Part shown: positions 1-64,000 of the stretch, in pieces
Layout: the number at the start of each line of letters is the position of its first letter
Position numbering within the stretch: the stretch's first letter is position 1
Origin: an uncultured Methanosarcinales archaeon
Lineage (GTDB): Archaea; Nanobdellota; Nanobdellia; Woesearchaeales; SKGA01
Assembly (NCBI GenBank): GCA_964430665.1
Contig: CAYSFC010000001.1
Span: 361 to 64,360, forward strand
Length of the DNA: 64,000 nucleotides
Direction of reading: 5' to 3'
Program-made: the position numbers and the translations under genes
Notes under the pieces: generated by a model
What the model saw: the letters and a program-made list of their open reading frames with translations, nothing else
What the model was told of the DNA's origin: nothing
Database searches by the model: none

Positions 1-113
1 TCCAACAAAATAAAGAGCAACCAATATTATTAAAATTATTATTATATGTATGTTTCCTTTTTTGTTCATAATGTCTTTTTTAGAAAGAGTTATTTAAATA
101 GTTAATGAAAAGA

Positions 114-1217
114 TTACTTTAGATGAATCTCTAAGACATCTCCGTCTTCTAAGTGATGTTTCATCATAACTTTTTGGCCACCAAATTTAGCAGAATTTCC
201 CCAAACTCTTGCGAATTTGAACTTACGGACAAAATCTTTGTGTAGTTTGTTACAGACATCCTTTATAGAACAATCTTTGAACATTATTAAAGGTACATCC
301 ATATCTGCTGGTTTAGTTGGTTCTTTTAGAAAAATATTTATTAAATCTAATTTGTGGTAGATTAATTCTTTTAATTGTTCCATACCAATTTTATTCTTCG
401 CACTTATGGCTAAATCTGCATTATATTTCTTCATTATTCTTTCTAATTCATCTGGAGAAACTAAATCCATTTTATTTACAACAGTAATTGCAGGCATGTA
501 CTTTTTATTTTTTTCAATACAATCTATGAATTGATCAACAGTAATATCGTCTCTTAAAACAACTTCTGCATTATTTATCCTAAATTCTTTTAAAATTGAT
601 GTTGCTATTTCTTCATTCATGTATGTTAAAGGAATTGTTGACCCAAATCTAATTCCATCTTTAGCGGTTTTTGTAATCTTTATATCTGGTTTTTTTTGAT
701 TTAATCTTATATGGGTGTCATAAATTTCTTTTACAATAACATCGTATTCTTTGGGTCTTGTTGCATCTAATAGTATTAAACAGAAATCTGCACTTCGCAT
801 AGAAGCCAAAACTTCTTTTCCACGACCTTTACCAGAGGCAGCTCCTTGTACTATACCTGGAACGTCTAAAATTTGAATTTTGGCGTGTTTATATTCAAGC
901 ATTCCTGGAATACATGTTAGAGTTGTAAATGCGTATGCTGCAACTTCTGATTCTTTGCCAGTCATTGAATTTAAAAGAGTAGATTTACCTGCAGAGGGAA
1001 AGCCTAAAAGGATTACAGTTCCATCTCCTGAACGTTTCACTTCCCATCCAGTTCCTACACCGCCACCTGAACCAACTCCTCTACGATCTTCTTGTTTGTT
1101 TTTTAATTGGGCAAGTTTTGCTTTATATTGGCCAATAGCGTGTTGTGTTTTTTTATTGTATTTTGTATTAGATATTTTGTCTTCTAATTCTTTTATTTGT
1201 TCTTTATAATTGACCAT
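114..1217 (-). CDS. DRG/Obg-family GTP-binding protein with C-terminal TGS domain
   Basis: G1 motif GFPSAGKST, G3 DVPG, G4 NKMD; TGS-like C-terminus; length typical of archaeal DRG. Confidence 0.8.
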   Translation of the reverse strand: MVNYKEQIKELEDKISNTKYNKKTQHAIGQYKAKLAQLKNKQEDRRGVGSGGGVGTGWEVKRSGDGTVILLGFPSAGKSTLLNSMTGKESEVAAYAFTTLTCIPGMLEYKHAKIQILDVPGIVQGAASGKGRGKEVLASMRSADFCLILLDATRPKEYDVIVKEIYDTHIRLNQKKPDIKITKTAKDGIRFGSTIPLTYMNEEIATSILKEFRINNAEVVLRDDITVDQFIDCIEKNKKYMPAITVVNKMDLVSPDELERIMKKYNADLAISAKNKIGMEQLKELIYHKLDLINIFLKEPTKPADMDVPLIMFKDCSIKDVCNKLHKDFVRKFKFARVWGNSAKFGGQKVMMKHHLEDGDVLEIHLK

Positions 1218-1259
1218 TGTAGAGAAGAATAGAGTTGATGTTTATAAATTTAAAGAATA

Positions 1260-1994
1260 TTATTTATTTTGCATAGAAACAATTTTTGTTTTTTGATAAA
1301 GTTCTTCGTAAATTTCAGGTATAAAATCAGAATTGTAACTTATATATGTTGATACATAAGGATTATGTTCTATATTCATTTCTTGAGGAGTTAAAACTGC
1401 TGAAAGTTTTTCTGTTAGTATAAGATATATTCCTTCTTTTAATTCAAACACATTGATTTTGGATATGTTTTCTGAATTTGGAACTGATCTTTTGAGATTT
1501 TCCAAAAGGTTTTTTTGTAATGTGACTAAATCCTCTAAAAAATAATTTTTTGTATTTGAAAGACCTTTTCCAAAAGTATTTCTATAATTATATTCTAAAC
1601 TATCTGCTTCTAAAACTGAATTTTGTTCAGAATAAACATCAATTATTCCATCATTTTTACCTTTACCAAACCCATCTATAAAAATCCTTGTTTTATTTGC
1701 TATTTTAGTTATTATGGCAGTTCCAGGTTCATTCATATTTAATGAAGAAATTGCGTCTTCCTCACTCCAATGTATTTTCGTTACATATTTTTCTACATAT
1801 TTTTGATAATTTTGCTTGAATTCAGGATCGGGTTGGATTGTGAATTTGTGTTTAGTTATTTTGGATTCCAAAAAATTTTCTAAATTGTGTTTTTCTTTGT
1901 TTTTATGAATTTCTTGAGGTTTATTTAAATCTATAAATGAAGATTGTGTTAAAGACATGTATGTTAATAAAGCAATTGTTAAAAATTTTTTCAT
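1260..1994 (-). CDS. hypothetical secreted protein (N-terminal signal peptide)
   Basis: hydrophobic N-terminus MKKFLTIALLTYMSL; no recognisable domain. Confidence 0.4.
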   Translation of the reverse strand: MKKFLTIALLTYMSLTQSSFIDLNKPQEIHKNKEKHNLENFLESKITKHKFTIQPDPEFKQNYQKYVEKYVTKIHWSEEDAISSLNMNEPGTAIITKIANKTRIFIDGFGKGKNDGIIDVYSEQNSVLEADSLEYNYRNTFGKGLSNTKNYFLEDLVTLQKNLLENLKRSVPNSENISKINVFELKEGIYLILTEKLSAVLTPQEMNIEHNPYVSTYISYNSDFIPEIYEELYQKTKIVSMQNK

Positions 1995-2066
1995 AATTTA
2001 TCTAAAAAAGAAGAATGATTTTTAGTTTATAAAGCTAATTTAAATAAAAAAAATAAAAATGACGTT

Positions 2067-2528
2067 TTACTCTATTTTTAGTTGGGTTGATTTTGGTTCT
2101 AATTGCTTCGCTTTAGGAATTTCTATTTTTAAAACACCATTTTCATACTTTGCTTTTGCTTTTGAAACATTTGTATTTTTTGGTAAAGACATTTTTCTAT
2201 AAAAGCAAGATTGTTGATAGGATTTTGAGTTTTTTGTTTTTGTTTCTAATTTATTTTCTGCTTTTATTTCTATTGCATCATCCATTAAATTTAATTTTAT
2301 GTCTTTTTTATTTATTCCTGGAAGTTCTATGTTTAATTTATATTGATTTTTGTCTTCTTTGAAATCCACATGGGGTGTTCTTGAGTTAATTGTTTTTGGT
2401 TGTTCATTTTTGTTTTTTGTTTCTAATAGTGGTTGGCTGAATAATCTGTCTTCAAAAAATGTGTCAAACATTTTGTCAAACTTTCTTTGCATTTCTTTAA
2501 ATTCTTCGAAAAAATCAAATTCGTTCAT
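2067..2528 (-). CDS. Hsp20/alpha-crystallin small heat-shock protein
   Basis: alpha-crystallin domain signature (YKLNIELPG...KAKYENGVLKIEIPK). Confidence 0.8.
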   Translation of the reverse strand: MNEFDFFEEFKEMQRKFDKMFDTFFEDRLFSQPLLETKNKNEQPKTINSRTPHVDFKEDKNQYKLNIELPGINKKDIKLNLMDDAIEIKAENKLETKTKNSKSYQQSCFYRKMSLPKNTNVSKAKAKYENGVLKIEIPKAKQLEPKSTQLKIE

Positions 2529-2642
2529 TTTATCACCTCAAATTTATTTTCAGCGAACTGCTTATTGGAAGCAAATTGAGATTTAGTTTTCGCCGATATT
2601 TTGAACATAATTTATGTAGAAAAAATATTTAAATTTTTCGAA

Positions 2643-3545
2643 TTAATCATCATCTATTTTGGTTGTTATGATTGGACCTTTATCTCCCACAATCATAGAA
2701 TGTTCGTGTTGAGAAACGATTCCTTTTTGAATTTCTGTTAATGGAGCATGACCAATAATACATCTTGTTTTTTGCAATTCATTTAATGCAAATCTCGTCT
2801 TGCCGAGACCAAATTCTTTAGACAACCACCTAAATGCGAAAGGTAGACCATTATAAGATTTAATTCTTTCAAGAACTTCTCTAGTTATGTGGCTTCTTAC
2901 TGGTTTTTCATCAACTTGAGAAAAAACTGTGGGAAGTCCTCCTTCTTGAATTTTTCCTGCTCCGTTTGTAGCGAAAGGTTCAATTGCAATAGTCATTCCT
3001 TCTTTTAATTGAAATGATTCTTCTTGATAAACATTAGGCATTCTAGGTTCTGTATGAATTTGATATTTTCCTAGACCATGACCTGCTAAATTGCTTATGG
3101 GCTTGAAACCAAAAGAAGTTATTGTTTCTTGAATTGTTTTTCCAATTTCACCCACATGAACTCCGCTCTTTACTTCTTTTAAAGCATTGTTTAAAGCAGT
3201 TTTTCCCGCATTCATAAGTTCTTTATATGAGTTATCTAAATTTACTGTTGTTGCAGTGTCTCCTATAAATCCATTTACATGAGCACCGACATCTAATTTA
3301 ATTACATCTGATTCTTTGATAAAATTTTCATCTTCGTAAGTTTCGCATGAGTGTGCTGCAACTTGATTTATTGAAATTTGGGCAGGAAAGGCAATTCCTC
3401 CTCCTAAAGAAAAAATTTTGTTTTCTATTTGATCTAAAACATCTACTGCTTTAACTCCTTTTTTTATTAAAGAAGCACCAAAATCTCTGGCTTTACTTGC
3501 AATTTTTCCTGCTTTTTTAAAATCTTTAATCTCTTCTTCATCCAT
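2643..3545 (-). CDS. map: methionine aminopeptidase, type 2 (archaeal)
   Basis: pita-bread fold metal ligands, ~300 aa archaeal MAP2 architecture. Confidence 0.85.
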   Translation of the reverse strand: MDEEEIKDFKKAGKIASKARDFGASLIKKGVKAVDVLDQIENKIFSLGGGIAFPAQISINQVAAHSCETYEDENFIKESDVIKLDVGAHVNGFIGDTATTVNLDNSYKELMNAGKTALNNALKEVKSGVHVGEIGKTIQETITSFGFKPISNLAGHGLGKYQIHTEPRMPNVYQEESFQLKEGMTIAIEPFATNGAGKIQEGGLPTVFSQVDEKPVRSHITREVLERIKSYNGLPFAFRWLSKEFGLGKTRFALNELQKTRCIIGHAPLTEIQKGIVSQHEHSMIVGDKGPIITTKIDDD

Positions 3546-3575
3546 ACTAGAAGTAACTTATGGAAGTATTTAAAA

Positions 3576-4190
3576 TTAGTCTTTTAAACCATTAATTTTA
3601 GGAAATCGCATATGATAATCATAGTGTATTTTGATGTATGCGTCTGAACCTTTGAAAACTTTTCGTATGAGATCAGATACATCTTCTGAATGTAAATCGT
3701 TGTAGAATTTTTGAATTTTTGAATATTGGGAAGGTTTGGAATCTAATAAACTGAAGGATATTGATTTTATTTGAATTCTTTCTAAGTTTTCTCTGAGATG
3801 TGTTAAATTTGTTTCCAGTAAACTCAAATCAGTTTCATAGTGGTGTTTTGGTATAATTGGTAATTTATATTTAGGATTGTTGATTTCTAATCCTTCATTG
3901 TTTTTTTCAATTTCGTTTTTTTCTTCAATTTCTTTGTCGGAAAGATCTTCAAAAATTTGTCTATAAGGATTAACTAAACATAATTTCTTTGCATTATGGG
4001 AGTGAACAAAAATAGATTCTTCTGAAAAATTTTTTTGAACTTTCACATAATTTTCAAATAAATTTGGAAAAAATATATGTGCGTAAAAAGAGTCTCCAGA
4101 ACATAGTGTTTGAAATGGATTGTATGCAATAACTATTGCTTCGGAATTAGATTTAAATACTAATTCATCGTGGTTTAGTTCTAGTGGCAT
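3576..4190 (-). CDS. hypothetical protein
   Basis: long ORF, no recognisable motif. Confidence 0.35.
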   Translation of the reverse strand: MPLELNHDELVFKSNSEAIVIAYNPFQTLCSGDSFYAHIFFPNLFENYVKVQKNFSEESIFVHSHNAKKLCLVNPYRQIFEDLSDKEIEEKNEIEKNNEGLEINNPKYKLPIIPKHHYETDLSLLETNLTHLRENLERIQIKSISFSLLDSKPSQYSKIQKFYNDLHSEDVSDLIRKVFKGSDAYIKIHYDYHMRFPKINGLKD

Positions 4191-4342
4191 GAGAAAAGAG
4201 CAAAATACACTTTCATTTAAAAAGATTACCTTAAAAACATTTATAAATGAAAGATTTATTCTAAATAATACATTTACCTGATGGAGAAATCCAGAAGACG
4301 GTCCTTGTAGAATTAAACTTATTCTTAGAGGACTATATATAG

Positions 4343-4537
4343 GTGATTAATATGAAAAAAAAAGTATGTAGAACATGTCGATGTTTTGTTGAGGGAGATT
4401 TATGCCCTATTTGTAAAAAGGCTTCATTTTCAACAACTTTTCAAGGACATACTATAATTTTAGATGCAAATAAATCTGAAATTGCAAAGAGAATGGGAAT
4501 TGAAATTAAAGGAGATTATGCAATAAAAGTTAGGTGA
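4343..4537 (+). CDS. spt4: transcription elongation factor Spt4 / RNA polymerase subunit E''
   Basis: N-terminal CxxC...CxxC zinc ribbon followed by the conserved SEIAKRMGI...GDYAIKV tail; sits upstream of S24e-S27ae as in many archaea. Confidence 0.75.
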   Translation: MINMKKKVCRTCRCFVEGDLCPICKKASFSTTFQGHTIILDANKSEIAKRMGIEIKGDYAIKVR

Positions 4538-4896
4538 ATATAATGAATATAACGTTAAAACAAAATAATGAAAATAAAGCATTATCTAGAAAGGAAGTGG
4601 TTGCAGAAGTGGTTTTTGAAAAAGCAACACCTAATAGAAAATTAATACAAAAAGAAATTGCTAAGCTTGTGAAGGCAGATGAGAAACTTACAATAATTAA
4701 ACAAATTAAAACTTACTTTGGAAGTTCTAAAGCTTTGATTACAGCAAACATATACAATGATGAAAATGTTATGAATAAATTAGAAAGAAAAAATCTAATT
4801 GAAAAACACATATCAAAGGAAGAACCTAAAGCAGAAGAACCTGCTGAAAGTCCGAGCCCTGAACCACAGGAAGAAGTGAAACCGGAGGCGGAATAA
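4534..4896 (+). CDS. rps24e: ribosomal protein S24e with acidic C-terminal tail
   Basis: [29 protein letters not shown] matches eS24 core; translationally coupled to spt4 and S27ae. Confidence 0.7.
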
Positions 4897-4897
4897 A

Positions 4898-5098
4898 ATG
4901 GCAGAATCAAAAAAGAAAAAATCTTTCAACATTCACACTCTTTACGAAATTAAAGGAGACACTCTGCAAAGAAAAACTAGATTCTGTCCTAAATGTGGTC
5001 CTGGAGTCTTTTTAGCAACACACAAAGATCGTAAAACTTGTGGAAAATGTGGTTATTCTGAAAGAATTTCTAAAGAAGCACCTAAAAAAGAAGAGTAA
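4898..5098 (+). CDS. rps27ae: ribosomal protein S27ae (eS31), zinc ribbon
   Basis: [25 protein letters not shown] zinc-ribbon signature. Confidence 0.8.
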
Positions 5099-5108
5099 TT
5101 TTTCGGAA

Positions 5109-5135
5109 GAGGAGATTTCTCCTTTTGTTTTTATT
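5109..5135 (+). terminator. hairpin GGAGA-TTT-TCTCC followed by T-tract, downstream of S27ae
   Basis: seen directly in sequence; archaeal terminators are oligo-T. Confidence 0.3.
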
Positions 5136-5164
5136 TATTATTAGTAAAATTTTTAAGGAAATGA

Positions 5165-5797
5165 GTGATTCTTAGTGAAATGGCAAGTAAATTCAAAAGA
5201 AAACACAAATTTATTTCTAAAGAAGCTAAACGAGAAATACGTATGAAAAGAACTATGAGTATAGTTTTAGCAGGATTAATGCTTTTTTCGGTTTTTGCAA
5301 TCGGACTTTCATATATAAATACAGAAAAAATAGAATATAATGGTTTTGAATTCAAAGAAAATTCTGTGAATGGAAATGCAGTTTTGGAAACTAAAGTTGA
5401 TGGTAAAAAAGTTTTCATATACACTTATCCTAATTCAAGTATGATGATTCCTTCTGAAGGAGATTTAAGTATAATTCAAAATAAAGATCTTATTTTTATA
5501 GTTAATCCAAATAGTGATCTGGTTGCTTTAATAGATTTAATGAGATATGAATATTCTCAATTTTCAGACAATAATTTTATTCCTGCAGCAGATGGAGTTT
5601 ATAATAATAGTCCTTATATACATCATTTTAGTTGTGAAAATGCTACTAAAGAAATTCCTATAATTCACTTTATAGAAAGTAATGAAAGCACAAATATTAA
5701 AGAAGAAAATAATTGCATAACAATTAATATGTACAATGAAGATGCAATTTATATTAGAGATAGACTTGCTATGACAATAACAGGTATTGCAAATTAG
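5165..5797 (+). CDS. hypothetical membrane-anchored protein (single N-terminal TM)
   Basis: TM segment MSIVLAGLMLFSVFAIGL; no domain recognised. Confidence 0.35.
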   Translation: MILSEMASKFKRKHKFISKEAKREIRMKRTMSIVLAGLMLFSVFAIGLSYINTEKIEYNGFEFKENSVNGNAVLETKVDGKKVFIYTYPNSSMMIPSEGDLSIIQNKDLIFIVNPNSDLVALIDLMRYEYSQFSDNNFIPAADGVYNNSPYIHHFSCENATKEIPIIHFIESNESTNIKEENNCITINMYNEDAIYIRDRLAMTITGIAN

Positions 5798-6466
5798 GTG
5801 TATAAAATGGTTAAAACACACAATGAAAAAAACAATTCAAAAAAAATAGAATCAAATAAAACACCCTTATTCACTATGATAATAATATTTGTAGCAATTG
5901 TAATTATAAGTAGTTCAATAATGTTATTTAGTGATGATGAAGACATTTCTTATGAAAAATATAATAATTTTAGATTTGACAGATATGGAAAATATTGGAT
6001 AACATCTATTGCAAGAAATGGTGAAGCATATGATGCAATATTCTATAATCATCCTTTAGATGTAGAACATTATCCGTATGATAATAATGTTACAAAACTA
6101 ACATTGGACAAACCACATACAGATTTGGTTATTTCTTTGACTGCAGAAACTAATGCGAGCGCAGTTACTTCTGCAGCAAACATAGCAAGAATTACAGGTA
6201 AGTTTTTTAAGTTGCCAACAAGTAGTGCTTTATATGTTCCAAAAGAATTAAGATCTAATTATAGTGATTACAATTACACCATGATAGATTGTTCTGAGGC
6301 AACTGAATTAAGACCTGTTATATGGATTAGAGTTGGGGAGAACGAAACTAAAGTTCATTTACATCCAGAATATCCTAATTGCATATTGATAGATTCAAAA
6401 TGGTTAAATGAAAGTGACAAAATAGGAGATTTATATTCTTACAAAATTTTGGAAATTATAAGATGA
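5798..6466 (+). CDS. hypothetical membrane-anchored protein (single N-terminal TM)
   Basis: TM segment LFTMIIIFVAIVIISSSIMLF; start abuts previous stop. Confidence 0.35.
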   Translation: MYKMVKTHNEKNNSKKIESNKTPLFTMIIIFVAIVIISSSIMLFSDDEDISYEKYNNFRFDRYGKYWITSIARNGEAYDAIFYNHPLDVEHYPYDNNVTKLTLDKPHTDLVISLTAETNASAVTSAANIARITGKFFKLPTSSALYVPKELRSNYSDYNYTMIDCSEATELRPVIWIRVGENETKVHLHPEYPNCILIDSKWLNESDKIGDLYSYKILEIIR

Positions 6467-7053
6467 GTCATTATTTTGAAAAAAAACAAAATAGTCTTTT
6501 GAAGGAAGAAGAAATTAAAATTAAAATCAACAATAAAGAATTCACTTTATTTTCAGCTTCAGGAATTTTTTCTAAAAAGAAATTAGATAATGGAACTAAA
6601 TGTTTATTGGAACATTATTCTATTGGAAAAGCAAAAAAGGTTTTAGATTTGGGTTGTGGATATGGTGTTGTTTCGGTTGTTGTAGGTACTGAGAATCCTT
6701 ATTTAGAAATAGTTTCTAGTGATTCTAATTTAAGGGCTATAGATTATACAAAAAAAAATTGTAAAAAATATAAAATAAATTCAAAAGTGATTTTATCAAA
6801 CTTATTTGAAAATATAAATGAAAAGTTTGATGTTATTTTAACAAACCCTCCGTATGTTGCGGGAAGAGAAATTTGTTTTAAGTTTATTACTGAAAGTTTT
6901 GATAATTTAAATATTGATGGTGAATTACAGTTGGTTGCTAGACATCAAAAAGGAGGAAAAGTTTTACAGGAAAAAATGGAAGAAGTTTTCGGTAATGTAG
7001 ATGTTCTTGGTAAAGGTTCTGGTTTTAGAGTTTATAGAAGTATAAAAAATTAA
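6463..7053 (+). CDS. class I SAM-dependent methyltransferase, RsmC/RlmG-like small-domain N-methyltransferase
   Basis: motif I VLDLGCGYGVV and NPPY motif (LTNPPYVAG). Confidence 0.7.
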   Translation: MSHYFEKKQNSLLKEEEIKIKINNKEFTLFSASGIFSKKKLDNGTKCLLEHYSIGKAKKVLDLGCGYGVVSVVVGTENPYLEIVSSDSNLRAIDYTKKNCKKYKINSKVILSNLFENINEKFDVILTNPPYVAGREICFKFITESFDNLNIDGELQLVARHQKGGKVLQEKMEEVFGNVDVLGKGSGFRVYRSIKN

Positions 7054-7065
7054 AAAAATAAAAAA

Positions 7066-7608
7066 TTAATTTTCAGGCTTAACTTCAGTTTCTACAGATT
7101 TCTGAGCTTCAACTTTTTGCTTTTCAAGCTTTGGTTTTGTTTCAGTTTTCTGTTCTTCATCTATTTCTTCCTGTTTTACATCTCCTTCAGGAGTTCTAGC
7201 TACACCTTTTTTAATTTCGTGTGCAACAGGTTTCTCTTCTGATTTCTCTTCACTTTCTGCAGATTTGCTGTTAGAAACTTTTGATTGAAGTTTTTCCTTT
7301 AAGTTTTGAGGTTCTGCTGATTCTTCAATTTGTTTGAAATCAACATATTTGTGACCTGCAAGTTCTACTCTTACAATACCTTCTTTATCTTTTGTTGCAA
7401 TAACTTTAACTTTTGCAGGAGGATTTTGTATTCCATGTCTCCACAAGAAATCATTTAATTTACTTCCTATTTTCACATTATCTGATTTCATGTTTTTAAC
7501 TAAAAATTCTCTTAAAACTCTAATAGCTTTATGAGTTCTTTTATAACGTGGAGTATTTTGGAAACCTCTTCTAAGCGGAATTATATATTCTCTTTCTATG
7601 TCTGTCAT
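7066..7608 (-). CDS. rpl31e: ribosomal protein L31e with K/E-rich C-terminal extension
   Basis: REYIIPLRRGF...KRTHKAIRVLREF matches eL31 N-terminus. Confidence 0.8.
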   Translation of the reverse strand: MTDIEREYIIPLRRGFQNTPRYKRTHKAIRVLREFLVKNMKSDNVKIGSKLNDFLWRHGIQNPPAKVKVIATKDKEGIVRVELAGHKYVDFKQIEESAEPQNLKEKLQSKVSNSKSAESEEKSEEKPVAHEIKKGVARTPEGDVKQEEIDEEQKTETKPKLEKQKVEAQKSVETEVKPEN

Positions 7609-7620
7609 TTAAATCACCAT

Positions 7621-7794
7621 TTAAGCTTTGGTCTTTGTTCTTTTCCAAGATCTCTTTACTTCTGTGTGTTGAGATGGATGAACTTTTTTACCTGCACCAT
7701 GAATTCTAGGAATTATCCAAAATGGAGCCCACTTTGTTTGTTTTCCAAGTTTAGCTAATCTTCCTTTTCTACTAGGATGTTTATTTGTAGCCAT
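7621..7794 (-). CDS. rpl39e: ribosomal protein L39e (57 aa; absent from ORF track)
   Basis: manual translation MATNKHPSRKGRLAKLGKQTKWAPFWIIPRIHGAGKKVHPSQHTEVKRSWKRTKTKA; lies between S19e and L31e as in the conserved archaeal order. Confidence 0.75.
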   Translation of the reverse strand: MATNKHPSRKGRLAKLGKQTKWAPFWIIPRIHGAGKKVHPSQHTEVKRSWKRTKTKA

Positions 7795-7795
7795 C

Positions 7796-8392
7796 TTAAT
7801 CAGCCTCTGGTTTATCAGTTTTCTGGCTTTCAGCTTTTACTTTCGGCTCAGTGTTTACAGTTTCCTGTTTCTTAGCAGGTGTTTCCGCTTTGTCAGTTTT
7901 ACTTTCAACAACTTTCTTTTCTTCCTTAGAAACCTCTTTTTTTACAGGTTTTTTTTCTGCTTTTTTCTCCACAGATTTTGTTGATAAAATTTGCTTAGCA
8001 ACATTCATCATTAAAGAAACTCCTTTAGGAGTTGCAATTCTTCCTTTTCGGTTAGCAAAAGTGTGTTGTTTTATTAATTCTGCTTTCTCCAATTGTTGTA
8101 ATATTGTTCGAATGATTTTTCCGGAAGCTTCTCGGAATGCATCTGGTCTCATTCCTCTATTTTTTCTTCCACCATATCGAGTTCTTAATTTACTTACTCC
8201 AACTGGACCTAATTTGTGTGTTACTCTTAGTATTGAAGCTGCCCTTATATACCACCAATCTGGATTTTTAGGCATTGTTTCTCTATGAACACCAGTTTTG
8301 ACAAATTTTGCCCATTCTGGCATTTCAATTTGATTCTTCAATTCTTGAGCAACTTTTAGCACAAGCTCTTGTTGAGATACATCATATATCAA
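7796..8392 (-). CDS. rps19e: ribosomal protein S19e with K/E-rich C-terminal tail
   Basis: PEWAKFVKTG...DWWYIRAASILR...GGRKNRG matches eS19. Confidence 0.8.
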   Translation of the reverse strand: MIYDVSQQELVLKVAQELKNQIEMPEWAKFVKTGVHRETMPKNPDWWYIRAASILRVTHKLGPVGVSKLRTRYGGRKNRGMRPDAFREASGKIIRTILQQLEKAELIKQHTFANRKGRIATPKGVSLMMNVAKQILSTKSVEKKAEKKPVKKEVSKEEKKVVESKTDKAETPAKKQETVNTEPKVKAESQKTDKPEAD

Positions 8393-8597
8393 GTTTTCAC
8401 CTTTTTACTGCTGTATTAAGTTTCCTTTTATCAGCACATATTTTTGTTCTTTCGAACTACAATGAGTGTTTTTAATCACTCAGATCTTCGATGATTTTCA
8501 TCGACATGTCAAACATTTAATTTAACATATGAGCTAGAAGTCGTAATTCATTTATAAATCTAATTATTTTATAAATGAAGGTACATTCCTTCTAAAT

Positions 8598-9443
8598 ATG
8601 CATATAAAAAGAGTGGCAATAAACGAGAGTAAAAGAAAATATTACATAAAAGATAATAATATTTCATTTAATATCAGCGAGGGTGAAATTCCTAGAGATA
8701 AGATTAAGAACGATTTAGTTCAAACATCATCTGGAGAAAACATTCATTTATATGATGCAACTTTTAAAGATAATTTTCAGAATATTAAAAAACCTGCCGC
8801 AATAATTAATCCAAAAGATGTTGGTATGATTATTTCTTACACTTCTATGACTAAAGATTTTGTTGTAATTGATGCGGGTGCTGGTTCTGGAGCATTAAGT
8901 TGTTCAATGGCGGCTTTGTGTAAGAAAGTTTATTCATACGATAATGTTGAAGAACATGTTAAAGCAGTAAATAAAAATATTGAAGATTTAGAATTAAAAA
9001 ATATAACTTGTGAATTACAAGACATTTATACTTTGAATCCTGTTGAAAAGGTTGATCTTATGACTATAGATGTACCAGAACCTTGGAGAGTTTTAGAAAC
9101 TGCAAAAAAAGCTCTTAAAAATGGAGGATATCTTGTTTTATATACGCCTCAAATAAATCAAGCACAAGAAGTTGTTGCAAAACTAGATGATGATTTTCAT
9201 CACGAAATTACTTGTGAAATAATAAAAAGAAATTGGGAAGTTAAAGACTCTAAATTAAGACCTTCTCATAAAATGTTAGGACATACTGCGTTTTTAACAT
9301 TTGTTAGATATTATCCAAAACAAATTAAATTAAATCCTAAGGGTTTTAATTCTAGAAAAGAAGCTCGAATGGAAAGAGCTAGAAAACACGTTAATGCTTC
9401 TGAAGAAGAAAAAGAAAATTTAGTTAGAAAATTTATGAACTAA
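8598..9443 (+). CDS. trmI: tRNA (adenine-N1)-methyltransferase TrmI (Gcd14 family)
   Basis: SAM motif VIDAGAGSGALS; overall TrmI/Gcd14 layout. Confidence 0.7.
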   Translation: MHIKRVAINESKRKYYIKDNNISFNISEGEIPRDKIKNDLVQTSSGENIHLYDATFKDNFQNIKKPAAIINPKDVGMIISYTSMTKDFVVIDAGAGSGALSCSMAALCKKVYSYDNVEEHVKAVNKNIEDLELKNITCELQDIYTLNPVEKVDLMTIDVPEPWRVLETAKKALKNGGYLVLYTPQINQAQEVVAKLDDDFHHEITCEIIKRNWEVKDSKLRPSHKMLGHTAFLTFVRYYPKQIKLNPKGFNSRKEARMERARKHVNASEEEKENLVRKFMN

Positions 9444-9677
9444 AATTTATTTTTCTAAATCTAATTATTTGTCGGGCAAAATAAATCCTAATACTAGTAT
9501 AAATATGCTAACAATAATTAAAGGTAAACCTATTAAAGCTCCAATAATTGTGCTTGTTAACAGAAATCCTATTACAAAAGATATTCCTGCACCAATAAGC
9601 CAACTTATTCTCATAATATAACAAATGTAATCAATTACTATATAAACTTAATTAAAAACTTTTTTAAATATAAATAA

Positions 9678-10529
9678 TTGAAAAAGAACATGAATAAAAA
9701 AAATTGGATTATAGTTCTTGTTGTCGTACTAGTCATTGCTACAAGTTTATTCTTGTACTTAAGACCTACAAAAGCTAAAGATTTTATACTTGATAAAGAA
9801 GGTAATGTTGAAGTTTTAATAAAAGATGAATGGGTTGAAGCTACAGAAACAGAATATAAAAAATTATTAGGCGTCAAAACAAATACTGGAATTGCTACTT
9901 TGAGAAGTTTTAAGTCTTCGATAATTAATATGGAAGATAATTCAGAAATAAAATTAAATAGAGATGATAATTATTTGATAATTAATGTGACTGGAAAAAC
10001 AAAACACAAATTTTTATCTTTAAACGGAGTTAGTAAATATAAATTAGTGACTAGTGCTGTGGATTTTGAGGCAGAAAAGAGTAGCTTTGTTTTGAACTCA
10101 TATCGGGACAGGACAGAATTTATTTTGATAGAAGGATTAACTTCTTTTGAAGAAATATCTCCTGAACCTTTAGAAAAAATAATTTTCTACACTAATGGAA
10201 GTTTTGAATATGGAAATTTATCTGTTGAAGAAAATAAAGAAATACTAAACTATACTAAAGAGACGCTAAATAATATGAAATATTTACGAAATGATTTAAT
10301 TTCAGAATATAATAATGTTGTAAACACAATTCAAACTATGACTGGAACAACTGATGAAGATTTAGAACAAACTCTTATTGATGTTGATGCAGGAGTTGTA
10401 GATCAACAAGATTTAATTGATAAATCTCCTATATCTTTGCCAGACGCAATTACAGATTTAACTACTTTAAATAACCAAATTAAAGAACAACAGAATCTTG
10501 TAAATGAGTTAGAAAACATGACTGTTTAA
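9678..10529 (+). CDS. hypothetical membrane-anchored extracytoplasmic protein
   Basis: N-terminal TM WIIVLVVVLVIATSLFLYL; coiled-coil C-terminus. Confidence 0.35.
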   Translation: MKKNMNKKNWIIVLVVVLVIATSLFLYLRPTKAKDFILDKEGNVEVLIKDEWVEATETEYKKLLGVKTNTGIATLRSFKSSIINMEDNSEIKLNRDDNYLIINVTGKTKHKFLSLNGVSKYKLVTSAVDFEAEKSSFVLNSYRDRTEFILIEGLTSFEEISPEPLEKIIFYTNGSFEYGNLSVEENKEILNYTKETLNNMKYLRNDLISEYNNVVNTIQTMTGTTDEDLEQTLIDVDAGVVDQQDLIDKSPISLPDAITDLTTLNNQIKEQQNLVNELENMTV

Positions 10530-10568
10530 AATACGAAGATTTATAAAAAAACATGTAAACTATAAAAT

Positions 10569-10802
10569 ATGACTCAATATGAACCCTTAAGTATAACTGC
10601 AACAGTGTTGTTGTTGATTGGTTTTGTATTCGGAGGATTTCTTGGATTAATTGTATTAATAGTTGGAGCAATTTTACTTTCACAAGCATATACAAAATTC
10701 AAAAAAAGCCCTAAGAAATACAAAGGCATGTGGATTATTTACACAGGCACAGTTATATTGGTATTAAGTATTTTAATTAAGCTTTTAGCTATGTTTATTT
10801 AA
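10569..10802 (+). CDS. small two-TM membrane protein
   Basis: two hydrophobic helices in 77 aa. Confidence 0.3.
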   Translation: MTQYEPLSITATVLLLIGFVFGGFLGLIVLIVGAILLSQAYTKFKKSPKKYKGMWIIYTGTVILVLSILIKLLAMFI

Positions 10803-10926
10803 AAACTTGATGATATTATAAATCTAATAATTAATTAAATTAGATTTGGGTATAATATACTCTTTATTTAAAAACCAAATCATAAAGTTTATAAGCGTAT
10901 ATACCTCTAAATGAATAGGTGGTATC

Positions 10927-11154
10927 ATGATAGCATATGTTTTAATTGCAACTGAACATGGTAAAGAAGAGGATGTTTTTGATAAAGTGTCTCAAATTAA
11001 GCAAGTTGAAACTGCACACATTATTTTTGGAGAATGGGATGTAATAATTAAAGTTAGTATTGAAAATTCAGAAGAATTAGCAGCAGTTATCATGGACAAC
11101 TTAAGAAAACTTGAAGGAGTAAGATTAACAAGCTCACTAATAGTTGCGAGATAA
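10927..11154 (+). CDS. stand-alone Lrp/AsnC ligand-binding (RAM) domain protein
   Basis: 75-aa ORF with beta-alpha-beta-beta-alpha-beta RAM-like pattern (VLIATEHGKEEDV...VETAHIIFGEWDVII). Confidence 0.5.
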   Translation: MIAYVLIATEHGKEEDVFDKVSQIKQVETAHIIFGEWDVIIKVSIENSEELAAVIMDNLRKLEGVRLTSSLIVAR

Positions 11155-11159
11155 TTAAA

Positions 11160-11489
11160 ATGCCTATAGACTTATCTACAAAATGTTCCAAGTGTGGTAA
11201 GAACATGACTCTTGAAGAAACAAGAGCTCTTGGAAATGGGAAATTTATTTGTAAGGGTTGTCTTGAAGGACAAGAACCTAGAGGAGTTTTGAGAGAAGAG
11301 AAAAATAAAGATAAAATTTCTGATAAAAACTTCTTCCAAAAAAAAGAATATGTTTGCGACGATTGTCACTATAAATTCTTAAGAAGTGTAACAAGCGTAG
11401 TAGAAAAATGTCCTTTTTGTGGAAAACCTAACGTTCACGAAAAAGTTGAACATTATGCTGACGAACTTCTACAAGAAGAAGACTATTAA
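11160..11489 (+). CDS. double zinc-ribbon protein
   Basis: four CxxC pairs (CSKCG, CKGC, CDDC, CPFCG). Confidence 0.4.
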   Translation: MPIDLSTKCSKCGKNMTLEETRALGNGKFICKGCLEGQEPRGVLREEKNKDKISDKNFFQKKEYVCDDCHYKFLRSVTSVVEKCPFCGKPNVHEKVEHYADELLQEEDY

Positions 11490-11500
11490 ATGTAACTTCT

Positions 11501-12772
11501 TCAAATTTTAGTTTTTCCATACATGTAAGGAATTAAAACTTTGGGAACAGTTATAGTTCCATCTTGATTTTGGTAATTTTCTAATATTGCAACTAATGCT
11601 CTACTTGTAGCAATTGCCGTATTATTCAAAGTATGTAAGTATTCTCTATCTCCATTTTTACGAACAACTTTTGAATTTAAACTTCTTGCTTGAAAATCTG
11701 TTGCGTTTGTTACGGAAGTAATTTCTCCAAAATCCTCTGTTGTTGGACGATAAACTTCCATATCTGCAGATTTTGCTTTCCAAGTAGCTAAATCTCCTGA
11801 ACAACATTCAACAACTCTGAATGGTAAACCTAATTTTTGAAATAATTCTTCAGTATTGTTTTGAATTTCTTCGTATATTTTCCAAGAGTCTTCGGGAGAA
11901 CAGAAAACAACTTGTTCCACTTTGTTAAATTGATGTGTTCTCCATAAACCTTTTTCATTTATTCCATGAGAACCAATTTCTTGTCTAAAACACATTGTGT
12001 ATGAAAAATATTTTTTTGGTAACTCGGTTTCAGGTATAGCACTATTTGCATGTAAACCTAATAAAACATGTTCTGAAGTTCCAATTAAATGTAAATCTTT
12101 ATCTTTTAAGGAATAAATCGTTTCTTCAAACCCAGCAGTGTCCATAGCACCTTCTAAAATTTCTTTTTTTATCATTAAAGGAGGTTCAATATATGTGTAC
12201 CCTTTTTCTTGCATAAAATCTATTGCAAAACGAATTAGTGCTTGATTTAATAATGCTAAATCTCCTTTTAGAATGTAAAAACCACTGCCAGATAAATTGG
12301 CGGAAGCTTCAAAATCTGCCAAACCTCTTTCTTCTAATAACTCCACATGATTTTTTACTTGGAAATTTTTCTTAGGTATTTTTACACACTCTTTAATGAC
12401 TGGATTCTGAGAATCATCTTTTCCTAGAGGGACGCTTTCATGAATCAAATTAGGTATTTGTTTTAAAATGGGATTTATATCTAAAATTAAACTATCTTGT
12501 TCTTCTTCGAGAGATTTTATTTTTTGAGGAATTTCTTTAGCTTTTTGAATTAAATCGTCAGCAATATGTCCTTCTTTTTTTGCTTTGTTAATTTCTTCTG
12601 AAAGCTTATTTCTTTGATGGCGTAAATCATCTATATCTTTTTTTATAGATCTCCATTTCAAATCTTTTTTTAGTACTTCATCAACAAGATGTAATTTATC
12701 TTCTTGGAACTTTTTCCTTATATTCTCTTTAACTAAATCAGGATTTTCTCTTATAATTTTAATGTCAAACAT
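11501..12772 (-). CDS. serS: seryl-tRNA synthetase
   Basis: N-terminal coiled-coil arm plus class II aaRS core motifs. Confidence 0.85.
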   Translation of the reverse strand: MFDIKIIRENPDLVKENIRKKFQEDKLHLVDEVLKKDLKWRSIKKDIDDLRHQRNKLSEEINKAKKEGHIADDLIQKAKEIPQKIKSLEEEQDSLILDINPILKQIPNLIHESVPLGKDDSQNPVIKECVKIPKKNFQVKNHVELLEERGLADFEASANLSGSGFYILKGDLALLNQALIRFAIDFMQEKGYTYIEPPLMIKKEILEGAMDTAGFEETIYSLKDKDLHLIGTSEHVLLGLHANSAIPETELPKKYFSYTMCFRQEIGSHGINEKGLWRTHQFNKVEQVVFCSPEDSWKIYEEIQNNTEELFQKLGLPFRVVECCSGDLATWKAKSADMEVYRPTTEDFGEITSVTNATDFQARSLNSKVVRKNGDREYLHTLNNTAIATSRALVAILENYQNQDGTITVPKVLIPYMYGKTKI

Positions 12773-13045
12773 GATGGTTCACCACTTATTGTCGAAAAAA
12801 ACATTGCATAATTTATATATTATGTGGTTATTTCAACGTAAGGTTTATATAGAAGATATATATTATTATTATTAGTTAAAAATTTGTGTTGTGAGGTTGT
12901 GTGTTTGAAAGTAGAAACAATAATTAGAAATTCTTACCGGTCTGAAACTTTAAATAAGGTTTTAAATAATCGTTTTAACAATATTCGTGTAAGAAATGTT
13001 GATTCAAATTTTTCAAAATACAAATTTAATTTCATTGCAGGATAA

Positions 13046-15214
13046 TTATTTCTCATTTAGTATTTTATCTAATTTAGATTTATGTTTTTTTAGACGTAAG
13101 AATAAAGAAAGAGAATAACTTACAATTATAAATCCTAATATTAAAATTAATGATAATACTATCATTGAATAAACTTGTATTTGATCTTCGTTTAGATCTT
13201 CTTTGTTGAAAATATTAGTTGCCAAATATCTAGTCAATTTAATTGTTTTATTACCTATCGCGTTAAAAAATAAACCTAATCTTTGCATCATATTTAAATC
13301 AACCAATCTTATTTCAAAAGGATATTCTTCAACAATTAAATTATTTTTGCTATCAATATATGATGAAACTAAAACTAATTCATTTAAACCTGCATTTAGA
13401 TTTTTGCCTTTCAAATCTATTTCTAATGTTTGGGATTGGTTAAATGTTTCAAAGTTCCAAGAATTTTCAAAATTAGGGTGTTTTATTTTTAATGTCAGAT
13501 TATCTATATTTGTAAAGGAAACTTTGTTTGCAGAAAATGATAGTGTTGAAACTTGATCATATTTTATTGCATCCGGATAATCAAAGTTTGTTATTTTAAA
13601 ATAAGAAACATCATTAACTCTATAAGTTATGAAATGATCTTCTTGAAATTCGGAAGATTCTATTAACATTTTTAAAGTTTGTACTCCTAATTCCTCTGTA
13701 TTTATTGGGAGATTTATAGATTTTGAATCAGTATTTGAGTCAAAATATAGTTGTGAACAAGTTGAACTAATACAATATTTAACAGAATTTATATTTGAAA
13801 AATCAGGGTTTATTTTTATAGTACAAGTCAAATTTGAAATATCTTTTTGTAAAATAAATTTATCTTCACACTCTACATCTAATCTTTGCATTAATTGAGC
13901 ATTTTCTTCTTGTATAAATTGTTTCATATACTCCTCTGAAAAAATCTCTTCATCTTGATAAACTTCAAATTCAGAAGATATTTGATTGCCTGTTTCAGTG
14001 ATTACTCGGACAGGAAATGTGTAATAAAATCCTTTTTGTAATTTATCTTCTAAATGAACTAACCAATAAATTACTTTTTTCTCGAAAGGTTTCAACAAAA
14101 TAAATTTTTCTGAATCTCCAAGTATTTTCAAGTTGTTTGTTTGTCCTAAAGATAATCTTTGGACAACATATTGATTTAAGGGGTTTCTTATTTCTGCTTT
14201 GATTAGATTGTATGAATTAAAACCAACTTTTGACTCTTGAACTGAAACATCTATTTTAGTTAAATCTTCTCTAGCTAAACCCATTGAAATAACTTCTGTA
14301 GTAAAGTTCAACTCAGTGGTTTCAAAACCATAATCTACTCCTTTACCTTGAAATATTACTGAAGGAGTTTCTCCATCAATGTCTTTTTCCATTATTATAT
14401 GAGTTGGATCAACATAACCTAGTTGTCCATAAGTTACATCAAAAGGAACCCATCCAAATTCTGGAAAATAAACTTCTGCCCAAGCATGATTACCCCATTT
14501 AACATCAAATAGTTCGGAATCAGTATATGCAATACCTGAAACAAACCTGGCAGGTATTCCTAATTCTCTATTTAATGAAATAAATAAATTTGTATATTCA
14601 TCACAAGCACCGTTTTTAGAATTGTATACCCAAGATGAAGGGTGATTTGTATCTGCAATATAGGAATCAATAGAGTAAGTTAAGTAATTATTTACGAAAT
14701 TTGCAAGAGAATATTCTATTTCAAATAAATCGTCTTTTTGTTGAGCTAATTCTTGTGCTTTTCTTTTTATTTTATCATTTGTATCAATTGTTTGAGTAAA
14801 TTTTAGATATTTGTTAAATTCAAAAGGTAGATTTTGTATGGGAAATGAGACTTTTTTAGAAATTTTTGGACGATTTATTTTCATATCGAGAAGAGATGTT
14901 AATTTGAAACTCATGTTTTGGGAAACAACATTATAATTCCAAGTAATAATTCTTAAATCTTCAGTTTTATCAAATTGTACTTCTGGATATAATATTTCAT
15001 TTTTTAAAAGTTGATGAGATTCATTTCTTGGAAATAAATTTAATTTAGCATAGAAATATGTCAAAGAATATGAAGAACTAGTAGGAATTATTTTTATTGT
15101 GGATTCAATAGTTTGCTTTAAATTCAAATTTTGATAATTATTAACTGTTTGAGAAGCTAAAACTGATGATGAAGTCAATATTAGAATTATTATCAATAAA
15201 TTTAATAATCTCAT
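13046..15214 (-). CDS. large secreted transglutaminase-like cysteine protease superfamily protein with C-terminal TM anchor
   Basis: signal peptide; Cys-His-Asp core (NGACDEYTNLF...GIPARFVSG...HAWAEVY...GWVPFDVT); C-terminal TM then basic tail. Confidence 0.65.
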   Translation of the reverse strand: MRLLNLLIIILILTSSSVLASQTVNNYQNLNLKQTIESTIKIIPTSSSYSLTYFYAKLNLFPRNESHQLLKNEILYPEVQFDKTEDLRIITWNYNVVSQNMSFKLTSLLDMKINRPKISKKVSFPIQNLPFEFNKYLKFTQTIDTNDKIKRKAQELAQQKDDLFEIEYSLANFVNNYLTYSIDSYIADTNHPSSWVYNSKNGACDEYTNLFISLNRELGIPARFVSGIAYTDSELFDVKWGNHAWAEVYFPEFGWVPFDVTYGQLGYVDPTHIIMEKDIDGETPSVIFQGKGVDYGFETTELNFTTEVISMGLAREDLTKIDVSVQESKVGFNSYNLIKAEIRNPLNQYVVQRLSLGQTNNLKILGDSEKFILLKPFEKKVIYWLVHLEDKLQKGFYYTFPVRVITETGNQISSEFEVYQDEEIFSEEYMKQFIQEENAQLMQRLDVECEDKFILQKDISNLTCTIKINPDFSNINSVKYCISSTCSQLYFDSNTDSKSINLPINTEELGVQTLKMLIESSEFQEDHFITYRVNDVSYFKITNFDYPDAIKYDQVSTLSFSANKVSFTNIDNLTLKIKHPNFENSWNFETFNQSQTLEIDLKGKNLNAGLNELVLVSSYIDSKNNLIVEEYPFEIRLVDLNMMQRLGLFFNAIGNKTIKLTRYLATNIFNKEDLNEDQIQVYSMIVLSLILILGFIIVSYSLSLFLRLKKHKSKLDKILNEK

Positions 15215-15250
15215 TGACTAAAATATAAAAGAAGTATTTAAATAATTTAC

Positions 15251-15913
15251 TCATTTAAATGAAAATAGAGTTTTTTGGGTTTTTTTGGATTCTATTGTTT
15301 GAATCGTTTTCCAACTTAATCGTACAAACTTCTCTTTTTTTAACTCATTTAAATGATTTGCAACACAATTAGTAGTGGTTGTATCGCTAGGATATCCTGA
15401 ACCTAATTTTAATTTGAGTTTTTTTGCCATTTTATTTATCTCTTTATCGCGAGTCACTTTTGCTAATATTGATGCAGCTCCTACGACGGCATAATTTACA
15501 TCTGCTTTAAACTCAGCTTTTATTGGAACAGATTTTTTTAAGTTTGATTTTATTTTATTTACATAAGATTCTTTATTTTTTGCAGGTAAATCAACTATAA
15601 CTTCTTTTAATTTGAATGTTGCCATAAGGTTAATTAATTTTGAAGACGTATTTGCTTCGAGAATATTTAGTGAAGAGTTTTCTGAGGTAACGTGTTTATC
15701 TATTTCAGTAGGTTTTACTTTAATTATTTTATAATCGAACTTATTTACAATTATGTTGTAAAGTTCTTCTCTTTTTTTGGGAGATAAAAGTTTGGAATCT
15801 TTTACACCTATTTTTTTTAGAAAGGATTCATCTTGTGGTTTAATTGCAACGATTGCCATAACCATTGGTCCTAAAACTGGCCCTCGTCCTGCTTCATCTA
15901 TTCCCCCAATCAT
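15251..15913 (-). CDS. rnhB: ribonuclease HII
   Basis: GIDEAGRGPVLGPMV N-terminal motif and DSK motif. Confidence 0.85.
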   Translation of the reverse strand: MIGGIDEAGRGPVLGPMVMAIVAIKPQDESFLKKIGVKDSKLLSPKKREELYNIIVNKFDYKIIKVKPTEIDKHVTSENSSLNILEANTSSKLINLMATFKLKEVIVDLPAKNKESYVNKIKSNLKKSVPIKAEFKADVNYAVVGAASILAKVTRDKEINKMAKKLKLKLGSGYPSDTTTTNCVANHLNELKKEKFVRLSWKTIQTIESKKTQKTLFSFK

Positions 15914-16191
15914 ACTTTTTTACAGTGTATGAAGTATATTAAGTTTGTGATTTAATACTAAAAACAAAAGAATTTATATATTTCCTAATATTGAAAAATG
16001 TAGAAAAATAAAAAATAAATTTATAATAATTAGTTTCCTTAGGGAGACCCATTTCTAATTTTCAAAAAATAAATAAATAAGTTTATATATTTTAAAATAT
16101 AAATTCTGTTATGGGATGAAAAGTCAAACCATAAAATTAGTTCTAGTAAGTAAACTGACAACGAATTTCAAAACAATATTGAGGTTGAAGA

Positions 16192-16533
16192 ATGTCTAAA
16201 TACAAATCATTTTCTGTATTGGATAATTATGATTACGATAATGGGGATGCATCGAATTGGTGTATAAAGGGTTATAATAAAGATATAGCAACAAATTATA
16301 CATTTAACAAAGAAGATCCAAGTTTTCCATATTGTAAAATTAAGAAACCTTGCAAATATAAAATCAAAAATTATTTTGAAAGACCTGTATGTGAATTCAT
16401 GCATAAAAAATACGAAAAAGATATTATAGATTTTGAAGTTGAAGAAAATCTAGAAATAAAAGCAATACAGAGAGAAGAAGTATTAGAAGAAAATTTGAAG
16501 GCAGAACTTAGTTTATTATGCATTACAAATTAA
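16192..16533 (+). CDS. hypothetical Cys-containing protein, bracketed by direct repeats
   Basis: 113-aa ORF; no homolog recognised. Confidence 0.3.
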   Translation: MSKYKSFSVLDNYDYDNGDASNWCIKGYNKDIATNYTFNKEDPSFPYCKIKKPCKYKIKNYFERPVCEFMHKKYEKDIIDFEVEENLEIKAIQREEVLEENLKAELSLLCITN

Positions 16534-16657
16534 AAAAATAAACACAGAATCACAAATCCTTAGGGAAACCCATTCTAAAAAAAATTTATAAAAAACATCA
16601 AATTTTAGATTTATCCCCAGGCATTGCTTTGGGTTGGTTAGTTTTTGTTCCTGTGGT

Positions 16658-17566
16658 TTAGATTAAAATGTCTCTAACTATTTTTTTCAATTCTTCTTGA
16701 CTTTCAGTTAAACTTATTTTTTCTCTAGCTCTTGCACTTCCTTCAAATCCTTTTATCCAATGTTGTGCTTGTATTTTTTGGTGTAATAGAGGAACTTCGT
16801 ATTTGGAACAAAGTTCTAGATATTTTTCAAAAGCTTCTTTTCTTTCTTTAAGGGAAATTTCTATAATTTCACCTGTTTTTAAAAAATGATTTATTTGTTT
16901 GAATATAAATGGATTTCCCGATGCACCTCTACCAATAGAAATGTAATCAGTCACCACCAACCTGCTAACTACCCCCTGAACGCTGTTGATGTCGCCGTTT
17001 CCAACTATGAGAACTTTTGAAATTTCTTTTAATTTTTTTATTTTTTCCCAATCTGCTTTTCCTGAATAGCCTTGGTAAGCATATCGACCATGAATTGTAA
17101 TAAAATCCACACCTGCTTTTTCACATTCTTTTATAACTTCTACAGCAGTAAAAGTTTTTACACCTAATCTTATTTTAATGGAAATTGGTTTTGAAACAAC
17201 TTCTTTTATTCTTTTAACAATTTCTCCACATTTTGCAGGATAATCTAAAAGTCCTGAACCTGCACCCTGTTTAGCGACATTTGGCGCAGGACATCCCATA
17301 TTAATGTCTATTATGTCGCACTTATCTTCAATTATTTTTGCAGCTGCAACGAAATCATCTACGTTTGATCCGAATAATTGTATTGAAAATGGTTTTTCCT
17401 CACCTTTTTGAATCATTTTGAGTGTTTTTTCATTTCCTTGTAGAATTGCTTTACAACTAATTAATTCTGTCACGGTTAAACCAGCACCATAAAGACTACA
17501 AAGCTCTCTAAAAGCCACATCTGTAATTCCTGCCATGGGTGCTAAAAATACTTTGGATTTAAACAT
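16658..17566 (-). CDS. tRNA-dihydrouridine synthase (Dus family)
   Basis: LAPMAGITD N-terminal motif, TIM-barrel FMN-binding pattern, catalytic Cys region INMGCP. Confidence 0.8.
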   Translation of the reverse strand: MFKSKVFLAPMAGITDVAFRELCSLYGAGLTVTELISCKAILQGNEKTLKMIQKGEEKPFSIQLFGSNVDDFVAAAKIIEDKCDIIDINMGCPAPNVAKQGAGSGLLDYPAKCGEIVKRIKEVVSKPISIKIRLGVKTFTAVEVIKECEKAGVDFITIHGRYAYQGYSGKADWEKIKKLKEISKVLIVGNGDINSVQGVVSRLVVTDYISIGRGASGNPFIFKQINHFLKTGEIIEISLKERKEAFEKYLELCSKYEVPLLHQKIQAQHWIKGFEGSARAREKISLTESQEELKKIVRDILI

Positions 17567-17641
17567 AATAATTGATATTTCTAAATTCTATTTAAAAGTA
17601 ATCCATAATCCTTAAAAAACAAACTTCATTTCACTCTTTTT

Positions 17642-18310
17642 ATGAATGTGTTTACATGTGTAGGACCCTCCTGGTTTTCAGGGATAGCAATAATGCTAGA
17701 ATTAATTTTCGCTATAGTGACAGGTTTAATTGCTTATTTTTCATATAAGGCATATAAACTTTTAGAAAAAAGAGAAATATTGCTTTTTGGAATATCTTTT
17801 TTTTCAATTGCTTTAGGATATTTAATTGAAGTTATATTTAATTTTTCACAAATATATAAAATAACAAGAGCCGTGTTAGAGCCTGTAATAGGAACTATGG
17901 CTCATCAATTAAATTTAGGATTTTTTGTTAGTTTAGTACACATAATTTTATTCGTATTAGGATTAACTTTATTGGTTTATTTAACTGTGCCTAAGAGAAG
18001 TAAAAAATTATATTGCATTATTTCAGGTTTGGCATTGATTGCGTTATTTACGAGTGCAAATATTGTTTTAACATTCTTTTTAATAAGTAGTTTAATGTTG
18101 TTTGGATTGACGTTGTACTATTATCAACTACATTGTAAGAAAAAAAACATTTCAACATTATATAATTTTGTAGGTTTTGGAGCGATATTTTTAGGACATC
18201 TTCAATTAGCAGTTACGAGTGGATTTTCAATGTTATATATTGCTAGTCACATAACAACGTTTTTCGGATTTATATTGTTGATGATGAATTTATACAGGGC
18301 AATAAAATGA
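17642..18310 (+). CDS. polytopic membrane protein (6-7 TM), unknown function
   Basis: hydrophobicity pattern. Confidence 0.35.
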   Translation: MNVFTCVGPSWFSGIAIMLELIFAIVTGLIAYFSYKAYKLLEKREILLFGISFFSIALGYLIEVIFNFSQIYKITRAVLEPVIGTMAHQLNLGFFVSLVHIILFVLGLTLLVYLTVPKRSKKLYCIISGLALIALFTSANIVLTFFLISSLMLFGLTLYYYQLHCKKKNISTLYNFVGFGAIFLGHLQLAVTSGFSMLYIASHITTFFGFILLMMNLYRAIK

Positions 18311-18588
18311 GTAAGAGAAGAAGTAGAGTTCAAATAGTTTTTGACATATTAAATGCTGTTAAAATGAAAGGTGGCAAAATAAAACCAACACATCTACTTT
18401 ATAAATCAAATTTATCTCATAATATGATGAACGAATATTTACTTGAATTAATGAATAAAAAATTAATTGTTGAAGAATTGAATAAAAAAAATAAAATATA
18501 CATATTAACTAATAAAGGTTATAATTATTTGGAGGAATTCAACCAAGTACAGAAATTCATGGAATCTTTTGGATTGGATGAAATATAG
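18307..18588 (+). CDS. small winged-helix DNA-binding protein
   Basis: 93 aa, wHTH-like helix pattern; start overlaps the upstream stop. Confidence 0.4.
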   Translation: MSKRRSRVQIVFDILNAVKMKGGKIKPTHLLYKSNLSHNMMNEYLLELMNKKLIVEELNKKNKIYILTNKGYNYLEEFNQVQKFMESFGLDEI

Positions 18589-19091
18589 TGAAAATGCAAA
18601 ACGAAACAAAGTATAATGGATATAGGAGTAGAATGAAAAATATATTGGATTTTTCAACAGGACTTCTTCTTTTGTGTGAAAAAATTCAACACACTAATTA
18701 TGATTTGAAAAGAGATCCTTCCAATATTAAATTTTATATTTTTAATAAAAGGGATAAAAATTTAGAAGCGGAAATATTTGGGGATTTAATTATTGTTAAT
18801 GAGGAATCGCAATTAAATGAATTTTTTGAGACATATTCTAAATGTGAAATAAATGAAATGCAAATTACTCATGAAGAAAAATATGTTCAAGATATGATTA
18901 CAAGAGGACTATTTCAAAATTTATCGCACCACAATTTTTCAGTTCTAAATATGTGTAATGGGAGTGGAATAATTTTAGACCCTAAAAAAAGAATTGTTGG
19001 TAATTTTCATAAAGGTAGTTTGAAATATGATGCTGGTTGCAAAAAACTAAATGAAATTGTTTCTGAATTTAATGAAGCATACAGGACTTAA
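18588..19091 (+). CDS. hypothetical protein
   Basis: ORF only. Confidence 0.3.
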   Translation: MKMQNETKYNGYRSRMKNILDFSTGLLLLCEKIQHTNYDLKRDPSNIKFYIFNKRDKNLEAEIFGDLIIVNEESQLNEFFETYSKCEINEMQITHEEKYVQDMITRGLFQNLSHHNFSVLNMCNGSGIILDPKKRIVGNFHKGSLKYDAGCKKLNEIVSEFNEAYRT

Positions 19092-19214
19092 ATAAATTTA
19101 GTTGGATTTAAACTTGATTTGAAATGTGTATTTTTTTATTCTAAATTTTTTTAAGATGTATTGAAATATATAGCAAATCTTTTTAAAGGAACTTATACTT
19201 CCTGTCTCCATCCC

Positions 19215-19289
19215 AGCGGGATGGAGCAGTCAGGAGTGCTCGCAGGGCTCATAACCCTGAGGTCGGAGGTTCAAATCCTCTTCCCGCTA
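19215..19289 (+). tRNA. initiator tRNA-Met (anticodon CAT)
   Basis: cloverleaf folds by hand; A1:U72 pair and three G:C pairs 29-31:39-41 in anticodon stem are archaeal initiator hallmarks; T-loop TTCAAAT. Confidence 0.8.
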
Positions 19290-19432
19290 TATTTTTCTCA
19301 TTCTGAATAAAAATATATTTGTCCTGCGAGAACCGACGTTAAAAGCCCCAAGAGCACCAATAAAACTAAATTTCGAAATGTTTTCGAAATTATCTTACAC
19401 ACGTATTTTAAAAAGAATTAATAACAAAACGT

Positions 19433-19921
19433 ATGTTAAAAAATTTATCTTTGGACTATAATTTAAGAGGTTATACTTTTGAATATTTAGCAAGAATAAT
19501 GCTTAGAAGAAAAAATCGAAATAATTTCATATTTCAAATGTGTAGATTTGATTCAATAAATGAAATAATAACTAAATATAAATTAAAAATTTCTCCTAAG
19601 GTGGCAAAATTAGTATTTTTACTAGAAAAAGAATGGAACAAATGCGATCTAATTGAGTTTGAATTCGAAGATAATGTAAATAGAGAAATAGAAAACATCA
19701 TCTTATACGATGTAAAAACCAAATATTTTTCTGTTGATAGGAAATATTTTGAATTTTGTGAGTCTAATTATAAATTTATGAGGAGGTGTTCTGAATTAAA
19801 TTTTTCAACGAAAATTATTTCAATGGTTTTGTTTGAGAATTGGAGATTTAGTTTTAATATAAGTGACTTTGAAAAAGCACCTAAAAAAATATATTCCAGA
19901 TTTGTGAAAAATCAGAAATAA
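19433..19921 (+). CDS. hypothetical protein, possible PD-(D/E)xK nuclease fold
   Basis: D...EFEFED...YDVKTK spacing resembles the D-(D/E)xK motif; weak. Confidence 0.3.
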   Translation: MLKNLSLDYNLRGYTFEYLARIMLRRKNRNNFIFQMCRFDSINEIITKYKLKISPKVAKLVFLLEKEWNKCDLIEFEFEDNVNREIENIILYDVKTKYFSVDRKYFEFCESNYKFMRRCSELNFSTKIISMVLFENWRFSFNISDFEKAPKKIYSRFVKNQK

Positions 19922-19927
19922 TATAAT

Positions 19928-20539
19928 TCATTTTAATTTAGTTATATCTTTTTTCTTTTTAAAGAAAAACCAAATCATAGAAGTTATAGCGCCTAAAGTA
20001 TCCATTAAAATATCTTTTTGCGCGTCCCAAACATCTCCTTGAGAACCTAAAACTTCAGCTCCTGCAGTAGGATCTACTGCAACAGCAAAAACCCATTCAA
20101 ATAATTCGTATGCTGCAGCCAAAGCCATTATGAAAAATATCGGAAACAAACCAAGTGCCCACTTTTTTGTTACGACTTTCTTTTTTAAGAGATATTCTGC
20201 CATACCATAGGCATAGAATCCAACTGCAAAATGTGCAAATCTATCATAATTGTTTCTCGCAAAACCAAAAAGATTTGTTACAAAATCAAAAGGAACTCTT
20301 GAAAAGGTGTAATGTCCTCCAATAGTGTGCATAAAAATAAATATCGACATTAAAGCATAAGCAGTGTTTGAAAATTGAAACTTTTTATAAGTTAAAACAA
20401 AAAGTAAAACAATTATCATTATTGGAACGTTTTCTGCCCACCAAACATCTCTAGCATAAGGATTTATTGCGCAAATAGTAAATAAAATTACGTAAACGAT
20501 TAAAAGAATGTGGGGAAATTTTAATTTTTTGAAATTCAT
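19928..20539 (-). CDS. DUF2238/YjdF-like inner membrane protein
   Basis: multi-TM protein resembling YjdF family. Confidence 0.5.
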   Translation of the reverse strand: MNFKKLKFPHILLIVYVILFTICAINPYARDVWWAENVPIMIIVLLFVLTYKKFQFSNTAYALMSIFIFMHTIGGHYTFSRVPFDFVTNLFGFARNNYDRFAHFAVGFYAYGMAEYLLKKKVVTKKWALGLFPIFFIMALAAAYELFEWVFAVAVDPTAGAEVLGSQGDVWDAQKDILMDTLGAITSMIWFFFKKKKDITKLK

Positions 20540-21189
20540 TTTTTAGGTAGAACCTCAAATTTAATTTCTTTTAAACCAATTAATCTTTTTAACTCATCTG
20601 TTAAGAGTCCAGTTACTTGAGCGGGAAATTCAATTTTAGTTTTGACAGACAATTTATCCCCTTCTAAATTTAGTTCTTCAAAAGGTAGTCTGAAAAGTTC
20701 AAAAATAGATTTCACTTGTTCTTTTTTATCAGTTATTATTTTTTTAACATTAACTTCGTACTCAACATCCTTACTAGATAATGGATGATTAAAATCAACT
20801 ATGATTCTTCCACCACTAACTGTCTTGACAACACCTATTTCTCCATCAACATTAATTTGTAAGCCAGGATATGGTCTAATTTGTTCGTGTTTGAAAGCTT
20901 TTGCAGGCATTAATTTTAGCAAAGATGCATTTTTTTTACCGAATGCTTCAACATCAGGAATTTCAAAAGTATATTTTCCAGGTTCTTTTCCTTCTAATCT
21001 TTTCTCTAAACCAGGTATTAAATGTCCTTCACCTAGAATGATTGTAAGATCTCCGTATTTTGTTTTTGGGGAATGAATTCCTTCTTTCTTTGCGATAGCT
21101 TCTGAAGTAGTATCAAATGCTTCTTTAGTATCAGCGGTTCTGCCAGTGTATTCTAATTGGATAAAATCTCCTTTTTTCATAATTTTCAC
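20536..21189 (-). CDS. FKBP-type peptidyl-prolyl cis-trans isomerase (archaeal long FKBP with IF/flap insert)
   Basis: FKBP signature DLTIILGEGHLIPGLE...RLEGKEPGKY plus a second domain. Confidence 0.8.
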   Translation of the reverse strand: MKIMKKGDFIQLEYTGRTADTKEAFDTTSEAIAKKEGIHSPKTKYGDLTIILGEGHLIPGLEKRLEGKEPGKYTFEIPDVEAFGKKNASLLKLMPAKAFKHEQIRPYPGLQINVDGEIGVVKTVSGGRIIVDFNHPLSSKDVEYEVNVKKIITDKKEQVKSIFELFRLPFEELNLEGDKLSVKTKIEFPAQVTGLLTDELKRLIGLKEIKFEVLPKK

Positions 21190-21230
21190 CTGAGTTTGAT
21201 GATTTAAGATATTTGTTAGTTTTTTTAAAT

Positions 21231-21290
21231 CTTTGTCTTGTTTGTCTTATTTCTCTTGTTTGTCTTATTTCTCTTGTTTGTTTGCTTTAT
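21231..21290. repeat. tandem repeat, 18-bp unit TTTGTCTTATTTCTCTTG (two perfect copies plus partial flanking copies) in a divergent intergenic region
   Basis: seen directly. Confidence 0.6.
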
Positions 21291-21327
21291 AAATAAGTTT
21301 ATAAATAAATCTTTATTTTACTCATAA

Positions 21328-21750
21328 ATGAGCATTCATGAAAAATTACACGTTATTGAAGGAAGTTTAGAAGATTCAAATCATTTTGAAGTAGCTTATC
21401 CTATTCAAGTTTTTAAAATTAGTTACCAATTTGAACAAAAATCTGTCGATTTAGGAGATGAGGTTGAACAAAGTTATAATTTCAATAAAATTCAAAGAAG
21501 TGCAAAAACTGAGGCTTTGGATTTGTTACTTAAAACCGCACACAAGAAAACTCATTCTAAAAACTACAAAGTAATTTCTAATATTAAATATCCTTATTAC
21601 AATGTATTAATTTCTCGTTCAAATAATGATGAGAATAAAGATTTATATGATGTTAAGATAGATTTAAATGTTGAAGGAACTATTTTTAAGAAAATAAATT
21701 ACACTAAAATACTTGAAAATGCGTTATCGCAACATTTTAAAAGAGATTAA
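21328..21750 (+). CDS. hypothetical protein
   Basis: ORF only. Confidence 0.3.
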   Translation: MSIHEKLHVIEGSLEDSNHFEVAYPIQVFKISYQFEQKSVDLGDEVEQSYNFNKIQRSAKTEALDLLLKTAHKKTHSKNYKVISNIKYPYYNVLISRSNNDENKDLYDVKIDLNVEGTIFKKINYTKILENALSQHFKRD

Positions 21751-21774
21751 TTTAATTTATGTTCAAGAGGAAAA

Positions 21775-22188
21775 ATGCTTAATCTATTTAAAAAGAAGAA
21801 AAAAGTAATTTTAGACACAAATATCTTACTTTTGCCAGGGCAAATTGGTTTAGATATATTTACAGAAATAGATAAAACAATGACTGAACCATATGAATTA
21901 TACATTATTAACAACTCTCTTAAAGAATTAAGAAGTATTATGGATGGTGAAACTAGGTTAAAAAAGAAGTCGGATAAGTTTAATGCAAAGTTAGGATTTA
22001 TCATGGTTAAACAAAAAGGCTTAAAAACACTCCCAGACTCCTCAAATCTTGTAGACAATACAATTGTCGATATAAGCAATTCAGATGTTTATGTGGTGAC
22101 TCAAGATAAAGAACTACAAAAACGTGTTGAAGAAAAGGGGGCGAAGTTGCTATTGCTCCGACAACAAAAATATTTTGTTGTAAAGTAG
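21775..22188 (+). CDS. PIN-domain ribonuclease (Fcf1/Nob1-like small PIN)
   Basis: VILDTNILL acidic motif at N-terminus plus a second acidic position; PIN next to rpoE' is a conserved archaeal neighbourhood. Confidence 0.6.
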   Translation: MLNLFKKKKKVILDTNILLLPGQIGLDIFTEIDKTMTEPYELYIINNSLKELRSIMDGETRLKKKSDKFNAKLGFIMVKQKGLKTLPDSSNLVDNTIVDISNSDVYVVTQDKELQKRVEEKGAKLLLLRQQKYFVVK

Positions 22189-22232
22189 GTGAAGAACTTA
22201 ACGTTCATCATCTTCAATATAACATATTGTAG

Positions 22233-22802
22233 GTGAAAAAGAAAATGTATTATGCAATAAAAGTAACAGATCACATCAGACTGCCACCAAGCGAGTTTGA
22301 GAAAGATTTAAACGAAGGAATAATTGGTCAAATAAAAGGTAAATTCTCAGGTTTTGTTTCAAAAGATCTTGGTTTTGTAATTGACGTTTTAGATATAGAT
22401 AAAATTGAAGACGGTATTATAATTCCTGGTGATGGTGCACCATATTATAAGACAACTTTTGAATTATTAACTTACATCCCTGAAATGCAAGAAGTCGTTC
22501 TTGGTAAAATTAGAGATATAACTGATTTTGGAGCATTTCTATCTTTAGGACCTGTTGATGGTATGATTCACATAAGTCAAACTATGAATGATTTTGTTTC
22601 ATTTAGTAAGGATAAAGTTCTTCAAGGAAAGGAATCAAATAGAAGTTTAAAGGTTGGAGATATTTGTTATGGACGAATTGTCGCTGTTTCTTTCAAAGAT
22701 CCTGCAAATCCTAAAATAGGAGTTACTATGAGACAACAAGGTCTTGGTAAACACGAATGGATTGTTCAAGATTTCAAGTTGGATAAAAAAGTAGAAGAAT
22801 AA
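22233..22802 (+). CDS. rpoE: DNA-directed RNA polymerase subunit E' (Rpb7 homolog)
   Basis: N-terminal Rpb7-like domain followed by S1 domain. Confidence 0.8.
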   Translation: MKKKMYYAIKVTDHIRLPPSEFEKDLNEGIIGQIKGKFSGFVSKDLGFVIDVLDIDKIEDGIIIPGDGAPYYKTTFELLTYIPEMQEVVLGKIRDITDFGAFLSLGPVDGMIHISQTMNDFVSFSKDKVLQGKESNRSLKVGDICYGRIVAVSFKDPANPKIGVTMRQQGLGKHEWIVQDFKLDKKVEE

Positions 22803-23006
22803 TTTTTTCTTTTTTTAAAATTTATTTAAATAATGCTCTTTAATTTTTAATCAATGTAAATTAAATTAAAAATTTAATCACATTTTCAATTAAGTATATT
22901 TTTATTACTACTTTATCACGACTTCTTTAAGTTTTCACTCCAGAGAAACAAAACTTTAAATAGTAGTATAAACTGCTTAGACTTAAAATGGAGGCGTGTT
23001 GTTAAA

Positions 23007-23891
23007 ATGTGGTACAAAGCATATGGTTATTCTCAAAACCCTTTTGAAATGAATCCTTTAAAGGAGAAAACAAACTTAATAGGGTATGAAAAAGAATTAA
23101 ATGATACAATATATCATATCTCTAAAGGATCTATTGTTTTTATAGAATCTATGAGAGGAAATGGAAGAACAAAATTTCTAAAAGCAGTTATTGACAATTT
23201 TACAGGAAAAATAATTTATGTTGATGCTGAGAAATTGAAGAAAAATTTAGATATAGAAAATCTTCTTGCGAAGAAAAATGGAAAAATTTTCTCTAAATTA
23301 CCTGATAACATGATTTTAATTATAGATAATGCAGATGAATTATCTAATGTTAATTATGAAAGATTGAAATATTTTTTTGATAAAAATAATTTAAGATCGA
23401 TTGTTTTTGCAGGAAATAATTTCAAGAAATCAAAATTACCTGAAAGTGTAAAACATAGAATTGGCGATAATATTATTTCTTTAAATGAAATAGCGAAAGA
23501 TGAATTATTTAAAATTTTCATAAATAAATTAGAAACTAATAAAGAGGAATCCTTACTTGACAAAGAGACTCTTGAAAAAGTATATATTCTTTCAAATAAA
23601 AATATAAAAAAAACAATTAAAACTTTAAATTTAATGGCTGAACAAATGGCTGAACATCAAGATGATAAGTTAAGATTTGAATATTTATCTGATGTTGAAC
23701 AAATTGATGAAGAAGATTTAGATATTTCTATGATTGACAAGGATGGTAATGAAATAGTGAAGATTGGAGAGTATTATAGAAATCCTGCTAAAGACATATT
23801 TTGTAGTAATTGTGGAGCAATTGTTAGTTTGGATGATACTTCTTGTCCAGAATGTTTAAAAGAATTTGAAGTAGAAGAGGAGGTTCAATAA
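23007..23891 (+). CDS. ExeA/GspA-like AAA (AAA_22) ATPase paralog with degenerate Walker A and C-terminal Zn ribbon
   Basis: N-terminal YGYSQNPF...LIGYEKEL matches the ExeA-type leader; P-loop position reads GNGRTKF; Walker-B-like ILIIDNADE; C-terminal CSNCG...CPEC. Confidence 0.45.
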   Translation: MWYKAYGYSQNPFEMNPLKEKTNLIGYEKELNDTIYHISKGSIVFIESMRGNGRTKFLKAVIDNFTGKIIYVDAEKLKKNLDIENLLAKKNGKIFSKLPDNMILIIDNADELSNVNYERLKYFFDKNNLRSIVFAGNNFKKSKLPESVKHRIGDNIISLNEIAKDELFKIFINKLETNKEESLLDKETLEKVYILSNKNIKKTIKTLNLMAEQMAEHQDDKLRFEYLSDVEQIDEEDLDISMIDKDGNEIVKIGEYYRNPAKDIFCSNCGAIVSLDDTSCPECLKEFEVEEEVQ

Positions 23892-23892
23892 A

Positions 23893-24597
23893 ATGGAAAA
23901 TTGGTATCATAAATTAGGATATGAAGAAAATCCTTTCACAATAAAACCTGCTTTTTTTGATGATGAAGTAATTGGTTATGATAAAGAAATTGATGATTTA
24001 GTAAAAAAACTTTCAAGTAATAAAATTTGTTTTCTTGAAGGTGAATTTGGTAAAGGTAAATCTTCAATAATAACATATATCATAAATGAGTTTGTTGGTA
24101 AAAGTAAAATAATTCATATTAGTAGGAATCGTTCAGATAGAGCACTAAATTATTCTAAACTTTTAATAGAGGCAAACAAAGGTTTTGGAAAATTATTAGG
24201 TTTTAAGGCTAAAAAAACAATTCTTATAGTTGATGAAGTTGGAAAAATAAATAAAAAAGATTGTGATCAAATTCTTAATTTATATAAAGATGGTTACATT
24301 AGATCAATTTTATTTGCAGATGTATCTTTAGATAAATCTAAAATTAGCCCTGAATTAAAAAAGAAAATTGGAAAAAACATAGTTCGTTTAAAAGATTTGG
24401 GTGTAAAAGATATTGTTGATTTAACATATAGTAGATTAGAGAATAAAGAATTAATTTCTGAAGCTTTGATAAAAAAAATATATGATAAATCAAAAAACAA
24501 TACTCGAAACTTTTTAAGTAAAATCGAATTAGTGTTTAAAAAAGCTTTCGATGAAGGTAAGGATAAGGTGACTGAAGAAGATTTATCTGTCCTTTAA
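23893..24597 (+). CDS. ExeA/GspA-like AAA (AAA_22) ATPase
   Basis: LGYEENPF...VIGYDKEI leader, Walker A GEFGKGKSS, Walker B ILIVDEVG, AAA+ lid-like C-terminus; 1-nt gap from the upstream paralog. Confidence 0.5.
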   Translation: MENWYHKLGYEENPFTIKPAFFDDEVIGYDKEIDDLVKKLSSNKICFLEGEFGKGKSSIITYIINEFVGKSKIIHISRNRSDRALNYSKLLIEANKGFGKLLGFKAKKTILIVDEVGKINKKDCDQILNLYKDGYIRSILFADVSLDKSKISPELKKKIGKNIVRLKDLGVKDIVDLTYSRLENKELISEALIKKIYDKSKNNTRNFLSKIELVFKKAFDEGKDKVTEEDLSVL

Positions 24598-24659
24598 TTT
24601 CTTTTTATTTAAAAAGGAGCACATAACCTTTATAAATAAAATTCTTTTGCTCCTAAAGT

Positions 24660-25046
24660 ATGACTGATGAAAATAAAGTTCAAATAATTATTGGATTAGT
24701 GGAACCTATTAAAATTATATCTTCAACTGATTCAAAAACTTATTTAGCTAGAATTGATACAGGGGCTCTTCGAAGTTCTATTGATAAAAAAATAGCTCAG
24801 GAGTTTAAGTTAGGACCTGTTATTAGAGAAGTTATTGTGAAGAATGCTCAAGGAAAAAGTAAACGTCCAGTTGTTAAAGTAAACATTGAAATGGCTAAAC
24901 AAAATTTTGATGGCGAATTTACAATTGCAGACAGATCTCATATGAAGTTTCCAATATTAATTGGACGAGATATACTAAATAAAGGTTTTCTAATAGATGC
25001 AACTAAAGGTTTTGAGGGTGAAAATAATGAAAGCAGCAGTAATTAG
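24660..25046 (+). CDS. retropepsin-like RimK-associated putative protease (Zn_protease/DUF785 family)
   Basis: IDTGA (D-T-G) aspartyl motif and ILIGRDIL flap-like motif; immediately upstream of, and overlapping, the RimK gene. Confidence 0.55.
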   Translation: MTDENKVQIIIGLVEPIKIISSTDSKTYLARIDTGALRSSIDKKIAQEFKLGPVIREVIVKNAQGKSKRPVVKVNIEMAKQNFDGEFTIADRSHMKFPILIGRDILNKGFLIDATKGFEGENNESSSN

Positions 25047-26106
25047 TTTAGGAAGTGTTTCAAGTAAATGGATTGTAGAAGAGATGAAAAAATTATTTGA
25101 AGAAGTAGATCAAATTGATATTAGAAATTTAGAAATAAACTTTAGTGGTAAAGGTGCAGAAATATTATATTTGGGAAAACCATTTGGAAAATATGATTGT
25201 GTTCATACATTAGGTTCATTCAGATATGCTAATTTACTTAATGCATTGACATTACTTTTAGATTCGGATGTTTTTAGAGTTACAAAAGCAACTGCATATA
25301 ATGTGGCGCACGATAAATTATTGACGCAACTAGCATTACAGAAAAACAATATTCCTATGCCTAGAACCTATGTTGCAGCAACCACTGATGCAGCAAGATC
25401 GATATTTAAACAAATGAATTATCCTATAATTATGAAATTCCCACATGGAACTCAAGGTAAGGGAGTATTAGTTGCAGAATCATTTCCTTCTGCCTCATCC
25501 ATAATGGATGCTTTATCTTATCTTAGACAACCATTCATAATACAAGAATTCATAGATACTGGTGGAAAAGATTTACGTGCAATAGTTATTGGTGACGAAG
25601 TTATTGCAGCATATGAGAGAACTGCAGCAAAGAATGAAATAAGATCTAACATTCATCAAGGTGGAGAAGGAAAAGCAATTGAGATTGATGATCACACTAA
25701 AGAATTAGCTGTAAAGGCTGCAAAAGCTGTTGGAACTAAAATTTGTGGAGTAGATATTCTTATGAGTTCACACAAAGGTCCTTTAGTTTTAGAGGTTAAT
25801 ATTAGTCCAGGACTTCAAGGAGTAACTAAATATACTGGAATTAATGTTGCAGAAAAAATAGCAAATTATTTGTTTAAAGAAGCATCTGAGAAAAAAGAAA
25901 AAGGAATGGATGAAGGTATGAAAGATATTTTATTAGATTTAGATAAAAAAGAATGTGAAAAAGCACATTTAATAACTGAATTAGATTTTAGAGGACGAAG
26001 AGTTTTACTTTCAGAAGCAATAACTCAAGGAGCGAAACTTAAAGAAAATTCAGAATATGAAGTTATAGTAAAACAAAATGAAGTTATAATTAAAAAATTT
26101 GACTAA
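25027..26106 (+). CDS. RimK-family ATP-grasp ligase (alpha-L-glutamate ligase-like) with C-terminal extension
   Basis: ATP-grasp pattern; start moved to MKAAVISLGS at 25027, which overlaps the protease ORF by 20 nt. Confidence 0.75.
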   Translation: MKAAVISLGSVSSKWIVEEMKKLFEEVDQIDIRNLEINFSGKGAEILYLGKPFGKYDCVHTLGSFRYANLLNALTLLLDSDVFRVTKATAYNVAHDKLLTQLALQKNNIPMPRTYVAATTDAARSIFKQMNYPIIMKFPHGTQGKGVLVAESFPSASSIMDALSYLRQPFIIQEFIDTGGKDLRAIVIGDEVIAAYERTAAKNEIRSNIHQGGEGKAIEIDDHTKELAVKAAKAVGTKICGVDILMSSHKGPLVLEVNISPGLQGVTKYTGINVAEKIANYLFKEASEKKEKGMDEGMKDILLDLDKKECEKAHLITELDFRGRRVLLSEAITQGAKLKENSEYEVIVKQNEVIIKKFD

Positions 26107-26115
26107 GGTGTAATA

Positions 26116-28533
26116 ATGGAAGTACCTAAAAAATATAATGCAGAAGAAATTGAACTTAAATGGGTTAAATTTTGGATGGAAAATAAAACATTTAAATTTG
26201 ATGAAAATGATTTTGAAAAAGAGTTGTATGTAATTGATACTCCTCCTCCAACAGTTTCTGGAAAAATGCATTTAGGTCATGCTTTTGGAAATAGTCAACA
26301 AGATTTCATTGCAAGATTTAAACGTATGAGAGGTTTTAATGTTCTTCAACCATTAGGTACTGATGACAACGGATTACCTACTAAATTACTAATTGAAAAA
26401 ACAAAAAAAGTTAAAGCTTCTATGATGGATAGAAAAGAATTCAGAGATTTATGTTTGAAAACTTTAAATGATGAGTTGAAACCAAGTTATATTGGAGATT
26501 GGAAAAGATTGGGAATAAGTTGTGATTATGATGTTACTTATTCAACAATAGATCCTCATTGTCAAAAAATTTCTCAAAAATCTTTTTTAGATTTTTATGC
26601 TAAAGGTAGAGAATATAGACAAGAAGCTCCTGCAATGTTTTGTCCAAAATGTCAAACAGCAATTTCTCAAGTAGAATGTGAAGATGTAGAAATTCCTTCA
26701 CACTTTAATGATATTGTTTTTAAAGTTGATGGAGAAGATTTAATTATTGCTACTACAAGACCTGAACTTTTACCTGCTTGTGTGTCGGTTTTCTATCATC
26801 CAGATGATAAAAGATATAAACATCTTTTCGAGAAGAAAGCAAAAGTTCCTCTTTTTGATATTGAAGTTCCAATACTTGAAGATGAAAGAGTTGATCCTGA
26901 AAAAGGAACTGGTATTGTTATGTGTTGTACGTTTGGAGATCAAACAGATATGGAGTGGCAAAAACAATATCATCTTCCAATAAAAGAAGCATTTGGAAGA
27001 GATGGAAAAATGACTTCTCTTGCAGAAAAATATGAGGGTATGCAAATTATTGAAGCTAGAAAAGCAATAATTGGAGATTTGCAGAAATCCAATCTATTGA
27101 AAGCCAGCAGACAGATTTCACATGCAGTTAATGTTCACGAAAGATGTGGAACTCCTATTGAATTCATTCATTCTAAACAATGGTTTATTAGATATTTAGA
27201 TTTGAAAGAAGATATGGAGAAGTGGGGAGATGAATTTGAATGGCTTCCACCACATATGAAAAATAGATATGATAATTGGGTTAAAGGTTTAGCTTGGGAT
27301 TGGTGTATTTCAAGACAATTACCTTTCGGTATTCCTTTTCCTGTTTGGTATTGTAAAGAATGTGATGAAATAATTTTGGCCAAAGAAGAAGATTTACCTG
27401 TTGATCCTGTTGAAGATAAACCTCCAATAAATAAATGTCCTAAATGTGGATGTTCTGAATTTGTTCCTGAGACCGATGTTTTCAACACTTGGGCAACATC
27501 TTCTTTAACTCCAACAATAGTTAAAGAATTGTTTAAAGGTAAACCTATGTATGATAAATTAATTCAAAGACCTATGGATTTGAGACCTCAAGGACACGAC
27601 ATAATCTCGTTTTGGTTATTTAATACAGTTGTAAAATCACAAATACATTTTAATATGAAGCCTTGGAATAAATGTTTTATTAATGGATGGATGTTAGATG
27701 AAAATGGTAAAAAAATGTCTAAATCAAAAGGCAATGTTGTGGAACCTAGAGATATAATTAAAAAATATTCTGCAGATGCTTTGAGGTTTATGGCAGCCAG
27801 TTCAAAATTAGGCGAAGATTTAGCATTTCCTGAAAAAGATATTGTTACTGGAAATAAAACTGTAACTAAAATTTTTAATGCTGCAAAATTTGCTTTGATG
27901 CATTTAGAAGATTTTCAAGATGAAGAAGTTCAAGAACTTTGGGAAATTGATAAATGGGTTTTAACAAAATTAAATAAAACAATTAAAAATACCACGGATT
28001 GTTTTGAAAAATATGATTTCTCTAAAGCTAAATCTGAGGTTGATTCATTTTTCTGGAAAGTTTTCTGTGACTATTATTTGGAAATGGTTAAAGATAGATT
28101 ATATAATCCTGATATATATGGTGATAATGCAAGAAAATCAGGACAATTTGTTTTGAAAAAAGTTTTGACAACAGTTCTTCAACTGTTTGCACCATTTATG
28201 CCATTTGTGACAGAAGAAATCTATTCTTGGTACAATGAAAAAAGCATTCATTTAAGTTCTTGGCCAGAATACGAAGAATTTTATGTTGATGATAATGCAG
28301 AAATTTCCGGAGATTTAGCAACAGAAATAATAAGTTATGTTAGAAAATTCAAAAGCGATAAACAAGTTAGTCAAAAAGAAGAAATAGAAAATATAAATTT
28401 ATGTTATCCTGAAGATAAAATTAAATATCTTAAATCAGTAGAAAAAACTATAAAAATGACCACTAAGGCAAAAAACATAGTTTATAAAGAAATTTCAGAT
28501 GAATTAGAAATTGAAGTTGAATTAAAATCTTAG
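26116..28533 (+). CDS. valS: valyl-tRNA synthetase
   Basis: PPPTVSGKMHLGHA (HIGH) and KMSKSKGN (KMSKS); ValRS-type PPP-x-SG context; 805 aa. Confidence 0.85.
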   Translation: MEVPKKYNAEEIELKWVKFWMENKTFKFDENDFEKELYVIDTPPPTVSGKMHLGHAFGNSQQDFIARFKRMRGFNVLQPLGTDDNGLPTKLLIEKTKKVKASMMDRKEFRDLCLKTLNDELKPSYIGDWKRLGISCDYDVTYSTIDPHCQKISQKSFLDFYAKGREYRQEAPAMFCPKCQTAISQVECEDVEIPSHFNDIVFKVDGEDLIIATTRPELLPACVSVFYHPDDKRYKHLFEKKAKVPLFDIEVPILEDERVDPEKGTGIVMCCTFGDQTDMEWQKQYHLPIKEAFGRDGKMTSLAEKYEGMQIIEARKAIIGDLQKSNLLKASRQISHAVNVHERCGTPIEFIHSKQWFIRYLDLKEDMEKWGDEFEWLPPHMKNRYDNWVKGLAWDWCISRQLPFGIPFPVWYCKECDEIILAKEEDLPVDPVEDKPPINKCPKCGCSEFVPETDVFNTWATSSLTPTIVKELFKGKPMYDKLIQRPMDLRPQGHDIISFWLFNTVVKSQIHFNMKPWNKCFINGWMLDENGKKMSKSKGNVVEPRDIIKKYSADALRFMAASSKLGEDLAFPEKDIVTGNKTVTKIFNAAKFALMHLEDFQDEEVQELWEIDKWVLTKLNKTIKNTTDCFEKYDFSKAKSEVDSFFWKVFCDYYLEMVKDRLYNPDIYGDNARKSGQFVLKKVLTTVLQLFAPFMPFVTEEIYSWYNEKSIHLSSWPEYEEFYVDDNAEISGDLATEIISYVRKFKSDKQVSQKEEIENINLCYPEDKIKYLKSVEKTIKMTTKAKNIVYKEISDELEIEVELKS

Positions 28534-28581
28534 ATAACTTTAAATATAAGTTTAATCTAAATTGATTTAAGAGGTGTATTT

Positions 28582-29067
28582 TTGAGATTTAGAAAAGGTC
28601 AAGCAGCTATGGAGTATTTGATTACTTATTCTTGGGCTTTTTTAGTTATTCTTTCAGCAATAGGAGTTTTAACGTATTTTGGAGCGTTTAATCCCAATAA
28701 ATATATACCTAGTTCTTGTGATTTTGGAGAACAATTGAAATGTGTTGATTATTATGTTGGTTCAAACAACATCCATACAAAAGTAATTATAAAATTCAGA
28801 AATCAATTTGAACAAGACATACGAATTTTAGGGGTAGAAAACGATCTTATTGATGAAATCAATATAGATGAAGATAATCCTTTAGTAATTCCAGCTGGAG
28901 AAATTGGAACAGTTCAGTTCAATACTACAAATATAGAAAGTATTGGTCAAAGAGTTCAATACGAAATGAATATAAATTTTTCAAGAGACGATGATTCTGC
29001 AAGAGAACACGTTTTATATGGAAAACTTTCTTCTAAAGTTTCAGATAATAGTTTAGATATAGTTTAA
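28582..29067 (+). CDS. archaeal type IV pilin-like protein with class III signal peptide
   Basis: MRFRKGQAAMEYLITYSWAFLVILSAIGVL = KGQ|A cleavage motif plus hydrophobic helix. Confidence 0.6.
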   Translation: MRFRKGQAAMEYLITYSWAFLVILSAIGVLTYFGAFNPNKYIPSSCDFGEQLKCVDYYVGSNNIHTKVIIKFRNQFEQDIRILGVENDLIDEINIDEDNPLVIPAGEIGTVQFNTTNIESIGQRVQYEMNINFSRDDDSAREHVLYGKLSSKVSDNSLDIV

Positions 29068-30926
29068 TTTTTATTGAAAAATTCTTTTATTTTATCAACA
29101 TAATAATCTACACTAATTTTTATTTTCCAAGTTTTTGGAAAACACCTATAATAATTATTCCAAGTATATCTTTCATCTAAAAATATAATTACTCCTTTAT
29201 CGCTTTCACTTCTAATACATCTTCCAGCACTCTGTATAACTTTGTTGAATGCAGGAAATAAATAACCGTAATCCCAACCTTTGTTGAATTTTTTATCATA
29301 ATATTCTATTAAGGATTTTGTTTCTAAATCAGGTTTAGTTAAAGGTAAACCCACTATTACTACTGTTTTTAATTCGTCACCAGGTAGATCTATACCTTCT
29401 CCAAAAGAACCAGATATTGCTGCAAGCAGAGTTGCGCCAGTTTTTTTATATTCTTTAAATTTTTGTATGACTTCTTCTTTTTCGTCACGACTCATTTCAG
29501 AACTTTCTTGGAAAACTGTTTTTTCAACACCAACCATATGTTCATATATTTGATCTCTTAAATAGTATGAAGGAAAAAATATTGCAGAATTCCCAGGTGT
29601 TATGTTAATTACATCAACTAGTACTTTAGCTATTTGTTTGAATTGATCTTCACTTCGCGAAGTAAATTTAGTAGAAGTTTTGCCTATAATTAAGTTTAAA
29701 CGATTTTCGTCTGGAAAGGGAGACGGGAAAATTTTCTCTTCGGTTTTGGTTTCATCAAATCCTAATAGTTCTTTGTACATGTCTGTTGGAGTTAAAGTTC
29801 CACTCATCATTATAACTGAGCTAGATTCTTCTAAAACTTCTTTTGAAATAATGCTCGGATCCAAACATCTATAAGATAAAATTATGTTATCTTCTCTATG
29901 TCCTTTTTTTCTTGAAATAATGCGTGTAAATCCGTCATCCGATCCTAACCAATAATCTAAGAAAAATCCTATTGCACCAATATATGATTGTTGTTTATCT
30001 TCTCTAATTACATCTGCATTATCATAACATATATCTATTAATTCTTTATATGGGTATATTGCTTCAATCAATTCTACGAATTTTTCTTTCTCCACATATT
30101 TTTCTTCTTCATTTCCTAAAAGTAATCTTAAAAGTTGAGGTATGTTTGAAAATATTTCTTCTAAATCAGATAAACCATATTTTTTAGCTTCATTTGCAGC
30201 ACGAGATAACATTATTGTTGATAGTGATTCTGAAGACAAATCTTTTATTCTGTCATGTAAATTATGTGCTTCATCTACTATGATGATACAATCCTCTAGT
30301 TTTTTATTAATTTTTTTTAAGAATTTATTTCTTATACTTGGATTAAACATATAATAATAATCAGTTATAATTATATGTGAGCGTTTAGCCATGTTTTGAG
30401 CTAGTTCGTAAGGGCACAATTTATATTCTCTACCTGTATCAATTAATTTAGTTACATATGCAGGACTTACTTTACTTAATTCATCAAGTGCTTCTTTTGC
30501 AATAACAGACAATTTTTCACCATTTTTCATTGCTTCAAAAAAAGGACATTGACCATCTTCTCTTAAAGCTCTACAATATTCGCCAAATTCATTATTTTTT
30601 AAAAGCTGAACTCCTGGTTGTATACACATCCATTTTTTTCCTATAAAATCTGTTGCTTGAATAGGAATGTTAAATTTATCTTTTATTTGTTTAACAGTAT
30701 CTAATGCAATTTTATGTTGTGTATTTCTAGACGTGAGGAAGAATATTGTTTTGTTTTGATCTAGTGCTTCTTTAATTATAGGAGATATACTTGCTGCAGT
30801 TTTACCTAAACCAGTTGGAGCATGTATTATAGCATTTTTTTTAGACTTTACACAAGATTGAACAAGATTAACCATTTCTTCTTGAATTTCTCGCATTTCG
30901 TCATGTGGAAAAAGAACATCATCCAT
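29064..30926 (-). CDS. Rad3/XPD (DinG)-family ATP-dependent DNA helicase with FeS domain
   Basis: motif I HAPTGLGKT, DEAH-like VDEAHN, four Cys in the FeS insertion, motif VI QSAGRCIRSESDKGVIIFLDERY. Confidence 0.75.
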   Translation of the reverse strand: MDDVLFPHDEMREIQEEMVNLVQSCVKSKKNAIIHAPTGLGKTAASISPIIKEALDQNKTIFFLTSRNTQHKIALDTVKQIKDKFNIPIQATDFIGKKWMCIQPGVQLLKNNEFGEYCRALREDGQCPFFEAMKNGEKLSVIAKEALDELSKVSPAYVTKLIDTGREYKLCPYELAQNMAKRSHIIITDYYYMFNPSIRNKFLKKINKKLEDCIIIVDEAHNLHDRIKDLSSESLSTIMLSRAANEAKKYGLSDLEEIFSNIPQLLRLLLGNEEEKYVEKEKFVELIEAIYPYKELIDICYDNADVIREDKQQSYIGAIGFFLDYWLGSDDGFTRIISRKKGHREDNIILSYRCLDPSIISKEVLEESSSVIMMSGTLTPTDMYKELLGFDETKTEEKIFPSPFPDENRLNLIIGKTSTKFTSRSEDQFKQIAKVLVDVINITPGNSAIFFPSYYLRDQIYEHMVGVEKTVFQESSEMSRDEKEEVIQKFKEYKKTGATLLAAISGSFGEGIDLPGDELKTVVIVGLPLTKPDLETKSLIEYYDKKFNKGWDYGYLFPAFNKVIQSAGRCIRSESDKGVIIFLDERYTWNNYYRCFPKTWKIKISVDYYVDKIKEFFNKN

Positions 30927-30979
30927 AATTTAAAGAAAAGAGAACTGCTTTTAAATCTTCTGTGTATGTGACCAGTGAT

Positions 30980-31657
30980 TTATTTTTTTATTTTCTTCTT
31001 TGTATCAAAAATATGTTTTTTTACAAGATATTTTCCTTTTTCAAAAATATTTCTACCTTCTTCTGGCCAAGTTTTAACAGATTCTTCAACAATTTTAGAA
31101 TAATCTTTTTTTAACTTATCAGGATTTGATTTATTGTTACCATATTTATCAAAATACATAACTGTATCAATTTCTTCTACTAATTTATCGTCAGGTTTGC
31201 CTCTAGGATAACCTATAGGAATGACAACTTCAACACGAGCATCACCCACACCAAAATAATCATCTATTTTTTGTTGATCAAAACCACTTACCCAACAAGC
31301 TCCTAAACCTAGCGCATGAGCACCTAATAAAATATTTTGTGCTGCTGCAGAAGCATTTTGTACAGCATATATGTGATCTCCTTTAGGACCATAAAGCTCT
31401 CGTTGTTTCTTAGGTTGGGAACAAACAACAATAACTCCTGTTGCTTTAGCAATCCATCCTTGTTCCATGCAAAGTTCAGCCACTTTATTTAAAACGTTTT
31501 GTTCGCGAGATACAATGAATCTAAAATCTTGGAGATTTCCTGAAGTTGGTGCATGTAATCCACACTCAACTAATAAATATAAATCATCTTCATCTACAAC
31601 TCTATCGCTGTAATTTCTGAAAGTTCTTCTTGACATTATGCATTTGAATATGTCCAT
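30980..31657 (-). CDS. nitroreductase-family flavoprotein
   Basis: RRTFRNY N-terminal motif and nitroreductase fold pattern. Confidence 0.75.
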   Translation of the reverse strand: MDIFKCIMSRRTFRNYSDRVVDEDDLYLLVECGLHAPTSGNLQDFRFIVSREQNVLNKVAELCMEQGWIAKATGVIVVCSQPKKQRELYGPKGDHIYAVQNASAAAQNILLGAHALGLGACWVSGFDQQKIDDYFGVGDARVEVVIPIGYPRGKPDDKLVEEIDTVMYFDKYGNNKSNPDKLKKDYSKIVEESVKTWPEEGRNIFEKGKYLVKKHIFDTKKKIKK

Positions 31658-31681
31658 TTTTACCTCAATCTAATATACTTA

Positions 31682-32068
31682 TTAATTATTTTGTCTTAAT
31701 GAATTTCCACAAGAGGAACAATAATATGCTGTTGCAGGATTTCTTGCACCACACCTATTACAATAAATACTTGGATTAATTGTGTTTGGCTTTGGTTTGT
31801 TACGACTATTTATTTTTCTTTCCATATAATCTATATCATCAATACCTGCTAGCTGTTGAGCAACCTTTTTTTCTTTCTTAGAAAGAGATTGCATAGCCCA
31901 TTTAACCAAACCTATTATTATGAATATTAAGCCCACATAAATAAACAAAGTCATTGCATTTTGGTTAACATACTCTCCGGAGTTTTTAATAAAGGCCGCA
32001 TAAGCTGAAATTAAGAAGCCCGTTATAAAAAATAACCAATATGGTAAAGGTCTACTATGTTGTTCCAT
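31682..32068 (-). CDS. two-TM membrane protein with C-terminal zinc ribbon
   Basis: CNRCG...CSSCG. Confidence 0.35.
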   Translation of the reverse strand: MEQHSRPLPYWLFFITGFLISAYAAFIKNSGEYVNQNAMTLFIYVGLIFIIIGLVKWAMQSLSKKEKKVAQQLAGIDDIDYMERKINSRNKPKPNTINPSIYCNRCGARNPATAYYCSSCGNSLRQNN

Positions 32069-32188
32069 AAGGAGAATTGCATTATATTCATTTATAAATG
32101 TTACTTTATGCGTATTTTTTGAATTTAGACCACTATTTAATGACGAAAAGAAGATATATTTATAAATAAATTTGAATTTTCGTCAATT

Positions 32189-33349
32189 ATGGGAGAATTT
32201 ATTTTAGGTCACAATCAAAAAAGAATCAATAATCTGAAAATTCCTGCTTTAGATACAATTTTAGAAAAATATGATTTATTTAAACAAGAAAGTATAGTTA
32301 TGAGTAAAGTTTTAGTAGAAATATACCTTAGCAACTTTTCGAATGCATTTTATTCTGAAGAATTGTTTGCAAAATTCTTTCATAGAAATCCTGAAACGAT
32401 AAAAAATAATAGTCTATTTGTTGTAGAAAATTTATTGAAAGATTCTTTTTCGAAAATAGATTTGAATCCTTCAGTGGTGGAAAGAATTAAAGAGTTTCAT
32501 TCTGAAGAAGAAAAAACAATTTTAGAATATTATTCTGAGAATGTTTATGAGACATCAAAAACTAAAAAATATTTTAGAAGAAAGGATAATGCTGAAAAAT
32601 ACCAAATGGGAGAAATGATTAATTTCAACGAATATAAAAAAGTCTTAGATATTAGCACTAAGACTATAAATTCTAGAATGAATCCAAAATTAGATGAAAA
32701 GGTAATGAGATATATTTTAAAGAAATTATTTCCAAATCATGGCGTAATGACTGAAGATAAGTTGGAACCATATATTTATGAAAAAGATAGAGATATTAAG
32801 AAATCAATGAATTTTGCATTTTTTGAAAAACCAAACAATCATTATTCTGAAATAAATAAAGAAAAAGTTATTTTAAAAGTATGGCCAATATGGAAAAGCG
32901 GAAAATTATGGACAAATACTCGTAAGAAAAATGAAGAAAAATATTCTTTATTGACTGAAGTAATTTCTAGTTCAGATATAAAAGCGATTTTTGGAAATAC
33001 ATATCCGCAAGATATAACCCCTATGTATATAATTGATGTTCTGAAAAAGAATACAAATGATTTTGGCGTGTGTGATACTGAAGAAAAAGCTAAGCAAATG
33101 ACTCAAGCAATAAATAGAAAAGTTATAAATGATCTTGAAGTTAAAATATATTTAACAGGTAGGGGCGCTAAGAAAAATTTTGATTTATTTCACGAACATT
33201 ATGATAAAACAAACAAAATTAAATTATTAGATTTACATACTAATATAAAAAAATTCAACACATTACCTCCAATTATAAGAAAATACATTCTAGCTAAAAC
33301 TCATAAAGATAGAACACACTTATATGACAAGGCTAAAAGAGGATATTAA
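32189..33349 (+). CDS. hypothetical K/N/E-rich protein
   Basis: ORF only. Confidence 0.3.
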   Translation: MGEFILGHNQKRINNLKIPALDTILEKYDLFKQESIVMSKVLVEIYLSNFSNAFYSEELFAKFFHRNPETIKNNSLFVVENLLKDSFSKIDLNPSVVERIKEFHSEEEKTILEYYSENVYETSKTKKYFRRKDNAEKYQMGEMINFNEYKKVLDISTKTINSRMNPKLDEKVMRYILKKLFPNHGVMTEDKLEPYIYEKDRDIKKSMNFAFFEKPNNHYSEINKEKVILKVWPIWKSGKLWTNTRKKNEEKYSLLTEVISSSDIKAIFGNTYPQDITPMYIIDVLKKNTNDFGVCDTEEKAKQMTQAINRKVINDLEVKIYLTGRGAKKNFDLFHEHYDKTNKIKLLDLHTNIKKFNTLPPIIRKYILAKTHKDRTHLYDKAKRGY

Positions 33350-33387
33350 AGGTTACATTTTTAAATAACTACTTTTTCTCTTAAGAA

Positions 33388-35673
33388 ATGGGATATGAAC
33401 TTATAATTTCTGAGAAACCATCTCAATCAAAAAAAATCGCTGAATCTCTTGCAGATACAAAAGCAACAAAAATATCTGAAAATGGTGTTAATTACTATTC
33501 TTTGACTCATAAAGGCAAGGAAATAATATGTGCAAGTGCTGTAGGACATATTTATTCTCTTGAAGAAAAAAATAAATCATTTACATATCCTTCATTTGAT
33601 ATTGAATGGAAACCTGCTTTTGAAGTAGATAAAAACGCAACACATACTAAAAAATACATTAATGTTCTTAAAAAGCTAGCAAAAAAGGCGGAATCTTTTA
33701 CAATAGCAACGGACTTTGATATTGAAGGAGAAGTTATCGGTCTTAACGCTCTTAGATATGCTTGTGGACAAAAAGAAGCTCAAAGAATGAAATTTTCAAC
33801 ATTAACTAAACCAGATTTAGAAAAAAGTTATGATACTAAATTAAAAACGATTGAGTGGAAACAAGCTGAGGCTGGGGAAACAAGACATTTCCTTGATTGG
33901 ATGTATGGTATGAATATTAGCCGTGCACTTATGATTGCAATTAAAAAAGCAGGAATTTGGAAATCACTTTCAACAGGAAGAGTTCAAGGACCTGCTCTTA
34001 AAATAGTTGTAGATAAAGAAAAAGAAATAAAAAAGTTTATTCCAACTCCTTATTGGCAAATAACATATAAGGGAGTTGTTAAAGGAACACAAGTAGATAG
34101 TTTACATGAAAAAGATAAATTTCTTGTTGAAAAAAAAGCAGAAGAAATTTTCAATAAAATTAAAGGTAAAGACGGAAAAATAAAAAAAATTGATTCAAAT
34201 AAGAAAAAAGTTCCTCCTCCATTTCCTTTTGATCTTACAACACTTCAAACCGAAGCGTACAAATCACTAAGATTTTCTCCGAAAGATTCTTTAGCTATTG
34301 CTCAGGATTTGTATTCAAATGGATGGATTTCTTATCCTAGAACAAGTTCTCAACAATTGCCACCTGAATTAGGTTATGAAAAATTGTTGAAATCTTTATT
34401 AAGATCGAACATTTATAAAGAATTAGCACAAAAAATTCTTTCACAAAAAATTTTGAAACCAAATAACGGCACTAAAAAAGATCCTGCACATCCTGCAATA
34501 TATCCTACAGGAGTATTACCTGATTTAAAAAAGATAAGTGAAAGAGGGTTAAAATTATTTGATTTAATTGTTAGAAGATTCTTAGCTACATTCTCAACAG
34601 AAGCTGAAAGAGAAACAAACAAAATAACGTTTGATGTAGAAGGGGAGAATTTTGAAACTAAAGGAACTAGAACAACAATTGAAGGTTGGTTTGAATTTTA
34701 TGGGAAACACGTAAAATTAGATGATGTAACTTTACCTAAAGTTGAGATAGGTCAAGATGTTAAGTATAAAAAAGCAGAGTTACTAAGTAAGGAAACTTCA
34801 CCTCCTAAAAGATATACTCCTTCATCTTTAATTAAAGAATTAGAAAAAAGAAATCTTGGAACAAAATCGACAAGAGCATCAATAATTGAAACTCTTCATC
34901 AAAGAGATTATGTTGGAGAAAAAACTTTAGAAGCAACGGAAATGGGAATTAAAATAAACGATACTTTGGAAAAATATTGTCCAGATATAGTTAAAGAAGA
35001 CCTAACAAGACATTTTGAAGAAGAAATGGAATTAATTCGTGAGGAAAAAAGTTCTGAGAAGAAAATTTTAGATGAAGCTAAAACTGAACTTATGAAAATA
35101 CTTGAAAAACTAAAGAAACATGAAAAACACATTGGTGAAGAGCTTAAAAATTCTCTTGAAGAGATGCAAGATATTCAAAACCACGTTGGAAAATGTCCTA
35201 TTTGTAAAGAAGGTAATCTTGTAATAAAATATTCTCCTAAAACAAAACAGAAATTCATAGGATGTGATAAATATCCTGAATGTAAAGCAATATATTCTGT
35301 ACCTAAAGCTACAAAAATAGTTGGAACAGATAAAAAGTGCGAGGCGTGTGGATTTCCTCTTATTTCAGTAACTCATGGTGGAAGAACACAACTTATGTGT
35401 TTTAATATAGATTGTCCTAAAAAATTGGACGAACATGATCATGATCCTTCTGTTAAAAAACTATTAACTAAACCATGTCCTAAATGTGGTGAAAAATTAG
35501 TTATGAGAAAAAGTTTCTATGGTGAATTTATAGGTTGTTCAAGTTATCCTAAATGCCACTATATGTGTAAATTAGATGGTGAAGAGATAATTATGAATAA
35601 GAAAAAGACTAAAAAAACAATTAAAACAGTTAAGAAAACTTCTAAGAAGACGAGTAAAAAGAAACAAGTCTAA
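33388..35673 (+). CDS. topA: DNA topoisomerase I (type IA) with C-terminal zinc ribbons
   Basis: Toprim (EKPSQ...DFDIEGE), catalytic Tyr region, three CxxC-type Zn ribbons, basic tail. Confidence 0.85.
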   Translation: MGYELIISEKPSQSKKIAESLADTKATKISENGVNYYSLTHKGKEIICASAVGHIYSLEEKNKSFTYPSFDIEWKPAFEVDKNATHTKKYINVLKKLAKKAESFTIATDFDIEGEVIGLNALRYACGQKEAQRMKFSTLTKPDLEKSYDTKLKTIEWKQAEAGETRHFLDWMYGMNISRALMIAIKKAGIWKSLSTGRVQGPALKIVVDKEKEIKKFIPTPYWQITYKGVVKGTQVDSLHEKDKFLVEKKAEEIFNKIKGKDGKIKKIDSNKKKVPPPFPFDLTTLQTEAYKSLRFSPKDSLAIAQDLYSNGWISYPRTSSQQLPPELGYEKLLKSLLRSNIYKELAQKILSQKILKPNNGTKKDPAHPAIYPTGVLPDLKKISERGLKLFDLIVRRFLATFSTEAERETNKITFDVEGENFETKGTRTTIEGWFEFYGKHVKLDDVTLPKVEIGQDVKYKKAELLSKETSPPKRYTPSSLIKELEKRNLGTKSTRASIIETLHQRDYVGEKTLEATEMGIKINDTLEKYCPDIVKEDLTRHFEEEMELIREEKSSEKKILDEAKTELMKILEKLKKHEKHIGEELKNSLEEMQDIQNHVGKCPICKEGNLVIKYSPKTKQKFIGCDKYPECKAIYSVPKATKIVGTDKKCEACGFPLISVTHGGRTQLMCFNIDCPKKLDEHDHDPSVKKLLTKPCPKCGEKLVMRKSFYGEFIGCSSYPKCHYMCKLDGEEIIMNKKKTKKTIKTVKKTSKKTSKKKQV

Positions 35674-35762
35674 AAATTTATAATCTGTGTAGAAATAAAC
35701 CCTAGTAAACGAATTCCGAAGAATTCATTCACTATAAAATTAAATTCAAAAAAATTAAGAAA

Positions 35763-36170
35763 TTACTTTTTCTTTTTAACTACTCTTTTTTTAGTAGTTT
35801 TCTTTTTAGCTGGAGCTTTTTTTACTGCTTTTTTCTTTACTGCTTTCTTTTTAGCTGGAGCTTTTTTCACTGCTTTCTTAACAGTTTTTTTCTTAACAGC
35901 TTTTTTCTTTTTAGCTGGAGCTTTTTTTACTGCTTTTTTCTTTACTACTTTTTTCTTAACAGCTTTCTTCTTAACAGCTTTCTTTTTTACTGCTTTCTTT
36001 TTAGCTGGAGCTTTTTTTACTGCTTTTTTCTTTACTGCTTTCTTTTTAGCTGGAGCTTTTTTCACTGCTTTCTTAACTGCTTTTTTCTTTACTACTTTTT
36101 TTACAACTTTTTTCTTAGTAGGTTTTTTCTTTGCTACCATGAATACACACCTCGTGTAGTTTTTAACCAT
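35763..36170 (-). CDS. lysine/alanine-rich KA-repeat protein (histone H1-like / AlgP-like tail), probable DNA-binding
   Basis: about 20 consecutive (K/A/V)KKAVKK-type repeats; underlying DNA is tandemly repeated. Confidence 0.5.
   Translation of the reverse strand: MVKNYTRCVFMVAKKKPTKKKVVKKVVKKKAVKKAVKKAPAKKKAVKKKAVKKAPAKKKAVKKKAVKKKAVKKKVVKKKAVKKAPAKKKKAVKKKTVKKAVKKAPAKKKAVKKKAVKKAPAKKKTTKKRVVKKKK
35790..36120. repeat. coding tandem DNA repeats (units ~21-60 bp) underlying the KA-repeat protein
   Basis: repeated gctggagctttttttactgcttttttctttact blocks seen directly. Confidence 0.55.
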
Positions 36171-36325
36171 ATGTAAAATATAGTTAATAAGGTTTATTCA
36201 GAAAAACTAGTATTTAAAGGTTTTTGTTTTAGAGCAAAAAATTAACAAATATTTAGTGTTTTATAAATTTTTTACAAAATTAAAAAAAATTTTATTAAAA
36301 TTTTAATAGAAAAAAATTAAAAAAA

Positions 36326-36625
36326 TTATTCACAATCAATCGCACAATTTTCAATTGTTTCTTCACAAATGCAATTTGCATTTATACATTGATCATCATT
36401 ACAAATAGAATCTCCGCATTTATTTAGACAACCATCCATAGTAATCTCATCGAATGGAAGTTCTTCTAGACTTTGTACAAATTCACTTGTTTCAACGTCT
36501 GTGTCAGTTGTTTGAGTTAATTGATTTTCAGAAGAATTCACTGAAATCACTTCATTGCTTGAACAAGCAGTAGCAAATATTGCTAAAACAAAAACAAATG
36601 TTAAAATTAATAATTTGAAATCCAT
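36326..36625 (-). CDS. small secreted Cys-rich protein (signal peptide; about 10 Cys in C-terminal 40 aa)
   Basis: MDFKLLILTFVFVLAIFATAC signal/lipobox-like; C-terminal CxxxC / CxC cluster. Confidence 0.35.
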   Translation of the reverse strand: MDFKLLILTFVFVLAIFATACSSNEVISVNSSENQLTQTTDTDVETSEFVQSLEELPFDEITMDGCLNKCGDSICNDDQCINANCICEETIENCAIDCE

Positions 36626-36759
36626 TTTATTTACCTCTGTCTCACAACAATGAAATTGTGATGGAGTATATAAAAATTTTGATTGGTTAGATAATAATGA
36701 CTAAAAAGTTTACCAAAAAAATTAATTTAAATATAATTTGCTTAAAAATTATAAACAAA

Positions 36760-38361
36760 TTAGATTTGCTTAATAAATTCTTCAACTTTTTCGAGAATTA
36801 TTTTTTTTGCAGCAGGAATAAACTTAATACTTCCTGCAACATCATGACCGCCTCCAGAAATTCTAGCAAAGGAAACATTTTCTTTCAGGAATTGGACTAA
36901 TTTATTACCATCAAAACATTTTTCAGATTGGTAAACTCTATATACAATCATTGAATCACTATATGCTAAAGTAATAAATTTATTTGTAGTTGTTTCATGC
37001 TTATTATGAACAAATCCAGTAATCTTACCAATTGAGAAAAAATCGTTCCAAAGAGTTAATTTATCTGCATCTAATAGAATTATTTGGAATTTACCCCAAG
37101 ATTTTTCTTCTTTAAACTTTTCGGTTGCTAAAAATAATTCTTTTTGTGTTTCTTCCAAGTAATTTTCATATAAATTTACCAAATCTTTTTGTTTCTGAGA
37201 TGGTTTTTTCAATAAATCTTTTATTGGCAACTCACCATAAGCATATTTGGTGAAAAATACTTCAAGATTTACCATATTTCCTAATTTTTGTAAATAATCT
37301 AAAGGTTCATTGGAAAGTTGAACGAATTTTTCAAAAGGTTCTCCTTGACATTTATCTGCAACAGCACCTAAGGTTGCAGAGAAAACATCGTGATGAACTT
37401 CTTCAGTTAAATAATAAGCCAATCTAAAAGATAACATTGATGTGGAGAATTCTTTAGAAAGACCTACTAAATGAGGGTTTGAATGAGCTAATACTAATTC
37501 ACAAGTTTGAGATTTACCGTGTTCATCTAATTTTCCAGGATCGTGATGATCTACGACGACAAAGTCCGCTCCAAATATTTTTGCTTTTTTTATGGCTAAG
37601 ATATCTTCACATGTACTTCCATTATCAATTATTATTATTAGAGGAGTTTTGTTTTCAACTCTATCTAAATTTGATTGAAAAAAAGAAATATCTTTTGTAG
37701 CATCACTTATTTCATAATAAGGTGTTTTAGAAGCATTTCTGGTATAATAATTGTGTATAAATTTTAAATCTGGTTGTCTTTGTTTTATTTTATATAAAAT
37801 TGCATTTTCCAAAATATATGCACTTGCATAACCATCACAATCAGCATGATGGGACAATATTATGGGTCTTTTTTGATTTATTGCATTTAATATTTCATCA
37901 GAAACTTTTTTTAAGGAAGGTTCTAATTTTCTCCAATCTTGATGTTCAAATATATCGTTTTTATTTAAGTTTTTAACTTTTTCTATTACATTTTCTTGAA
38001 TATTTTTTTCTACTTTCTTTACATCTACTATTTGACCTTGTAATCTTCCTTCATACATTGTTTTTTTGAAAGAAAATGTAACTACACAACCTTGTTCTAT
38101 TTCAGGATATGCGCTCTGACCAGGTAAGTATTTGACTAACTGAAGTGTTTGATTTCCATCATCAACAGTAAATATAGTAACATTCTGTAATCTTACAACT
38201 TGACTAACTTTAGCTTTTAATGTATAAATAACATTTTCATCTTTATCATCCAATATATCTTTTATTTTTAACATTTCTTTGAATTTCATTTTAACCTTCT
38301 TTACATTATGTACACGAGTATTTAAATTTTTGTAAATGTTTTTCGGAATTAGTTTTTCCAA
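36760..38361 (-). CDS. DHH/DHHA1-family phosphoesterase with N-terminal OB-fold-like region (RecJ-like nuclease or nanoRNase candidate)
   Basis: DHH motif VVVDHHD, DHHA1 GGGH motif (ARISGGGHDVAG). Confidence 0.7.
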   Translation of the reverse strand: MEKLIPKNIYKNLNTRVHNVKKVKMKFKEMLKIKDILDDKDENVIYTLKAKVSQVVRLQNVTIFTVDDGNQTLQLVKYLPGQSAYPEIEQGCVVTFSFKKTMYEGRLQGQIVDVKKVEKNIQENVIEKVKNLNKNDIFEHQDWRKLEPSLKKVSDEILNAINQKRPIILSHHADCDGYASAYILENAILYKIKQRQPDLKFIHNYYTRNASKTPYYEISDATKDISFFQSNLDRVENKTPLIIIIDNGSTCEDILAIKKAKIFGADFVVVDHHDPGKLDEHGKSQTCELVLAHSNPHLVGLSKEFSTSMLSFRLAYYLTEEVHHDVFSATLGAVADKCQGEPFEKFVQLSNEPLDYLQKLGNMVNLEVFFTKYAYGELPIKDLLKKPSQKQKDLVNLYENYLEETQKELFLATEKFKEEKSWGKFQIILLDADKLTLWNDFFSIGKITGFVHNKHETTTNKFITLAYSDSMIVYRVYQSEKCFDGNKLVQFLKENVSFARISGGGHDVAGSIKFIPAAKKIILEKVEEFIKQI

Positions 38362-38612
38362 GAAGAATGACCAAAATGAATTATTAGATCTATGCCTAAT
38401 TTTTCAACGTCTGAAGGTATATCGCAAGCTCCAAAATTACTTCCAGCCCAAATCCATACTTCAACATCAATTTTACTTTCTATATCTTCTTTTAAGTTTT
38501 GGGCGAGAGGCTTTAAACCATCAGGTAATTGAATTAAGACATTTTTAGAACTATTTAGTTTAATTGTGTCGATAACTTTATCTAATTCAAAATTATAATC
38601 TTTGTAATTCAT
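38349..38612 (-). pseudogene. dph2: truncated diphthamide synthesis protein Dph2 (N-terminal 87 aa only)
   Basis: VLIQLPDGLKPLA...GSNFGACDIPSDVEKLGIDLIIHFGHSS matches the Dph2 N-terminal domain; in-frame stop after 87 aa; downstream space is taken by the DHH gene in another frame. Confidence 0.55.
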
Positions 38613-38650
38613 TTTAAATAAAAAAATAAGGGAAATTAATCCCTTTCAAA

Positions 38651-39556
38651 TTATTCTTTCTTTTCTTCGTCTTCAGAATCTTCTTCAGTTTCTTCTGTGT
38701 CGTCTTCTTCACTGATATCTACAGATTCTTCTTCATCTTCAAGAATTTTGTTAGATTTTTCTTTTGGTTCTTCTTCTATTTCTTCTTCATCTTGATCATC
38801 ATCAAAATCTTCAGTATCTTTATCAAAATCTTCAGAATTCAAATCATCAATATCGTCTGCTTGAACATATGCATTTTCTTCTGCTTTTTTATCTTTCCAC
38901 TTCTGAGCTTCTTTTTTATCCAATTTTCTCTTTTTAACTGGTTCAGAGACAACTTCTTTATCTGTTACAACTATTTTTGTATTTTCAACCAATTTTGCCA
39001 TTCTAATATCTACGCTTTTGATTGGAAAAATCTTTTTTAGAGAATCTTTTATAATTTTCTGTAATTTTCCTTCAACTATTGCTTGTACAGTTCCTTCAAC
39101 ATTTGTTTTTACAACGTATTCTCTGATGATTTTTCTTGCTTCTAATCTACATGCAGACTGAATTAATTTAGTTGTGTGATTAACAGTCACTATAAGAGGT
39201 TTAATTCTTAAAATTCTTTTATCTGAAGTTTTTGATATGAATGAATCTGCAACTTTATCTCTTCCACGTCTAACTAATCTTTTTAATGCTGAATTAATCA
39301 TATTATATCCAACAACTTCAGTTTTACCTTTTCCATCTTCAACACCAATAACTTTAAATTGAATATTTGCGTTTTGTTTTCGCATATTTTTAGTTATTGT
39401 TGATAAATTAGCTGTTAAATATTTTCCATTGAGATCGCTTGTTTCAAAAACATGTGATTCTCCTAATAAAGCTTCACCAAACATTGCAGGCGCGTAAATT
39501 GGAGCCCATTTTTTCTTTCCTTTTTTAATAATTGTTTTTTTCTTTTTAACTGCCAT
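38651..39556 (-). CDS. rps3ae: ribosomal protein S3Ae (eS1) with long acidic C-terminal tail
   Basis: KKWAPIYAPAMF N-terminal signature. Confidence 0.8.
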   Translation of the reverse strand: MAVKKKKTIIKKGKKKWAPIYAPAMFGEALLGESHVFETSDLNGKYLTANLSTITKNMRKQNANIQFKVIGVEDGKGKTEVVGYNMINSALKRLVRRGRDKVADSFISKTSDKRILRIKPLIVTVNHTTKLIQSACRLEARKIIREYVVKTNVEGTVQAIVEGKLQKIIKDSLKKIFPIKSVDIRMAKLVENTKIVVTDKEVVSEPVKKRKLDKKEAQKWKDKKAEENAYVQADDIDDLNSEDFDKDTEDFDDDQDEEEIEEEPKEKSNKILEDEEESVDISEEDDTEETEEDSEDEEKKE

Positions 39557-39566
39557 TTTAGTTCAC

Positions 39567-39665
39567 CTATGCTGTTCGTTTACGCTTTTCTTTTTTCATT
39601 CTTTTTCGTTGCCACTTCCAACGCATTTGACCTTTCTTTTTCCATCGTCTACTTGATCGTTTCAT
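39567..39665 (-). CDS. rpl41e: ribosomal protein L41e (32 aa; absent from ORF track)
   Basis: manual translation MKRSSRRWKKKGQMRWKWQRKRMKKEKRKRTA; RWKW...KR core of eL41. Confidence 0.65.
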   Translation of the reverse strand: MKRSSRRWKKKGQMRWKWQRKRMKKEKRKRTA

Positions 39666-39738
39666 TTTTATTTTACCTTTTATTTTTTATTTGAAAAACA
39701 ATAATATTTTCTAGTAACATATTTACTAAGAAAATGAA

Positions 39739-39813
39739 TGCTCCCGCCGGGATTCGAACCCGGGTCCTCGGCGCGAAAGGCTGAGATGATTGGCCGGACT
39801 ACACCACGGAAGC
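39739..39813 (-). tRNA. tRNA-Glu (anticodon TTC)
   Basis: hand-folded cloverleaf; archaeal Glu/Asp-type D-arm GGTGTAGTCCGGCCAATCAT; anticodon loop CTTTCGC; one A-C mismatch in anticodon stem. Confidence 0.7.
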
Positions 39814-39919
39814 AGAATTGCCATTGATTTTAGTTGTTTTTTAAAATGTCGTCTCGCCCGATTCACAGTTAGATGGACTGCTACTTAGGTTTGAGTGAAA
39901 ATTGAGAAATTTTTTCCAT

Positions 39920-40189
39920 TTATAAAGGTAGTGGTTTATTTCTTCTGTAAATTTGACTAGGTGGAGCTTGTGAAGGCACACTTCCATCATAATTTTCTTG
40001 AGAATTGTGCGCAAAAGTGTAAATAGGTTCCATTATTCTTGGGAAACCTCTAGATGCCAATAATGCAAATTCTTCACTGACACCAAGATTTAACATGAAA
40101 TGTACTTTTTTTGAGCCTTCTTTTATTTCTTTCATAAAATTGTCTTTAAATAAATAATCCATTTTATCATCTTTTTTATTATATTGCAA
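39920..40189 (-). CDS. hypothetical protein
   Basis: ORF only, between tRNA genes. Confidence 0.25.
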   Translation of the reverse strand: MQYNKKDDKMDYLFKDNFMKEIKEGSKKVHFMLNLGVSEEFALLASRGFPRIMEPIYTFAHNSQENYDGSVPSQAPPSQIYRRNKPLPL

Positions 40190-40190
40190 C

Positions 40191-40308
40191 CAAAATAAAA
40201 TGTGAGCCTACGGGGATTCAACCGAACGAATTTGTAAGTGAGCGTTGTGCTGGAATAAATATGACAGCATGTTCAAATCCCAAAATAAAATGTGAGCCTA
40301 CGGGGATT
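40191..40308. repeat. 28-bp perfect direct repeat (CAAAATAAAATGTGAGCCTACGGGGATT) at 40191-40218 and 40281-40308 = duplicated tRNA-Ile 3' end plus flank, enclosing scrambled tRNA-derived fragments
   Basis: seen directly; the intervening 62 bp contains inverted copies of tRNA-Ile D/anticodon/intron segments. Confidence 0.6.
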
Positions 40309-40402
40309 TGAACCCCGGACCACTGGCTCTCTTCGAGCGACATTGCTAAAACGCAATGCTGTCATATAAGACCAGCACTCTACCAGACTAAGCTATAGGC
40401 TC
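40293..40402 (-). tRNA. tRNA-Ile (anticodon TAT) with 36-nt intron at canonical 37/38 position (intron 40329-40364)
   Basis: acceptor GAGCCUA/UAGGCUC, T-arm CGGGG-TTCAAAT-CCCCG, anticodon stem CTGGT/GCCAG, loop C-T-TAT-A then intron, A38; intron carries an internal hairpin. Confidence 0.6.
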
Positions 40403-40407
40403 AGATA

Positions 40408-40519
40408 TGCACCGACCGGGAATCGAACCCGGGCCGAAGCCTCTTTGCAAGATTGAAGATTATTAAAATTTTCTTCACATCTATGGCAAGGCCCCATTGT
40501 ACCATTCAACCACCGGTGC
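40408..40519 (-). tRNA. tRNA-Gly (anticodon GCC) with 41-nt intron at 37/38 (intron 40443-40483)
   Basis: acceptor GCACCGG/TCGGTGC, T-arm CCGGG-TTCGATT-CCCGG, anticodon stem GGGCC/GGCTT (two G-U), loop TT-GCC-A; intron hairpin GAAGA...TCTTC. Confidence 0.55.
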
Positions 40520-40611
40520 AAGACGTAGATTTAAGAGAAAGAACTTTATTTAAAAAGGTTTTGATAGATTAAAATAGTTTCATTTATAAATGTTGAATTT
40601 TTAAATAGAGT

Positions 40612-42183
40612 ATGGTGAGTACTCTTAAAAATGCTAGAAGATTAGAAGAAATAATAAAAGTATTTACAAAACATGGTTTTGGAATAATTTTTGATAAAGT
40701 TAGAGATAAGAAACACATTTCTTCACCAGAAAAACATTTAAGATTAATTTTAGAAGATCTTGGCGGGGCATTTGTTAAATTAGGACAAATTCTTTCATTA
40801 AGACCTGATTTAATACCTCCAAAATATTGTAATGAATTAGAAAAATTACAAGACAATTCTACACCTGTTCCTTATGAAGACATTAAAAAAATAATTAAAG
40901 AGGAACTTAGTAGACCGATAAAAACTGTTTTTGAAAAAATAAATCAAAGACCAATTGCCACAGGATCTGTAGCGCAAACACATCTTGCTAAATTAATTAA
41001 TGGTGAAGAAGTTGTAATTAAAGTTATGAAACCAGGTGTTGAAGAAAGATTTGAAGAAGATTTTAAATTGTTAGAATATGTTGCAGTTAAAGTAAAAAAA
41101 TATGTACCTTCATTCATAGACGTTGAAGAAATAATTTCTGAGTTCAAAAAATATACTGAAGAAGAATTAGATTTTAAAAAAGAACTTAAACACATATCTG
41201 AATTTCAAGGCGATGAAGAATTTAAAATTCCAAAACCATATCCTCAATTTAATACAAAAAGATTATTAATTATGAGTTATATAAGTGGAAAACCATTAAG
41301 TGATAAAAATTATCTTTACAAAGCTAGAAGTGAAAAAGAATATTTGTCAAACAAAATAACAACAGGTATAATGAAACAAGTTTTTATAAAAGGAATTTTT
41401 CATGGAGATCCACATCCTGGAAACATATTTGTCGATGGTAGAAAATTAGGATTAATTGATTTTGGAATTGTTGGTAAAATAAGTGAAAGTACAAAAACTA
41501 AGCTCGTCATGATTCTTTATTCTATGATAGAAAGAAACTTAGATTTATTGATTAAAACAGTATCTGAAATAGGTATAAGTAAGAATGCAAATAAAGATTT
41601 TGAAGATGATTTAAAATATTATTTTGAAAAATATTATGACGCTAAATTAAAAGATATAAATTTCAAAGATGTAATAAATACTATTTTTTATATGGGAAAT
41701 AAACATAATTTGAAACTTCCAAAAGAACTTGTGATTTTAGGTAAAACAATTGCAACCACAGAAAGTGTTTGTGAAGAAATTAATCCAGAGTTTAATTTTG
41801 TTCAGACTGCCAAGCCTTTCTTGAAAAAAAATCTTTCAAAATTTTTTAACACTAAAATGTTATTAGATAATTTTAAAAATGAAGTTAAAGAATATGGTGG
41901 CTTGATATTGTCTTTGCCTAAAGATGTGAAAAGACTAATTCAATTGGAAGAAAGAAAGGAGAAAGATTCTTTGAAAATTCAAAAAACACTTAGAAATCTT
42001 GAAATAGATATTGTTTTTGTAGAAGTTGAATTTATTCTAGCAATGTTTTCAATAATATTTACTTTAATAGGAATATTTCTTTTAGTTTTGAATTTTAATC
42101 CTATTTCGTATATTTTTCTTAATGTAGGAATATTTATATTTTTAATAATACTAATATTAATTTTAAAGAAAAGAAAAAATTAA
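40612..42183 (+). CDS. ABC1/UbiB-family atypical protein kinase with C-terminal TM helices
   Basis: ABC1 N-terminal KxGQ motif (FVKLGQILSLRPDLIPP), kinase-like core, hydrophobic C-terminus. Confidence 0.8.
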   Translation: MVSTLKNARRLEEIIKVFTKHGFGIIFDKVRDKKHISSPEKHLRLILEDLGGAFVKLGQILSLRPDLIPPKYCNELEKLQDNSTPVPYEDIKKIIKEELSRPIKTVFEKINQRPIATGSVAQTHLAKLINGEEVVIKVMKPGVEERFEEDFKLLEYVAVKVKKYVPSFIDVEEIISEFKKYTEEELDFKKELKHISEFQGDEEFKIPKPYPQFNTKRLLIMSYISGKPLSDKNYLYKARSEKEYLSNKITTGIMKQVFIKGIFHGDPHPGNIFVDGRKLGLIDFGIVGKISESTKTKLVMILYSMIERNLDLLIKTVSEIGISKNANKDFEDDLKYYFEKYYDAKLKDINFKDVINTIFYMGNKHNLKLPKELVILGKTIATTESVCEEINPEFNFVQTAKPFLKKNLSKFFNTKMLLDNFKNEVKEYGGLILSLPKDVKRLIQLEERKEKDSLKIQKTLRNLEIDIVFVEVEFILAMFSIIFTLIGIFLLVLNFNPISYIFLNVGIFIFLIILILILKKRKN

Positions 42184-42189
42184 AAAAAA

Positions 42190-43380
42190 TTAAACTCCGC
42201 AACCTGCATCCACTGTGTTTCCCGTTGTTTCAGTATAACCAAAACCAGGTGATGGTGATGCAGAAGATAACTCAGTGTTACATTCTTCAGGAGCTTCTTT
42301 GAATGCAAAGCAAACAGCCTCTAAAATACTTTTAGAATCTCTTCCTGCAGAAGGTGTTGCACCATTAATTATTAGTGTTGGAGAACCTCGAACACCATAT
42401 TTTATATTATCTTCTTCATGTAATGAAAATGAAGGAAACGTTCCCATCCATGTTGATTGGTCTGCAAAATCTTCCATTATTTTGTATTCAGAATCAACTT
42501 CATCAAAACAAGAATCTAAAACATTTTGGTCTAAAGCAAGTTCTTCAACACATCTTGGAGAATCAGAATCTTCTAAGAAGCATTCTAAATATTGTATCAT
42601 CATATCTTTTGAATATTCTTTTTCAACACAATATTGAGTTATTTGTTCTTTGATTTCTTTTTCACCATGCATTGCATAATTTACAAATTTAAGTTGGAAA
42701 TCAATTTTATCTCCTAAAGTTTTTACAACTGGAATCATACCTTTTTCTATTTGAGTCCCATATGGACAATGACTCATAACAAAAACCTCTACAACAGGTT
42801 TGTCTGTTTTTTGTACACACTCCCATTGAGATTGGCACTCTGTAGCTTCACAGTCAACTTTTCCATCTCCTGTATCATCAATACCATTATCACAAATTTC
42901 AGCTTCAGGATTGAAAGAAGCACCTATTTGAAGAGAATTATATTCTCCAGCATCTAGCATAAAAGATGAAATTTCATCATAACCTGTAACACTCTCTGCA
43001 GATTTATCAAAAAGCAAAGCAGGTAATGCATTTAAATTAGATTCCACATACAAATCTTTTCCTTCATTTGAGTTGTAATCAATTTCTTCAACAACTAAAT
43101 TTGGAAGAATCGATTGTAATTGAGATATTACTTGATCTGCAAAAGAATCACAAGAATCGCAACGTTCATCATTCAACACAATCAATTTTAGTTCTTCTTC
43201 AGATATTGTTTCTTGTTCAGAAGAATTAATCACATTAGATGTTACATTGTTGAATGAAAAATTCGAAAAACCATTTGTCAAAATCGCCACTATAAGTAGT
43301 GCAGCAAAAACAAAAGTTCCTACTCTCCATAAATTGATACCTTCGTTTTTATTCTTAGGTATATCGTGTTTTTGTACCAT
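42190..43380 (-). CDS. membrane-anchored extracytoplasmic Cys-rich protein with thioredoxin-like CxxC motifs (putative thiol-disulfide oxidoreductase)
   Basis: N-terminal TM; CDSC and SHCPYG motifs; many additional Cys. Confidence 0.35.
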   Translation of the reverse strand: MVQKHDIPKNKNEGINLWRVGTFVFAALLIVAILTNGFSNFSFNNVTSNVINSSEQETISEEELKLIVLNDERCDSCDSFADQVISQLQSILPNLVVEEIDYNSNEGKDLYVESNLNALPALLFDKSAESVTGYDEISSFMLDAGEYNSLQIGASFNPEAEICDNGIDDTGDGKVDCEATECQSQWECVQKTDKPVVEVFVMSHCPYGTQIEKGMIPVVKTLGDKIDFQLKFVNYAMHGEKEIKEQITQYCVEKEYSKDMMIQYLECFLEDSDSPRCVEELALDQNVLDSCFDEVDSEYKIMEDFADQSTWMGTFPSFSLHEEDNIKYGVRGSPTLIINGATPSAGRDSKSILEAVCFAFKEAPEECNTELSSASPSPGFGYTETTGNTVDAGCGV

Positions 43381-43496
43381 ATTTTATAAACCCCTTATTT
43401 ACTATTAATTAATGAAAATTCTGAACAAAGGTTATTATATAAAACTTACGTTATAGATGGAAATAAGAGTAAATTTAATCATAACTTCGTAGTAAA

Positions 43497-44303
43497 TTAA
43501 ATTATACTTACTTCTATTGCTGCAGCTATTATAACTAGAATAAAAGATATTGTTAGAAATATTAGAGCATCAGTTACTATATGGTGAAACTTTTTTGAAA
43601 ACAATTCTTCTCTCAAAACCGCTTTAGAAACAATTCCTCCAACTATTGCAGCACCTATATATGCTAAAGCTTCAGTTACTAAATGTGGAACAAACGGCCA
43701 TATTGATGTAAAAAAATAAAGAATAGGATTTATTTGTGCATTTGCAGCAGAATATTTTGCAAAAAATCCAAAAACCACACCCCAAACTGATGCATTCCAA
43801 GTTAAAAAAATTACTGCACCAGCGCCGTAAACAAAAGATAAAATTAAAGAAGCAATAAAAACAACTAAATTATTTTTAACTATTGAAAAAAATGTTGTAG
43901 AATTAAAAGCATTACCAACCATATTTACTGTTTTCATTTGTGAAGAAAAATAATATTGTATTCCTGCTGTTGAAGAAAATAATGCAACCAAAGCATATGC
44001 TAAAAATATTCCCAAAAATAAAAAAGTATATACCTTGAATATGTCTTTATGATCTTTAAATAATTGTTTTAAATTTAATTTTTTTTCACGTATTTCAACG
44101 TTTTCTTCCATTTGAAGAAGTTTAGCTAAAGAAGGAATCAAAAGTATTGATGTAAAAGCCATACTCATTATACCTAAACTGGCGGGAAAGATTAGTTTTG
44201 CAGATATTAGACCAACTATGGTATAGATTAAACCTAAAAAGAAAGCGTGCCCTTTACTTTCAATCCACTTAATTTTGAACATTTGTTCTAATACCATGAC
44301 CAT
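43497..44303 (-). CDS. polytopic membrane protein, SpoIIM/DUF95-like
   Basis: 6-TM pattern resembling DUF95. Confidence 0.45.
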   Translation of the reverse strand: MVMVLEQMFKIKWIESKGHAFFLGLIYTIVGLISAKLIFPASLGIMSMAFTSILLIPSLAKLLQMEENVEIREKKLNLKQLFKDHKDIFKVYTFLFLGIFLAYALVALFSSTAGIQYYFSSQMKTVNMVGNAFNSTTFFSIVKNNLVVFIASLILSFVYGAGAVIFLTWNASVWGVVFGFFAKYSAANAQINPILYFFTSIWPFVPHLVTEALAYIGAAIVGGIVSKAVLREELFSKKFHHIVTDALIFLTISFILVIIAAAIEVSII

Positions 44304-44350
44304 AAACTTAAGAAATAAATATTTAAATGTTTGTATAATATTATTTTAAT

Positions 44351-44812
44351 ATGGTAAGAAAACAATATTCAAAAAGTGAGATAAAAAAATTGTTGGAAGA
44401 GTATCCATTTGTGAAAAAATTTGTAACGAAAAAGTCACAAGTGGTTGAAGAAGATGATTTCTTGAGAATAAATGGAGAGTCTTTGTTCTTTTTTAAAGAA
44501 GAAAAATTAATTCCAACATTACATTCTTTATTAAAAGAAATTAAGTTATTACCTTATGTTGTTGTTGATAAAGGAGCTATAAAATTTGTTGCAAATGGTG
44601 CAGATATAATGCGTCCAGGAATTGTAGGCTGTGATTCTTTCGATGAAGGAGCTTTTGTAGTAATAATTGAAGAGACTTATAAAAAACCTCTGGCTGTAGG
44701 AATTGCAGATTATAATTCTATTGAAATTTTAGAAATGAAAGAAGGTAAAGTTATTTCTACAATACACTTTATTGGAGATTCAATATGGGAAAGCTCTCAA
44801 AAATCTAAATAA
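44351..44812 (+). CDS. PUA-domain RNA-binding protein
   Basis: VVDKGAIKFVANGADIMRPGIV PUA signature. Confidence 0.55.
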   Translation: MVRKQYSKSEIKKLLEEYPFVKKFVTKKSQVVEEDDFLRINGESLFFFKEEKLIPTLHSLLKEIKLLPYVVVDKGAIKFVANGADIMRPGIVGCDSFDEGAFVVIIEETYKKPLAVGIADYNSIEILEMKEGKVISTIHFIGDSIWESSQKSK

Positions 44813-44837
44813 TATTAATATTTAAAATAAAAATAAA

Positions 44838-45572
44838 TTATTTAATTGTGTGTATTTGTTGTTTTGAGCATTTTGCTTCAAATTCTGTAGTTACACTATC
44901 GAAATATATGAAGATGTTCGCGCCATTATCTTCTGCACCTGCTATATAAAACAAAGAATCGATTTCTATAATTATATCATCAAAAGCTTCAAATTCTTCA
45001 TAGTCATCTAACAAAATAACTTTTGTTTGTTTTCTTGAATCAGAATTTGTGACACTTACCATCGTAGAGTTTTGACCAACTCTTTCTAAAGAAACATCAT
45101 ATTTGTTTCCAAACGAAATAATTTCACCTTCTTGTAGAAAAAATTCTCTGGAATACAATAAATATTTAGAATAAGAAGGGTTAATTTTGTTGTTGGAATC
45201 TAAAGCAATTTGATCACAAGGTATGTTCGCATCAAATTCCCAAATAATATTGTTATTATCTGCTCTATGAACTCCTAATATATCTGTACAAATCAAGTTT
45301 TCTTTTTTACAAGCAGCATCTCCTGACCAATGTTCCAAATCAAAAGTCATATTTTGAAGATTTCCGTGATCATATTTTATATAATTAAATATTTCTTCAT
45401 AAGAATATAATGGAATTGGTTGAGGTAAAGGTTTTGTACCAACGGATTTTGTGAATTGACCAGAAAAATCATAATTATTGTTTGATGATGTAACAACTAA
45501 TGTGAGACCTATTATGAAAATAATTGAAATTAAACCTACGAGTAAAACATTATCTTTAGCCATATTAAACAC
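44838..45572 (-). CDS. hypothetical secreted/membrane-anchored protein
   Basis: N-terminal TM; Cys-containing ectodomain. Confidence 0.3.
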   Translation of the reverse strand: MFNMAKDNVLLVGLISIIFIIGLTLVVTSSNNNYDFSGQFTKSVGTKPLPQPIPLYSYEEIFNYIKYDHGNLQNMTFDLEHWSGDAACKKENLICTDILGVHRADNNNIIWEFDANIPCDQIALDSNNKINPSYSKYLLYSREFFLQEGEIISFGNKYDVSLERVGQNSTMVSVTNSDSRKQTKVILLDDYEEFEAFDDIIIEIDSLFYIAGAEDNGANIFIYFDSVTTEFEAKCSKQQIHTIK

Positions 45573-45673
45573 CTACCAAAAATTTATAAATTAATTAATA
45601 TAAATCTTTCGAAAAAAATAGAGAAAAACGCTTGGAAATAATAATTTCCTGCGTTTTAATTAAAATAAAAAAA

Positions 45674-46912
45674 TTAATCTAAGTTAACAAAAACAGGAGG
45701 TCTGTTAACATTTTCAACAACTAAAGTAATAGTTTTACTTACTGTGTTAGTTCCATCAGTTGCAGTGATTGTAACTTCGTGTTCACCAGCATCATCATAA
45801 GTTGTTGTATATGTTAGGTCATTCATAAATCCACTAACTGAAATTGTGACTTCATCTCCGTTTGGATCTGTAACTTCAACTGGAAGAGTTATTTCTTCGT
45901 TTTCTTTAACATAAATTATATCGTCTATTGAAATAATAGGTGCTGAATTAAATTCATTAACTGTTAAAAAAATTGTTTTAGTTACAAAATCTTCTCCATC
46001 TGAAAAAACAACATCAACTTCATATTCGCCTGCATCTCCTAAATCTGTTACCCAAACACCATTTTCATCTAAAGGTTCTGAGAATTCTACTTCAATTTCA
46101 TCTCCATCAGGATCTTCAGCAGTATAATCTATTTGAACTGTGTCTTTTTCTGCTACAACTAATTCTTCTGTATCAAAAGATATTACAGGTGCTCTGTTAA
46201 CATTTTCAATTATAAGAAGTATTTCTTTTTGAGAGCTTTGAACTCCGTCTGAAGCACTAACTGTTAATTTATAAGTTCCTGCATCACCATAAGTTGAATT
46301 GTATTGTAAAGAATCTATAAATCCATGTACATTGTAATTTACTTTTTCGCCTTCAGGATCGCTGAAAGTACATACAATATCTACTAATTCTCCTTCTTTA
46401 AAACTTACACTATCAGGACATTCAATAATTGGTACTTTATTTGTAGATTCAACAATGATTGTTACTGTTTCAGTTGTAGTTAATATACCATCTGAAGCAC
46501 TAACTGTTGCCATATATGTTCCAGCATCACCTATTTCAGTTTTCCAACTTCCATTTTCATTTAAAGGCTCTGAATAAGTATATGTAATTAAGTCTCCATC
46601 AGGATCTTCAGCCTGTAAATTTAATTTTACTGTTTCTCCTTCTAAAACCTTTACAGTTAAAGTACTACTTTCTTCGTCAACAATAAATTCTTCTTGAGAA
46701 TCGTTTAGTTCTGTATCACTCATATTTAGAATTATATCATCTTCATCACTTAGAATAATATCAAAAGAATCTAAATCTTCACTCTCATTTTCTGAGATAT
46801 TATTATCTGATGTATTGTTACAAACTCCTTCGCAACCAACAAGATCTTGAATAACTGAACAAGAAGTAATTGACAATACCAACACTAAAACAAGTAATAT
46901 ATTTAATTTCAT
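45674..46912 (-). CDS. surface protein with four tandem ~90-aa Ig-like (cadherin/PKD-like) repeats; lipoprotein-like signal
   Basis: four repeats each containing (A/F/V)xDP(D/E/N)GD...GDAG(T/E)Y...SASDG; signal peptide with SCS lipobox-like site. Confidence 0.6.
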   Translation of the reverse strand: MKLNILLVLVLVLSITSCSVIQDLVGCEGVCNNTSDNNISENESEDLDSFDIILSDEDDIILNMSDTELNDSQEEFIVDEESSTLTVKVLEGETVKLNLQAEDPDGDLITYTYSEPLNENGSWKTEIGDAGTYMATVSASDGILTTTETVTIIVESTNKVPIIECPDSVSFKEGELVDIVCTFSDPEGEKVNYNVHGFIDSLQYNSTYGDAGTYKLTVSASDGVQSSQKEILLIIENVNRAPVISFDTEELVVAEKDTVQIDYTAEDPDGDEIEVEFSEPLDENGVWVTDLGDAGEYEVDVVFSDGEDFVTKTIFLTVNEFNSAPIISIDDIIYVKENEEITLPVEVTDPNGDEVTISVSGFMNDLTYTTTYDDAGEHEVTITATDGTNTVSKTITLVVENVNRPPVFVNLD

Positions 46913-47021
46913 CGTAAAACCTCACTTTATCTTTGTCTCTCCCCTAGAATACGAGTAATTTAAGTCATTTATAATTATTTCTATTTTATAGTGAAAACAA
47001 ATAAATTCATTTATAAATAAC

Positions 47022-47294
47022 TTAAAAAGAAGAAATTATTTTATCCATTAAAGTAGCAATTTCCATTCCTTTTTTAGTTAGAACTAGAACTTTTAATCTT
47101 CCTTTTTTTTCGAAAGTTATAAGTCCTGCTCTTTGCATATCTTGAAGAACTTTAACAACGTGAGAATAAGTACAATCCACACTTTTGGCAAGAGATGAAG
47201 CATATGTTTCTCCTTGTTTTCTTAACAAGTGAACAAGCATTAGTGATGGTTTTTCCCTAAAAAAGACGTTAAATATTTTTTTTGTTTTTATCAT
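47022..47294 (-). CDS. small winged-helix transcriptional regulator (MarR/ArsR-like)
   Basis: 90 aa wHTH pattern (SSLAKSVDCTYSHVVKVLQDMQRAGLI). Confidence 0.5.
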   Translation of the reverse strand: MIKTKKIFNVFFREKPSLMLVHLLRKQGETYASSLAKSVDCTYSHVVKVLQDMQRAGLITFEKKGRLKVLVLTKKGMEIATLMDKIISSF

Positions 47295-47421
47295 TCAAAT
47301 CGAACCTGTTTTTTCATGTGTTGTTTCTAAACTATATATCTGAAAAGTTCTTTCTTTTTTAAAGTTTTCTAATCACTGATAAATTATTTAGCTCAGATTT
47401 AAAAAAATTAAATCAAATTTA

Positions 47422-47586
47422 ATTGTGTGTTCAAATACCTAAAAATGTGGCTCTACTGGGATTCACCTGAGCAAAGCGAACGGTGTGCAGGAATAGAATG
47501 ACTAGCACAACTGAGCAAAGCGAACGGTGGACAAGAACTATAGTGATTGTGTGTTCAAATCCCTAAAATATGGCTCTACTGGGATT
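47422..47586. repeat. ~41-bp direct repeat (ATTGTGTGTTCAAAT[A/C]CCTAAAA(T)ATG[T]GGCTCTACTGGGATT) at 47422-47463 and 47546-47586 = duplicated tRNA-Arg 3' end plus flank, enclosing a decayed pseudo-tRNA with an internal 19-bp repeat (47467-47485, 47511-47529)
   Basis: seen directly. Confidence 0.6.
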
Positions 47587-47644
47587 TGAACCCAGGTTAC
47601 AAGCTCCGCAAGCTCGCGTCATGTCCAGACTAAACTATAGAGCC
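47571..47644 (-). tRNA. tRNA-Arg (anticodon GCG)
   Basis: acceptor GGCUCUA/UAGAGCC, T-arm CTGGG-TTCAAAT-CCCAG, anticodon stem CGAGC/GCTTG, loop TT-GCG-GA. Confidence 0.6.
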
Positions 47645-47695
47645 ATAAAAAATAGAAAAAGAATTAAATTTATATTTTTTTAGAAAAAAGAAAAA

Positions 47696-48097
47696 CTAGA
47701 TATCTGTATTGATATCTCCAGTACCTCGGTAAATTTCTGCAAATCCTGGAGTTACAACAATGTAATCTTCTCCAAATCCAGCAATATCTCCACCTATAGC
47801 TTCACAAGTTTTTTTGAGTTTATTTATAGTTCTCTTAAGCTCAATTAAATCTTTTTCTTTAATTGGTCTTATATTAACTAGGGCTATAGTGTATGATTCT
47901 CTAATAATGTCCAAAATTTGTTTAACATCAGAGAAGTCCTCTATAACAAATTGTCTAACAACTACTTTTTGATCTAAATCAGAATCTACACGAGTATCTA
48001 GTTCAACATATTCGTCAACAGACTCAATCATATCATCTTCATCAAATGCTTTCTTTTTACGTGAAAAAAATCTTTTCATAACCACAACACCTCGCAC
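47696..48097 (-). CDS. sepF: cell division protein SepF (FtsZ-interacting, DUF552)
   Basis: C-terminal SepF core VVVRQFVIEDFSDVKQILDIIRE...IALVNI...AIGGDIAGFGEDYIVVTP; true start may be the internal Met (MKRFF, 48079). Confidence 0.6.
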   Translation of the reverse strand: MRGVVVMKRFFSRKKKAFDEDDMIESVDEYVELDTRVDSDLDQKVVVRQFVIEDFSDVKQILDIIRESYTIALVNIRPIKEKDLIELKRTINKLKKTCEAIGGDIAGFGEDYIVVTPGFAEIYRGTGDINTDI

Positions 48098-48216
48098 CTT
48101 GTAGGAATTTTAATAATTAAATGATATATACCTTGTTTATAAAACTTTCGTTAGATTATTGTTTAAATAGAAATTATTCCAATAGGCTTTTAAATAAAAA
48201 GAATCAATATATTTGC

Positions 48217-49719
48217 ATGAAAAGAGAAAAAGTTCTAATTGTTATTCGTGATGGATGGGGATATAGACGGAATCATATTCTTAATTCTATTTTTAAAGGT
48301 AAAACTGAGTATACTGATGAGCTTATGAAAAAATATCCTAACACTTTAATTCAGGCAAGTCAAGAGTGGGTAGGATTACCTAAAGGATATCAAGGAAACT
48401 CTGAAGTTGGACATATGACTATTGGTGCGGGAAGAGTATTAGATCAATCTTTAAGTAGGATAGATAAATCGATAAAAGATAAATCATTCTTTGAAAATAA
48501 ATCTTTTTTAAAAGCGATAAATAATTGTAAAAAATACAATTCATCTTTACATTTAATAGGACTATTGCAAAAAGAAGGAGTGCATTCTCATCAAAAACAT
48601 CTTTACGCATTGTTAGATTTGTGTAAAAAAGAAAATTTTCACGATGTTAAAATCCACATATTTACTGATGGAAGAGATTCTCCTTCCCATGCTGCCAAAA
48701 ATAAAATTAAAAAACTTTTAAGAAAAATGAGATTTGGAGAAATAGTTACAATAAGTGGAAGATATTTTGGTATGGATAGGGATAATAGATGGGATAGAAC
48801 AAAACTAGCTTATGATTTAATTATGGATGGAAAAGCCAAAACTGAATTTGAGAAACCTTTAAAATGTGTTGTTGAAGCGTATAAAAATGGTGAAACAGAT
48901 GAGTTCTTAAAACCCAAAGTTAAGAAAAATTATAAAGGTGTAAACGAGAATGATTCAATTATTTTTTTTAATTTTAGAACGGATAGACCAAGGCAACTTA
49001 CACAAGCAATAACTGAAAAGAAATTCAAAGAGTTTGAACGTAAATTTAAAAAAGTTTTTTTTGTTGGAATGGTAGATTACTATAAGGGGATTAAGGCAGA
49101 AGTTGCGTTTCCTGAACCTGAAATTAGAAACCATTTGGGCGAAGTTATTTCAAAAAATAAATTAAAACAACTTAGAATTTCTGAAACAGAAAAATATGCA
49201 CACGTAACTTATTTTTTTAATGGGCAAGATGAAAAAATTGAGAAGGGGGAAGACCGAATTTTAATTAAATCTCCAGATGTTGCAACTTATGATCTAAAAC
49301 CTGAAATGAGTGTTCATGAAATAAAAAATAAATTGGTTAAAGAAATTGCTAAAGATAAGTATGAATTAATTGTTGTGAATTTAGTTAATGGAGATATGGT
49401 AGGACATACGGGCATAATTCCAGCCATACGTAAAGCAGTTCATGAAGTTGATATGGCTTTAAAAGATATTATAAAATTGGGTTTGGAAAAAAATTACCAT
49501 ATTTTAGTTTTTGCAGATCACGGTAATGCTGAAGATCAAAGACCAAAATGGAGAACTTCTCATACAATAAATAAAGTTCCATTCATATATGTTTCTAATA
49601 CAAGTAAAAAAATAAAATTGAGAAAAGATGCATCTCTTAAAGATGTTGCTCCAACAGCTTTAAAATTATTAAAAATAAAAAAACCTAAAGAAATGAAAGG
49701 TAAATCAATTATAATGTGA
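48217..49719 (+). CDS. gpmI: 2,3-bisphosphoglycerate-independent phosphoglycerate mutase, bacterial-type (GpmI)
   Basis: alkaline-phosphatase-superfamily iPGM motifs; start set at MKREKVLIVIRDGWG (ORF-track start 48121 probably too far upstream). Confidence 0.8.
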   Translation: MKREKVLIVIRDGWGYRRNHILNSIFKGKTEYTDELMKKYPNTLIQASQEWVGLPKGYQGNSEVGHMTIGAGRVLDQSLSRIDKSIKDKSFFENKSFLKAINNCKKYNSSLHLIGLLQKEGVHSHQKHLYALLDLCKKENFHDVKIHIFTDGRDSPSHAAKNKIKKLLRKMRFGEIVTISGRYFGMDRDNRWDRTKLAYDLIMDGKAKTEFEKPLKCVVEAYKNGETDEFLKPKVKKNYKGVNENDSIIFFNFRTDRPRQLTQAITEKKFKEFERKFKKVFFVGMVDYYKGIKAEVAFPEPEIRNHLGEVISKNKLKQLRISETEKYAHVTYFFNGQDEKIEKGEDRILIKSPDVATYDLKPEMSVHEIKNKLVKEIAKDKYELIVVNLVNGDMVGHTGIIPAIRKAVHEVDMALKDIIKLGLEKNYHILVFADHGNAEDQRPKWRTSHTINKVPFIYVSNTSKKIKLRKDASLKDVAPTALKLLKIKKPKEMKGKSIIM

Positions 49720-50357
49720 TTGAAATGGTAGAAAGAGAAAAAGTTGTTTTTAAGCCAAATAGTATTTTTGAATATAACAATTTGAGAAAAGAATTGTTGG
49801 GAATTATTGAAATAATTATATATGTTTTTTTAGGTTTATTTTTGCTTTCATACTTTGTATTTTTTAAAGAATCGAATTTATTCATATTTCAGTGGATACG
49901 AGGAATACTTACATTTATTCAAACCATAACAATTCAAAATTCAGTTACTATTTTGGAAACATTTTACACAGCTCTATTAGGAGGTCTATTTTTTATTTTT
50001 CTTCCAAACGAATTACTTTTTATAAAATTTTTAAAGAATCACAATCCTTTAATTTTATTGATTTTTTTCATGGTTGGATTGAGTTTATCTTATTGGGCAG
50101 ATTATTTTATAGGTTTAAAATTCGCAAAATTAGTTAAACATATTATTGGAGCAAAAAACTTTCATAAAACTAAAGGAATAATTAATAAATATGGTAAAAC
50201 AGGAATATTTTTATTTAATTTGTTGCCTTTTCCTTCACAGCAATTAACAGCCATATTAGGGACGTTTAAATACAATAAAGCTAGGTTCTATTCGTTATTT
50301 TTAGCAGGTCAACTAACCAAATATGTGGTTATTATATTTGCAATTAGTTTGTTTTAG
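49716..50357 (+). CDS. DedA/VTT-family membrane protein (tentative)
   Basis: multi-TM; LLPFPSQ...AGQLTKY resembles VTT-domain motif. Confidence 0.4.
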   Translation: MIEMVEREKVVFKPNSIFEYNNLRKELLGIIEIIIYVFLGLFLLSYFVFFKESNLFIFQWIRGILTFIQTITIQNSVTILETFYTALLGGLFFIFLPNELLFIKFLKNHNPLILLIFFMVGLSLSYWADYFIGLKFAKLVKHIIGAKNFHKTKGIINKYGKTGIFLFNLLPFPSQQLTAILGTFKYNKARFYSLFLAGQLTKYVVIIFAISLF

Positions 50358-50397
50358 ATAAATACATTTAAAAAAGAAAGAGGATATACAATATAAA

Positions 50398-50865
50398 ATG
50401 AAAAAAAAGAAAATAAAACTCGATAAAATAGTCTTGTTTAAATCTTTAAATTTGGAAAGATCCAAACGACTTAAAAATTATAAAGGAAAAAAAGTTTTGG
50501 GTGCTAAGGGAGAAAAACTTGGCATTGTGTGGGATATTGTTATAGATGATAATCATAAAATAATTGCTTTAGTTGTAATGAAGTGGTTTAAAAAATATTA
50601 TTTTGATATAAATTATATTGAATCAATGACTAATAAAAATATTATGCTTTCAATAACTCCTGTAACTACTTTGATTGGTAAACAAGTTTTTGATGTTGAT
50701 GGAAGATTGTTAGGACGAGTTGTTAAAATAAACAAACCTGATTTCAAAAATAATTTTACAGAGATAATTGTTAAGAAGAATTTCATTTGGGGTAAAAAAA
50801 TAATCTCAAAAAAAGAAATAAGTACTAACAAAAAGAATATAATTTTAAGTACAACTTATGCTTGA
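50398..50865 (+). CDS. PRC-barrel domain protein (two PRC-like repeats)
   Basis: VLGAKGEKLGIVWDIVIDD and LIGKQVFDVDGRLLGRVVKI PRC-type motifs. Confidence 0.5.
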   Translation: MKKKKIKLDKIVLFKSLNLERSKRLKNYKGKKVLGAKGEKLGIVWDIVIDDNHKIIALVVMKWFKKYYFDINYIESMTNKNIMLSITPVTTLIGKQVFDVDGRLLGRVVKINKPDFKNNFTEIIVKKNFIWGKKIISKKEISTNKKNIILSTTYA

Positions 50866-51302
50866 AAATGGAAACGATAACTTCAGACGATATACTTGGA
50901 AAAATGGCACTAGATCCTAGTGGGGATATAGTTGGCATAATAACAGAGATCCATATAGATAAAAATAGTAAATTAATAACAGGTATAAGTGTTGATCAAG
51001 GTTTTATGAAACCTAGTTTGTTTATTGGATTAAATCACATACAAAAATTTGGTGTTGATGCTATATTTTTGAAAAAAATTCCTTTTGAGAAAATAAAAGG
51101 ATTGAATATATTAAATTATAAAGGAGATTTCTTAGGTTTTGTAGATGATGTTATAATTAAAAGACACAAAATAAAAGAAATAGTTGCTAAAAAAAGTAAA
51201 ATGTCTCAGGAATTTGTAATAATACCTTCTGCACATATTAAAGAAGTAGATAATGAAATCATTTTAAAGAAAGGATTTGGAAAGAAATTATGGAAAAAAT
51301 AA
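50862..51302 (+). CDS. PRC-barrel domain protein (paralog)
   Basis: ILGKMALDPSGDIVGIITEIHID and YKGDFLGFVDDVII motifs; 4-nt overlap with upstream paralog. Confidence 0.5.
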   Translation: MKMETITSDDILGKMALDPSGDIVGIITEIHIDKNSKLITGISVDQGFMKPSLFIGLNHIQKFGVDAIFLKKIPFEKIKGLNILNYKGDFLGFVDDVIIKRHKIKEIVAKKSKMSQEFVIIPSAHIKEVDNEIILKKGFGKKLWKK

Positions 51303-52360
51303 ATATTGATTTGTTAAAGAAATTAGAAATCGAAAAAATAAATCCTAAAGGAAATATTTCTGTTGAAGAGTTTGAAAAGATTCGACATAATTGCATTGTT
51401 TTTGATGTGCGATCTCCAAAAGAGTTTGAAGAATTTCATATTGTTAATAGTATAAACTTACCTTTATTGGAAAATGAAGCAAGAGCAATAGTAGGAACAA
51501 TTTACCGTCAGGCAGGACAGCAAGAGGCAGTGAACAGAGGTTGGAACTTATTTGAAAATAATTTTGAAATAATGGTTTCAAAAGCTAAAAAACATATTGT
51601 TAAAGATAAAAAAGTTGTTGTTTATTGTGCTCGAGGCGGAATGAGAAGTGGTATTGTTTCAAATTTATTAGAATTACTAGGTTATAAAATTTTTAAATTA
51701 GAAGGTGGAATAAAAGAATATCGTAATCAACTATATTTGTGGTTGGACAAATTATTGGAAAATTGGAAAGGTAAATTTATAGTGCTCGAAGGAATGACTG
51801 GTACTAGAAAAACAGAATTAATTCATACTTTAGATGTTCCTAAATTAGATTTAGAAGGTTTAGCTCAACATAGGGCTTCAACTTATGGTGGAGTGGGATT
51901 AGAGGAAAGAAGTCAAAAAATGTTTCTATTTCTTCTTTATGAAGAGTTACTTAAATTAAAAAATTGCACTAAAATAGTTGTTGAAGGAGAATCTAAAAAA
52001 ATTGGAAAAATTCATTTACCTGAAAAATTATTTGATTTAAAATTAAAAGGGGATTTCGTTCATGTAATTGCTTCTGATGAAGTTAGAATTAAACATATTA
52101 TCGACGAATATTGTTCAAGCCAAGATAAGATTAATGAATTAATTCAATTAACTCCACGATTAACAAATATGATTGGGAAGAAAAAAGTAAGTGAAATTAT
52201 TAAATGGTTCAAAGAAAAGAATTATTATGATGCCGTTAGATTTCTATTATTAGAATATTATGATAAAGTGTATAAAAATTTTGCAAAAAATTATGTTCTA
52301 GAGATTTGTACTGATAATTTGATTAAAGCTAAAAAAGAATTGGAAAAATTCATTGATTAA
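51290..52360 (+). CDS. tRNA 2-selenouridine / geranyl-thiouridine synthase SelU (MnmH)-like: rhodanese + P-loop
   Basis: rhodanese active loop VVVYCARGGMRSG followed by P-loop GMTGTRKT. Confidence 0.6.
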   Translation: MEKINIDLLKKLEIEKINPKGNISVEEFEKIRHNCIVFDVRSPKEFEEFHIVNSINLPLLENEARAIVGTIYRQAGQQEAVNRGWNLFENNFEIMVSKAKKHIVKDKKVVVYCARGGMRSGIVSNLLELLGYKIFKLEGGIKEYRNQLYLWLDKLLENWKGKFIVLEGMTGTRKTELIHTLDVPKLDLEGLAQHRASTYGGVGLEERSQKMFLFLLYEELLKLKNCTKIVVEGESKKIGKIHLPEKLFDLKLKGDFVHVIASDEVRIKHIIDEYCSSQDKINELIQLTPRLTNMIGKKKVSEIIKWFKEKNYYDAVRFLLLEYYDKVYKNFAKNYVLEICTDNLIKAKKELEKFID

Positions 52361-52907
52361 AATAACCATTTTTTTCCAAATAGTCTAAAATTTTCAAAAA
52401 TTGTTTTTTGAGTATTGGAAACTCTTCAAAATATTTAAGTTTTTTTTCAATCAAAAATTCTTTGGTGTATCCTTTCCAATCTTCTTTATAATTTATTTCA
52501 TGTATTGTAGGGTCTAGTACTTCGATAGCTCTTGCAAATTTAGCTTCTAAAGTTATACATTCTTCAAATTCTTTAAAGACATTACTTAATTTTGATGCCA
52601 AAGGTTCTGGAAGTTTCTTGCCTAAATTTATTGCAGCTAAAGATTCTTTTTGTTTTTGATTTTCTATTTTTATTTCTGGATGTAAAGGAAAATCTCCAGT
52701 TTCTATTTCAACAATATCGTGATACATTATTAATTCGTACACTTTCAATTTGTCTAATTTTTGATCTATTTTATCGAAGAAAAAATCAGCCAACATCAAA
52801 GAACTCCAAGTGTGTTCTGCAGAACTTTCTTTTCTACTTTCAACAGAGTTTAGTCTGTAAACAGATTTTAATTTATTTAATATTGTAAATTTTAATATAT
52901 CTTCCAT
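52350..52907 (-). CDS. HD-domain phosphohydrolase (YfbR-like 5'-deoxynucleotidase family)
   Basis: SAEHTWS...YHDIVEIETGD H...HD...D metal motif. Confidence 0.7.
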   Translation of the reverse strand: MEDILKFTILNKLKSVYRLNSVESRKESSAEHTWSSLMLADFFFDKIDQKLDKLKVYELIMYHDIVEIETGDFPLHPEIKIENQKQKESLAAINLGKKLPEPLASKLSNVFKEFEECITLEAKFARAIEVLDPTIHEINYKEDWKGYTKEFLIEKKLKYFEEFPILKKQFLKILDYLEKNGYFNQ

Positions 52908-52980
52908 AATTAAACAATATTTAGAAAATATATAAATTTAACTATACATAATTTAGGTATGTTTTGATTTTAAAAACATC

Positions 52981-53871
52981 TTACTTATATTCTCTCAAAT
53001 AAGAATCTACAATATATCTAACAAAAATTTCTTCTTCTCCAGTTTCATCAAATTCATCTAAAGCTTTGTAATAAGAATATCTATCTTTGTATTCAACAGT
53101 CATCATAGGATATCCATTTCTGTGCAAAATGAAATTTAATAACAATCTTCCAATTCTTCCATTTCCATCTAAGAAAGGGTGTAATTTTACAAATTTTAAA
53201 TGAACAAGTGCTGCAAGCTCAACAGGATGTAGTTTCAGATTGCCTGAACGGCGACCACTATTTTTCTTGTACCAATTAATAAATTGGTTAAATAAAGGTA
53301 TTAAATCCATAAAATGTGGCGCTTTAAATTGTGCAACTCGGACATTTCTATCTCTAAACTTTCCAGCTAATTCCTTTTTAGAAAAATTAAATAAATCATG
53401 ATGCCATTTTAAAATTAGTTTCAAAGAAAGATCTTCTTTACAATTAACCATCTCCATGAAAACTCTTTTATGTGCAACAGATTCAACTTGATCTTTAAAT
53501 GGTTTTTTGACGGAATTTCCGTTTTTTAAAAGTTCTACAGTTTCATGTTTTGTTAGAGAATTATCTTCTATTGCATTTGTTGAATAAGTAAAATTTACAC
53601 AGAAATCCATTAATTGTTCATCGGTCAAAGTTTCGTCTTTAGTTTTTTTAATTTTTTCAAGTTTGTCGTATTCTTCTTGTGTTAAAACTAACCATTTTTT
53701 TGAATTTAGCCCCACAATAAATTCTTTTTTTAATTTTTCCAATTCTTCTTCAGAAGGTTTTTTTCTTCCAATAGATTTTTCAATTTTTTTTACTTTGCCG
53801 TCTATACGTACAGATTGAACTAAATAATAATATTCATTTCCTTTGATATTTTTTGTACGTAAATATACCAT
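52981..53871 (-). CDS. Fic/Doc (Fido) family protein, putative AMPylator
   Basis: complete Fic motif HPFLDGNGRIGR. Confidence 0.8.
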   Translation of the reverse strand: MVYLRTKNIKGNEYYYLVQSVRIDGKVKKIEKSIGRKKPSEEELEKLKKEFIVGLNSKKWLVLTQEEYDKLEKIKKTKDETLTDEQLMDFCVNFTYSTNAIEDNSLTKHETVELLKNGNSVKKPFKDQVESVAHKRVFMEMVNCKEDLSLKLILKWHHDLFNFSKKELAGKFRDRNVRVAQFKAPHFMDLIPLFNQFINWYKKNSGRRSGNLKLHPVELAALVHLKFVKLHPFLDGNGRIGRLLLNFILHRNGYPMMTVEYKDRYSYYKALDEFDETGEEEIFVRYIVDSYLREYK

Positions 53872-53974
53872 TTTATCACTCAGTATACATTTTTACCCCC
53901 TCAGTATTTATAAACCTTTTGTTTTGTGGGGCTAATTAATAACAATTATAAATAGAAAGAAATACCTTAATTTC

Positions 53975-54601
53975 ATGAAACATAATTATCCTATTCTTGT
54001 TATAGAAACCAAGAAACTATTCCAAAACAATTCTTTTGAAGGATTTAAACACGCTGATGAAATTAACTTTGAAAAAAGAATATTAAATAATTCTTTATGG
54101 AAATTAAGATATTTAATGGAAGAAAATCCTGAATATCAACAACCGATATGTTATTCTATTATTATTAATCCAAAAACAAAAAAAGTTTTTGCTTATCAAA
54201 GAGCAAACAGAAATTCAGAAACATCTGAAGCAAGATTAAATAATAGATGGACCTGGGGTGTAGGAGGACATGTTGAAAAAATAGATGAAAATAGTGATAA
54301 TCCATTACACACAAGCATGTTAAGAGAACTTCATGAAGAAGTAGATGTACAAGGAGATATTAATCCTAAAGTTATTGGTTACATTAATGACAACTCCACA
54401 GAAATTAGTAAAGTTCATTTCGGTTTAATATATGTTGTTGAAACTGATGCAGAAGTTGTTCTACCTAAAGCTAGTGAAATAGCACAAGGTTCATTTCATA
54501 CTGTTGAAGAAATAGAGCAGATGTTAGAATCAGATGAGCATCAAATAGAAGAATGGTCCAAAATTTCTTTTGAACCAATTAAAAATTATTTAAAAAAATA
54601 A
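53975..54601 (+). CDS. NUDIX hydrolase
   Basis: Nudix box GGHVEKIDENSDNPLHTSMLRELHEEVDV. Confidence 0.8.
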   Translation: MKHNYPILVIETKKLFQNNSFEGFKHADEINFEKRILNNSLWKLRYLMEENPEYQQPICYSIIINPKTKKVFAYQRANRNSETSEARLNNRWTWGVGGHVEKIDENSDNPLHTSMLRELHEEVDVQGDINPKVIGYINDNSTEISKVHFGLIYVVETDAEVVLPKASEIAQGSFHTVEEIEQMLESDEHQIEEWSKISFEPIKNYLKK

Positions 54602-54602
54602 A

Positions 54603-55367
54603 TTATTTTTTCTTTGGTGTTTTTTTTACTAAATAATCTCCAACACTTTCAAAAGCTCTCAGAACCTCTATAGGTATTGCAAATACAACTGTATTTGATT
54701 GATCACTAGATAGATCATTTAGAGCGTGTAAAGTTCTTAAATGTAAAGCACCTTGTGTTGTAGCTAAGGTTTTTGCACCTTCTGCAATATTTTTAGCTGC
54801 AATTTTCTCTCCTTCTGCTTTAATTATTACTGCTCTTTTTTCTCTTTCCGCTTCTGCTTGCTTTGACATTGTTCTTTTAAGATCACCAGGCAAAATTACA
54901 TCTTTTAGTTCAACTGCATCAACTTTTATTCCCCAAGGATCTGTTGCTTTATCTATTATTTCTCTAATTTTTACACTTACATCATCTCTGTTAGATAATA
55001 ATTCGTCAAGTTCAACCTCGCCCACAATATTTCTCATTGTTGTTTGAGCTAATTGACTTGTCGCATACATATAATTCTCAACCTCAATTATTGCCTTTTT
55101 AGAATCTGAAATCTTGAAATAAATAACTGCATTAACATTAACTGAAATGTTGTCTTTAGTCATACAATCTTGATCAGGAACGTCTAAAGCTTTTGTTCTT
55201 ATATCTACACGTTGATAAGTTTGTATTACTGGTAAAACTAATCTTAAACCAGGTTTCATTACGCTTGTGAATTTACCTAAAGTAAATCTAACACCTCTTT
55301 CATATTCTTGTATTACTTTAAAAGAAATAATAACAAGAAATACACATATATAGATTAACCACATCAT
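54603..55367 (-). CDS. SPFH/band-7 (stomatin/prohibitin-like) membrane protein
   Basis: N-terminal TM then SPFH domain, coiled-coil AEAEREKRA region. Confidence 0.8.
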   Translation of the reverse strand: MMWLIYICVFLVIISFKVIQEYERGVRFTLGKFTSVMKPGLRLVLPVIQTYQRVDIRTKALDVPDQDCMTKDNISVNVNAVIYFKISDSKKAIIEVENYMYATSQLAQTTMRNIVGEVELDELLSNRDDVSVKIREIIDKATDPWGIKVDAVELKDVILPGDLKRTMSKQAEAEREKRAVIIKAEGEKIAAKNIAEGAKTLATTQGALHLRTLHALNDLSSDQSNTVVFAIPIEVLRAFESVGDYLVKKTPKKK

Positions 55368-55468
55368 TTTAATACCTCTTCTTGGTTTTTATTGTTTTCA
55401 TTTATATAGTTAACTCTTGTTAAAGCCAAAATTTATAAATATTTAAGCAACTATATAATGGGGGAAGA

Positions 55469-55852
55469 ATGGTGGAATCCACTATACTAACTAAAAGCGA
55501 GCTTAAAAAACAAGAGTATTACGCTGTTTCTGATAAGATACGAGAGTGTTATTCAATTACTGTTTCTGTAGCAGAGGAGTATATTAGAAGACAAAAAAAA
55601 GATAGGGGATATAAATTCACAGAAGGGAAATATATATGTGAAGAAGATTATCAAAAATTACAAGAAGAGTTTTCTGAAAATATTGAAAAAATTATTGAAA
55701 CAACAGATTTTCCTTCATTGAAAACAGATCTAGGAACAATTAGAAATTACTCAAATAAAGCTAATTGGAGTTATAATTCGACACATCATAAACTTAGAGA
55801 ATTTGTAAAGAATTTAATAAAAGATTATGTTGGTTTCGTAAGTATAAAGTAA
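55469..55852 (+). CDS. hypothetical protein
   Basis: ORF only. Confidence 0.3.
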   Translation: MVESTILTKSELKKQEYYAVSDKIRECYSITVSVAEEYIRRQKKDRGYKFTEGKYICEEDYQKLQEEFSENIEKIIETTDFPSLKTDLGTIRNYSNKANWSYNSTHHKLREFVKNLIKDYVGFVSIK

Positions 55853-55883
55853 TATTTAAATAAGACCTAATATATTTTTTAGT

Positions 55884-56627
55884 ATGGGAAATTTTAAATC
55901 TCCAAGAACAGCAACATATCCATTATTAGGTATAACTATAGGAATATTTATTTTACAAAGTATTTCAAAACTAATGTATGGAGATTTGTTTACAAATACA
56001 TTTATGTTGGTGCCTGGAGATATTTTAGTTAGACCTTGGATTTTAATAACATCTATGTTTTTACATGCAGGTTTTGCTCATTTATTTTTCAATATGTATG
56101 TTTTACTTATTTTTGGTCCAGTTCTTGAGAGTAGAATAGGTAAAAAAAGATTTTTTTGGTTATACATAGGATCAGGTATTATTTCTGCTTTAGGATATTC
56201 TTTAATTTCAACCACACCTGCTTTAGGAGCAAGTGGAGCTATTATGGGAATGTTGGGTGCAACTATAATGTTACTGCCTAATTTACAAGTTTTATTTTTC
56301 TTCATTATACCTATGTCTTTAAGGACTGCAGGAATAATTTTTGCAATAATAGATTTATTAGGAGTGTTTAATCCAAGTAGCGGAATTGCACATACTGCAC
56401 ACTTATTTGGATTAGCCGCAGGTCTTATTTTTGGTTGGTATTTAATTAAGAAGAAGAAGAAATTTCAAACTTCGTTTAATACATTAAAAAAATACTCTGA
56501 ACCAATTCAAAAGAACAAAGGTAAAAACAAAAAACATATAATTAAAGATGCTCAATATAGTTATTCTGATTCAATTAAATTAACGGAAGAAGACATAAAT
56601 GAATATATTCGAAATGGACGTTTATAA
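55884..56627 (+). CDS. rhomboid-family intramembrane serine protease
   Basis: catalytic GASGAIMG (GxSG), conserved H in TM6 (AHTAHLFG), HxxxN in TM2. Confidence 0.75.
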   Translation: MGNFKSPRTATYPLLGITIGIFILQSISKLMYGDLFTNTFMLVPGDILVRPWILITSMFLHAGFAHLFFNMYVLLIFGPVLESRIGKKRFFWLYIGSGIISALGYSLISTTPALGASGAIMGMLGATIMLLPNLQVLFFFIIPMSLRTAGIIFAIIDLLGVFNPSSGIAHTAHLFGLAAGLIFGWYLIKKKKKFQTSFNTLKKYSEPIQKNKGKNKKHIIKDAQYSYSDSIKLTEEDINEYIRNGRL

Positions 56628-56663
56628 ACATAAGTTATAAAAAGCCTTTCTTATTCCATTTCT

Positions 56664-58439
56664 ATGATTAAAATGTCAATTAGAAGTCCAATTGTATCTG
56701 TTTTGGGTCATGTCGACCATGGAAAATCTTCTATTCTCGACGCTATTAGAGATTCTAATATTTTAGCCACAGAAGCAGGAGCAATTACCCAAGCAATAGG
56801 TGCTTCAATTATCCCTGTAGAAACAATAAAGGCAAAGAGTGGTTCTTTATTGAACAAAATGGGTGTTAAATTAACTATACCTGGATTATTATTTATTGAT
56901 ACACCTGGACACGCCGCTTTTACATCTTTAAGAAAACGAGGAGGCAGCTTAGCAGATATAGCAATTGTTGTTATTGATATTAATGAAGGTTTTAAACCAC
57001 AGACTTTGGAAGCTATTGAAATTCTTAGAGCTGCAAAAACTCCTTTTATAATTGCTGCAAATAAATTAGATTTAGCTCCACGATATAAAATTCCTCAAAA
57101 TAAAGAAACTCCAATTTTAAAACAAATAAATGATCAAGATCCTCAAGTTATAACATATGTTGAGACAAAGATGTATGAGATTGTTGGAGTGATGCATGAA
57201 AAATTTGGTATGGAAGCGGAAAGGTTTGATAGAATTTCAGACTTTACAAAGCAAGTTGGAATAATTCCTATTTCTGCAAAGATGAAATTAGGTTTATCTG
57301 AACTTTTGATGGTTGTAAGTGCATTAACTCAAAAATATTTAGAAAATAATTTACAATTAGATACTACTAGTTATGCAAAAGGTTCAATTCTTGAAGTTAA
57401 AGAGGAACAAGGTTTGGGAACAACTTTAGATGTAATAATTTATAATGGTAATTTAAAAGTTGGAGATACTATAGTTATAGCGGGAATAGATTGTCCTATA
57501 GTTACAAAAGTAAGAGCTCTTTTCGAACCTGCACCTTTAAGTGAAATGAGAGATAAAAAATCTAACTTTAAAGCAGTTAAATCTGTTGTTGCTGCAACAG
57601 GAGTTAAAATAAGTTGTCCTGATATTGATTCTGTTCTTTCAGGAATGCCTTTAGTTTCTTGTTCACCAGATAAAATAGAAGAAGCTAAAAAAGAAGTTCA
57701 AAAAGAAATTGAAACTGTTAAAGTTGAAACTGTTGAGAAAGGTCTATTAATTAAAGCGGACAATATAGGCGGTCTTGAAGCATTGGCACACATTTTAAAA
57801 GAAAAAAACATACCTATTAGAAAAGCCAGAGTAGGGCCAATATCTAAAAAAGATTTTATTGATGCAGAAGCAAGCTTTGAAACGAATAAGTTAAATAGCG
57901 TTATATTAGGATTTAATATTCCTAAAGAAAAATCAACAAACAAAGTTAAAGTTTTTACAAGCGAAGTAATTTATCACATAATTGAAGAGTATGAAGAATG
58001 GATTGAACAAGAGAGAAAACGTATGGAAGAGGAAAAAATCAAAGATCTTTTCAAGCCATGTAAGATAAAAATTCTTCAAAATTGCATATTTAGACAATCT
58101 AATCCATGTATCGCTGGAATTGAAGTGTTAGAAGGTACATTAAAGCAAAACATGGAATTGATGAAAAAAGATGGTTCTAAATGTTCTCATGTAAAGAGTA
58201 TTGGTAGTGGAAAAGAAAATTTATCTTCAGCAGAAAAGGGAAAACAAGTTGCAATAGGAATTCCTGGAGTTACAGCGGGAAGACAAATACATGAGGAAGA
58301 TATATTATACTCAGATATGAATGAAACACAATATAGATTATTAAGAGATAATAAAAAATTGTTGAAAGAAGATGAAATTGAGTTGTTGAAAGAAATTGCA
58401 GATATAAAAAGATCTCAGAATCCTCTTTGGGGTGCGTAA
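56664..58439 (+). CDS. infB: translation initiation factor aIF5B (IF2 homolog)
   Basis: G domain GHVDHGKSS, DTPGH, NKLD; 590 aa. Confidence 0.85.
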   Translation: MIKMSIRSPIVSVLGHVDHGKSSILDAIRDSNILATEAGAITQAIGASIIPVETIKAKSGSLLNKMGVKLTIPGLLFIDTPGHAAFTSLRKRGGSLADIAIVVIDINEGFKPQTLEAIEILRAAKTPFIIAANKLDLAPRYKIPQNKETPILKQINDQDPQVITYVETKMYEIVGVMHEKFGMEAERFDRISDFTKQVGIIPISAKMKLGLSELLMVVSALTQKYLENNLQLDTTSYAKGSILEVKEEQGLGTTLDVIIYNGNLKVGDTIVIAGIDCPIVTKVRALFEPAPLSEMRDKKSNFKAVKSVVAATGVKISCPDIDSVLSGMPLVSCSPDKIEEAKKEVQKEIETVKVETVEKGLLIKADNIGGLEALAHILKEKNIPIRKARVGPISKKDFIDAEASFETNKLNSVILGFNIPKEKSTNKVKVFTSEVIYHIIEEYEEWIEQERKRMEEEKIKDLFKPCKIKILQNCIFRQSNPCIAGIEVLEGTLKQNMELMKKDGSKCSHVKSIGSGKENLSSAEKGKQVAIGIPGVTAGRQIHEEDILYSDMNETQYRLLRDNKKLLKEDEIELLKEIADIKRSQNPLWGA

Positions 58440-58504
58440 ATTCTGCAAAAAGGGGTTTAGAATACAGATACTGAACACCTCTCACTGAAAATAGGTAAAC
58501 TGAA

Positions 58505-58975
58505 ATGATTGGGAAAATTACAATATTAAATAGTAAAGATAGAAAAATTCTTCTTCAAACATTAAATGAAATTTACGGAATAGAAGAATTGCCTGAATTA
58601 ACTTATTTTTATCAAAATAAAAAAGAAAAATTATATGTAGTGAATAAAGAAGTTTTTGAATATGATTTACATGAAATAAGAACTAATGCGATGGGTTTGT
58701 ACATTGGTACATTTATGGTTGATGGTTTTAGATTCTCAATAGATGGTTCACAAATATTTGGAAAATTAGCTAAGAAAAATATTTTTGATGTTAGTGAGAA
58801 AGAAAGAAATGAGTGGATTAAAGGAGAAGATTTATTTTGTGAAGAATTTGAAAATGAATATGTTTTAATTAAGTGTGGTGAAGATTTCTTGTGTTCTGCA
58901 AAAGTAAAAGATGGCATTATTAAAAATCATGTTTCTAAATCAAGAAAACAAAAAAAAGTTTTTGGTGAAGATTAA
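58505..58975 (+). CDS. hypothetical protein, weakly Nip7/UPF0113-like RNA-binding
   Basis: weak resemblance only. Confidence 0.3.
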   Translation: MIGKITILNSKDRKILLQTLNEIYGIEELPELTYFYQNKKEKLYVVNKEVFEYDLHEIRTNAMGLYIGTFMVDGFRFSIDGSQIFGKLAKKNIFDVSEKERNEWIKGEDLFCEEFENEYVLIKCGEDFLCSAKVKDGIIKNHVSKSRKQKKVFGED

Positions 58976-60012
58976 ACAACATTTCCGAAAAGAGCATTTA
59001 ATATTAACATGAATATTAAATAAAAGAATACAGAACTAAATGCAAATAAAGGTATGTATTTTAGTCCATTTCTAATATCTCCTTTTTCAATTATAGATAT
59101 AATCATAGAAGCACCTATTGAAATTATGGACAATGCCGCAACAGAAAATTGTCTAAAAACATTTGTATCAATTTCACTATTGAAAGACAAACCTATATCT
59201 AATGTTGCTGATGACAAAGAACCGGCCAAAGAAGAAGTAAAACCAAGTATTATAGTTAAAAGTTGATATGCCAGCGCGAACAAAGCAGGACTTATAACAA
59301 CCACAATACTTCCAATAAAAATTATATATGAAACTGTTGCTGCAGCCATTTCGGCTTTCAAAGATTTTGTTTTTTTCAAATTGTCAATTATTTTATCAAT
59401 AACATCAACAATTCTACCTCCTGAAGATAGTTCTCCAACAATTAATTGTATATTTCTTCTAAGATTAGGTGAATTATATTTATTTCCAAACTCCATAAGA
59501 GCTTCTCCTAAATCATTACCAGTCATTACTTTTTTTGAAACTAAAGCCATTTCTTGAGCCAATATTCCAAATTCAGGCCTTATTGCTGCCCAAAGAGATT
59601 GTTCTATAGATAATCCTCCTTTAATGTTTGCAGAAACTAATACTAAAAAATCAGGTAATTCGTCTTCTATCTTACTTATTCTTTTGAAAATTTTAACGTT
59701 TAAATTCAAGTAAAATCCAATTATTGTTAAAGTTATTATTAGGCCTTGGATGAGTGCCCAACTGAGAAAAGATAAGATAAAAACTGCGAACAAACCTTTT
59801 CCTTGAATTAAAGGACCATAAACAAACCCTACAAAAATAAAGTAAGTGAGTGCTGCAGACAAAATAAATAAAATTCCAAAAAAAGAATATGGTACTGCAT
59901 TTATACCTGCTTTAGATAAATATCTTCTCAAGTCAGATCGTATATCTTTGTTGAAAAGAGTCTCAGGTACAAACGCTTTTCCAAATTCTTCTAATATTGA
60001 TTTTTGTGACAT
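58972..60012 (-). CDS. type II secretion system F-family (TadC/FlaJ-like) polytopic membrane protein
   Basis: TM topology and position directly downstream of the FlaI/TadA-like ATPase. Confidence 0.55.
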   Translation of the reverse strand: MSQKSILEEFGKAFVPETLFNKDIRSDLRRYLSKAGINAVPYSFFGILFILSAALTYFIFVGFVYGPLIQGKGLFAVFILSFLSWALIQGLIITLTIIGFYLNLNVKIFKRISKIEDELPDFLVLVSANIKGGLSIEQSLWAAIRPEFGILAQEMALVSKKVMTGNDLGEALMEFGNKYNSPNLRRNIQLIVGELSSGGRIVDVIDKIIDNLKKTKSLKAEMAAATVSYIIFIGSIVVVISPALFALAYQLLTIILGFTSSLAGSLSSATLDIGLSFNSEIDTNVFRQFSVAALSIISIGASMIISIIEKGDIRNGLKYIPLFAFSSVFFYLIFMLILNALFGNVV

Positions 60013-60013
60013 T

Positions 60014-60823
60014 TTAAACTTCCATATCTGGCCTTGCCGATTTAAAAAATGTTATAAACATAAATTGAATAAAAATTAATACCATTAATATAATTAAAAA
60101 AACCATAAAATCCATGCTAATAGACAAAAGAGATGCAACAACTACAAATAAAGTCATACCTAAAGAAGGAACAATTATTGCCAAAAGCATATAAAACATT
60201 GTTAATGAAGATAATTTTTTACCATATCTCATAATTTCAACTAATTGAGCTTCAGCAATTTCGTCAACAGTAGCTTGTAAAAATTGTGTAACATCAATAC
60301 CTATTTTAAGTGCATTTGTTATTTGAAATAAAATTTGTTTTAAGTGTCTTGAAGGACAAAAACGAGTTGCTTTATCTAAAGATTCTTCGAGAGTTGAACC
60401 CAACTCTACATCTCGAATTATTTCTCCAAAATAACTTGAAGCCACACCATAATTTTTGGAAACATCTTCGATAGCACCTATTAAAGGATCACCACCACTT
60501 AATTTAATTAATAAAAACCTTCCCGCAAATAAAACTCCTCGATCTATTTCTTTGGCCTTTCTTGAAATGATTACATCTATTTTTTTAATGTTCATATTAT
60601 AGAAAAATAATCCTGTTAGTATACCTACCAAAAGCGGCCAACCTATTTTGAAATTATCTTTTCCCATAAAAAATACTGTTAAGACTGCAAAGAAAAATCC
60701 AAACATAACTCCGTTAAAAATTGATTTTTTTATATATTCTTTAGGTTTTATCTTTAACTTTGCAATTATTAATTTAACTTTCAATTCAGGATGTTTAGAA
60801 AGCAATAAATTGATTAAAGACAT
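60014..60823 (-). CDS. type II secretion system F-family (TadB/FlaJ-like) polytopic membrane protein
   Basis: as above; start overlaps the ATPase stop. Confidence 0.55.
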   Translation of the reverse strand: MSLINLLLSKHPELKVKLIIAKLKIKPKEYIKKSIFNGVMFGFFFAVLTVFFMGKDNFKIGWPLLVGILTGLFFYNMNIKKIDVIISRKAKEIDRGVLFAGRFLLIKLSGGDPLIGAIEDVSKNYGVASSYFGEIIRDVELGSTLEESLDKATRFCPSRHLKQILFQITNALKIGIDVTQFLQATVDEIAEAQLVEIMRYGKKLSSLTMFYMLLAIIVPSLGMTLFVVVASLLSISMDFMVFLIILMVLIFIQFMFITFFKSARPDMEV

Positions 60824-62325
60824 TAAACCCCTCCATGTTTGTTTAGATAGTCTTCAAAAGTTTCTGTATTTAAAATTCCTAAATAATATTGTGACATAAT
60901 TAAACCAATTGTTTCAATATCATAATATTTTTTATCTAACATCCATTCAAGAATTCTTTCCTTATCCATAAGATCTTCCTGAATTTGTTTCTCAGTCATA
61001 CCACTATAAAGTCTTAATCTTTTGTAGACAACTTGAGATTCATTTAAATCTTGTAAAATATCTTCATTAACATTTAACTGTTGTATAACATTGGGATCTC
61101 CATTTGGAAGAATTTCGGCTATTTGTAAAGTTCTTCTTTTACCTGAACGTCTATTCCTGTTTTGTACGACAACTAAACCAATCGATCCAACCATAGGTTT
61201 AGGAATTTCAATTGGAGGGTTTGTTAAACGAACTATTGTTTCTTCAGCATTATTTGCGTGAATGGTTGCATATACTGAATGACCTGTATGCATGGCTTCA
61301 AACAATACTCTTGCTTCTTCTTTACGTCTAATTTCTCCAACAATTATTCTATCAGGTCTCATACGTAATGAATTTACAAGTAAATCAAGCATTGAAACTC
61401 CCCCTTTTCCTTCAGGGTTTGGTAATCTGGTTGCCATTGGAACCCAATGTAATTTTTTAGGTAGAACTAATTCTCGAGTATCTTCTATTGAAATGAGTCT
61501 TTGATTTGGAGGAAAGAAATTTGCAAGAACGTTGAGCATAGAAGTTTTACCAGAACCAGTACCTCCTGCGATAAGTATTGAAAATTCATTTTGTATTGCA
61601 AACCAAATAAATGCTGCAGATTGTAATGATATTGTTCCTGCTTCAATAAATTTAGTTATTGTCCACGGATCTTTTGCGAACTTCCTTATAGTGATTGTAT
61701 TTCCTTTTGATGAAATAGGATTTATAGTTGCATTAACCCTATCTCCAGATTTTAAGTGAGCGTCCATTAAAGGAGCAAGATTAGTAATTTCTTTACCAAC
61801 ATCTCGACCAATCATTGAAGCGAAATGTCTAATTCTTGATTCAGTTACAACCTTTATATTTGTGTCAACCCAGCCAAATTTTTTATGATATGCTCTAACA
61901 GGTTCTTTATGATTGTTAATAACTATTTCTTCTAAATTTTCGTCTTCGAGAAGAACGTCAACTTTACCAAAACCTAAATTTTCTTCAATTAAATAGTTAA
62001 TTAGCATGTCTTTAGTTGCATCTTCGATTTTAGGAAAATATTTTGAGATTAATCCACTTATTTCATAACGGAATTTTTTTTGTATTTCACTAAAATCATT
62101 TGATTCAAACTTTTCAACAGATTCTAAATCAACTTTCTCAATAAATTCTTGCCTTATTTTTTCTAAAATTAATTTTGTTGTGTCACTAATATTTGTTATT
62201 TCAATTAAATAATCAGGAACTGGTTTTTCTCTATCTTGAACTATTTGTATTTCTACAATTATTGAATTTACATGAATTGAATATTTGTCAAGCAATTTTG
62301 TTCCTTCTTTATTTTCTGATACCAT
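60823..62325 (-). CDS. type IV pilus/archaellum assembly ATPase (FlaI/TadA/VirB11 family)
   Basis: Walker A GGTGSGKTS, Asp box, Walker B, His box of secretion ATPases. Confidence 0.8.
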   Translation of the reverse strand: MVSENKEGTKLLDKYSIHVNSIIVEIQIVQDREKPVPDYLIEITNISDTTKLILEKIRQEFIEKVDLESVEKFESNDFSEIQKKFRYEISGLISKYFPKIEDATKDMLINYLIEENLGFGKVDVLLEDENLEEIVINNHKEPVRAYHKKFGWVDTNIKVVTESRIRHFASMIGRDVGKEITNLAPLMDAHLKSGDRVNATINPISSKGNTITIRKFAKDPWTITKFIEAGTISLQSAAFIWFAIQNEFSILIAGGTGSGKTSMLNVLANFFPPNQRLISIEDTRELVLPKKLHWVPMATRLPNPEGKGGVSMLDLLVNSLRMRPDRIIVGEIRRKEEARVLFEAMHTGHSVYATIHANNAEETIVRLTNPPIEIPKPMVGSIGLVVVQNRNRRSGKRRTLQIAEILPNGDPNVIQQLNVNEDILQDLNESQVVYKRLRLYSGMTEKQIQEDLMDKERILEWMLDKKYYDIETIGLIMSQYYLGILNTETFEDYLNKHGGV

Positions 62326-62326
62326 T

Positions 62327-63889
62327 TTACAACTCTAAAGCTTCTTTTAATCTTATTTTTATTGAATTATCCAAAGGATGTTTTTTAGCAAGAGGGACTA
62401 ATAATTTTAAGGCAGACAATTTATCTCCGTTTTTTATTGCATAAATTGCATCAAAATATTCTTTTGAAAGAGGATTTTTATTAATTTTGTGTTTTTTCTC
62501 AGGAACATCTTTAACTTCATTGTTGAAGTAATTTGTTTTTTCTTCAAATTCAATTTTTTTAGCAATTTTAGACATGTAATCTGCAACTTGTTTAAGTGTT
62601 TTTATTATTGATTTCTTTTGTTGTTCAGATTTTTTTATTTTTTTTGTCAATTCTTTTATTATATTAAAAACTTTACGAGCTTTTAGATAATCTTTATTTT
62701 TTAAGGATGACTTTAAAATAGGCATTTGTTTATCTATTTCGTAAATTATAAATGAATCTCCTTGAGATATTAGATTTATTTTTTTGAGTTCTGGAATTTT
62801 ACTAATGTCTGTAGGAATTGGTTCAGAAAACTCTTTTATTTCCTTTAAATTTTTAAATTTTTCATCATTTTTTTCTTTTAAAATATTTTGTATTTCTTTA
62901 TCAATTAAATCTTCAACTTGAGAAGGATTTAAACCTTTATTTAAATTTTCTTTGTATTCGGGATTGGAGTCTAAGTTTGCTAATTTTTTCGATAATATTT
63001 GAGTTAAATTGGTAAATAATTGTTTATTTTCATATAGTATTTGTTTTCTTAACTCTTCTATATTTTTTATTTGTTGTTCTTTTTGAATTTTTTCTGTTTT
63101 CGAATAACTATTCTTATTTACGCCAGTTAATTCTTCTTCTAATTTCTTTTGTTTTTCTTCTAACTCTTGTTTTAATTTATTTAAATCAACATCATTTTGA
63201 GAATTTGAAATGTTAGAGAATTTTTTCGAAAGAGAGTTAGATAATTCTTCGAATTGTTTTTTATTTTCTTCAAGAACTTTATCTCTTAATACTTTAAAGT
63301 GTTTTTCTTGTTCTTCTTCTTGTTTTCTTTTCATTTCTAAATAAACTTTTTCACTTTCTTTTTCTAGCTGTTGTTTAAATTGTAATAGATATCGTTCTCG
63401 TTTTTGTTCTTTATCTAGATCTTCAAAATCTAGTGGAGCATTCATAAAAGGTAAAATAAAACCTCCTCCTCTTGAGCCACCACTCATCTGATCTATATTC
63501 GCGTTTTGTATATGCATTGATGCAGTTTTTAATGTTTGTTTAAATGATTCTTCTTCAGTTTCTTGTTCTTCAGTATCATTTATCCCATTTTTAAGTTCAT
63601 AATCTTTTATTTTATTTAAGATATTTTTTATTACTAAATCTAGTGAAGCTCTTCTTGGACTTTTTCTAGCTAATTTACCATATATACTTTTGACTTTTTT
63701 GTAAATTGTTTTTGCTTTGGATAAATCATCATCATTTAAAGCAATATCTACCTCTGTTTCATAATCAACGTCTCCAAATAATGCGGATTCATCATCACGA
63801 ATTATTGGTTTGAAAGTCTTTGTAACAGACATTCGAGAATCTAAGAAATTTAATATGTCTTCTTCCAAAAAATCATGTAAGGATTTCAT
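62327..63889 (-). CDS. long coiled-coil K/E-rich protein, first gene of the pilus-assembly cluster
   Basis: heptad-rich low-complexity sequence; 2-nt spacing to the ATPase. Confidence 0.4.
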   Translation of the reverse strand: MKSLHDFLEEDILNFLDSRMSVTKTFKPIIRDDESALFGDVDYETEVDIALNDDDLSKAKTIYKKVKSIYGKLARKSPRRASLDLVIKNILNKIKDYELKNGINDTEEQETEEESFKQTLKTASMHIQNANIDQMSGGSRGGGFILPFMNAPLDFEDLDKEQKRERYLLQFKQQLEKESEKVYLEMKRKQEEEQEKHFKVLRDKVLEENKKQFEELSNSLSKKFSNISNSQNDVDLNKLKQELEEKQKKLEEELTGVNKNSYSKTEKIQKEQQIKNIEELRKQILYENKQLFTNLTQILSKKLANLDSNPEYKENLNKGLNPSQVEDLIDKEIQNILKEKNDEKFKNLKEIKEFSEPIPTDISKIPELKKINLISQGDSFIIYEIDKQMPILKSSLKNKDYLKARKVFNIIKELTKKIKKSEQQKKSIIKTLKQVADYMSKIAKKIEFEEKTNYFNNEVKDVPEKKHKINKNPLSKEYFDAIYAIKNGDKLSALKLLVPLAKKHPLDNSIKIRLKEALEL

Positions 63890-64000
63890 ACTGAGTTTTG
63901 TACTTTCGCTTTATATGATTTCCACAAAGTACTTATGTCTTTTAAATTTCTTTTTTCCGATTCACTCTTAAAAAAATCTTCGAATTTGTTTAATTCTGTT
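63886..64000 (-). CDS. partial ORF (C-terminal end; continues beyond window)
   Basis: open frame from window edge ending ...KSYKAKVQNSV, TGA overlapping the downstream start codon. Confidence 0.2.
   Translation of the reverse strand, partial: TELNKFEDFFKSESEKRNLKDISTLWKSYKAKVQNSV

Follow-up and report, generated by a model that had tools for sequence, protein, structure and literature searches.

Genes A and B, which lie side by side in the window (the whole 64,000-nucleotide stretch of DNA that we analysed), encode two AAA+ paralogues. Only jointly do the two chains carry the full set of AAA+ catalytic motifs; neither has it alone. We give a probability of roughly 0.55 to the reading that the pair arose when a soluble ExeA-type (AAA_22) module was duplicated long ago, that it divided the catalytic machinery between its two members and now forms an obligate hetero-oligomeric ATP switch. 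The coordinates agreed with an earlier note on this DNA, which had described adjacent paralogues of 294 and 234 aa with 1-nt spacing; both ORFs are on the + strand, and BLASTP aligned their products at 28% identity over 232 aa (E=3e-29). Many other genomes also retain the two genes, which are therefore not chance ORFs.

Table 1. Coordinates of the A-B genes, their motifs and the adjoining signals; residue counts refer to 84 A-type or 131 B-type proteins
Feature	Position	Strand	Details
Putative promoter/ribosome-binding region of the A-B unit	22955..22994	+	TTTAAATA (22955-22962), GGAGG (22990-22994); sequence reading
Gene A	23007..23891	+	294-aa A-type subunit: AAA+ core, lid, acidic linker, C4 zinc ribbon
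A N-terminal ExeA-type leader	23007..23057	+	MWYKAYGYSQNPFEMNP; conserved in A and B families and bacterial ExeA-like proteins (MYxxFGLxENPF); aligned by hhalign
A Walker A, degenerate	23148..23171	+	SMRGNGRT (Lys54 to Arg); K 75/84, R 7/84
A Walker B	23313..23330	+	ILIIDN (catalytic Glu to Asn); N 68/84, E 8/84, D 8/84
A Arg151, candidate box VII (SRC-position) arginine finger	23457..23459	+	R 84/84
A sensor-2 position	23607..23609	+	Lys201 in place of Arg; A-type K 48, R 15
A C4 zinc ribbon	23802..23855	+	CSNCGAIVSLDDTSCPEC; PF13240, CSNC...CPEC
Shine-Dalgarno-like GGAGGT	23879..23884	+	within the final codons of A, 8 nt 5' of the B ATG; sequence reading
Gene B	23893..24597	+	234-aa B-type subunit: only AAA+ core and four-helix lid
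B Walker A	24040..24063	+	GEFGKGKS; Lys 131/131
B basic loop after strand beta2	24124..24141	+	RNRSDR; N79 100/131, R80 90/131, D/E82 107/131
B Walker B	24220..24237	+	ILIVDE; D 130/131, E 129/131
B sensor-2 Arg205, start of third lid helix	24505..24507	+	R 126/131; helix 204-220 in model
B-RimB spacer	24598..24659	+	oligo-T run (24598-24610), TATA-like TTTATAAATA (24629-24638); sequence reading

Both proteins gave confident AAA+ structure models, in which a helical lid comes after the alpha-beta-alpha nucleotide-binding core. In the B model the chain ends after the lid, 234 aa giving room for domains I and II only. The best structural matches of the models were Cdc6/ORC, TnsC, clamp loaders, DnaA and MuB, and PDB sequence searches, run with each protein singly and with the profile of the family, gave P-loop-level matches only. 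When the archaeal family profile (A4) was compared by hhalign with a bona fide AAA_22 alignment (A6, proteins named GspA/ExeA by their sources and scoring 93-96 bits on AAA_22), the match spanned 232 columns, N-terminal leader included, at 99.7% probability (E=8e-27). They have in common the leader (M/W)Y..(F/L)G(L/Y/W)..NPF, Walker A, Walker B, the box VII motif (Q/S)RI(G) and the lid sensor-2 motif (P/T)R.(L/I/F). The leader noticed earlier in both window proteins, W-Y-x-K-x-G-Y-x-x-N-P-F, is real and conserved in the alignments. The proposed ExeA/GspA-like homology is likewise sound for the family, although the window proteins themselves stay below the Pfam AAA_22 cut-off (PF13401, 27 bits) with 22.6 bits for A and 14.0 for B; other members exceed it (P0083 38.1, P0218 32.4, P0210 32.2 and P0101 29.7 bits). 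A confident placement in Orc1/Cdc6, which the earlier note had named as the contrary outcome, was not obtained: B scored 15.7 bits on TIGR02928 (cut-off 181.3), A had no match, and sequence-profile matches to PDB Orc/Cdc6 chains were insignificant. The module has no functional annotation, its members being named "hypothetical", "RarA", "DnaA" or "ExeA" by their sources, and a search of the literature on DPANN archaea turned up nothing specific to the A/B family.

The arginine finger normally triggers ATP splitting in an AAA+ pocket. Sorting of 243 family members by motif state placed 128 in the B state and 71 in the A state, while 21 were complete. Across the A family, the finger arginine is invariant, Walker B reads Asp-Asn and sensor 2 is weakened. 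In the structure models, Arg151 of A is found at the end of helix alpha4, preceding strand beta5, and hhalign aligned it to the QRI/SRIG motif of ExeA-like proteins; the equivalent column is variable among the 131 B-type proteins (L33, K19, E14, R14). The Walker A lysine was lost several times among A-type proteins and never among B-type proteins. Its replacement by arginine in A is lineage-specific and recurrent, judging by the 75 lysines and seven arginines among the 84 A-type sequences. The degraded P-loop and Walker B that had been attributed to A are thus present in the window protein, but the P-loop change belongs to particular lineages, most A-type proteins keeping the lysine; the canonical motifs of B were as described. 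In this genome A has lost three nucleotide-site residues, namely the P-loop Lys, the Walker B Glu and the sensor-2 Arg. The split is strong without being absolute: an Arg occupies the finger column in about 10 clear B-type proteins, and in 16/84 A-type proteins the residue that follows the Walker B Asp is acidic.

Bacterial ExeA-like proteins and the archaeal proteins P0233, P0227 and P0222 are encoded by single genes that lack a neighbouring paralogue, and each chain contains all four elements. In contrast to ExeA-like proteins, which hold all catalytic residues in one chain, the archaeal (DPANN) form consists of two specialised paralogues. Complete single-gene relatives together with reciprocal losses in the pairs are what subfunctionalisation after duplication predicts. 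The earlier idea of an active subunit with a degenerate partner is strongly backed by the family-wide motif complementarity, and to call the A-type protein a non-catalytic partner that donates the finger describes it better than to call it a decayed copy.

From these motifs we infer physical contact between A and B, together with the direction and geometry of the finger. A and B would assemble as a dimer or an alternating array in which one type of interface is capable of ATP hydrolysis. ATP would be held in the B pocket by the Walker A Lys, the Walker B Asp-Glu and the sensor-2 Arg, and the invariant box VII arginine of A would trigger its hydrolysis in trans. The reciprocal pocket of A would be unable to hydrolyse ATP because of its Walker B Asp-Asn; as the P-loop Lys and sensor-2 Arg are also gone in this genome, A may here be a pure regulatory or adaptor subunit. 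By analogy with ExeA, TnsC/MuB, ORC/Cdc6 and clamp loaders, the pair may be an ATP-dependent switch for assembly or loading and not an unfoldase, and the variable C-terminus of A could tether the complex to its target.

Conservation of the gene order points the same way. The pair is conserved across Woesearchaeota/Nanoarchaeota-type genomes (a taxonomic range drawn from the few sequences that carry names), so the earlier view that it would be unexpected in a minimal archaeal genome is wrong. B directly follows A at every locus that has both genes, and the pair is kept in divergent lineages despite turnover of all flanking genes. Across 20 loci the A-B junctions ranged from -11 to +46 nt, and the two genes overlapped in 12/20. 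Adjacency through flank turnover, junctions typical of translational coupling and reciprocal motif losses together support obligate pairing, and A and B probably work solely together. DPANN genomes are very small, and since the two genes stay adjacent through complete neighbour turnover the module is likely to be important.

The C-terminus of A is variable: it carries a zinc ribbon here and Lys-rich or acidic-aromatic tails elsewhere. The C4 ribbon reported earlier was confirmed when the C-terminal 52 aa were scanned alone (PF13240, 30.9 bits; cut-off 25), the whole protein scoring 20.4 bits, below the cut-off. Its four cysteines are invariant among 14 aligned A orthologues, and the ribbon was found in just 32/84 A-type representatives. 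Many A and B orthologues have Lys-rich tails, and the extra parts of longer family members are low-complexity tails in which no Pfam domain was found. Tails of opposite composition in different lineages, together with the limited occurrence of the ribbon, argue against a single common binding mode. Two candidate identities for the ribbon were rejected. As a LysW-like carrier or RimK substrate, formed with the acidic tail, it scored 11.5 bits on LysW (E=0.25), with tails ranging from acidic to Lys-rich and the terminal Glu unconserved; as a fused Spt4/RpoE'', an idea taken from its location after Rpb7, it gave E=0.11 on PF06093, with too few residues past the ribbon.

In related AAA+ proteins, the position after strand beta2 holds the initiator-specific motif and DNA-contacting elements, and by this comparison the basic loop of B may contact nucleic acid. 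Basic loops after strand beta2, Lys-rich A and B tails and the zinc ribbon were counted toward a nucleic-acid target, which would possibly be DNA or RNA. The compared loci held no conserved third gene pointing to a target.

Other explanations were weighed against an obligate A:B switch. A and B could be two independent homo-oligomeric ATPases, neighbours through inherited gene order, with A becoming a pseudogene-like relic. The three residues lost from A in this genome would fit such a fate, as would its slightly faster evolution (mean core identity 43.4%, that of B being only slightly higher at 46.0%). We regard this as improbable: A is full length and constrained in every genome, with at least 40 invariant columns that include Arg151 and the four Cys, its losses and those of B are reciprocal rather than random, and the adjacency outlasts the flanks, with coupled junctions. 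A further reading starts from the homology to the ExeA/GspA ATPase module and makes the pair an envelope or pilus assembly factor that energises a surface structure via a membrane partner, as ExeA-ExeB does with the type II secretin. In the single-gene archaeal lineage, the gene for a single-pass membrane protein (maximum hydropathy 2.77) lies tightly 5' of the ATPase gene at 3/3 loci, which recalls the ExeA-ExeB arrangement (PMC4098917). ExeA has a single TM segment and a periplasmic peptidoglycan-binding domain after its ATPase domain (PMC4098917), whereas neither A nor B has a TM segment (maximum 19-residue hydropathy 0.56 and 0.87, respectively) or a PG_binding match in the Pfam scan. No conserved pilin, secretin, PilB/PilT-type ATPase or membrane-protein gene adjoined the pair (0/20 loci), and no ExeB/GspB, secretin or T2SS genes were found in the window neighbourhood or the 20 related loci. 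Lys-rich tails and a zinc ribbon would also be better suited to a nucleic-acid partner, and we consider an envelope role quite unlikely. Mobile-element or anti-virus functions, akin to the TniB/TnsC/MuB target selectors or to STAND/defence ATPases, seem very improbable. TnsC and MuB were among the top structural matches, P0233 matched the Mu-B-like phrog_296 (E=3e-12), and there were weak matches to nSTAND families and to PADLOC mad8 and PDC-S01. The defence-library scores are nevertheless all at generic P-loop level (best PADLOC matches in the window mad8, 18 bits, and RecD_0_IVD, 18.9 bits; partner genes absent), and the Pfam scan gave no TniB match for the window proteins. The pair is single-copy and syntenic among housekeeping genes (Rpb7, ValRS, FKBP, ribosomal proteins), G+C content is uniform throughout the window, and viral contigs yielded no relative. 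Transposase, integrase and CRISPR genes are absent alongside, the sole integrase lying about 7 kb off in one locus (L022). The earlier note had called an active-plus-pseudo ATPase heterodimer a recurring design in pilus and secretion assembly and in transposition and defence modules, but no genes of these kinds accompany the pair in related loci.

The downstream genes suggest yet another arrangement. A RimB-like retropepsin (PF05618, 55.7 bits against a cut-off of 27) and RimK (TIGR00768, 209.5 bits against 143.4), both solid identifications, are encoded directly downstream on the + strand, as had been noted. The bacterial RimABK system modifies ribosomal protein S6 (PMC7343187, PMC11957791). 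In a four-gene module, A:B would deliver or be the substrate of a C-terminal glutamate ligase of RimK type, and the RimB-like retropepsin would trim the added modification. The order A-B-[0-5 genes]-RimB-RimK is kept at 13 distinct loci across varied contexts (at least three upstream and at least three downstream), including loci where PIN-Rpb7 has moved off, and A of the window ends in the acidic tail EFEVEEEVQ. This co-occurrence, which the earlier note had proposed checking along with that of pilus genes, is restricted to closer relatives: RimB-RimK does not adjoin the pair at L013 and L020 or in the divergent lineages L022-L027, and no pilus genes were seen. Unrelated genes come between B and RimB in relatives, namely a 234-aa ORF of unknown family (L001), a receiver-domain protein (L003) and up to five genes (L014). 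In the window, the oligo-T run and separate TATA-like box of the B-RimB spacer suggest that RimB-RimK is a transcription unit apart from A-B. The C-termini of A, B and Rpb7 vary, none of them showing a conserved terminal Glu, and the LysW-like and Spt4-like scores of the ribbon are negligible. We therefore give such a module little credence. Rpb7 itself, which ends in VEE in the window, was rejected as a RimK substrate, being Glu-terminal in only 5/12 orthologue tails.

For an active-plus-pseudo ATPase dimer, ORC1/ORC4 is a better precedent than ExeA, whose partner ExeB is not an ATPase (PMC4098917) and which therefore provides none; Orc1 hydrolyses ATP only with the arginine finger of Orc4 (PMC3597701). 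Unlike ORC1-ORC4 and Cdc6-ORC1, A and B lack a winged-helix DNA-binding domain, the extra domain of A being the zinc ribbon, and no link to replication origins was among the observations on the pair. Compared with clamp loaders (RFC small subunits, bacterial gamma/tau, phage gp44), they lack the collar domain (domain III) that holds the pentamer, and neither RFC box motifs nor RFC Pfam/NCBIfam matches were found in A or B. TnsC, TniB and MuB are AAA_22 relatives that form a homo-oligomeric filament, whereas the archaeal proteins make up a heteromeric pair of paralogues, encoded at a stable chromosomal position with no transposase or other mobile-element genes around it.

The A-B family offers a natural example of an AAA+ active site divided between paralogues after duplication, in which complete single-gene and reciprocal paired forms coexist. 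As both proteins are small and soluble, the predicted finger direction and the role of the non-catalytic pocket are directly testable. If the target is DNA or RNA, a major archaeal radiation would have in this pair an information-processing factor that has gone unrecognised. A broader version, which we think unlikely, would make A:B a near-universal core machine that defines the lineage of Nanoarchaeota/Woesearchaeota-type DPANN archaea, an ORC- or clamp-loader-like nucleic-acid switch evolved from an ExeA-type ancestor. In replication, transcription or chromatin, it would load or remodel a complex bound to nucleic acid, as a minimal two-subunit switch of independent origin, made by splitting one active site between paralogues, and in Woesearchaeales might additionally be coupled to RimK-type protein glutamylation.

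Upstream of A, the promoter and ribosome-binding signals listed in Table 1 are a weak reading given the 27% G+C of the genome. On the same side of the A-B unit, an oligo-T run was observed 3' of the Rpb7 stop codon.

The tandem ATPases are soluble ExeA-type AAA+ proteins, a duplicated pair with its catalytic site split between the two copies, and are conserved in DPANN archaea. The upstream (A) and downstream (B) proteins are paralogues (28% identity over 232 aa, E = 3e-29). All the ORFs and motifs quoted in the earlier note were found: B carries GEFGKGKS and ILIVDE, and A carries SMRGNGRT and ILIIDN together with a C4 ribbon which, scanned alone, scored 30.9 bits, above the Pfam Zn_Ribbon_1 cut-off of 25.

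Positions of the features discussed, in the window or in loci of relatives (L numbers)
Feature	Location	Positions	Strand	Size	Remark
ORF A	window	23007-23891	+	294 aa	
ORF B	window	23893-24597	+	234 aa	
RimK-family ligase	window	24997-26106			
Class I aminoacyl-tRNA synthetase	window		+	805 aa	ValRS label given by eye
ORF between FKBP and PIN_9	window	21328-21750	+	140 aa	no Pfam match
tRNA-Glu	window	39738-39814			
tRNA match (Rfam)	window	40293-40402	-	110 nt	57.9 bits
tRNA match (Rfam)	window	40408-40519	-	112 nt	45.4 bits
RimK with extension	L001	8056-9180			
B-type with extra domain	L014	1963-3087			
DRG-type GTPase	L022	122-1213		363-364 aa	MMR_HSR1 + TGS
DRG-type GTPase	L024	4787-5881		363-364 aa	MMR_HSR1 + TGS
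A-type with acidic tail	L024	6992-8554			P0084
Single-gene complete ATPase	L026	6369-7882			Lys-rich tail
Single-gene complete ATPase	L029	5355-6900			Lys-rich tail
Single-gene complete ATPase	L030	5110-6724			Lys-rich tail
Closest outgroup	L028	7001-8263			P0236

Alignment of 215 family members on a single profile, with each assigned to whichever subtype profile fitted it better, gave 131 B-type and 84 A-type proteins. The Walker A Lys was present in all 131 B-type proteins and in 75 A-type proteins (Arg in 7). The second Walker B residue was Glu in 129/131 B-type sequences; in A-type it was Asn in 68, Glu in 8 and Asp in 8. Sensor-2 Arg was found in 126/131 of the former, with Lys (48) or Arg (15) in the latter. 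The box VII (SRC-position) Arg at the end of helix alpha4 was invariant in A-type (84/84) and variable in B-type (L33, K19, E14, R14). Judged by these alignments, the active site is divided between A and B. In a larger set (n=243), 128 proteins had the B state, 71 the A state, 21 were complete, 17 partial and 6 other. The earlier note was correct in calling the Walker B of A degenerate (DN in the window), but loss of the P-loop Lys is not the defining defect: since most A-type proteins retain it, GNGRT is an extra, lineage-specific loss. It is common to the window and its nearest relatives (P0056, P0058, P0059), and Lys loss arose anew in P0079, P0117 and P0205.

A and B would thus form an obligate hetero-oligomer, whose sole hydrolysis-competent interface would combine the B pocket with the arginine finger of A (Arg151). 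The reverse interface (A pocket, no B finger) would be non-catalytic, and in the window genome the A pocket probably no longer binds nucleotide normally. Clamp loaders follow the same composite-site logic. To our knowledge, all close relatives (ExeA, TnsC/MuB, ORC/Cdc6, clamp loaders) are ATP-dependent assembly or loading switches and not unfoldases, from which we infer that the pair, too, acts as a switch. The best-known precedent for hydrolysis in one subunit with the finger from the other, as proposed here, is Orc1, whose ATP hydrolysis needs the Orc4 arginine finger (PMC3597701).

All four catalytic elements share one chain both in the bacterial ExeA-like outgroup and in a single-gene form from archaea (P0233/P0227/P0222). 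The latter fits the A and B profiles with about the same score and had no paralogue nearby in its three loci. These all-in-one forms and the reciprocal losses in the pair make the pattern expected if A and B arose by subfunctionalisation after duplication.

A word-indexed search recovered 55 B-type and 11 A-type relatives; the named minority were Woesearchaeota, Nanoarchaeota, Nanoarchaeia or Nanobdellota (the last an archaeal phylum within kingdom Nanobdellati). An exhaustive profile search gave 213 representatives (50%-identity clusters, E<=1e-30). A-type always directly preceded a co-directional B-type gene, at 21 close or mid-distance loci and at further divergent-lineage loci. Junctions in the 20 distinct loci holding both ranged from -11 to +46 nt, with overlap in 12, and in the window the GGAGGT ribosome-binding motif of B sits within the final codons of A. 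The pair, described previously as unexpected in a minimal archaeal genome, is therefore conserved across DPANN relatives.

The window has a G+C of ~27-30% throughout. Its 21.7-28.5 kb region encodes, on the + strand, a PIN_9 protein, Rpb7/RpoE (SHS2+S1), A, B, a RimB-like retropepsin, a RimK-family ligase and the aminoacyl-tRNA synthetase. RimB-RimK also lies downstream of the pair in closer relatives (B at least 50% identical), where the A-B-RimB-RimK block has several differing upstream and downstream contexts. The linkage to RimK and the retropepsin remarked on earlier holds that far, but is absent beside the pair in L013, L020 and all divergent lineages examined, where unrelated housekeeping genes flank it. 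This absence, and the oligo-T run and TATA-like box in the B-RimB spacer of the window, indicate that A→B is the conserved unit, whose association with RimB/RimK and PIN-Rpb7 is particular to one sub-lineage.

The family call made in the earlier note was right at the level of homology. A profile of divergent members matched bacterial AAA_22 proteins (E=1e-22 to 1e-11, 94-98% of the query) that score 93-96 bits for AAA_22 and carry the source name "general secretion pathway protein A / ExeA". Profile-profile comparison with bacterial ExeA-like proteins gave 99.7% probability (E=8e-27, 232 columns) from the N-terminal leader through the lid end, and a common layout was seen by eye: (M/W)Y..(F/L)G...NPF, GxGK[ST], hhhhDE, (Q/S)RI(G) and lid (P/T)R. 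The proteins are not ExeA itself, which is anchored in the inner membrane (60 kDa, one TM helix), has a peptidoglycan-binding domain in the periplasm, and partners ExeB in acting on a secretin (PMC4098917). Hydrophobic segments and a peptidoglycan-binding domain are missing from A and B, and the pair has no ExeB or secretin neighbours. The earlier reading was largely right in kind, and needs amending on the defining defect of A, the unexpectedness and the functional analogies.

A functional four-gene module with RimB and RimK is possible within Woesearchaeales. Zero to five unrelated genes are inserted between B and RimB in closer relatives, however, the spacer has separate promoter-like signals, deeper lineages have no RimBK, and A, B and Rpb7 have no conserved C-terminal Glu. 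Independent action of A and B is contradicted by their invariant adjacency despite complete flanking-gene turnover and by the reciprocity of their losses. For an envelope role like that of ExeA, the sole hint is the membrane protein preceding the single-gene form; loci of the paired form always lack such a neighbour, and the pilus and secretion analogy needs correcting. The same applies to transposition or defence: against a part in mobile elements or defence speak the pair's stable synteny amid housekeeping genes, PADLOC and PHROGs matches that were generic only, and the finding of no relatives on viral contigs.

The A C-terminus looks like an adaptor from its sequence. A ribbon was present in 32/84 A-type representatives, followed, depending on lineage, by tails that are either Lys-rich or long, acidic and marked by DDFFDDD-type repeats. 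B-type proteins in part carry Lys-rich tails or a further ~70-aa domain, and each subunit has a basic loop after strand beta2, RNRSDR for B and KLKK for A. The Lys-rich tails, ribbon and basic loops tentatively point to a nucleic acid as the target. In one divergent A-type lineage (P0084, P0079, P0082, P0089) the acidic tails measure 200-290 aa and have aromatic-acidic repeats (DDLDDFFDDD, VFDDFFDDD, YDDFFDDDFEK) that resemble short linear interaction motifs. Among B-type tails, some terminate in ...EYK(V/I)(F/Y)F(V/A)(D/F)(E/N). The ~70-aa domain (L014 protein, P0024, P0033, P0039, P0042, P0045) is conserved as ...KRDANLIAF..HEVDTVLKKFG....REQLKEIGL.WKKD..WKPHNRKNFYAYVEKT.AL and had no Pfam match.

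In all three single-gene loci, a gene for a 209-251 aa protein (one strongly hydrophobic segment in the L026 copy) is tightly upstream of the ATPase, and OapA-like GTPase, OapB, OapC and XPD-type helicase genes are nearby. The closest outgroup of the archaeal family (P0236, P0238-P0241) has all catalytic motifs and a leader nearly identical to that of the family (MWYKAFGWEENPFSIRP). In several members an ArsR-type HTH is fused at the C-terminus; one member is flanked by a type I CRISPR-Cas locus and an RPA-like gene, and one comes from a Bipolaricaulaceae bacterium. The DRG-type GTPases (one ORF cluster, c23) lie within a few kb of the pair in two divergent loci that otherwise have nothing in common, which may be coincidence.

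MAG records L005, L007, L010, L011, L013, L016, L018 and L020 are titled 'uncultured Methanosarcinales archaeon'. Their 50-60% protein identity and common gene order with Woesearchaeota/Nanoarchaeota MAGs make these titles look placeholder or wrong, and they are probably unreliable.

The RimK-family ligase has a conserved C-terminal extension of ~75 aa (residues ~296-369; ...DFRGxRVLLPEVI...YEF...GE..IKKF), also found in L001 and other loci. It had no Pfam match and by eye resembles an AbrB/SpoVT-type swapped-hairpin domain. RimK itself probably begins at the Met codon of position 25027 (MKAAVISLG), from which the gene overlaps the RimB end by 20 nt. A weak relative (23% identity) of the 140-aa ORF occupies the same position in L006 only. 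The two Rfam tRNA matches, unreported by ARAGORN, lie beside tRNA-Glu and have the length that a tandem of archaeal tRNA genes with introns would suggest.

Follow-up and report, generated by a model that had tools for sequence, protein, structure and literature searches.

A stand-alone Dph2 domain 1 of 87 residues in a DPANN-type archaeal scaffold, very probably the small subunit of a two-gene enzyme

Within a 64-kb stretch of DNA (hereafter the window; positions 361–64,360 of a 100,107-bp scaffold), we identified an 87-aa open reading frame (ORF) that corresponds to the complete domain 1 of Dph2 and to nothing beyond it, i.e. to domain 1 of 2-(3-amino-3-carboxypropyl)histidine synthase encoded as a polypeptide of its own. 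Judging from sequence comparisons, this N-terminal-domain (NTD) gene is very probably the one for the small subunit of a Dph2 made from two genes, with the C-terminal partner (CTD) located elsewhere in the genome. As a split Dph1/2 in DPANN archaea was reported by Narrowe et al. 2018 (Genome Biol Evol; PMC6143161), the feature is already known: the window holds an instance of a published gene organization that is ordinary for this lineage, and what looks like a "truncated" essential gene is a normal feature of DPANN genomes. The features of the window referred to in the text are collected in Table 1.

Table 1. Positions, in window coordinates, of the dph2 NTD gene, its motifs, its neighbours and other features of the window
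Feature	Position	Strand	Basis or remark
dph2 NTD gene, 87 aa	38349..38612	−	PF01866, TIGR00322, alignment with Dph2 structures
LPDGLK motif, residues 29–34	38511..38528	−	start of the Dph1/Dph2 family profile
Cys63 codon, GACD motif	38424..38426	−	gca on the + strand, TGC on the − strand
GHS motif, residues 81–83	38364..38372	−	last conserved element of domain 1
Ribosomal protein S3Ae gene	38651..39556	−	PF01015, E=2.9e-34; 38 nt upstream of the NTD gene, same strand
OB-fold and DHH (HAN-like/RecJ-like) nuclease gene, 509 aa	36760..38289	−	family matches, public gene call; context, not part of Dph2
Longer form of the DHH ORF, 533 aa	36760..38361	−	TTG start at 38361
ORF of 99 aa	36326–36625	−	also predicted by gene callers in the public record
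First long tRNA match	40293–40402	−	Rfam, 57.9 bits
Second long tRNA match	40408–40519	−	Rfam, 45.4 bits
S19e and L31e genes	7066–8392		no CTD beside them
First ORF with AAA/STAND-NTPase match	23007–24597	+	weak match
Second ORF with AAA/STAND-NTPase match	24660–26106	+	weak match
Cluster with T2SSE- and T2SSF-type genes	58972–63889	−	

The ORF opens with an ATG and contains the motifs VLIQLPDGL, GACD and LIIHFGHSS. It scored above the curated cut-offs of two profiles and is thus a member of the Dph1/Dph2 family: Pfam PF01866 was matched over profile positions 1–56 of 302 (E=7e-13; 49.1 bits against a cut-off of 33.2), and TIGR00322 over positions 1–81 of 320 (E=2.6e-21; 76.4 bits against a cut-off of 35). 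TIGR03682, the equivalog profile for full-length archaeal Dph2, gave 64.2 bits, below its cut-off of 202.8, and aligned at positions 3–65 of 308 only. A phmmer search of the PDB aligned residues 5–84 of the protein with residues 6–85 of the Dph2 structures 6q2d and 6bxm. The AlphaFold2 model, computed from an alignment of 40 relatives, had a mean pLDDT of 86.3 and displayed alternating helix and strand elements, so that the predicted fold is that of Dph2 domain 1, a parallel beta-sheet flanked by helices. When this model was compared with the PDB using Foldseek, the best 15 matches were all archaeal Dph2 (77–84 aligned columns; TM-scores normalised to the query, i.e. the 87-aa model, of 0.70–0.77).

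Three cysteines hold the cluster in Pyrococcus horikoshii Dph2 (Cys59, Cys163 and Cys287). Cys63 of the 87-aa protein is the equivalent of Cys59 within the common GACD motif, and is on this alignment the predicted domain-1 ligand of the [4Fe-4S] cluster; it is also the only one of the three that the ORF carries. Upstream of it, the LPDGLK motif aligns with the PEGL motif of solved Dph2. The ORF ends four residues past GHS, just before the segment that opens domain 2 in unsplit Dph2. Profile matches, PDB alignment, cysteine and model matches thus confirm a complete domain 1 and bear out the preliminary description of this DNA, which had recognized a Dph2 N-terminal domain of 87 aa with the first Fe-S cysteine.

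That description had also called the gene reduced to a stub, a wording that implies decay; instead, it belongs to a large and conserved family of stand-alone NTDs. A database search with the 87-aa protein retrieved 364 clusters, the best 120 of which were all 80–115 aa long and 49–70% identical to it; named sources among these best 120 of the 364 clusters were Woesearchaeota, Nanoarchaeia and Nanoarchaeota. In the GTDB species-genome collection (one genome per species), at least 573 matches encode a relative of the NTD, and the labels of the 80 matches that were fetched read mostly Woesearchaeota or Nanoarchaeia. These labels, together with a G+C content of 28%, archaeal ribosomal proteins and two long tRNA matches, point to a DPANN host of the Woesearchaeota/Nanoarchaeia type for the window.

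Six-frame translations of the loci first fetched placed the stop codon 0–32 residues past the end of the family profile in 94 of 94 NTD ORFs, and each of the 116 NTD-bearing loci examined had an intact ORF in which the catalytic motifs and the position of the stop were conserved. Twelve residues were invariant among 40 relatives (P30, D31, G32, L33, K34, W55, G61, C63, D64, P66, G81 and H82), and nine of them (G32, K34, W55, G61, C63, D64, P66, G81 and H82) reached at least 97% conservation among 80 unique stand-alone NTDs. The NTD thus exists as a gene of its own, ends at a conserved point and is kept among relatives, as is characteristic of a split Dph1/2; from this pattern of conservation, the stand-alone form appears to be under selection.

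Because the ORF corresponds to just a quarter of a normal Dph2 and is followed by an unrelated gene, a truncation, frameshift or misassembly at 38340–38370 might be thought to have cut a full-length dph2. However, an independent Logan assembly of run SRR5112540 (L002) encodes an identical 87-aa protein between the same neighbours, the stop falls at the same place in the 94 loci, which come from different assemblies and species, conservation at 49–70% identity proceeds without disruptions, and no CTD-like sequence follows downstream in any frame. Neither a disrupted frame, nor a truncated form lacking conservation, nor a nearby remnant was found, as would be typical of a pseudogene. Decay or misassembly cannot give such a pattern of conserved length, stop and motifs that recurs in an independent assembly, and we consider a pseudogene or assembly artefact effectively refuted.

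Complementary to the stand-alone NTDs, we found CTD-only proteins of 217–267 aa that match PF01866 and cover Dph2 domains 2–3. Two CTD profile searches yielded thousands of matches, and the best 120 of each were all between 204 and 267 aa in length. In alignments with P. horikoshii Dph2, the cysteines of their invariant LGC and ACPR motifs fall on Cys163 and Cys287, and the proteins open at a segment aligned with VPTIFVPAF of this enzyme, which is the segment after GHS. From this starting point and from the lengths of the CTD-only proteins, it follows that the enzyme is cut at the boundary between domains 1 and 2 and that the pieces are whole domains. In four fetched loci, an ORF of ~220–245 aa directly after the NTD gene matched the rest of P. 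horikoshii Dph2.

The two genes occur both side by side and apart. Adjacent NTD and CTD genes were found in seven loci (L013, L017, L028, L058, L088, L095, the latter a 1.3-Mb contig, and L096). The gaps of the adjacent pairs range from −7 to +57 nt, with a few of 400–1100 nt, and each of the three possible relative frames is represented, such that the adjacent state cannot be attributed to a single sequencing frameshift. In two JGI loci, L146 (Ga0210057_1000177) and L175 (Ga0310122_10005816), the CTD start codon comes right after the NTD stop codon and in frame with it, so that these pairs are one in-frame stop away from an unsplit gene. At L088, we noticed the order NTD, CTD and then a shorter DHH/DHHA1 gene.

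The window is of the dispersed type. Among the 80 genome loci whose NTDs resemble the window's most closely, 76 showed no CTD within up to 10 kb, and searches within 10 kb of the CTD genes P0167 (L097) and P0203 (L098) found no NTD in any frame. Scanning JGI metagenomes with a profile of CTDs of the P0167/P0203 type revealed 44 loci without and 21 with an NTD, besides 15 that were too short to tell. A scan of a viral contig collection for both halves found nothing. Among the NTD and CTD matches listed, each a small fraction of its family, pairing of contigs by equal length recovered adjacent pairs only. Among 34 stand-alone CTD loci (L097, L098 and others of L100–L159), a homologue of ribosomal protein S7 was present within ~2 kb in 17, and an eIF-1A homologue nearby in 12. 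With NTD genes near rps3ae and CTD genes near rps7 or the eIF-1A gene, dispersed halves often lie beside translation-related genes. Four loci (L117, L118, L123 and L124, some of them apparently near-duplicates) have S19e and L31e after the CTD, and the window encodes both proteins as well; we dismissed the pair as a marker of an empty CTD site, the synteny being too weak to interpret.

The partner gene was looked for in the first 74 kb of the scaffold. In the 64-kb window itself, phmmer and tblastn searches with P. horikoshii Dph2 matched the 87-aa ORF only and no CTD, nor did a hidden Markov model of 120 CTD-only proteins detect one in six-frame translations. The genes called at scaffold positions 52,686–74,248, i.e. 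up to 10 kb past the window end, included none with PF01866. When the window ORFs were scanned against Pfam, no dph5, dph6 or aEF2 was found among them. Elsewhere, on contigs of Woesearchaeota/Nanoarchaeia, a 709-aa protein with glutamine amidotransferase and asparagine synthase domains, encoded within 10 kb of the NTD gene (19663–20261 in L003; 17272–19401 in L005), recorded matches to the Dph6-family profiles PF01902 and PF28410, which may be cross-matches within the PP-loop superfamily.

In one related assembly, the two halves could tentatively be linked. In GCA_016932315.1, the NTD P0108 (MBN2053073.1) lies on contig 19 (51,112 bp) in the order S3Ae, NTD, topoisomerase I, with a gene order around it much like that of the window. 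The CTD P0275 (MBN2052807.1; 219 aa), located on a 71,119-bp contig, precedes MBN2053073.1 by 266 accession numbers, the source name of both is Candidatus Woesearchaeota archaeon, and the assembly has 18 contigs ahead of contig 19. From the accession series, the shared name and these 18 earlier contigs, we infer that the two proteins belong to the same assembly. On the strength of this one accession-number pair, the two halves in GCA_016932315.1 appear to be present on separate contigs; linking NTDs and CTDs through the NCBI accession series gave no pair for the first 10 CTDs and this one pair in a second batch.

Could the conserved 87-aa protein be what is left of the enzyme, domains 2–3 and diphthamide having been lost in the lineage and the remaining domain re-purposed, e.g. 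as a small Fe-S/SAM-related adaptor or in a function tied to its ribosomal-protein and DHH-nuclease neighbours? Such a scenario would fit the negative CTD searches in 74 kb of scaffold and around 76 of the 80 NTD loci, the recurrent synteny of the NTD with S3Ae and the DHH gene, and the diphthamide loss documented in other archaea by Narrowe et al. 2018 (PMC6143161). However, a lone cysteine cannot hold a [4Fe-4S] cluster, yet Cys63 is kept, together with the family motifs, at the frequency given above. Moreover, the same taxa also carry a counterpart class of stand-alone CTD genes, a genome of the window's type appears to possess both halves, and both halves of Dph1/2 have been reported in DPANN genomes (PMC6143161). 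We therefore regard re-purposing as improbable, and loss of the diphthamide pathway in the window's organism as unlikely. Of the two alternatives raised in the preliminary description, i.e. loss of the modification or a gene split in two, the second is favoured by the NTD and CTD families and by the published record (PMC6143161; PMC6349945), whereas the rare, lineage-specific diphthamide loss that it invoked found no support.

A further possibility is that the genome also encodes a normal full-length Dph2 and that the 87-aa ORF is an extra, accessory or regulatory copy of domain 1. Against this speak the partner in the related GCA_016932315.1, which is a 219-aa CTD-only protein rather than a full-length one, and the 204–267-aa range that encompassed the best 120 matches of both CTD profile searches; an extra paralogue is accordingly a quite remote prospect, remoter than re-purposing.

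A small subunit of a two-gene Dph2 thus is the reading we favour strongly. Dph2 is the radical-SAM-type enzyme that initiates diphthamide synthesis on aEF2. In the window's organism, the 87-aa protein would supply domain 1 and Cys63, and a protein of ~220 aa, presumably encoded elsewhere in the genome, would contribute domains 2–3 with the other two cysteines. The two halves may reassemble non-covalently around the [4Fe-4S] cluster, and the joint site may then cleave SAM and transfer its 3-amino-3-carboxypropyl group to the aEF2 histidine. Our literature search found no study on the reassembly or physical association of split Dph2 halves; with its three domains spread over two chains, the split enzyme lends itself naturally to studying how such an Fe-S site comes back together.

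The NTD gene has recurrent neighbours. The S3Ae gene lies upstream of the NTD also in L003, L005, L094 and L179 and in ~20 further loci. At 301 aa, the window's S3Ae is longer than its counterparts in these four loci (234–256 aa), its C-terminal tail containing an extra ~100 residues that are strongly acidic and rich in Glu and Asp.

Downstream of the NTD gene, the preliminary description had correctly named a 533-aa DHH protein: the ORF exists as listed, contains an N-terminal OB fold and matched the model of HAN-like (Hef-associated) nucleases (E=1.9e-69, with a score well below the curated cut-off). The 13-nt overlap between the two genes that it had reported, and on which it had built an argument against a frameshift, arises from an upstream TTG extension of the DHH ORF. 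Public gene calls begin this gene at the ATG at 38289, giving a protein of 509 aa, and the equivalent MKFK... is also where its homologues in L023 and L027 begin; NTD and DHH genes are thus 59 nt apart with no overlap, and the argument rested on a start codon that is probably wrong. In 16 other loci examined, a gene of the DHH-nuclease family likewise follows directly downstream of the NTD on the same strand (L016, L023, L025, L026, L027, L029, L031, L047, L048, L050, L059, L063, L065, L066, L074 and L076). No functional link between NTD and DHH genes was evident among the loci examined; their juxtaposition may go back to an older gene order that the CTD has since left.

Other parts of the window deserve brief mention. 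The two adjacent tRNA matches span 110–112 nt, far more than a normal tRNA, and are absent from the ARAGORN output; they probably represent intron-containing archaeal tRNA genes. The product of the 99-aa ORF has no Pfam match, an N-terminal hydrophobic segment that ends in a cysteine (...ATACSS) and a Cys-rich C-terminal third. One of the two adjacent ORFs with AAA/STAND-NTPase matches also has a zinc ribbon, and the pair is followed by a retropepsin-like zinc-protease ORF that overlaps a gene for a RimK-type ATP-grasp ligase. Towards the window end lies a cluster that resembles an assembly locus for a type IV pilus or an archaellum-like structure; it encodes a T2SSE-type ATPase, two membrane proteins of the T2SSF type and a 520-aa protein for which Pfam has no match.

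For genome annotation, the split has a practical side. PF01866/Dph2 serves as a single-copy marker of archaeal genome completeness, and split copies mimic duplications or fragments; the resulting warning that the gene is unsuitable for this purpose is a point of Narrowe et al. 2018 (PMC6143161). Our descriptive additions are small, i.e. the break between domains 1 and 2, the adjacent and dispersed arrangements, and the different translation-gene neighbours of each half, and these details could aid annotation pipelines in naming both subunits.

[quoted passage not shown] Carriers listed in the Dombrowski et al. 2019 review are Parvarchaeota, Pacearchaeota, Woesearchaeota and Altiarchaeota (PMC6349945), and the window ORF belongs to an NTD family whose members are labelled Woesearchaeota or Nanoarchaeia. 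Break position and gene linkage are not described in the available portions of these two papers. What our analysis contributes beyond them is a break at the domain 1/2 boundary and the existence of adjacent as well as dispersed arrangements, with the NTD gene of the dispersed type often following rps3ae and the CTD gene often being near rps7 and the eIF-1A gene.

In unsplit archaeal Dph2, three similar domains per chain each give one cysteine to a single [4Fe-4S] cluster. With the solved representatives of P. horikoshii (3LZD/6BXK), Ca. Methanoperedens (6BXM) and M. smithii (6Q2D), the window ORF shares 36–41% identity, the domain 1 fold, the GACD cysteine and the PEGL/PDGL and GHS motifs. These enzymes are, however, single chains of 327–342 aa that unite three domains and three cluster cysteines, whereas the window ORF comprises the first domain and its cysteine only. 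The eukaryotic Dph1–Dph2 heterodimer, too, consists of two different polypeptides of one family; yet its subunits are paralogues that both have the full set of three domains, in contrast to the one three-domain unit in two pieces considered here. Other split-gene enzymes of DPANN archaea, different as the enzymes themselves are, follow the same scheme of an essential information-processing enzyme encoded by two separately located genes in a small genome, and for some of these split-gene proteins reassembly has been studied experimentally.

Follow-up and report, generated by a model that had tools for sequence, protein, structure and literature searches.

An intron-containing tRNA-Ile(UAU) gene as the probable AUA decoder of a Woesearchaeota-type DPANN archaeon

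How does an AT-rich archaeon read the isoleucine codon AUA: with a tRNA whose gene encodes the anticodon UAU, or with a tRNA-Ile2(CAU) that is modified to agmatidine by TiaS? Here, we describe a locus that raises this question, on a stretch of DNA of 64,000 nt (referred to throughout as the window) that corresponds to positions 361-64360 of the 100,107-bp metagenome scaffold_21 (ENA ERZ23495300, MUDA16-1_SAMN06140901; also SRR5112540). The gene, its parts and its immediate neighbours lie as follows.

40293..40402, minus strand: tRNA-Ile(UAU) gene, 110 nt (Rfam RF00005; ARAGORN -i)
40365..40402, minus strand: 5' exon, 38 nt, tRNA positions 1-37, with anticodon U34-A35-U36 at 40366-40368
40329..40364, minus strand: 36-nt intron UGACAGCAUUGCGUUUUAGCAAUGUCGCUCGAAGAG, at the canonical 37/38 site
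40293..40328, minus strand: 3' exon, 36 nt, positions 38-73, its last base being the discriminator A73
40408..40519, minus strand: tRNA-Gly(GCC) gene, interrupted by a 41-nt canonical intron and separated by 5 nt from the tRNA-Ile gene downstream (Rfam, 45.4 bits; ARAGORN -i)
40547..40554, minus strand: TATA-like box TTTAAATA, 28-35 nt upstream of tRNA-Gly, a candidate archaeal promoter (read from the sequence)
40280..40292, minus strand: oligo-T tract CATTTTATTTTGG immediately after A73, a candidate archaeal terminator (read from the sequence)
39739..39813, minus strand: tRNA-Glu(UUC) gene, 479 nt downstream of tRNA-Ile

The Rfam tRNA covariance model (RF00005; gathering threshold 29 bits) matches the tRNA-Ile(UAU) gene over its full length (model positions 1-71) with 57.9 bits (E = 6.9e-10), and its alignment places a 37-nt insertion after CUGGU-CUUAUA. 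ARAGORN in -i mode identifies the gene as tRNA-Ile(tat), its 36-nt intron falling between A37 and A38; in default mode it calls no tRNA at 40293-40402, because its intron search is then off. As read from the sequence, pairing is perfect in the acceptor stem (GAGCCUA/UAGGCUC) and in the T stem (CGGGG/CCCCG), the D stem contains two G.U pairs, and the anticodon stem (CUGGU/GCCAG) ends in a U31.G39 wobble. Removal of the intron leaves a 7-nt anticodon loop, C-U-U-A-U-A-A, and a mature tRNA of 74 nt including A73, with a type I body, a variable loop of 5 nt and no encoded CCA. The pre-tRNA folds with an energy of -44.1 kcal/mol (z = -4.05), and none of 200 shuffled sequences folds as well. Features compatible with isoleucine are present at A73, at A37 after U36 and at A38; A37 beside U36 is the usual t6A context, and A73, C4-G69, U12-A23 and A38 correspond to known bacterial (E. 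coli) IleRS identity elements, which may or may not apply in archaea.

Archaeal genes in the window include those for ribosomal protein S3Ae, aIF5B, XPD, a topoisomerase, SerRS and ValRS, with genes for the proteasome, aCPSF1 and PolB just beyond it on the scaffold. Homologous loci in other metagenome-assembled genomes (MAGs) were too distant for the host to be placed by gene order, and ValRS homology was used instead. The best ValRS match is a Woesearchaeota protein with 76% identity, and all top matches with a source name come from a Candidatus Woesearchaeota archaeon, a Nanoarchaeota archaeon or an 'archaeon'. Among the matches listed, the closest homologues of the tRNA are 80-87% identical to it (spliced) and occur in Woesearchaeota, Pacearchaeota and Nanoarchaeota MAGs. 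The ValRS and tRNA matches thus identify the host as a Woesearchaeota-type DPANN archaeon, its GC content being 28%.

The spacing of the tRNA-Gly(GCC) and tRNA-Ile(UAU) genes suggests that they are probably co-transcribed as a dicistronic transcript. The order Ile(UAU) to Glu(UUC) recurs in many Woesearchaeota, Pacearchaeota and Nanoarchaeota MAG loci (among L010-L120), and the Ile-Glu spacers of the DPANN loci listed measure about 0 to 2.3 kb and hold unrelated cargo genes. Elsewhere in the window are found a full-length, bacterial-type tRNA 2-selenouridine(34) synthase, MnmH/SelU (51290-52360, plus strand; NCBIfam NF008750, 322 bits), a fused protein where the archaeal SelU subunits are split, and likewise an enzyme of wobble-U34 modification; a bacterial-type tRNA dihydrouridine synthase (16658-17566, minus strand; 232 bits with Pfam Dus, and 266 bits with the DusB model against a cutoff of 293 bits); and a 135-aa ORF (35763-36170, minus strand) in which KKAVKKAPAKKK-type repeats take up nearly the whole length, and which encodes a lysine-rich protein that is histone-H1-like or a basic protein of low complexity.

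We consider it very probable that the gene is a functional, AUA-reading tRNA-Ile(UAU) of this Woesearchaeota-type archaeon, acting through the following route. The Gly-Ile pair would be transcribed from the TATA-like promoter, with the transcript ending at the oligo-T tract. The pre-tRNA is predicted to fold into a canonical bulge-helix-bulge (BHB) at 37/38, slightly relaxed by an A35.G apposition within its 4-bp central helix. The archaeal splicing endonuclease would then excise the 36-nt intron and the ligase join the exons, yielding the 74-nt tRNA with the loop C-U-U-A-U-A-A. In this tRNA, U34 would pair with the A of AUA, which is among the most used codons and stands for isoleucine. By lineage, tRNA-Ile(UAU) most likely replaces tRNA-Ile2(CAU) and TiaS, as in ARMAN, Nanoarchaeum and Korarchaeum, and candidates for what keeps U34 off AUG are a modification of U34, or adaptations of IleRS or the ribosome as in Mycoplasma mobile.

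The alternative that survives best, though we judge it unlikely, accepts the UAU tRNA as real and makes it redundant: the genome would keep a tRNA-Ile2(CAU) with TiaS, and agmatidine decoding of AUA would stay in place. For some bacteria, an evolutionary stage has been described at which both systems are present (PMC3575796). Our search, which found no TiaS among the scanned ORFs of the window or in 10 kb of additional scaffold, covered about 74 kb in all, a small part of the genome; no IleRS is present among the genes of the window. Against redundancy stands the absence of both TiaS and tRNA-Ile(CAU) from N. equitans, K. cryptofilum and ARMAN-2, -4 and -5, which are all the UAU archaea examined so far, as does the identity of the sole CAU tRNA in the window (19215-19289, plus strand). 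In the Rfam alignment this tRNA bears the initiator hallmarks A1:U72, A11:U24 and G29-31:C39-41, and it looks like the initiator and no candidate for tRNA-Ile2.

That the tRNA-Ile gene would yield UAU on splicing depends on the register of its intron. In a canonical archaeal 37/38 intron, nucleotides -3 to -6 of the intron are the partners of positions 32-35, 36-37-i1 and i(-2)-i(-1)-38 form the bulges, and the outer helix h' starts from i2:i(-7). In the window, the corresponding central helix consists of C32-G, U33-A and U34-A with an A35.G mismatch (3 of 4 pairs), the bulges are U36-A37-U(i1) and A(i35)-G(i36)-A38, and both flanking helices have at least 2 bp, helix h being the 5-bp anticodon stem and h' comprising G(i2)-C and A(i3)-U. 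A hairpin, GCAUUGC/GCAAUGU, lies inside the intron. The predicted spliced junction is ...GGUCUUAUA|AGCCAGUGG... (junction sequence GGTCTTATAAGCCAGTGG).

The minimum-free-energy fold of the isolated anticodon arm with its intron prefers a slipped pairing, and the register was therefore tested by comparison across homologues, using the window and 30 archaeal loci (n = 31) in which the 3' exon was located from tRNA geometry alone. Among these matches, introns of the 30 archaeal loci range from 25 to 117 nt, and across all 31 homologues they nearly always begin with U-G-A and end with UC-UAAG-NN; the 4-bp central helix is perfect in 25 and has 3 of 4 pairs in 6, the window included. Over the anticodon stem, the central helix (H) and h', 92.1% of cells are paired in the 31 homologues listed, and a displacement of the 3' partners by 1-3 columns lowers pairing to 32-48% (maximum 47.6%). 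Compensatory changes occur at 8 pairs, all four h' pairs among them, and none of 500 shuffles scored as high. With the canonical register 92% paired and backed by compensatory changes, the anticodon is therefore UAU; splice shifts of -1 or +1 would leave it UAU, and the loop CUUAUAA encodes no CAU in any plausible register (-1 to +1). Judged by the covariation that shows its structure, the intron is at the canonical 37/38 site.

An earlier, preliminary description of this DNA had folded by hand a 74-nt tRNA with a UAU anticodon on the minus strand at 40293-40402, once a 36-nt insertion was removed at the canonical 37/38 site, and had reported perfect acceptor and T arms with the anticodon stem and loop given above. 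All of these structural details proved correct. The covariance model, which might have returned no tRNA or another intron site, gave CUUAUA followed by the intron; ARAGORN agreed in its -i mode only; and the BHB has its UAU and AGA bulges in place.

A splice site moved by 3 nt would change the outcome. An intron lying 3 nt further 5' would leave the junction CUU|GAGAGCCAG and a mature anticodon of UGA (Ser), or another triplet, in place of UAU, a reading that we regard as very improbable. It draws on the slipped pairing in the minimum-free-energy fold of the window's arm and on ARAGORN -i, which reports a 3-nt-shifted intron and tRNA-Ser(tga) in several close homologues, among them L020, L042, L047, L074, L078, L079 and L096. 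In the window itself, however, ARAGORN and Rfam both give CUUAUA followed by the intron, the 92% pairing of the canonical register with its compensatory changes compares with at most 48% in the slid registers, and the variable loop of 5 nt is at odds with the long variable arm that a tRNA-Ser needs. The register of the BHB, together with covariation and the shortness of the variable loop, led us to reject the shifted-intron anticodons UGA, UAA and AGA.

ARAGORN -i misplaces the intron in orthologues more widely, with calls of Ser(tga), Ala(tgc), Glu(ctc) or Asn(att); the mis-assigned loci are the seven named above and L030, and also L031, L035, L059 and L104. Annotation errors that stem from this misplacement are likely to be present in DPANN MAGs; for a gene that is overlooked or mis-assigned by default tRNA finders, the analysis supplies the right annotation.

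Parts of the tRNA-Ile(UAU) gene recur within 100 nt downstream of it, as a direct repeat and as inverted fragments.

40190..40218, minus strand: copy 2 of a 29-nt direct repeat, identical to copy 1 at 40280-40308 (offset 90 nt)
40247..40281, minus strand: inverted fragments of the tRNA gene in the 61-nt spacer (GGGATTTGAAC, ATGCTGTCATAT and CCAGCAC)

The 29-nt repeat consists of the final 17 nt of tRNA-Ile and 12 nt of its 3' flank. Of the inverted fragments, GGGATTTGAAC is the reverse complement of the T-loop region, ATGCTGTCATAT is the exact reverse complement of the stretch from A35 to intron nucleotide 9 (a 12-nt match, equalled in 0 of 100 shuffles), and CCAGCAC is the reverse complement of G24-G30. 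Complementarity was measured by the longest exact complement; RNA duplex energy was of no use here, since for long sequences a global duplex is too permissive a measure. In three other DPANN loci (L014, L047 and L094) the tail of the locus's own tRNA is repeated 92-125 nt downstream, and a reverse-complemented T-loop is found in several tRNA-Ile(UAU) trailers of the DPANN loci listed.

The downstream copy has no tRNA-like Rfam match, and its fold has z = +0.59 relative to shuffles, on which grounds it was rejected as a pseudo-tRNA or structured small RNA. A split or permuted tRNA half of the Nanoarchaeum/Caldivirga type was rejected because the copy lacks the 3' strand of the anticodon stem and an intact T stem, and a BHB formed in trans with the 5' exon and intron because their duplex is an uninterrupted 12 bp with no bulges. 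By eye, no convincing C/D-box guide features were seen in the trailer or the intron, and no integrase or mobile-element genes, as an att site might suggest, were present in the Ile-Glu spacers of the window or of 10 relatives. The copies are probably a recombination scar; if so, they might mark the 3' end of tRNA-Ile(UAU) as a repeated recombination or integration site in DPANN, with copies in four lineages.

The same direct and inverted fragments, taken together with the one mismatch in the central helix of the BHB, could suggest that the gene itself is degenerating as a pseudogene or arose as a side effect of rearrangement at the locus. There is very little chance of this, given that the four stems of tRNA-Ile(UAU) are intact and its Rfam score is high, that promoter-like and terminator-like signals flank the Gly-Ile pair, that orthologues among the matches listed are 80-87% identical with conserved synteny, and that AUA, at 4.3% of all codons, needs a decoder.

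Codon use was tabulated over 58 ORFs of the window (17,661 codons; 28% GC), in which AUA occurs at 42.7 per 1000 codons, accounts for 45.7% of isoleucine codons and ranks 7th among codons by frequency. When the ValRS of the window is aligned with 119 homologues, columns at its AUA codons contain 57% Ile, 16% Leu, 15% Val and 6% Met, columns at AUU contain 62% Ile, and columns at AUG contain 67% Met; the AUA columns are like those of AUU and unlike those of AUG, and AUA is therefore a major isoleucine codon and not reassigned. Least probable of all the readings is thus a reassignment of AUA (e.g. to Met) with the tRNA carrying another amino acid, for which it may be said that AUA stands for Met in several mitochondrial codes and that the amino-acid identity of the tRNA is inferred from its sequence, and which the ValRS column profile rules out, with its AUA positions aligned to Ile, Leu and Val as those of AUU are and to Met in only 6%.

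Returning to tRNA-Ile(UAU) as the reader of AUA, the helix between its anticodon and its intron resembles the substrate of yeast Pus1, and intron-less versions of the gene were therefore sought. A metagenome pattern scan for an intron-less Woesearchaeota-type arm (CYGST-CTTATAA-RSCRG; 120 matches listed) yielded, among the matches listed, about 15 of 120 intron-less tRNA-Ile(UAU) genes with a DPANN-type body, which have a GAGCCTG...CAGGCTC acceptor and a UUCAAAU T-loop and are 75-82% identical to the spliced tRNA of the window. On the evidence of these genes, the intron is common but not obligatory in the DPANN tRNA-Ile(UAU) family. Their existence therefore disfavours a strict intron-dependence of wobble modification, and an obligatory intron with intron-dependent modification, as in yeast, is rejected as a rule.

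To assess the spread of the family, one genome of each GTDB species was scanned for a pattern running from the D arm to CTTATA and followed by a non-A base, with at least 120 matches. These include at least 30 further archaeal MAGs with an intron-containing tRNA-Ile(UAU), of which 26 among the matches listed are labelled as DPANN phyla; the labels among the matches listed are Woesearchaeota (13), Nanoarchaeota/Nanoarchaeia (5), Pacearchaeota (3), Micrarchaeota (3), 'archaeon' (2), 'Methanosarcinales' (2), Promethearchaeota (1) and 'Omnitrophota' (1, with an archaeal-type gene). A73 is present in 31 of 31 homologues among the matches listed, the window included. No tRNA-Ile(GAU) of the relatives was found in the archaeal loci retrieved with which the tRNA bodies might be compared.

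The scan also returned bacterial genes: about 80 of the 120 matches listed (L003-L122) come from bacterial MAGs, mostly, among the matches listed, of Patescibacteria/CPR (Saccharibacteria, Paceibacteria, Kaiser-, Nomura-, Uhr- and Taylorbacteria). These tRNA-Ile(UAU) genes lack an intron and have a base other than A at position 38, and the UAU decoder appears to be common in bacterial ultra-small lineages too. In each of three MAGs labelled 'archaeon' (L037, L051 and L112), an intron-less tRNA(UAU) gene that has a T-loop of archaeal type (UUCAAAU) and a base other than A at position 38 adjoins a distant ValRS homologue.

In surveys of cultured-type archaea, N. equitans and K. cryptofilum are the sole species listed with a tRNA-Ile(UAU) (PMC6000648, PMC8450103). 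It is also present in the DPANN archaea ARMAN-2, -4 and -5, which have neither tRNA-Ile(CAU) nor TiaS (Fujishima et al., 2011; PMC3239211). The preliminary description, which was right that the genome is very AT-rich and abundant in AUA, had regarded tRNA-Ile(UAU) as confined to a few lineages such as Nanoarchaeum and Korarchaeum; its occurrence in those two stands, and the claim of rarity is outdated in view of the ARMAN precedent and of the 30 or more further archaeal MAGs. The gene in the window is a typical member of a DPANN-wide tRNA-Ile(UAU) family, new only as an individual sequence, and it leaves knowledge of decoding unchanged. What the family as a whole conveys is that UAU decoding of AUA is the norm in many DPANN lineages, in which AUA can be a top-ten codon, and is not the curiosity of two hyperthermophiles.

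Because the UAU solution is usual in DPANN, these lineages lend themselves to asking how AUG is avoided by a U34 tRNA in archaea; to our knowledge, no archaeal tRNA-Ile(UAU) has been chemically characterised. As a tentative proposal, of which we are less than half convinced, Woesearchaeota, Pacearchaeota and Nanoarchaeota may as a group have abandoned agmatidine and read AUA, which ranks among their most frequent codons, by a U34 tRNA, with AUG avoided through an undescribed U34 modification or an adaptation of IleRS or the ribosome; separately, the 3' end of this tRNA might serve as a recurrent DPANN site of recombination or integration.

Among known systems, tRNA-Ile(UAU) of ARMAN-2, -4 and -5 (Micrarchaeota/Parvarchaeota) likewise combines a DPANN host, a UAU anticodon and a 37/38 intron in an hBHBh' structure (PMC3239211). 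The ARMAN-2 pre-tRNA has a 25-nt intron in a strict hBHBh' motif and is cleaved in vitro by the splicing endonuclease (PMC3239211), whereas the window gene has a 36-nt intron, one A35.G mismatch and a Woesearchaeota-type host; the loss of TiaS and tRNA-Ile(CAU) was shown on ARMAN genomes, whereas our search for TiaS covered about 74 kb of the scaffold. The canonical system of tRNA-Ile2(CAU) and TiaS (agmatidine, agm2C34) performs the same task of reading AUA as isoleucine without reading AUG, but there CAU is encoded and enzymatically converted, while the window gene encodes UAU and does not belong to that family. N. equitans and K. cryptofilum are GC-rich hyperthermophiles in which AUA is no major codon, in contrast to the window, where it is the 7th most used codon at 28% GC. 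In these two species the 'Ile3' tRNA is similarly a UAU decoder of AUA that replaces tRNA-Ile2(CAU) and TiaS (PMC6000648, PMC8450103), and the K. cryptofilum gene also has an intron. Mycoplasma mobile shares an AT-rich, reduced genome, the use of UAU for AUA and the lack of a cytidine-modifying enzyme; its tRNA-Ile2(UAU) is bacterial and intron-less, with U34 unmodified and with IleRS (Arg865) and the ribosome adapted (Taniguchi et al., 2013; PMC3575796). Eukaryotic tRNA-Ile(UAU) resembles the window gene in its anticodon and in a 37/38 intron whose 3' part pairs with the anticodon (PMC11408192). In yeast, that intron is required for modification, Pus1 forming Psi34 and Psi36 in an intron-dependent manner (PMC11408192), whereas the DPANN family includes intron-less genes.

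Follow-up and report, generated by a model that had tools for sequence, protein, structure and literature searches.

A conserved gene-less insert lies between duplicated tRNA tails behind tRNA-Ile and tRNA-Arg genes of an archaeal genome

A 64,000-nucleotide stretch of archaeal DNA (the window; 28% GC) contains a functional tRNA-Ile(UAU) gene whose tail is duplicated downstream, with a 61-nt insert, here called X, between the two copies. A second member of the X family lies behind tRNA-Arg(GCG) of the same window, between duplicated tails of that tRNA, and a third, orthologous to the first, is found at tRNA-Ile in a different organism. We propose, with a probability of about 40%, that X represents a family of small non-coding elements that targets tRNA T arms (GTTCAAATCCC) and is bracketed by a duplication of its target.

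The tRNA-Ile(UAU) gene (40293-40402, minus strand) was identified with aragorn -i. It has a 36-nt intron at the canonical position (37/38), compatible with a bulge-helix-bulge splice motif, and matches the Rfam tRNA model RF00005 with 57.9 bits (E 2.7e-11). Two further tRNA genes on the minus strand, tRNA-Gly(GCC) (40408-40520, with a 41-nt intron) and tRNA-Glu(UUC) (39738-39814), were found by the ARAGORN intron search together with Rfam; the scores of the three genes lie between 45 and 58 bits. Default ARAGORN missed both intron-containing tRNAs. In ENA, the sequence is scaffold_21 of assembly ERZ23495300. The protein-coding neighbours of the repeat are S3Ae, an ABC1 kinase, a DHH protein and an orphan ORF of 80 amino acids, and the closest named homologues of the flanking ABC1 kinase come from Woesearchaeota and Nanoarchaeota genome bins.

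The direct repeat is perfect over 29 bp (CCAAAATAAAATGTGAGCCTACGGGGATT; 40190-40218 and 40280-40308), one more than the 28 bp given by the sequence-only reading, in which the locus was first described. The duplication itself is real; the 28-mer occurs exactly twice, has 0 matches in 100 shuffles and is not expected by chance. It was also correctly recognised that the copy at 40280-40308 is the true 3' end of tRNA-Ile. This copy 1 (minus strand) consists of tRNA positions 58-73, i.e., the 16 nt AATCCCCGTAGGCTCA from the T-loop through the discriminator base (40308->40293), and of a 13-nt trailer CATTTTATTTTGG (40292->40280), a typical archaeal oligo-T terminator; the repeat as a whole spans T-loop position 58 to 13 nt beyond the discriminator base. 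Copy 1 completes the tRNA-Ile gene, after which comes TTTTATTTT. Copy 2 (40190-40218, minus strand), a perfect displaced duplicate of the tail and its terminator, sits 90 nt downstream of copy 1 and is followed by a promoter region and the 80-amino-acid ORF. Read along the tRNA strand, the order is therefore tRNA-Ile ending in copy 1 and terminator, X, and the identical copy 2 with terminator. Judging from this layout, copy 1 completes the gene and most transcripts should terminate at its T tract, which would make X and copy 2 downstream passengers; the tRNA would need no further processing.

X itself (40219-40279) can be divided into three parts, all described here on the minus strand. It opens with an anti-T block GGGATTTGAAC (40271-40281), the first two G of which overlap the end of copy 1; the block complements G53, the T-loop and three T-stem nucleotides without a mismatch. 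The conserved core, ATGCTG-TCATATTTATTC-CAGCAC (40247-40270), can form a weak hairpin with a conserved loop of 11-12 nt. The 3' part AACGCTCACTTACAAATTCGTTCGGTTG (40219-40246) is weakly conserved in the alignments except for CGTTC and the G-rich junction that precedes copy 2, and no second source of its sequence exists within the window. No conserved ORF spans X and the repeat, and the Arg copy has stops in every frame. Contigs from two other samples (L006 and L007) are identical base for base across the tRNAs, both copies and X; an assembly artefact is excluded by this identity in three separately assembled samples and by the homologue in another organism (L021, L022). Tandem Repeats Finder gave no report at the locus because fewer than two full units are present.

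Downstream of copy 2, and outside the element, gene callers place the lineage-specific ORF of 80 amino acids (39920-40162, minus strand). Its overlap with the repeat block by about one codon, which had been claimed earlier, does not exist: the TTG-start ORF (39920-40189) abuts the repeat without overlapping it, and the callers use the ATG at 40162. Searches of Pfam and PHROG assigned the ORF to no family and a search of 1.8 billion representatives returned zero homologues at E<=0.001, which rules it out as an integrase fragment. A similar ORF of 81 amino acids occupies the equivalent position in the related locus L008.

Relatives conserve the gene order DHH, short Dph2-like ORF, S3Ae, tRNA-Glu, tRNA-Ile, tRNA-Gly and ABC1, with ABC1 proteins that are 43-50% identical to that of the window. 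A comparison of relatives at tRNA-Ile had been suggested earlier, and when carried out it revealed three states: no insert, as in L008; a T-loop intron; or the same architecture and small insert as in the window, with no mobile element at the site in about 15 related loci. A search of genome contigs with the ABC1 protein gave distant, non-syntenic relatives only, and loci L028 and L029 are non-syntenic as well. The window-like architecture of tail, X and second tail is that of L021 and L022, two independent assemblies from a different organism. In L021, the tail and trailer are followed by 21 nt, then by GGGATTTGAACATGCAGTCATTTTATTCCTGCCCC...CGTTCTTCAAGG and by the second tail AATCCTCACAGACTCATCTTTTCTT; the tRNA part of this second tail has four GC-to-AT transitions, and its trailer is repeated perfectly. 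Measured by ABC1 identity, L021 is nearer to the X-less L008 (58%) and to L023 (55%) than to the window (47%); the distribution of X is thus patchy.

A fuzzy search with pieces of X uncovered the second instance of the family at 47422-47586 (minus strand), behind tRNA-Arg(GCG) (47571-47644) and with two modules. Again on the minus strand, tail copy 1 AATCCCAGTAGAGCCA (47586->47571) and its trailer TATTTTA are followed by the anti-T block GGGATTTGAAC (47563->47553) and ACACAAT. The second of the two X modules, TGTGCTAGTCATTCTATTCCTGCACA, is flanked by an internal 19-nt perfect direct repeat CACCGTTCGCTTTGCTCAG (47529->47511 and 47485->47467). After GTG comes a perfect tail copy 2 (47463->47448) with the trailer CATTTTTA, and then a third, slightly decayed anti-T block GGTATTTGAACACACAAT (47439->47429). 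The bracketing repeats of the three X loci are 29, about 25 and about 42 bp long, the one at Arg reaching 18 nt into the beginning of X by over-copying. The Ile tail is duplicated at Ile and the Arg tail at Arg, so that each duplicated tail matches its own tRNA and therefore stems from copying of the host sequence, not from import. The Arg spacer bears no resemblance to tRNA-Arg, but is homologous to both Ile spacers.

This homology was assessed against shuffled sequences. The Ile spacers of the window and L021 align with a score of 26 (maximum of 3000 shuffles 15), those of the window Ile and Arg loci with 19 (shuffle maximum 18), and that of L021 with the window Arg spacer with 23 (shuffle maximum 19); all three comparisons have p<=3e-4, also with the anti-T block removed. 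Every X copy begins with GGGATTTGAAC, the exact complement of the T-loop, and this block is found downstream of 3 of the 39 surveyed tRNAs, all three of them X loci. A profile built from four modules matches only tRNA-adjacent copies in the window and all fetched loci. Between the window and L021, X is conserved with z=14.4, compared with 0.7 and 2.3 for the tRNA introns, 0 for downstream intergenic DNA and 4.6 for the conserved ABC1 promoter. Conservation is strong in the 5' 32 nt of X, where it reaches the level of the tRNA exons, and loose in the 3' half. In L021, the pairing of X with its own tRNA is gone but the match to X of the window is kept. From these alignments, X is not random debris, and the data rule out a one-off neutral scar.

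A strain comparison demonstrates that the Arg unit is dispensable and unstable, in whichever direction: it was gained or lost between strains. A Logan contig from a close strain (L031, run SRR29699987) differs from the window by few single bases. At its tRNA-Arg, the T-loop leads into one tail, the trailer, GGGATTTGAACACACAAT and then the sequence that follows the third anti-T block in the window. The junction is read straight through, and the 123-bp Arg unit is therefore absent from L031. The simplest account is a deletion between the repeats of about 42 bp, which left a solo anti-T block.

Direct repeats of a tRNA 3' end call to mind the att sites of integrases, as the sequence-only reading had pointed out. 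The resemblance holds in that the repeat runs from the T-loop past the 3' end, which is a typical sublocation for tRNA-targeting integrases, and it breaks down in that neither a nearby integrase nor, in any relative examined, an occupied site was found. A virus or plasmid could have integrated at the T-loop of tRNA-Ile and been mostly deleted, with its attL and attR arms fused as X; conserved arm sequences could then account for the similarity of the Ile and Arg spacers. However, no recombinase, transposase, integrase or cas gene is present among the 26 window ORFs scanned, of which those that match Pfam are housekeeping genes; twenty of the 26, scanned in addition to the neighbours of the repeat, are housekeeping genes or lack a Pfam match. 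No integrase or mobile-element gene lies between or near the repeats. No tRNA tail of any kind is repeated at kilobase distance within the window, no relative examined has an occupied site, and searches of viral contigs with the repeat, X, the tRNA and the spacer of a second lineage (see below) were empty or gave chance matches without tRNA context. In addition, the same shrinkage to 60-80 nt would be needed independently at two tRNAs, and a neutral scar is not expected to hold a z of 14. We therefore consider a classical integrase scar quite improbable.

The other explanations offered from the sequence fare differently. An excision or deletion scar was to be given up if homologous loci kept the same arrangement under selection with no element ever present, and the relatives largely show this: the scar reading largely fails, because a distant relative has the same architecture with a homologous insert conserved far above neutral, and because no occupied site, integrase or viral match was found. 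A decaying tandem duplication of the tRNA is contradicted by the spacers at L021 Ile, at the window Arg and in L015 and L016, which are unlike their cognate tRNAs; likewise, the view of the second unit as a degenerate copy of the whole cognate tRNA has support only at the window Ile locus. An unrecognised element, which may act as RNA or as DNA, fits best among the three readings.

Tail duplication is not confined to the X loci. We searched the fetched loci for copies of the final 14 nt of each tRNA gene that lie no more than 400 nt downstream of it, allowing up to 2 mismatches, and found ten such copies at 8 of the 37 surveyed tRNA genes, against a chance rate that we estimate at approximately 1e-3 per gene. 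Besides the two in the window, these are copies at Leu, Gly, Ile (two copies) and Glu of L015 and at Ile and Gly of L016. The spacers in this second lineage are unrelated to X. Its Gly spacer, 98 nt long, is approximately 97% identical between L015 and L016, and in each of these the second tail bears the lineage's own acceptor-stem substitutions.

Such observations bring in a neutral alternative, in which the modules are by-products of replication or repair. The 3' end of a tRNA gene is a highly transcribed, palindrome-rich site; a fold-back or serial template switch there would generate the structure, and gene conversion would keep the tails and inverted blocks identical. The inverted blocks of the window fit well, being perfect (11, 12 and 7 nt), in antisense-tRNA order and abruptly joined, as do the nested direct repeats of the Arg element, where a 19-nt perfect repeat flanks a hairpin. 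Variable repeat lengths, including the over-copying into X at Arg, and the occurrence of other spacers at other tRNAs in the second lineage are also in line with template switching, and copy 2 tracks the acceptor-stem changes of L015 and L016 as gene conversion predicts. What it leaves unexplained is X: a z of 14 between genomes whose neutral DNA is saturated, a spacer at Arg that is like the Ile spacer and not like tRNA-Arg, and an X in L021 that mismatches its own tRNA yet matches X of the window. On balance we regard the neutral account as unlikely, albeit with an appreciable chance of being right.

The sequence-only reading had described inverted pieces of the tRNA between the two copies. 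All blocks are real, with a significant antisense match of the spacer to the body of tRNA-Ile (p=0.0005), but only the T-loop block is unambiguously inverted. This block reads GTTCAAATCCC on the forward strand (40271-40281) and, on the tRNA strand, complements the T-loop and T-stem. The core of X is a perfect complement (12 + 7 nt) to the anticodon stem and the start of the intron: ATATGACAGCAT (40259-40270) matches 40356-40367 exactly over 12 nt in inverted orientation, and GTGCTGG lies at 40247-40253. On the tRNA strand, the block ATGCTGTCATAT complements anticodon positions 35-37 and the first nine nucleotides of the intron, and is followed by TTATT and by CCAGCAC, which is complementary to tRNA positions 25-31. 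A sense alignment of this anticodon-arm/intron-start block is almost equally good (p=0.08), because that region of the tRNA is itself an inverted repeat (TGCTG...CAGCA).

Folding the tRNA together with its downstream nucleotides had also been suggested earlier. For the read-through RNA (40402->40190), a rod with an energy of -68.5 kcal/mol and a z of -4.0 is predicted; the T-loop, the intron start and the anticodon stem would be bound by X, and the 5' strand of the acceptor stem by copy 2. The strongest structure present is the 11-bp inverted repeat of T arm and anti-T block (z -4.4 and -6.9). By comparison, the hairpin internal to X has little thermodynamic stability (z -1.7 to -2.7), and in one module no fold forms. 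The stem of the hairpin is kept paired through two conserved changes, from GCTG/CAGC in the window to GCAG/CTGC in L021. A strong conserved hairpin within X was nevertheless rejected, given that folding is weak and that RNAalifold on three sequences produced a different, unconvincing structure of -4.2 kcal/mol. A C/D-box or H/ACA guide RNA directed against the T-loop was discarded as well; inspection revealed no boxes and Rfam no match. The covariance models of Rfam 15, run on the Ile, Arg and L015 spacers, returned only tRNA and sub-threshold chance matches.

The rod raises the possibility that X works as RNA: either a promoter in X would drive a short RNA that contains the 3'-terminal 16 nt of the tRNA and stops at the second terminator, i.e., a minigene, or the read-through fold would affect maturation. 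A promoter-like AT-rich box, TCATATTTATTC, is indeed located 32-40 nt upstream of copy 2, although such strings are common at 28% GC. Each copy 2 has its own T tract behind it and follows the acceptor-stem substitutions of L015 and L016, the 5' 32 nt of X are conserved like tRNA exons, and in the predicted rod (z -4.0) both X and copy 2 are paired with the tRNA. Against this, the unit is dispensable, being missing at tRNA-Arg of the sister strain and at tRNA-Ile of L008; neither L021 nor the Arg locus conserves the pairing between X and the anticodon arm and intron; copy 2 of L021 has decayed by four transitions; and there is no Rfam match. A functional RNA thus appears fairly improbable to us.

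The tRNAs that carry X in the window carry T-loop introns in relatives. At position 59/60, tRNA-Ile has such a second intron in L010/L011, L017, L019 and L023/L024, and tRNA-Arg has a T-loop intron in L008 and in L027, the latter being the same contig as L023. Deleting the T-loop insert in silico restores a detectable tRNA, and the Ile T-loop introns of L010, L019 and L023 score as well for the bulge-helix-bulge motif as canonical introns. The Arg intron of L027 is homologous to the T-loop introns of tRNA-Ile in L010, L017 and L023 (p<=0.001), while the L008 Arg and L019 Ile introns have sequences different from this shared family. One intron family is thus common to Ile and Arg in relatives, just as X is common to Ile and Arg in the window. 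Since the same two tRNAs carry T-loop introns at 59/60 in relatives, the T-loop region of tRNA-Ile and tRNA-Arg is a recurrent insertion site. Homology of X to the T-loop intron family is not supported in either orientation (p>0.04). Nor do the T-loop introns look like decayed copies of a 3' exon, for which transition-tolerant comparison gave best p values of 0.04 and 0.06 and plain comparison 0.3-0.96. With neither homology nor a decayed exon copy supported, the link between X and the T-loop introns is positional only.

Could X itself be spliced as a T-loop intron or proto-intron? Copy 1 and X (90 nt) would then be removed from a read-through transcript and T-loop positions 57-59 joined to copy 2, and any 90-nt register removed within the repeat does regenerate the same tRNA. 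The 59/60 introns in Ile (L010, L017, L019, L023) and Arg (L008, L027) lend this some plausibility, with good splice-motif geometry in the three Ile T-loop introns tested. At the locus itself, however, the central helix of the 59/60 register has only 1/4 pairs (counted by hand) and a 3' bulge of 1 nt, compared with 3/4-4/4 central pairs in the two canonical introns and the three Ile T-loop introns, and in a register scan 59/60 falls outside the top three for Ile. Homology between X and the family of T-loop introns is, as noted, unsupported (p>0.04), and these introns are not detectably decayed copies of the 3' exon. Splicing is also unnecessary because copy 1 is intact and followed by a terminator. 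A working intron is unlikely, and among the rivals we give it very little credence.

Alternatively, the tail-duplication modules may be DNA intermediates in the birth or healing of archaeal T-loop introns and T-loop disruptions. An element would enter the T arm carrying a spare 3' exon and terminator. Decay of one tail copy would then leave a T-loop intron that must be spliced out, and decay of the other a gene without such an intron, followed by a relic. In a variant, copy 2 would be a minigene with its own transcription that yields a 3' fragment of the tRNA and co-evolves with the tRNA. We rate this possibility as improbable, slightly more so than a functional RNA.

For the reading that we prefer, a T-arm-targeting element family, the following course of events can be envisaged. 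X would arrive and spread by recombination or template switching at the T arm; its first 11 nt exactly complement the T-loop and T-stem, and its last nucleotides lead into the T-loop-like GAATCCC. Insertion would duplicate the stretch of host DNA that begins at T-loop position 58 and ends just beyond the terminator, leaving the tRNA intact. Loss would occur by recombination between the flanking repeats, removing the unit as has probably happened at the Arg locus of the sister strain. Several points count against this proposal. We know of no transposition or integration mechanism that gives target duplications of variable length between 16 and 42 bp. In the small survey made here, X occurs at three loci, two of them orthologous, and its movement would be documented by a single relationship, that of Ile to Arg. 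The uneven conservation of X suggests functional constraint more than the recent spread of a selfish element. The bracket in L021, with its 21-nt gap and four transitions, is not a clean target duplication. Finally, the hairpin in X is predicted to be weak and one module to be unfolded.

Set beside known systems, X resembles the att repeats of integrated archaeal viruses and plasmids with SSV-type or pNOB8-type integrases: the 3' part of the tRNA is directly repeated from the T arm beyond the 3' end, the upstream copy completes the working gene, and the insert can be removed by recombination between the repeats. It differs from them in its gene-less insert of 61-81 nt with no nearby integrase and no match to viral contigs, and in forming a conserved family at two tRNAs, each with its own tail duplicated, that is kept in a distant relative. 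With MITEs, X has in common that it is short, non-coding and multi-copy, has short complementary ends, is bracketed by direct repeats, is polymorphic for presence and absence and can leave a solo remnant. The complementarity of its ends is limited to GGGATT/AATCCC and GAAC/GTTC, its brackets are, unlike those of MITEs, long and variable (16-42 bp), its copies are found only behind tRNA genes, and the ORFs scanned include no partner enzyme. CIMEs, cis-mobilisable remnants of integrative elements known from bacteria, are likewise bracketed by direct repeats and may, like X, leave a solo remnant. Products of FoSTeS/MMBIR resemble the locus in the direct duplication that encloses inverted copies of neighbouring sequence, the abrupt junctions and the nested repeats; such events are normally unique and neutral, whereas the insert X is conserved and common to several loci and genomes.

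Among tRNA-related systems, T-loop (59/60) introns occur in the same tRNAs (Ile-UAU and Arg-GCG) and within 1-2 nt of the same position, and the occurrence of related X copies in two different tRNAs recalls the intron 'transposition' between tRNA genes of Thermoproteales. X differs from these introns in that it lacks a credible bulge-helix-bulge motif and homology to them and in that the gene is complete unspliced; true introns lack the duplicated 3' exon and terminator, both of which accompany the X insertion. Split or permuted tRNAs do not fit either: the upstream gene is complete, X and copy 2 contain neither a T arm nor the 5' strand of the acceptor stem, and where X pairs with the 5' half over 12+7 nt, two helices are separated by a 4x5 internal loop, unlike the bulge-helix-bulge of split tRNAs. 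The repeat length would suit a CRISPR repeat-spacer-repeat unit, but the 'spacer' measures 61-81 nt and is conserved between loci and genomes. In the literature that we searched, we found no description of a gene-less, conserved and tRNA-specific tail-duplication module.

How archaeal tRNA genes gain non-canonical introns, become split and collect fragments is a long-standing open question. Fragments of tRNAs at integration borders are documented in archaea (PMC3293823, PMC9897764, PMC3218864), and it has been proposed that mobile elements, by integrating, give rise to fragmented tRNAs and indeed to introns (Sugahara et al. 2012, PMC3293823; van der Gulik et al. 2023, PMC9897764; Chan et al. 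2011, PMC3218864). This usual proposal, i.e., integration of mobile elements at tRNA genes, rests on few snapshots, and the X loci offer a compact and tractable case. On the practical side, tRNA finders and att-site searches will misread such loci as integration scars. Neutral modules would illustrate the way in which the flanks of tRNA genes are moulded by template switching and gene conversion; mobile or functional ones would constitute a new type of tRNA-associated element among DPANN archaea.

The tRNA-Arg(GCG) gene carries a structure of the same kind as the duplicated tail of tRNA-Ile (window 47422-47644, minus strand). Its second tail, the repeated end of the gene from the T-loop on, lies 123 nt downstream of the first, and the structure comprises two modules similar to X, the conserved small non-coding element of the tRNA-Ile locus, together with three anti-T-loop blocks (complementary to the T-loop) and a nested 19-nt perfect direct repeat. 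Comparison of window 47421-47600 with a Logan contig from a close strain (SRR29699987_357360; L031:1-80) shows that the 123-bp Arg unit is absent there, while a single tail and a solo GGGATTTGAACACACAAT are retained. The unit is a presence/absence polymorphism between the two strains. The third anti-T block in L032, whose run is that of the window's sample, is another variant, with AGCT in place of AGGT.

Repeated tails are also present in a different lineage (contigs Ga0114931_...; L015:5500-10700 and L016:2300-4400), where additional copies of the gene's own 3' end lie behind each of tRNA-Leu, Gly, Ile and Glu, with three tails in succession at tRNA-Ile. The 98-nt spacer at tRNA-Gly contains two perfect hairpins and is approximately 97% identical between the two loci, and acceptor-stem changes specific to one contig are mirrored in the second tail of that same contig.

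In relatives, a second, non-canonical intron interrupts the T-loop at 59/60, both in tRNA-Ile(UAU) (L010:4540-4680, L017, L019 and L023:2080-2200) and in tRNA-Arg(GCG) (L008:11007-11125 and L027:15440-15590, the latter on the same contig as L023). The L027 Arg intron and the Ile introns from three of the genomes share homology, and they therefore constitute one intron family common to two tRNA genes. ARAGORN detected none of these tRNA genes before the insert was removed.

AUA in this organism is read by a tRNA-Ile with a UAU anticodon (gene at 40293-40402), and a tRNA-Ile(UAU) gene is present in all related contigs fetched. Most archaea decode AUA with an agmatidine-modified CAU tRNA.

The next three ORFs are all on the minus strand. 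The 87-aa ORF at 38349-38612 partially matches the diphthamide synthase (Dph2) profile, covering only the first 56 of its 302 positions. This short form (86-87 aa) is kept at the same position in L008, L010 and L023, so the ORF encodes a conserved mini-protein rather than being a pseudogene of recent origin. A search of 1.8 billion protein representatives detected no homologue of the 80-aa ORF that follows the repeated tRNA-Ile tail (39920-40162). An ORF of 81 aa nevertheless occupies this position in L008 and is visibly similar (…FALxxxxGFPxI…), and the small protein may be fast-evolving and lineage-specific. Nearly the whole of the 135-aa ORF at 35763-36170 is made up of lysine/alanine/valine repeats (AVKKAPAKKKAVKKK...), and it resembles a histone-H1-like protein or another protein that coats nucleic acids.

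Directly upstream of the tRNA-Glu promoter lies a non-coding block of approximately 45 nt (AGTAGCAGTCCATCTAACTGTGAATCGGGCGAGACGAC; window 39835-39900, minus strand), which is nearly unchanged across L008, L010, L017 and L023, whereas the neighbouring proteins there are only approximately 50% identical. Rfam holds no matching family. The block contains an ACAGT-N7-ACTGT hairpin with one compensatory pair, ends in a T tract, and may represent an undescribed small RNA.
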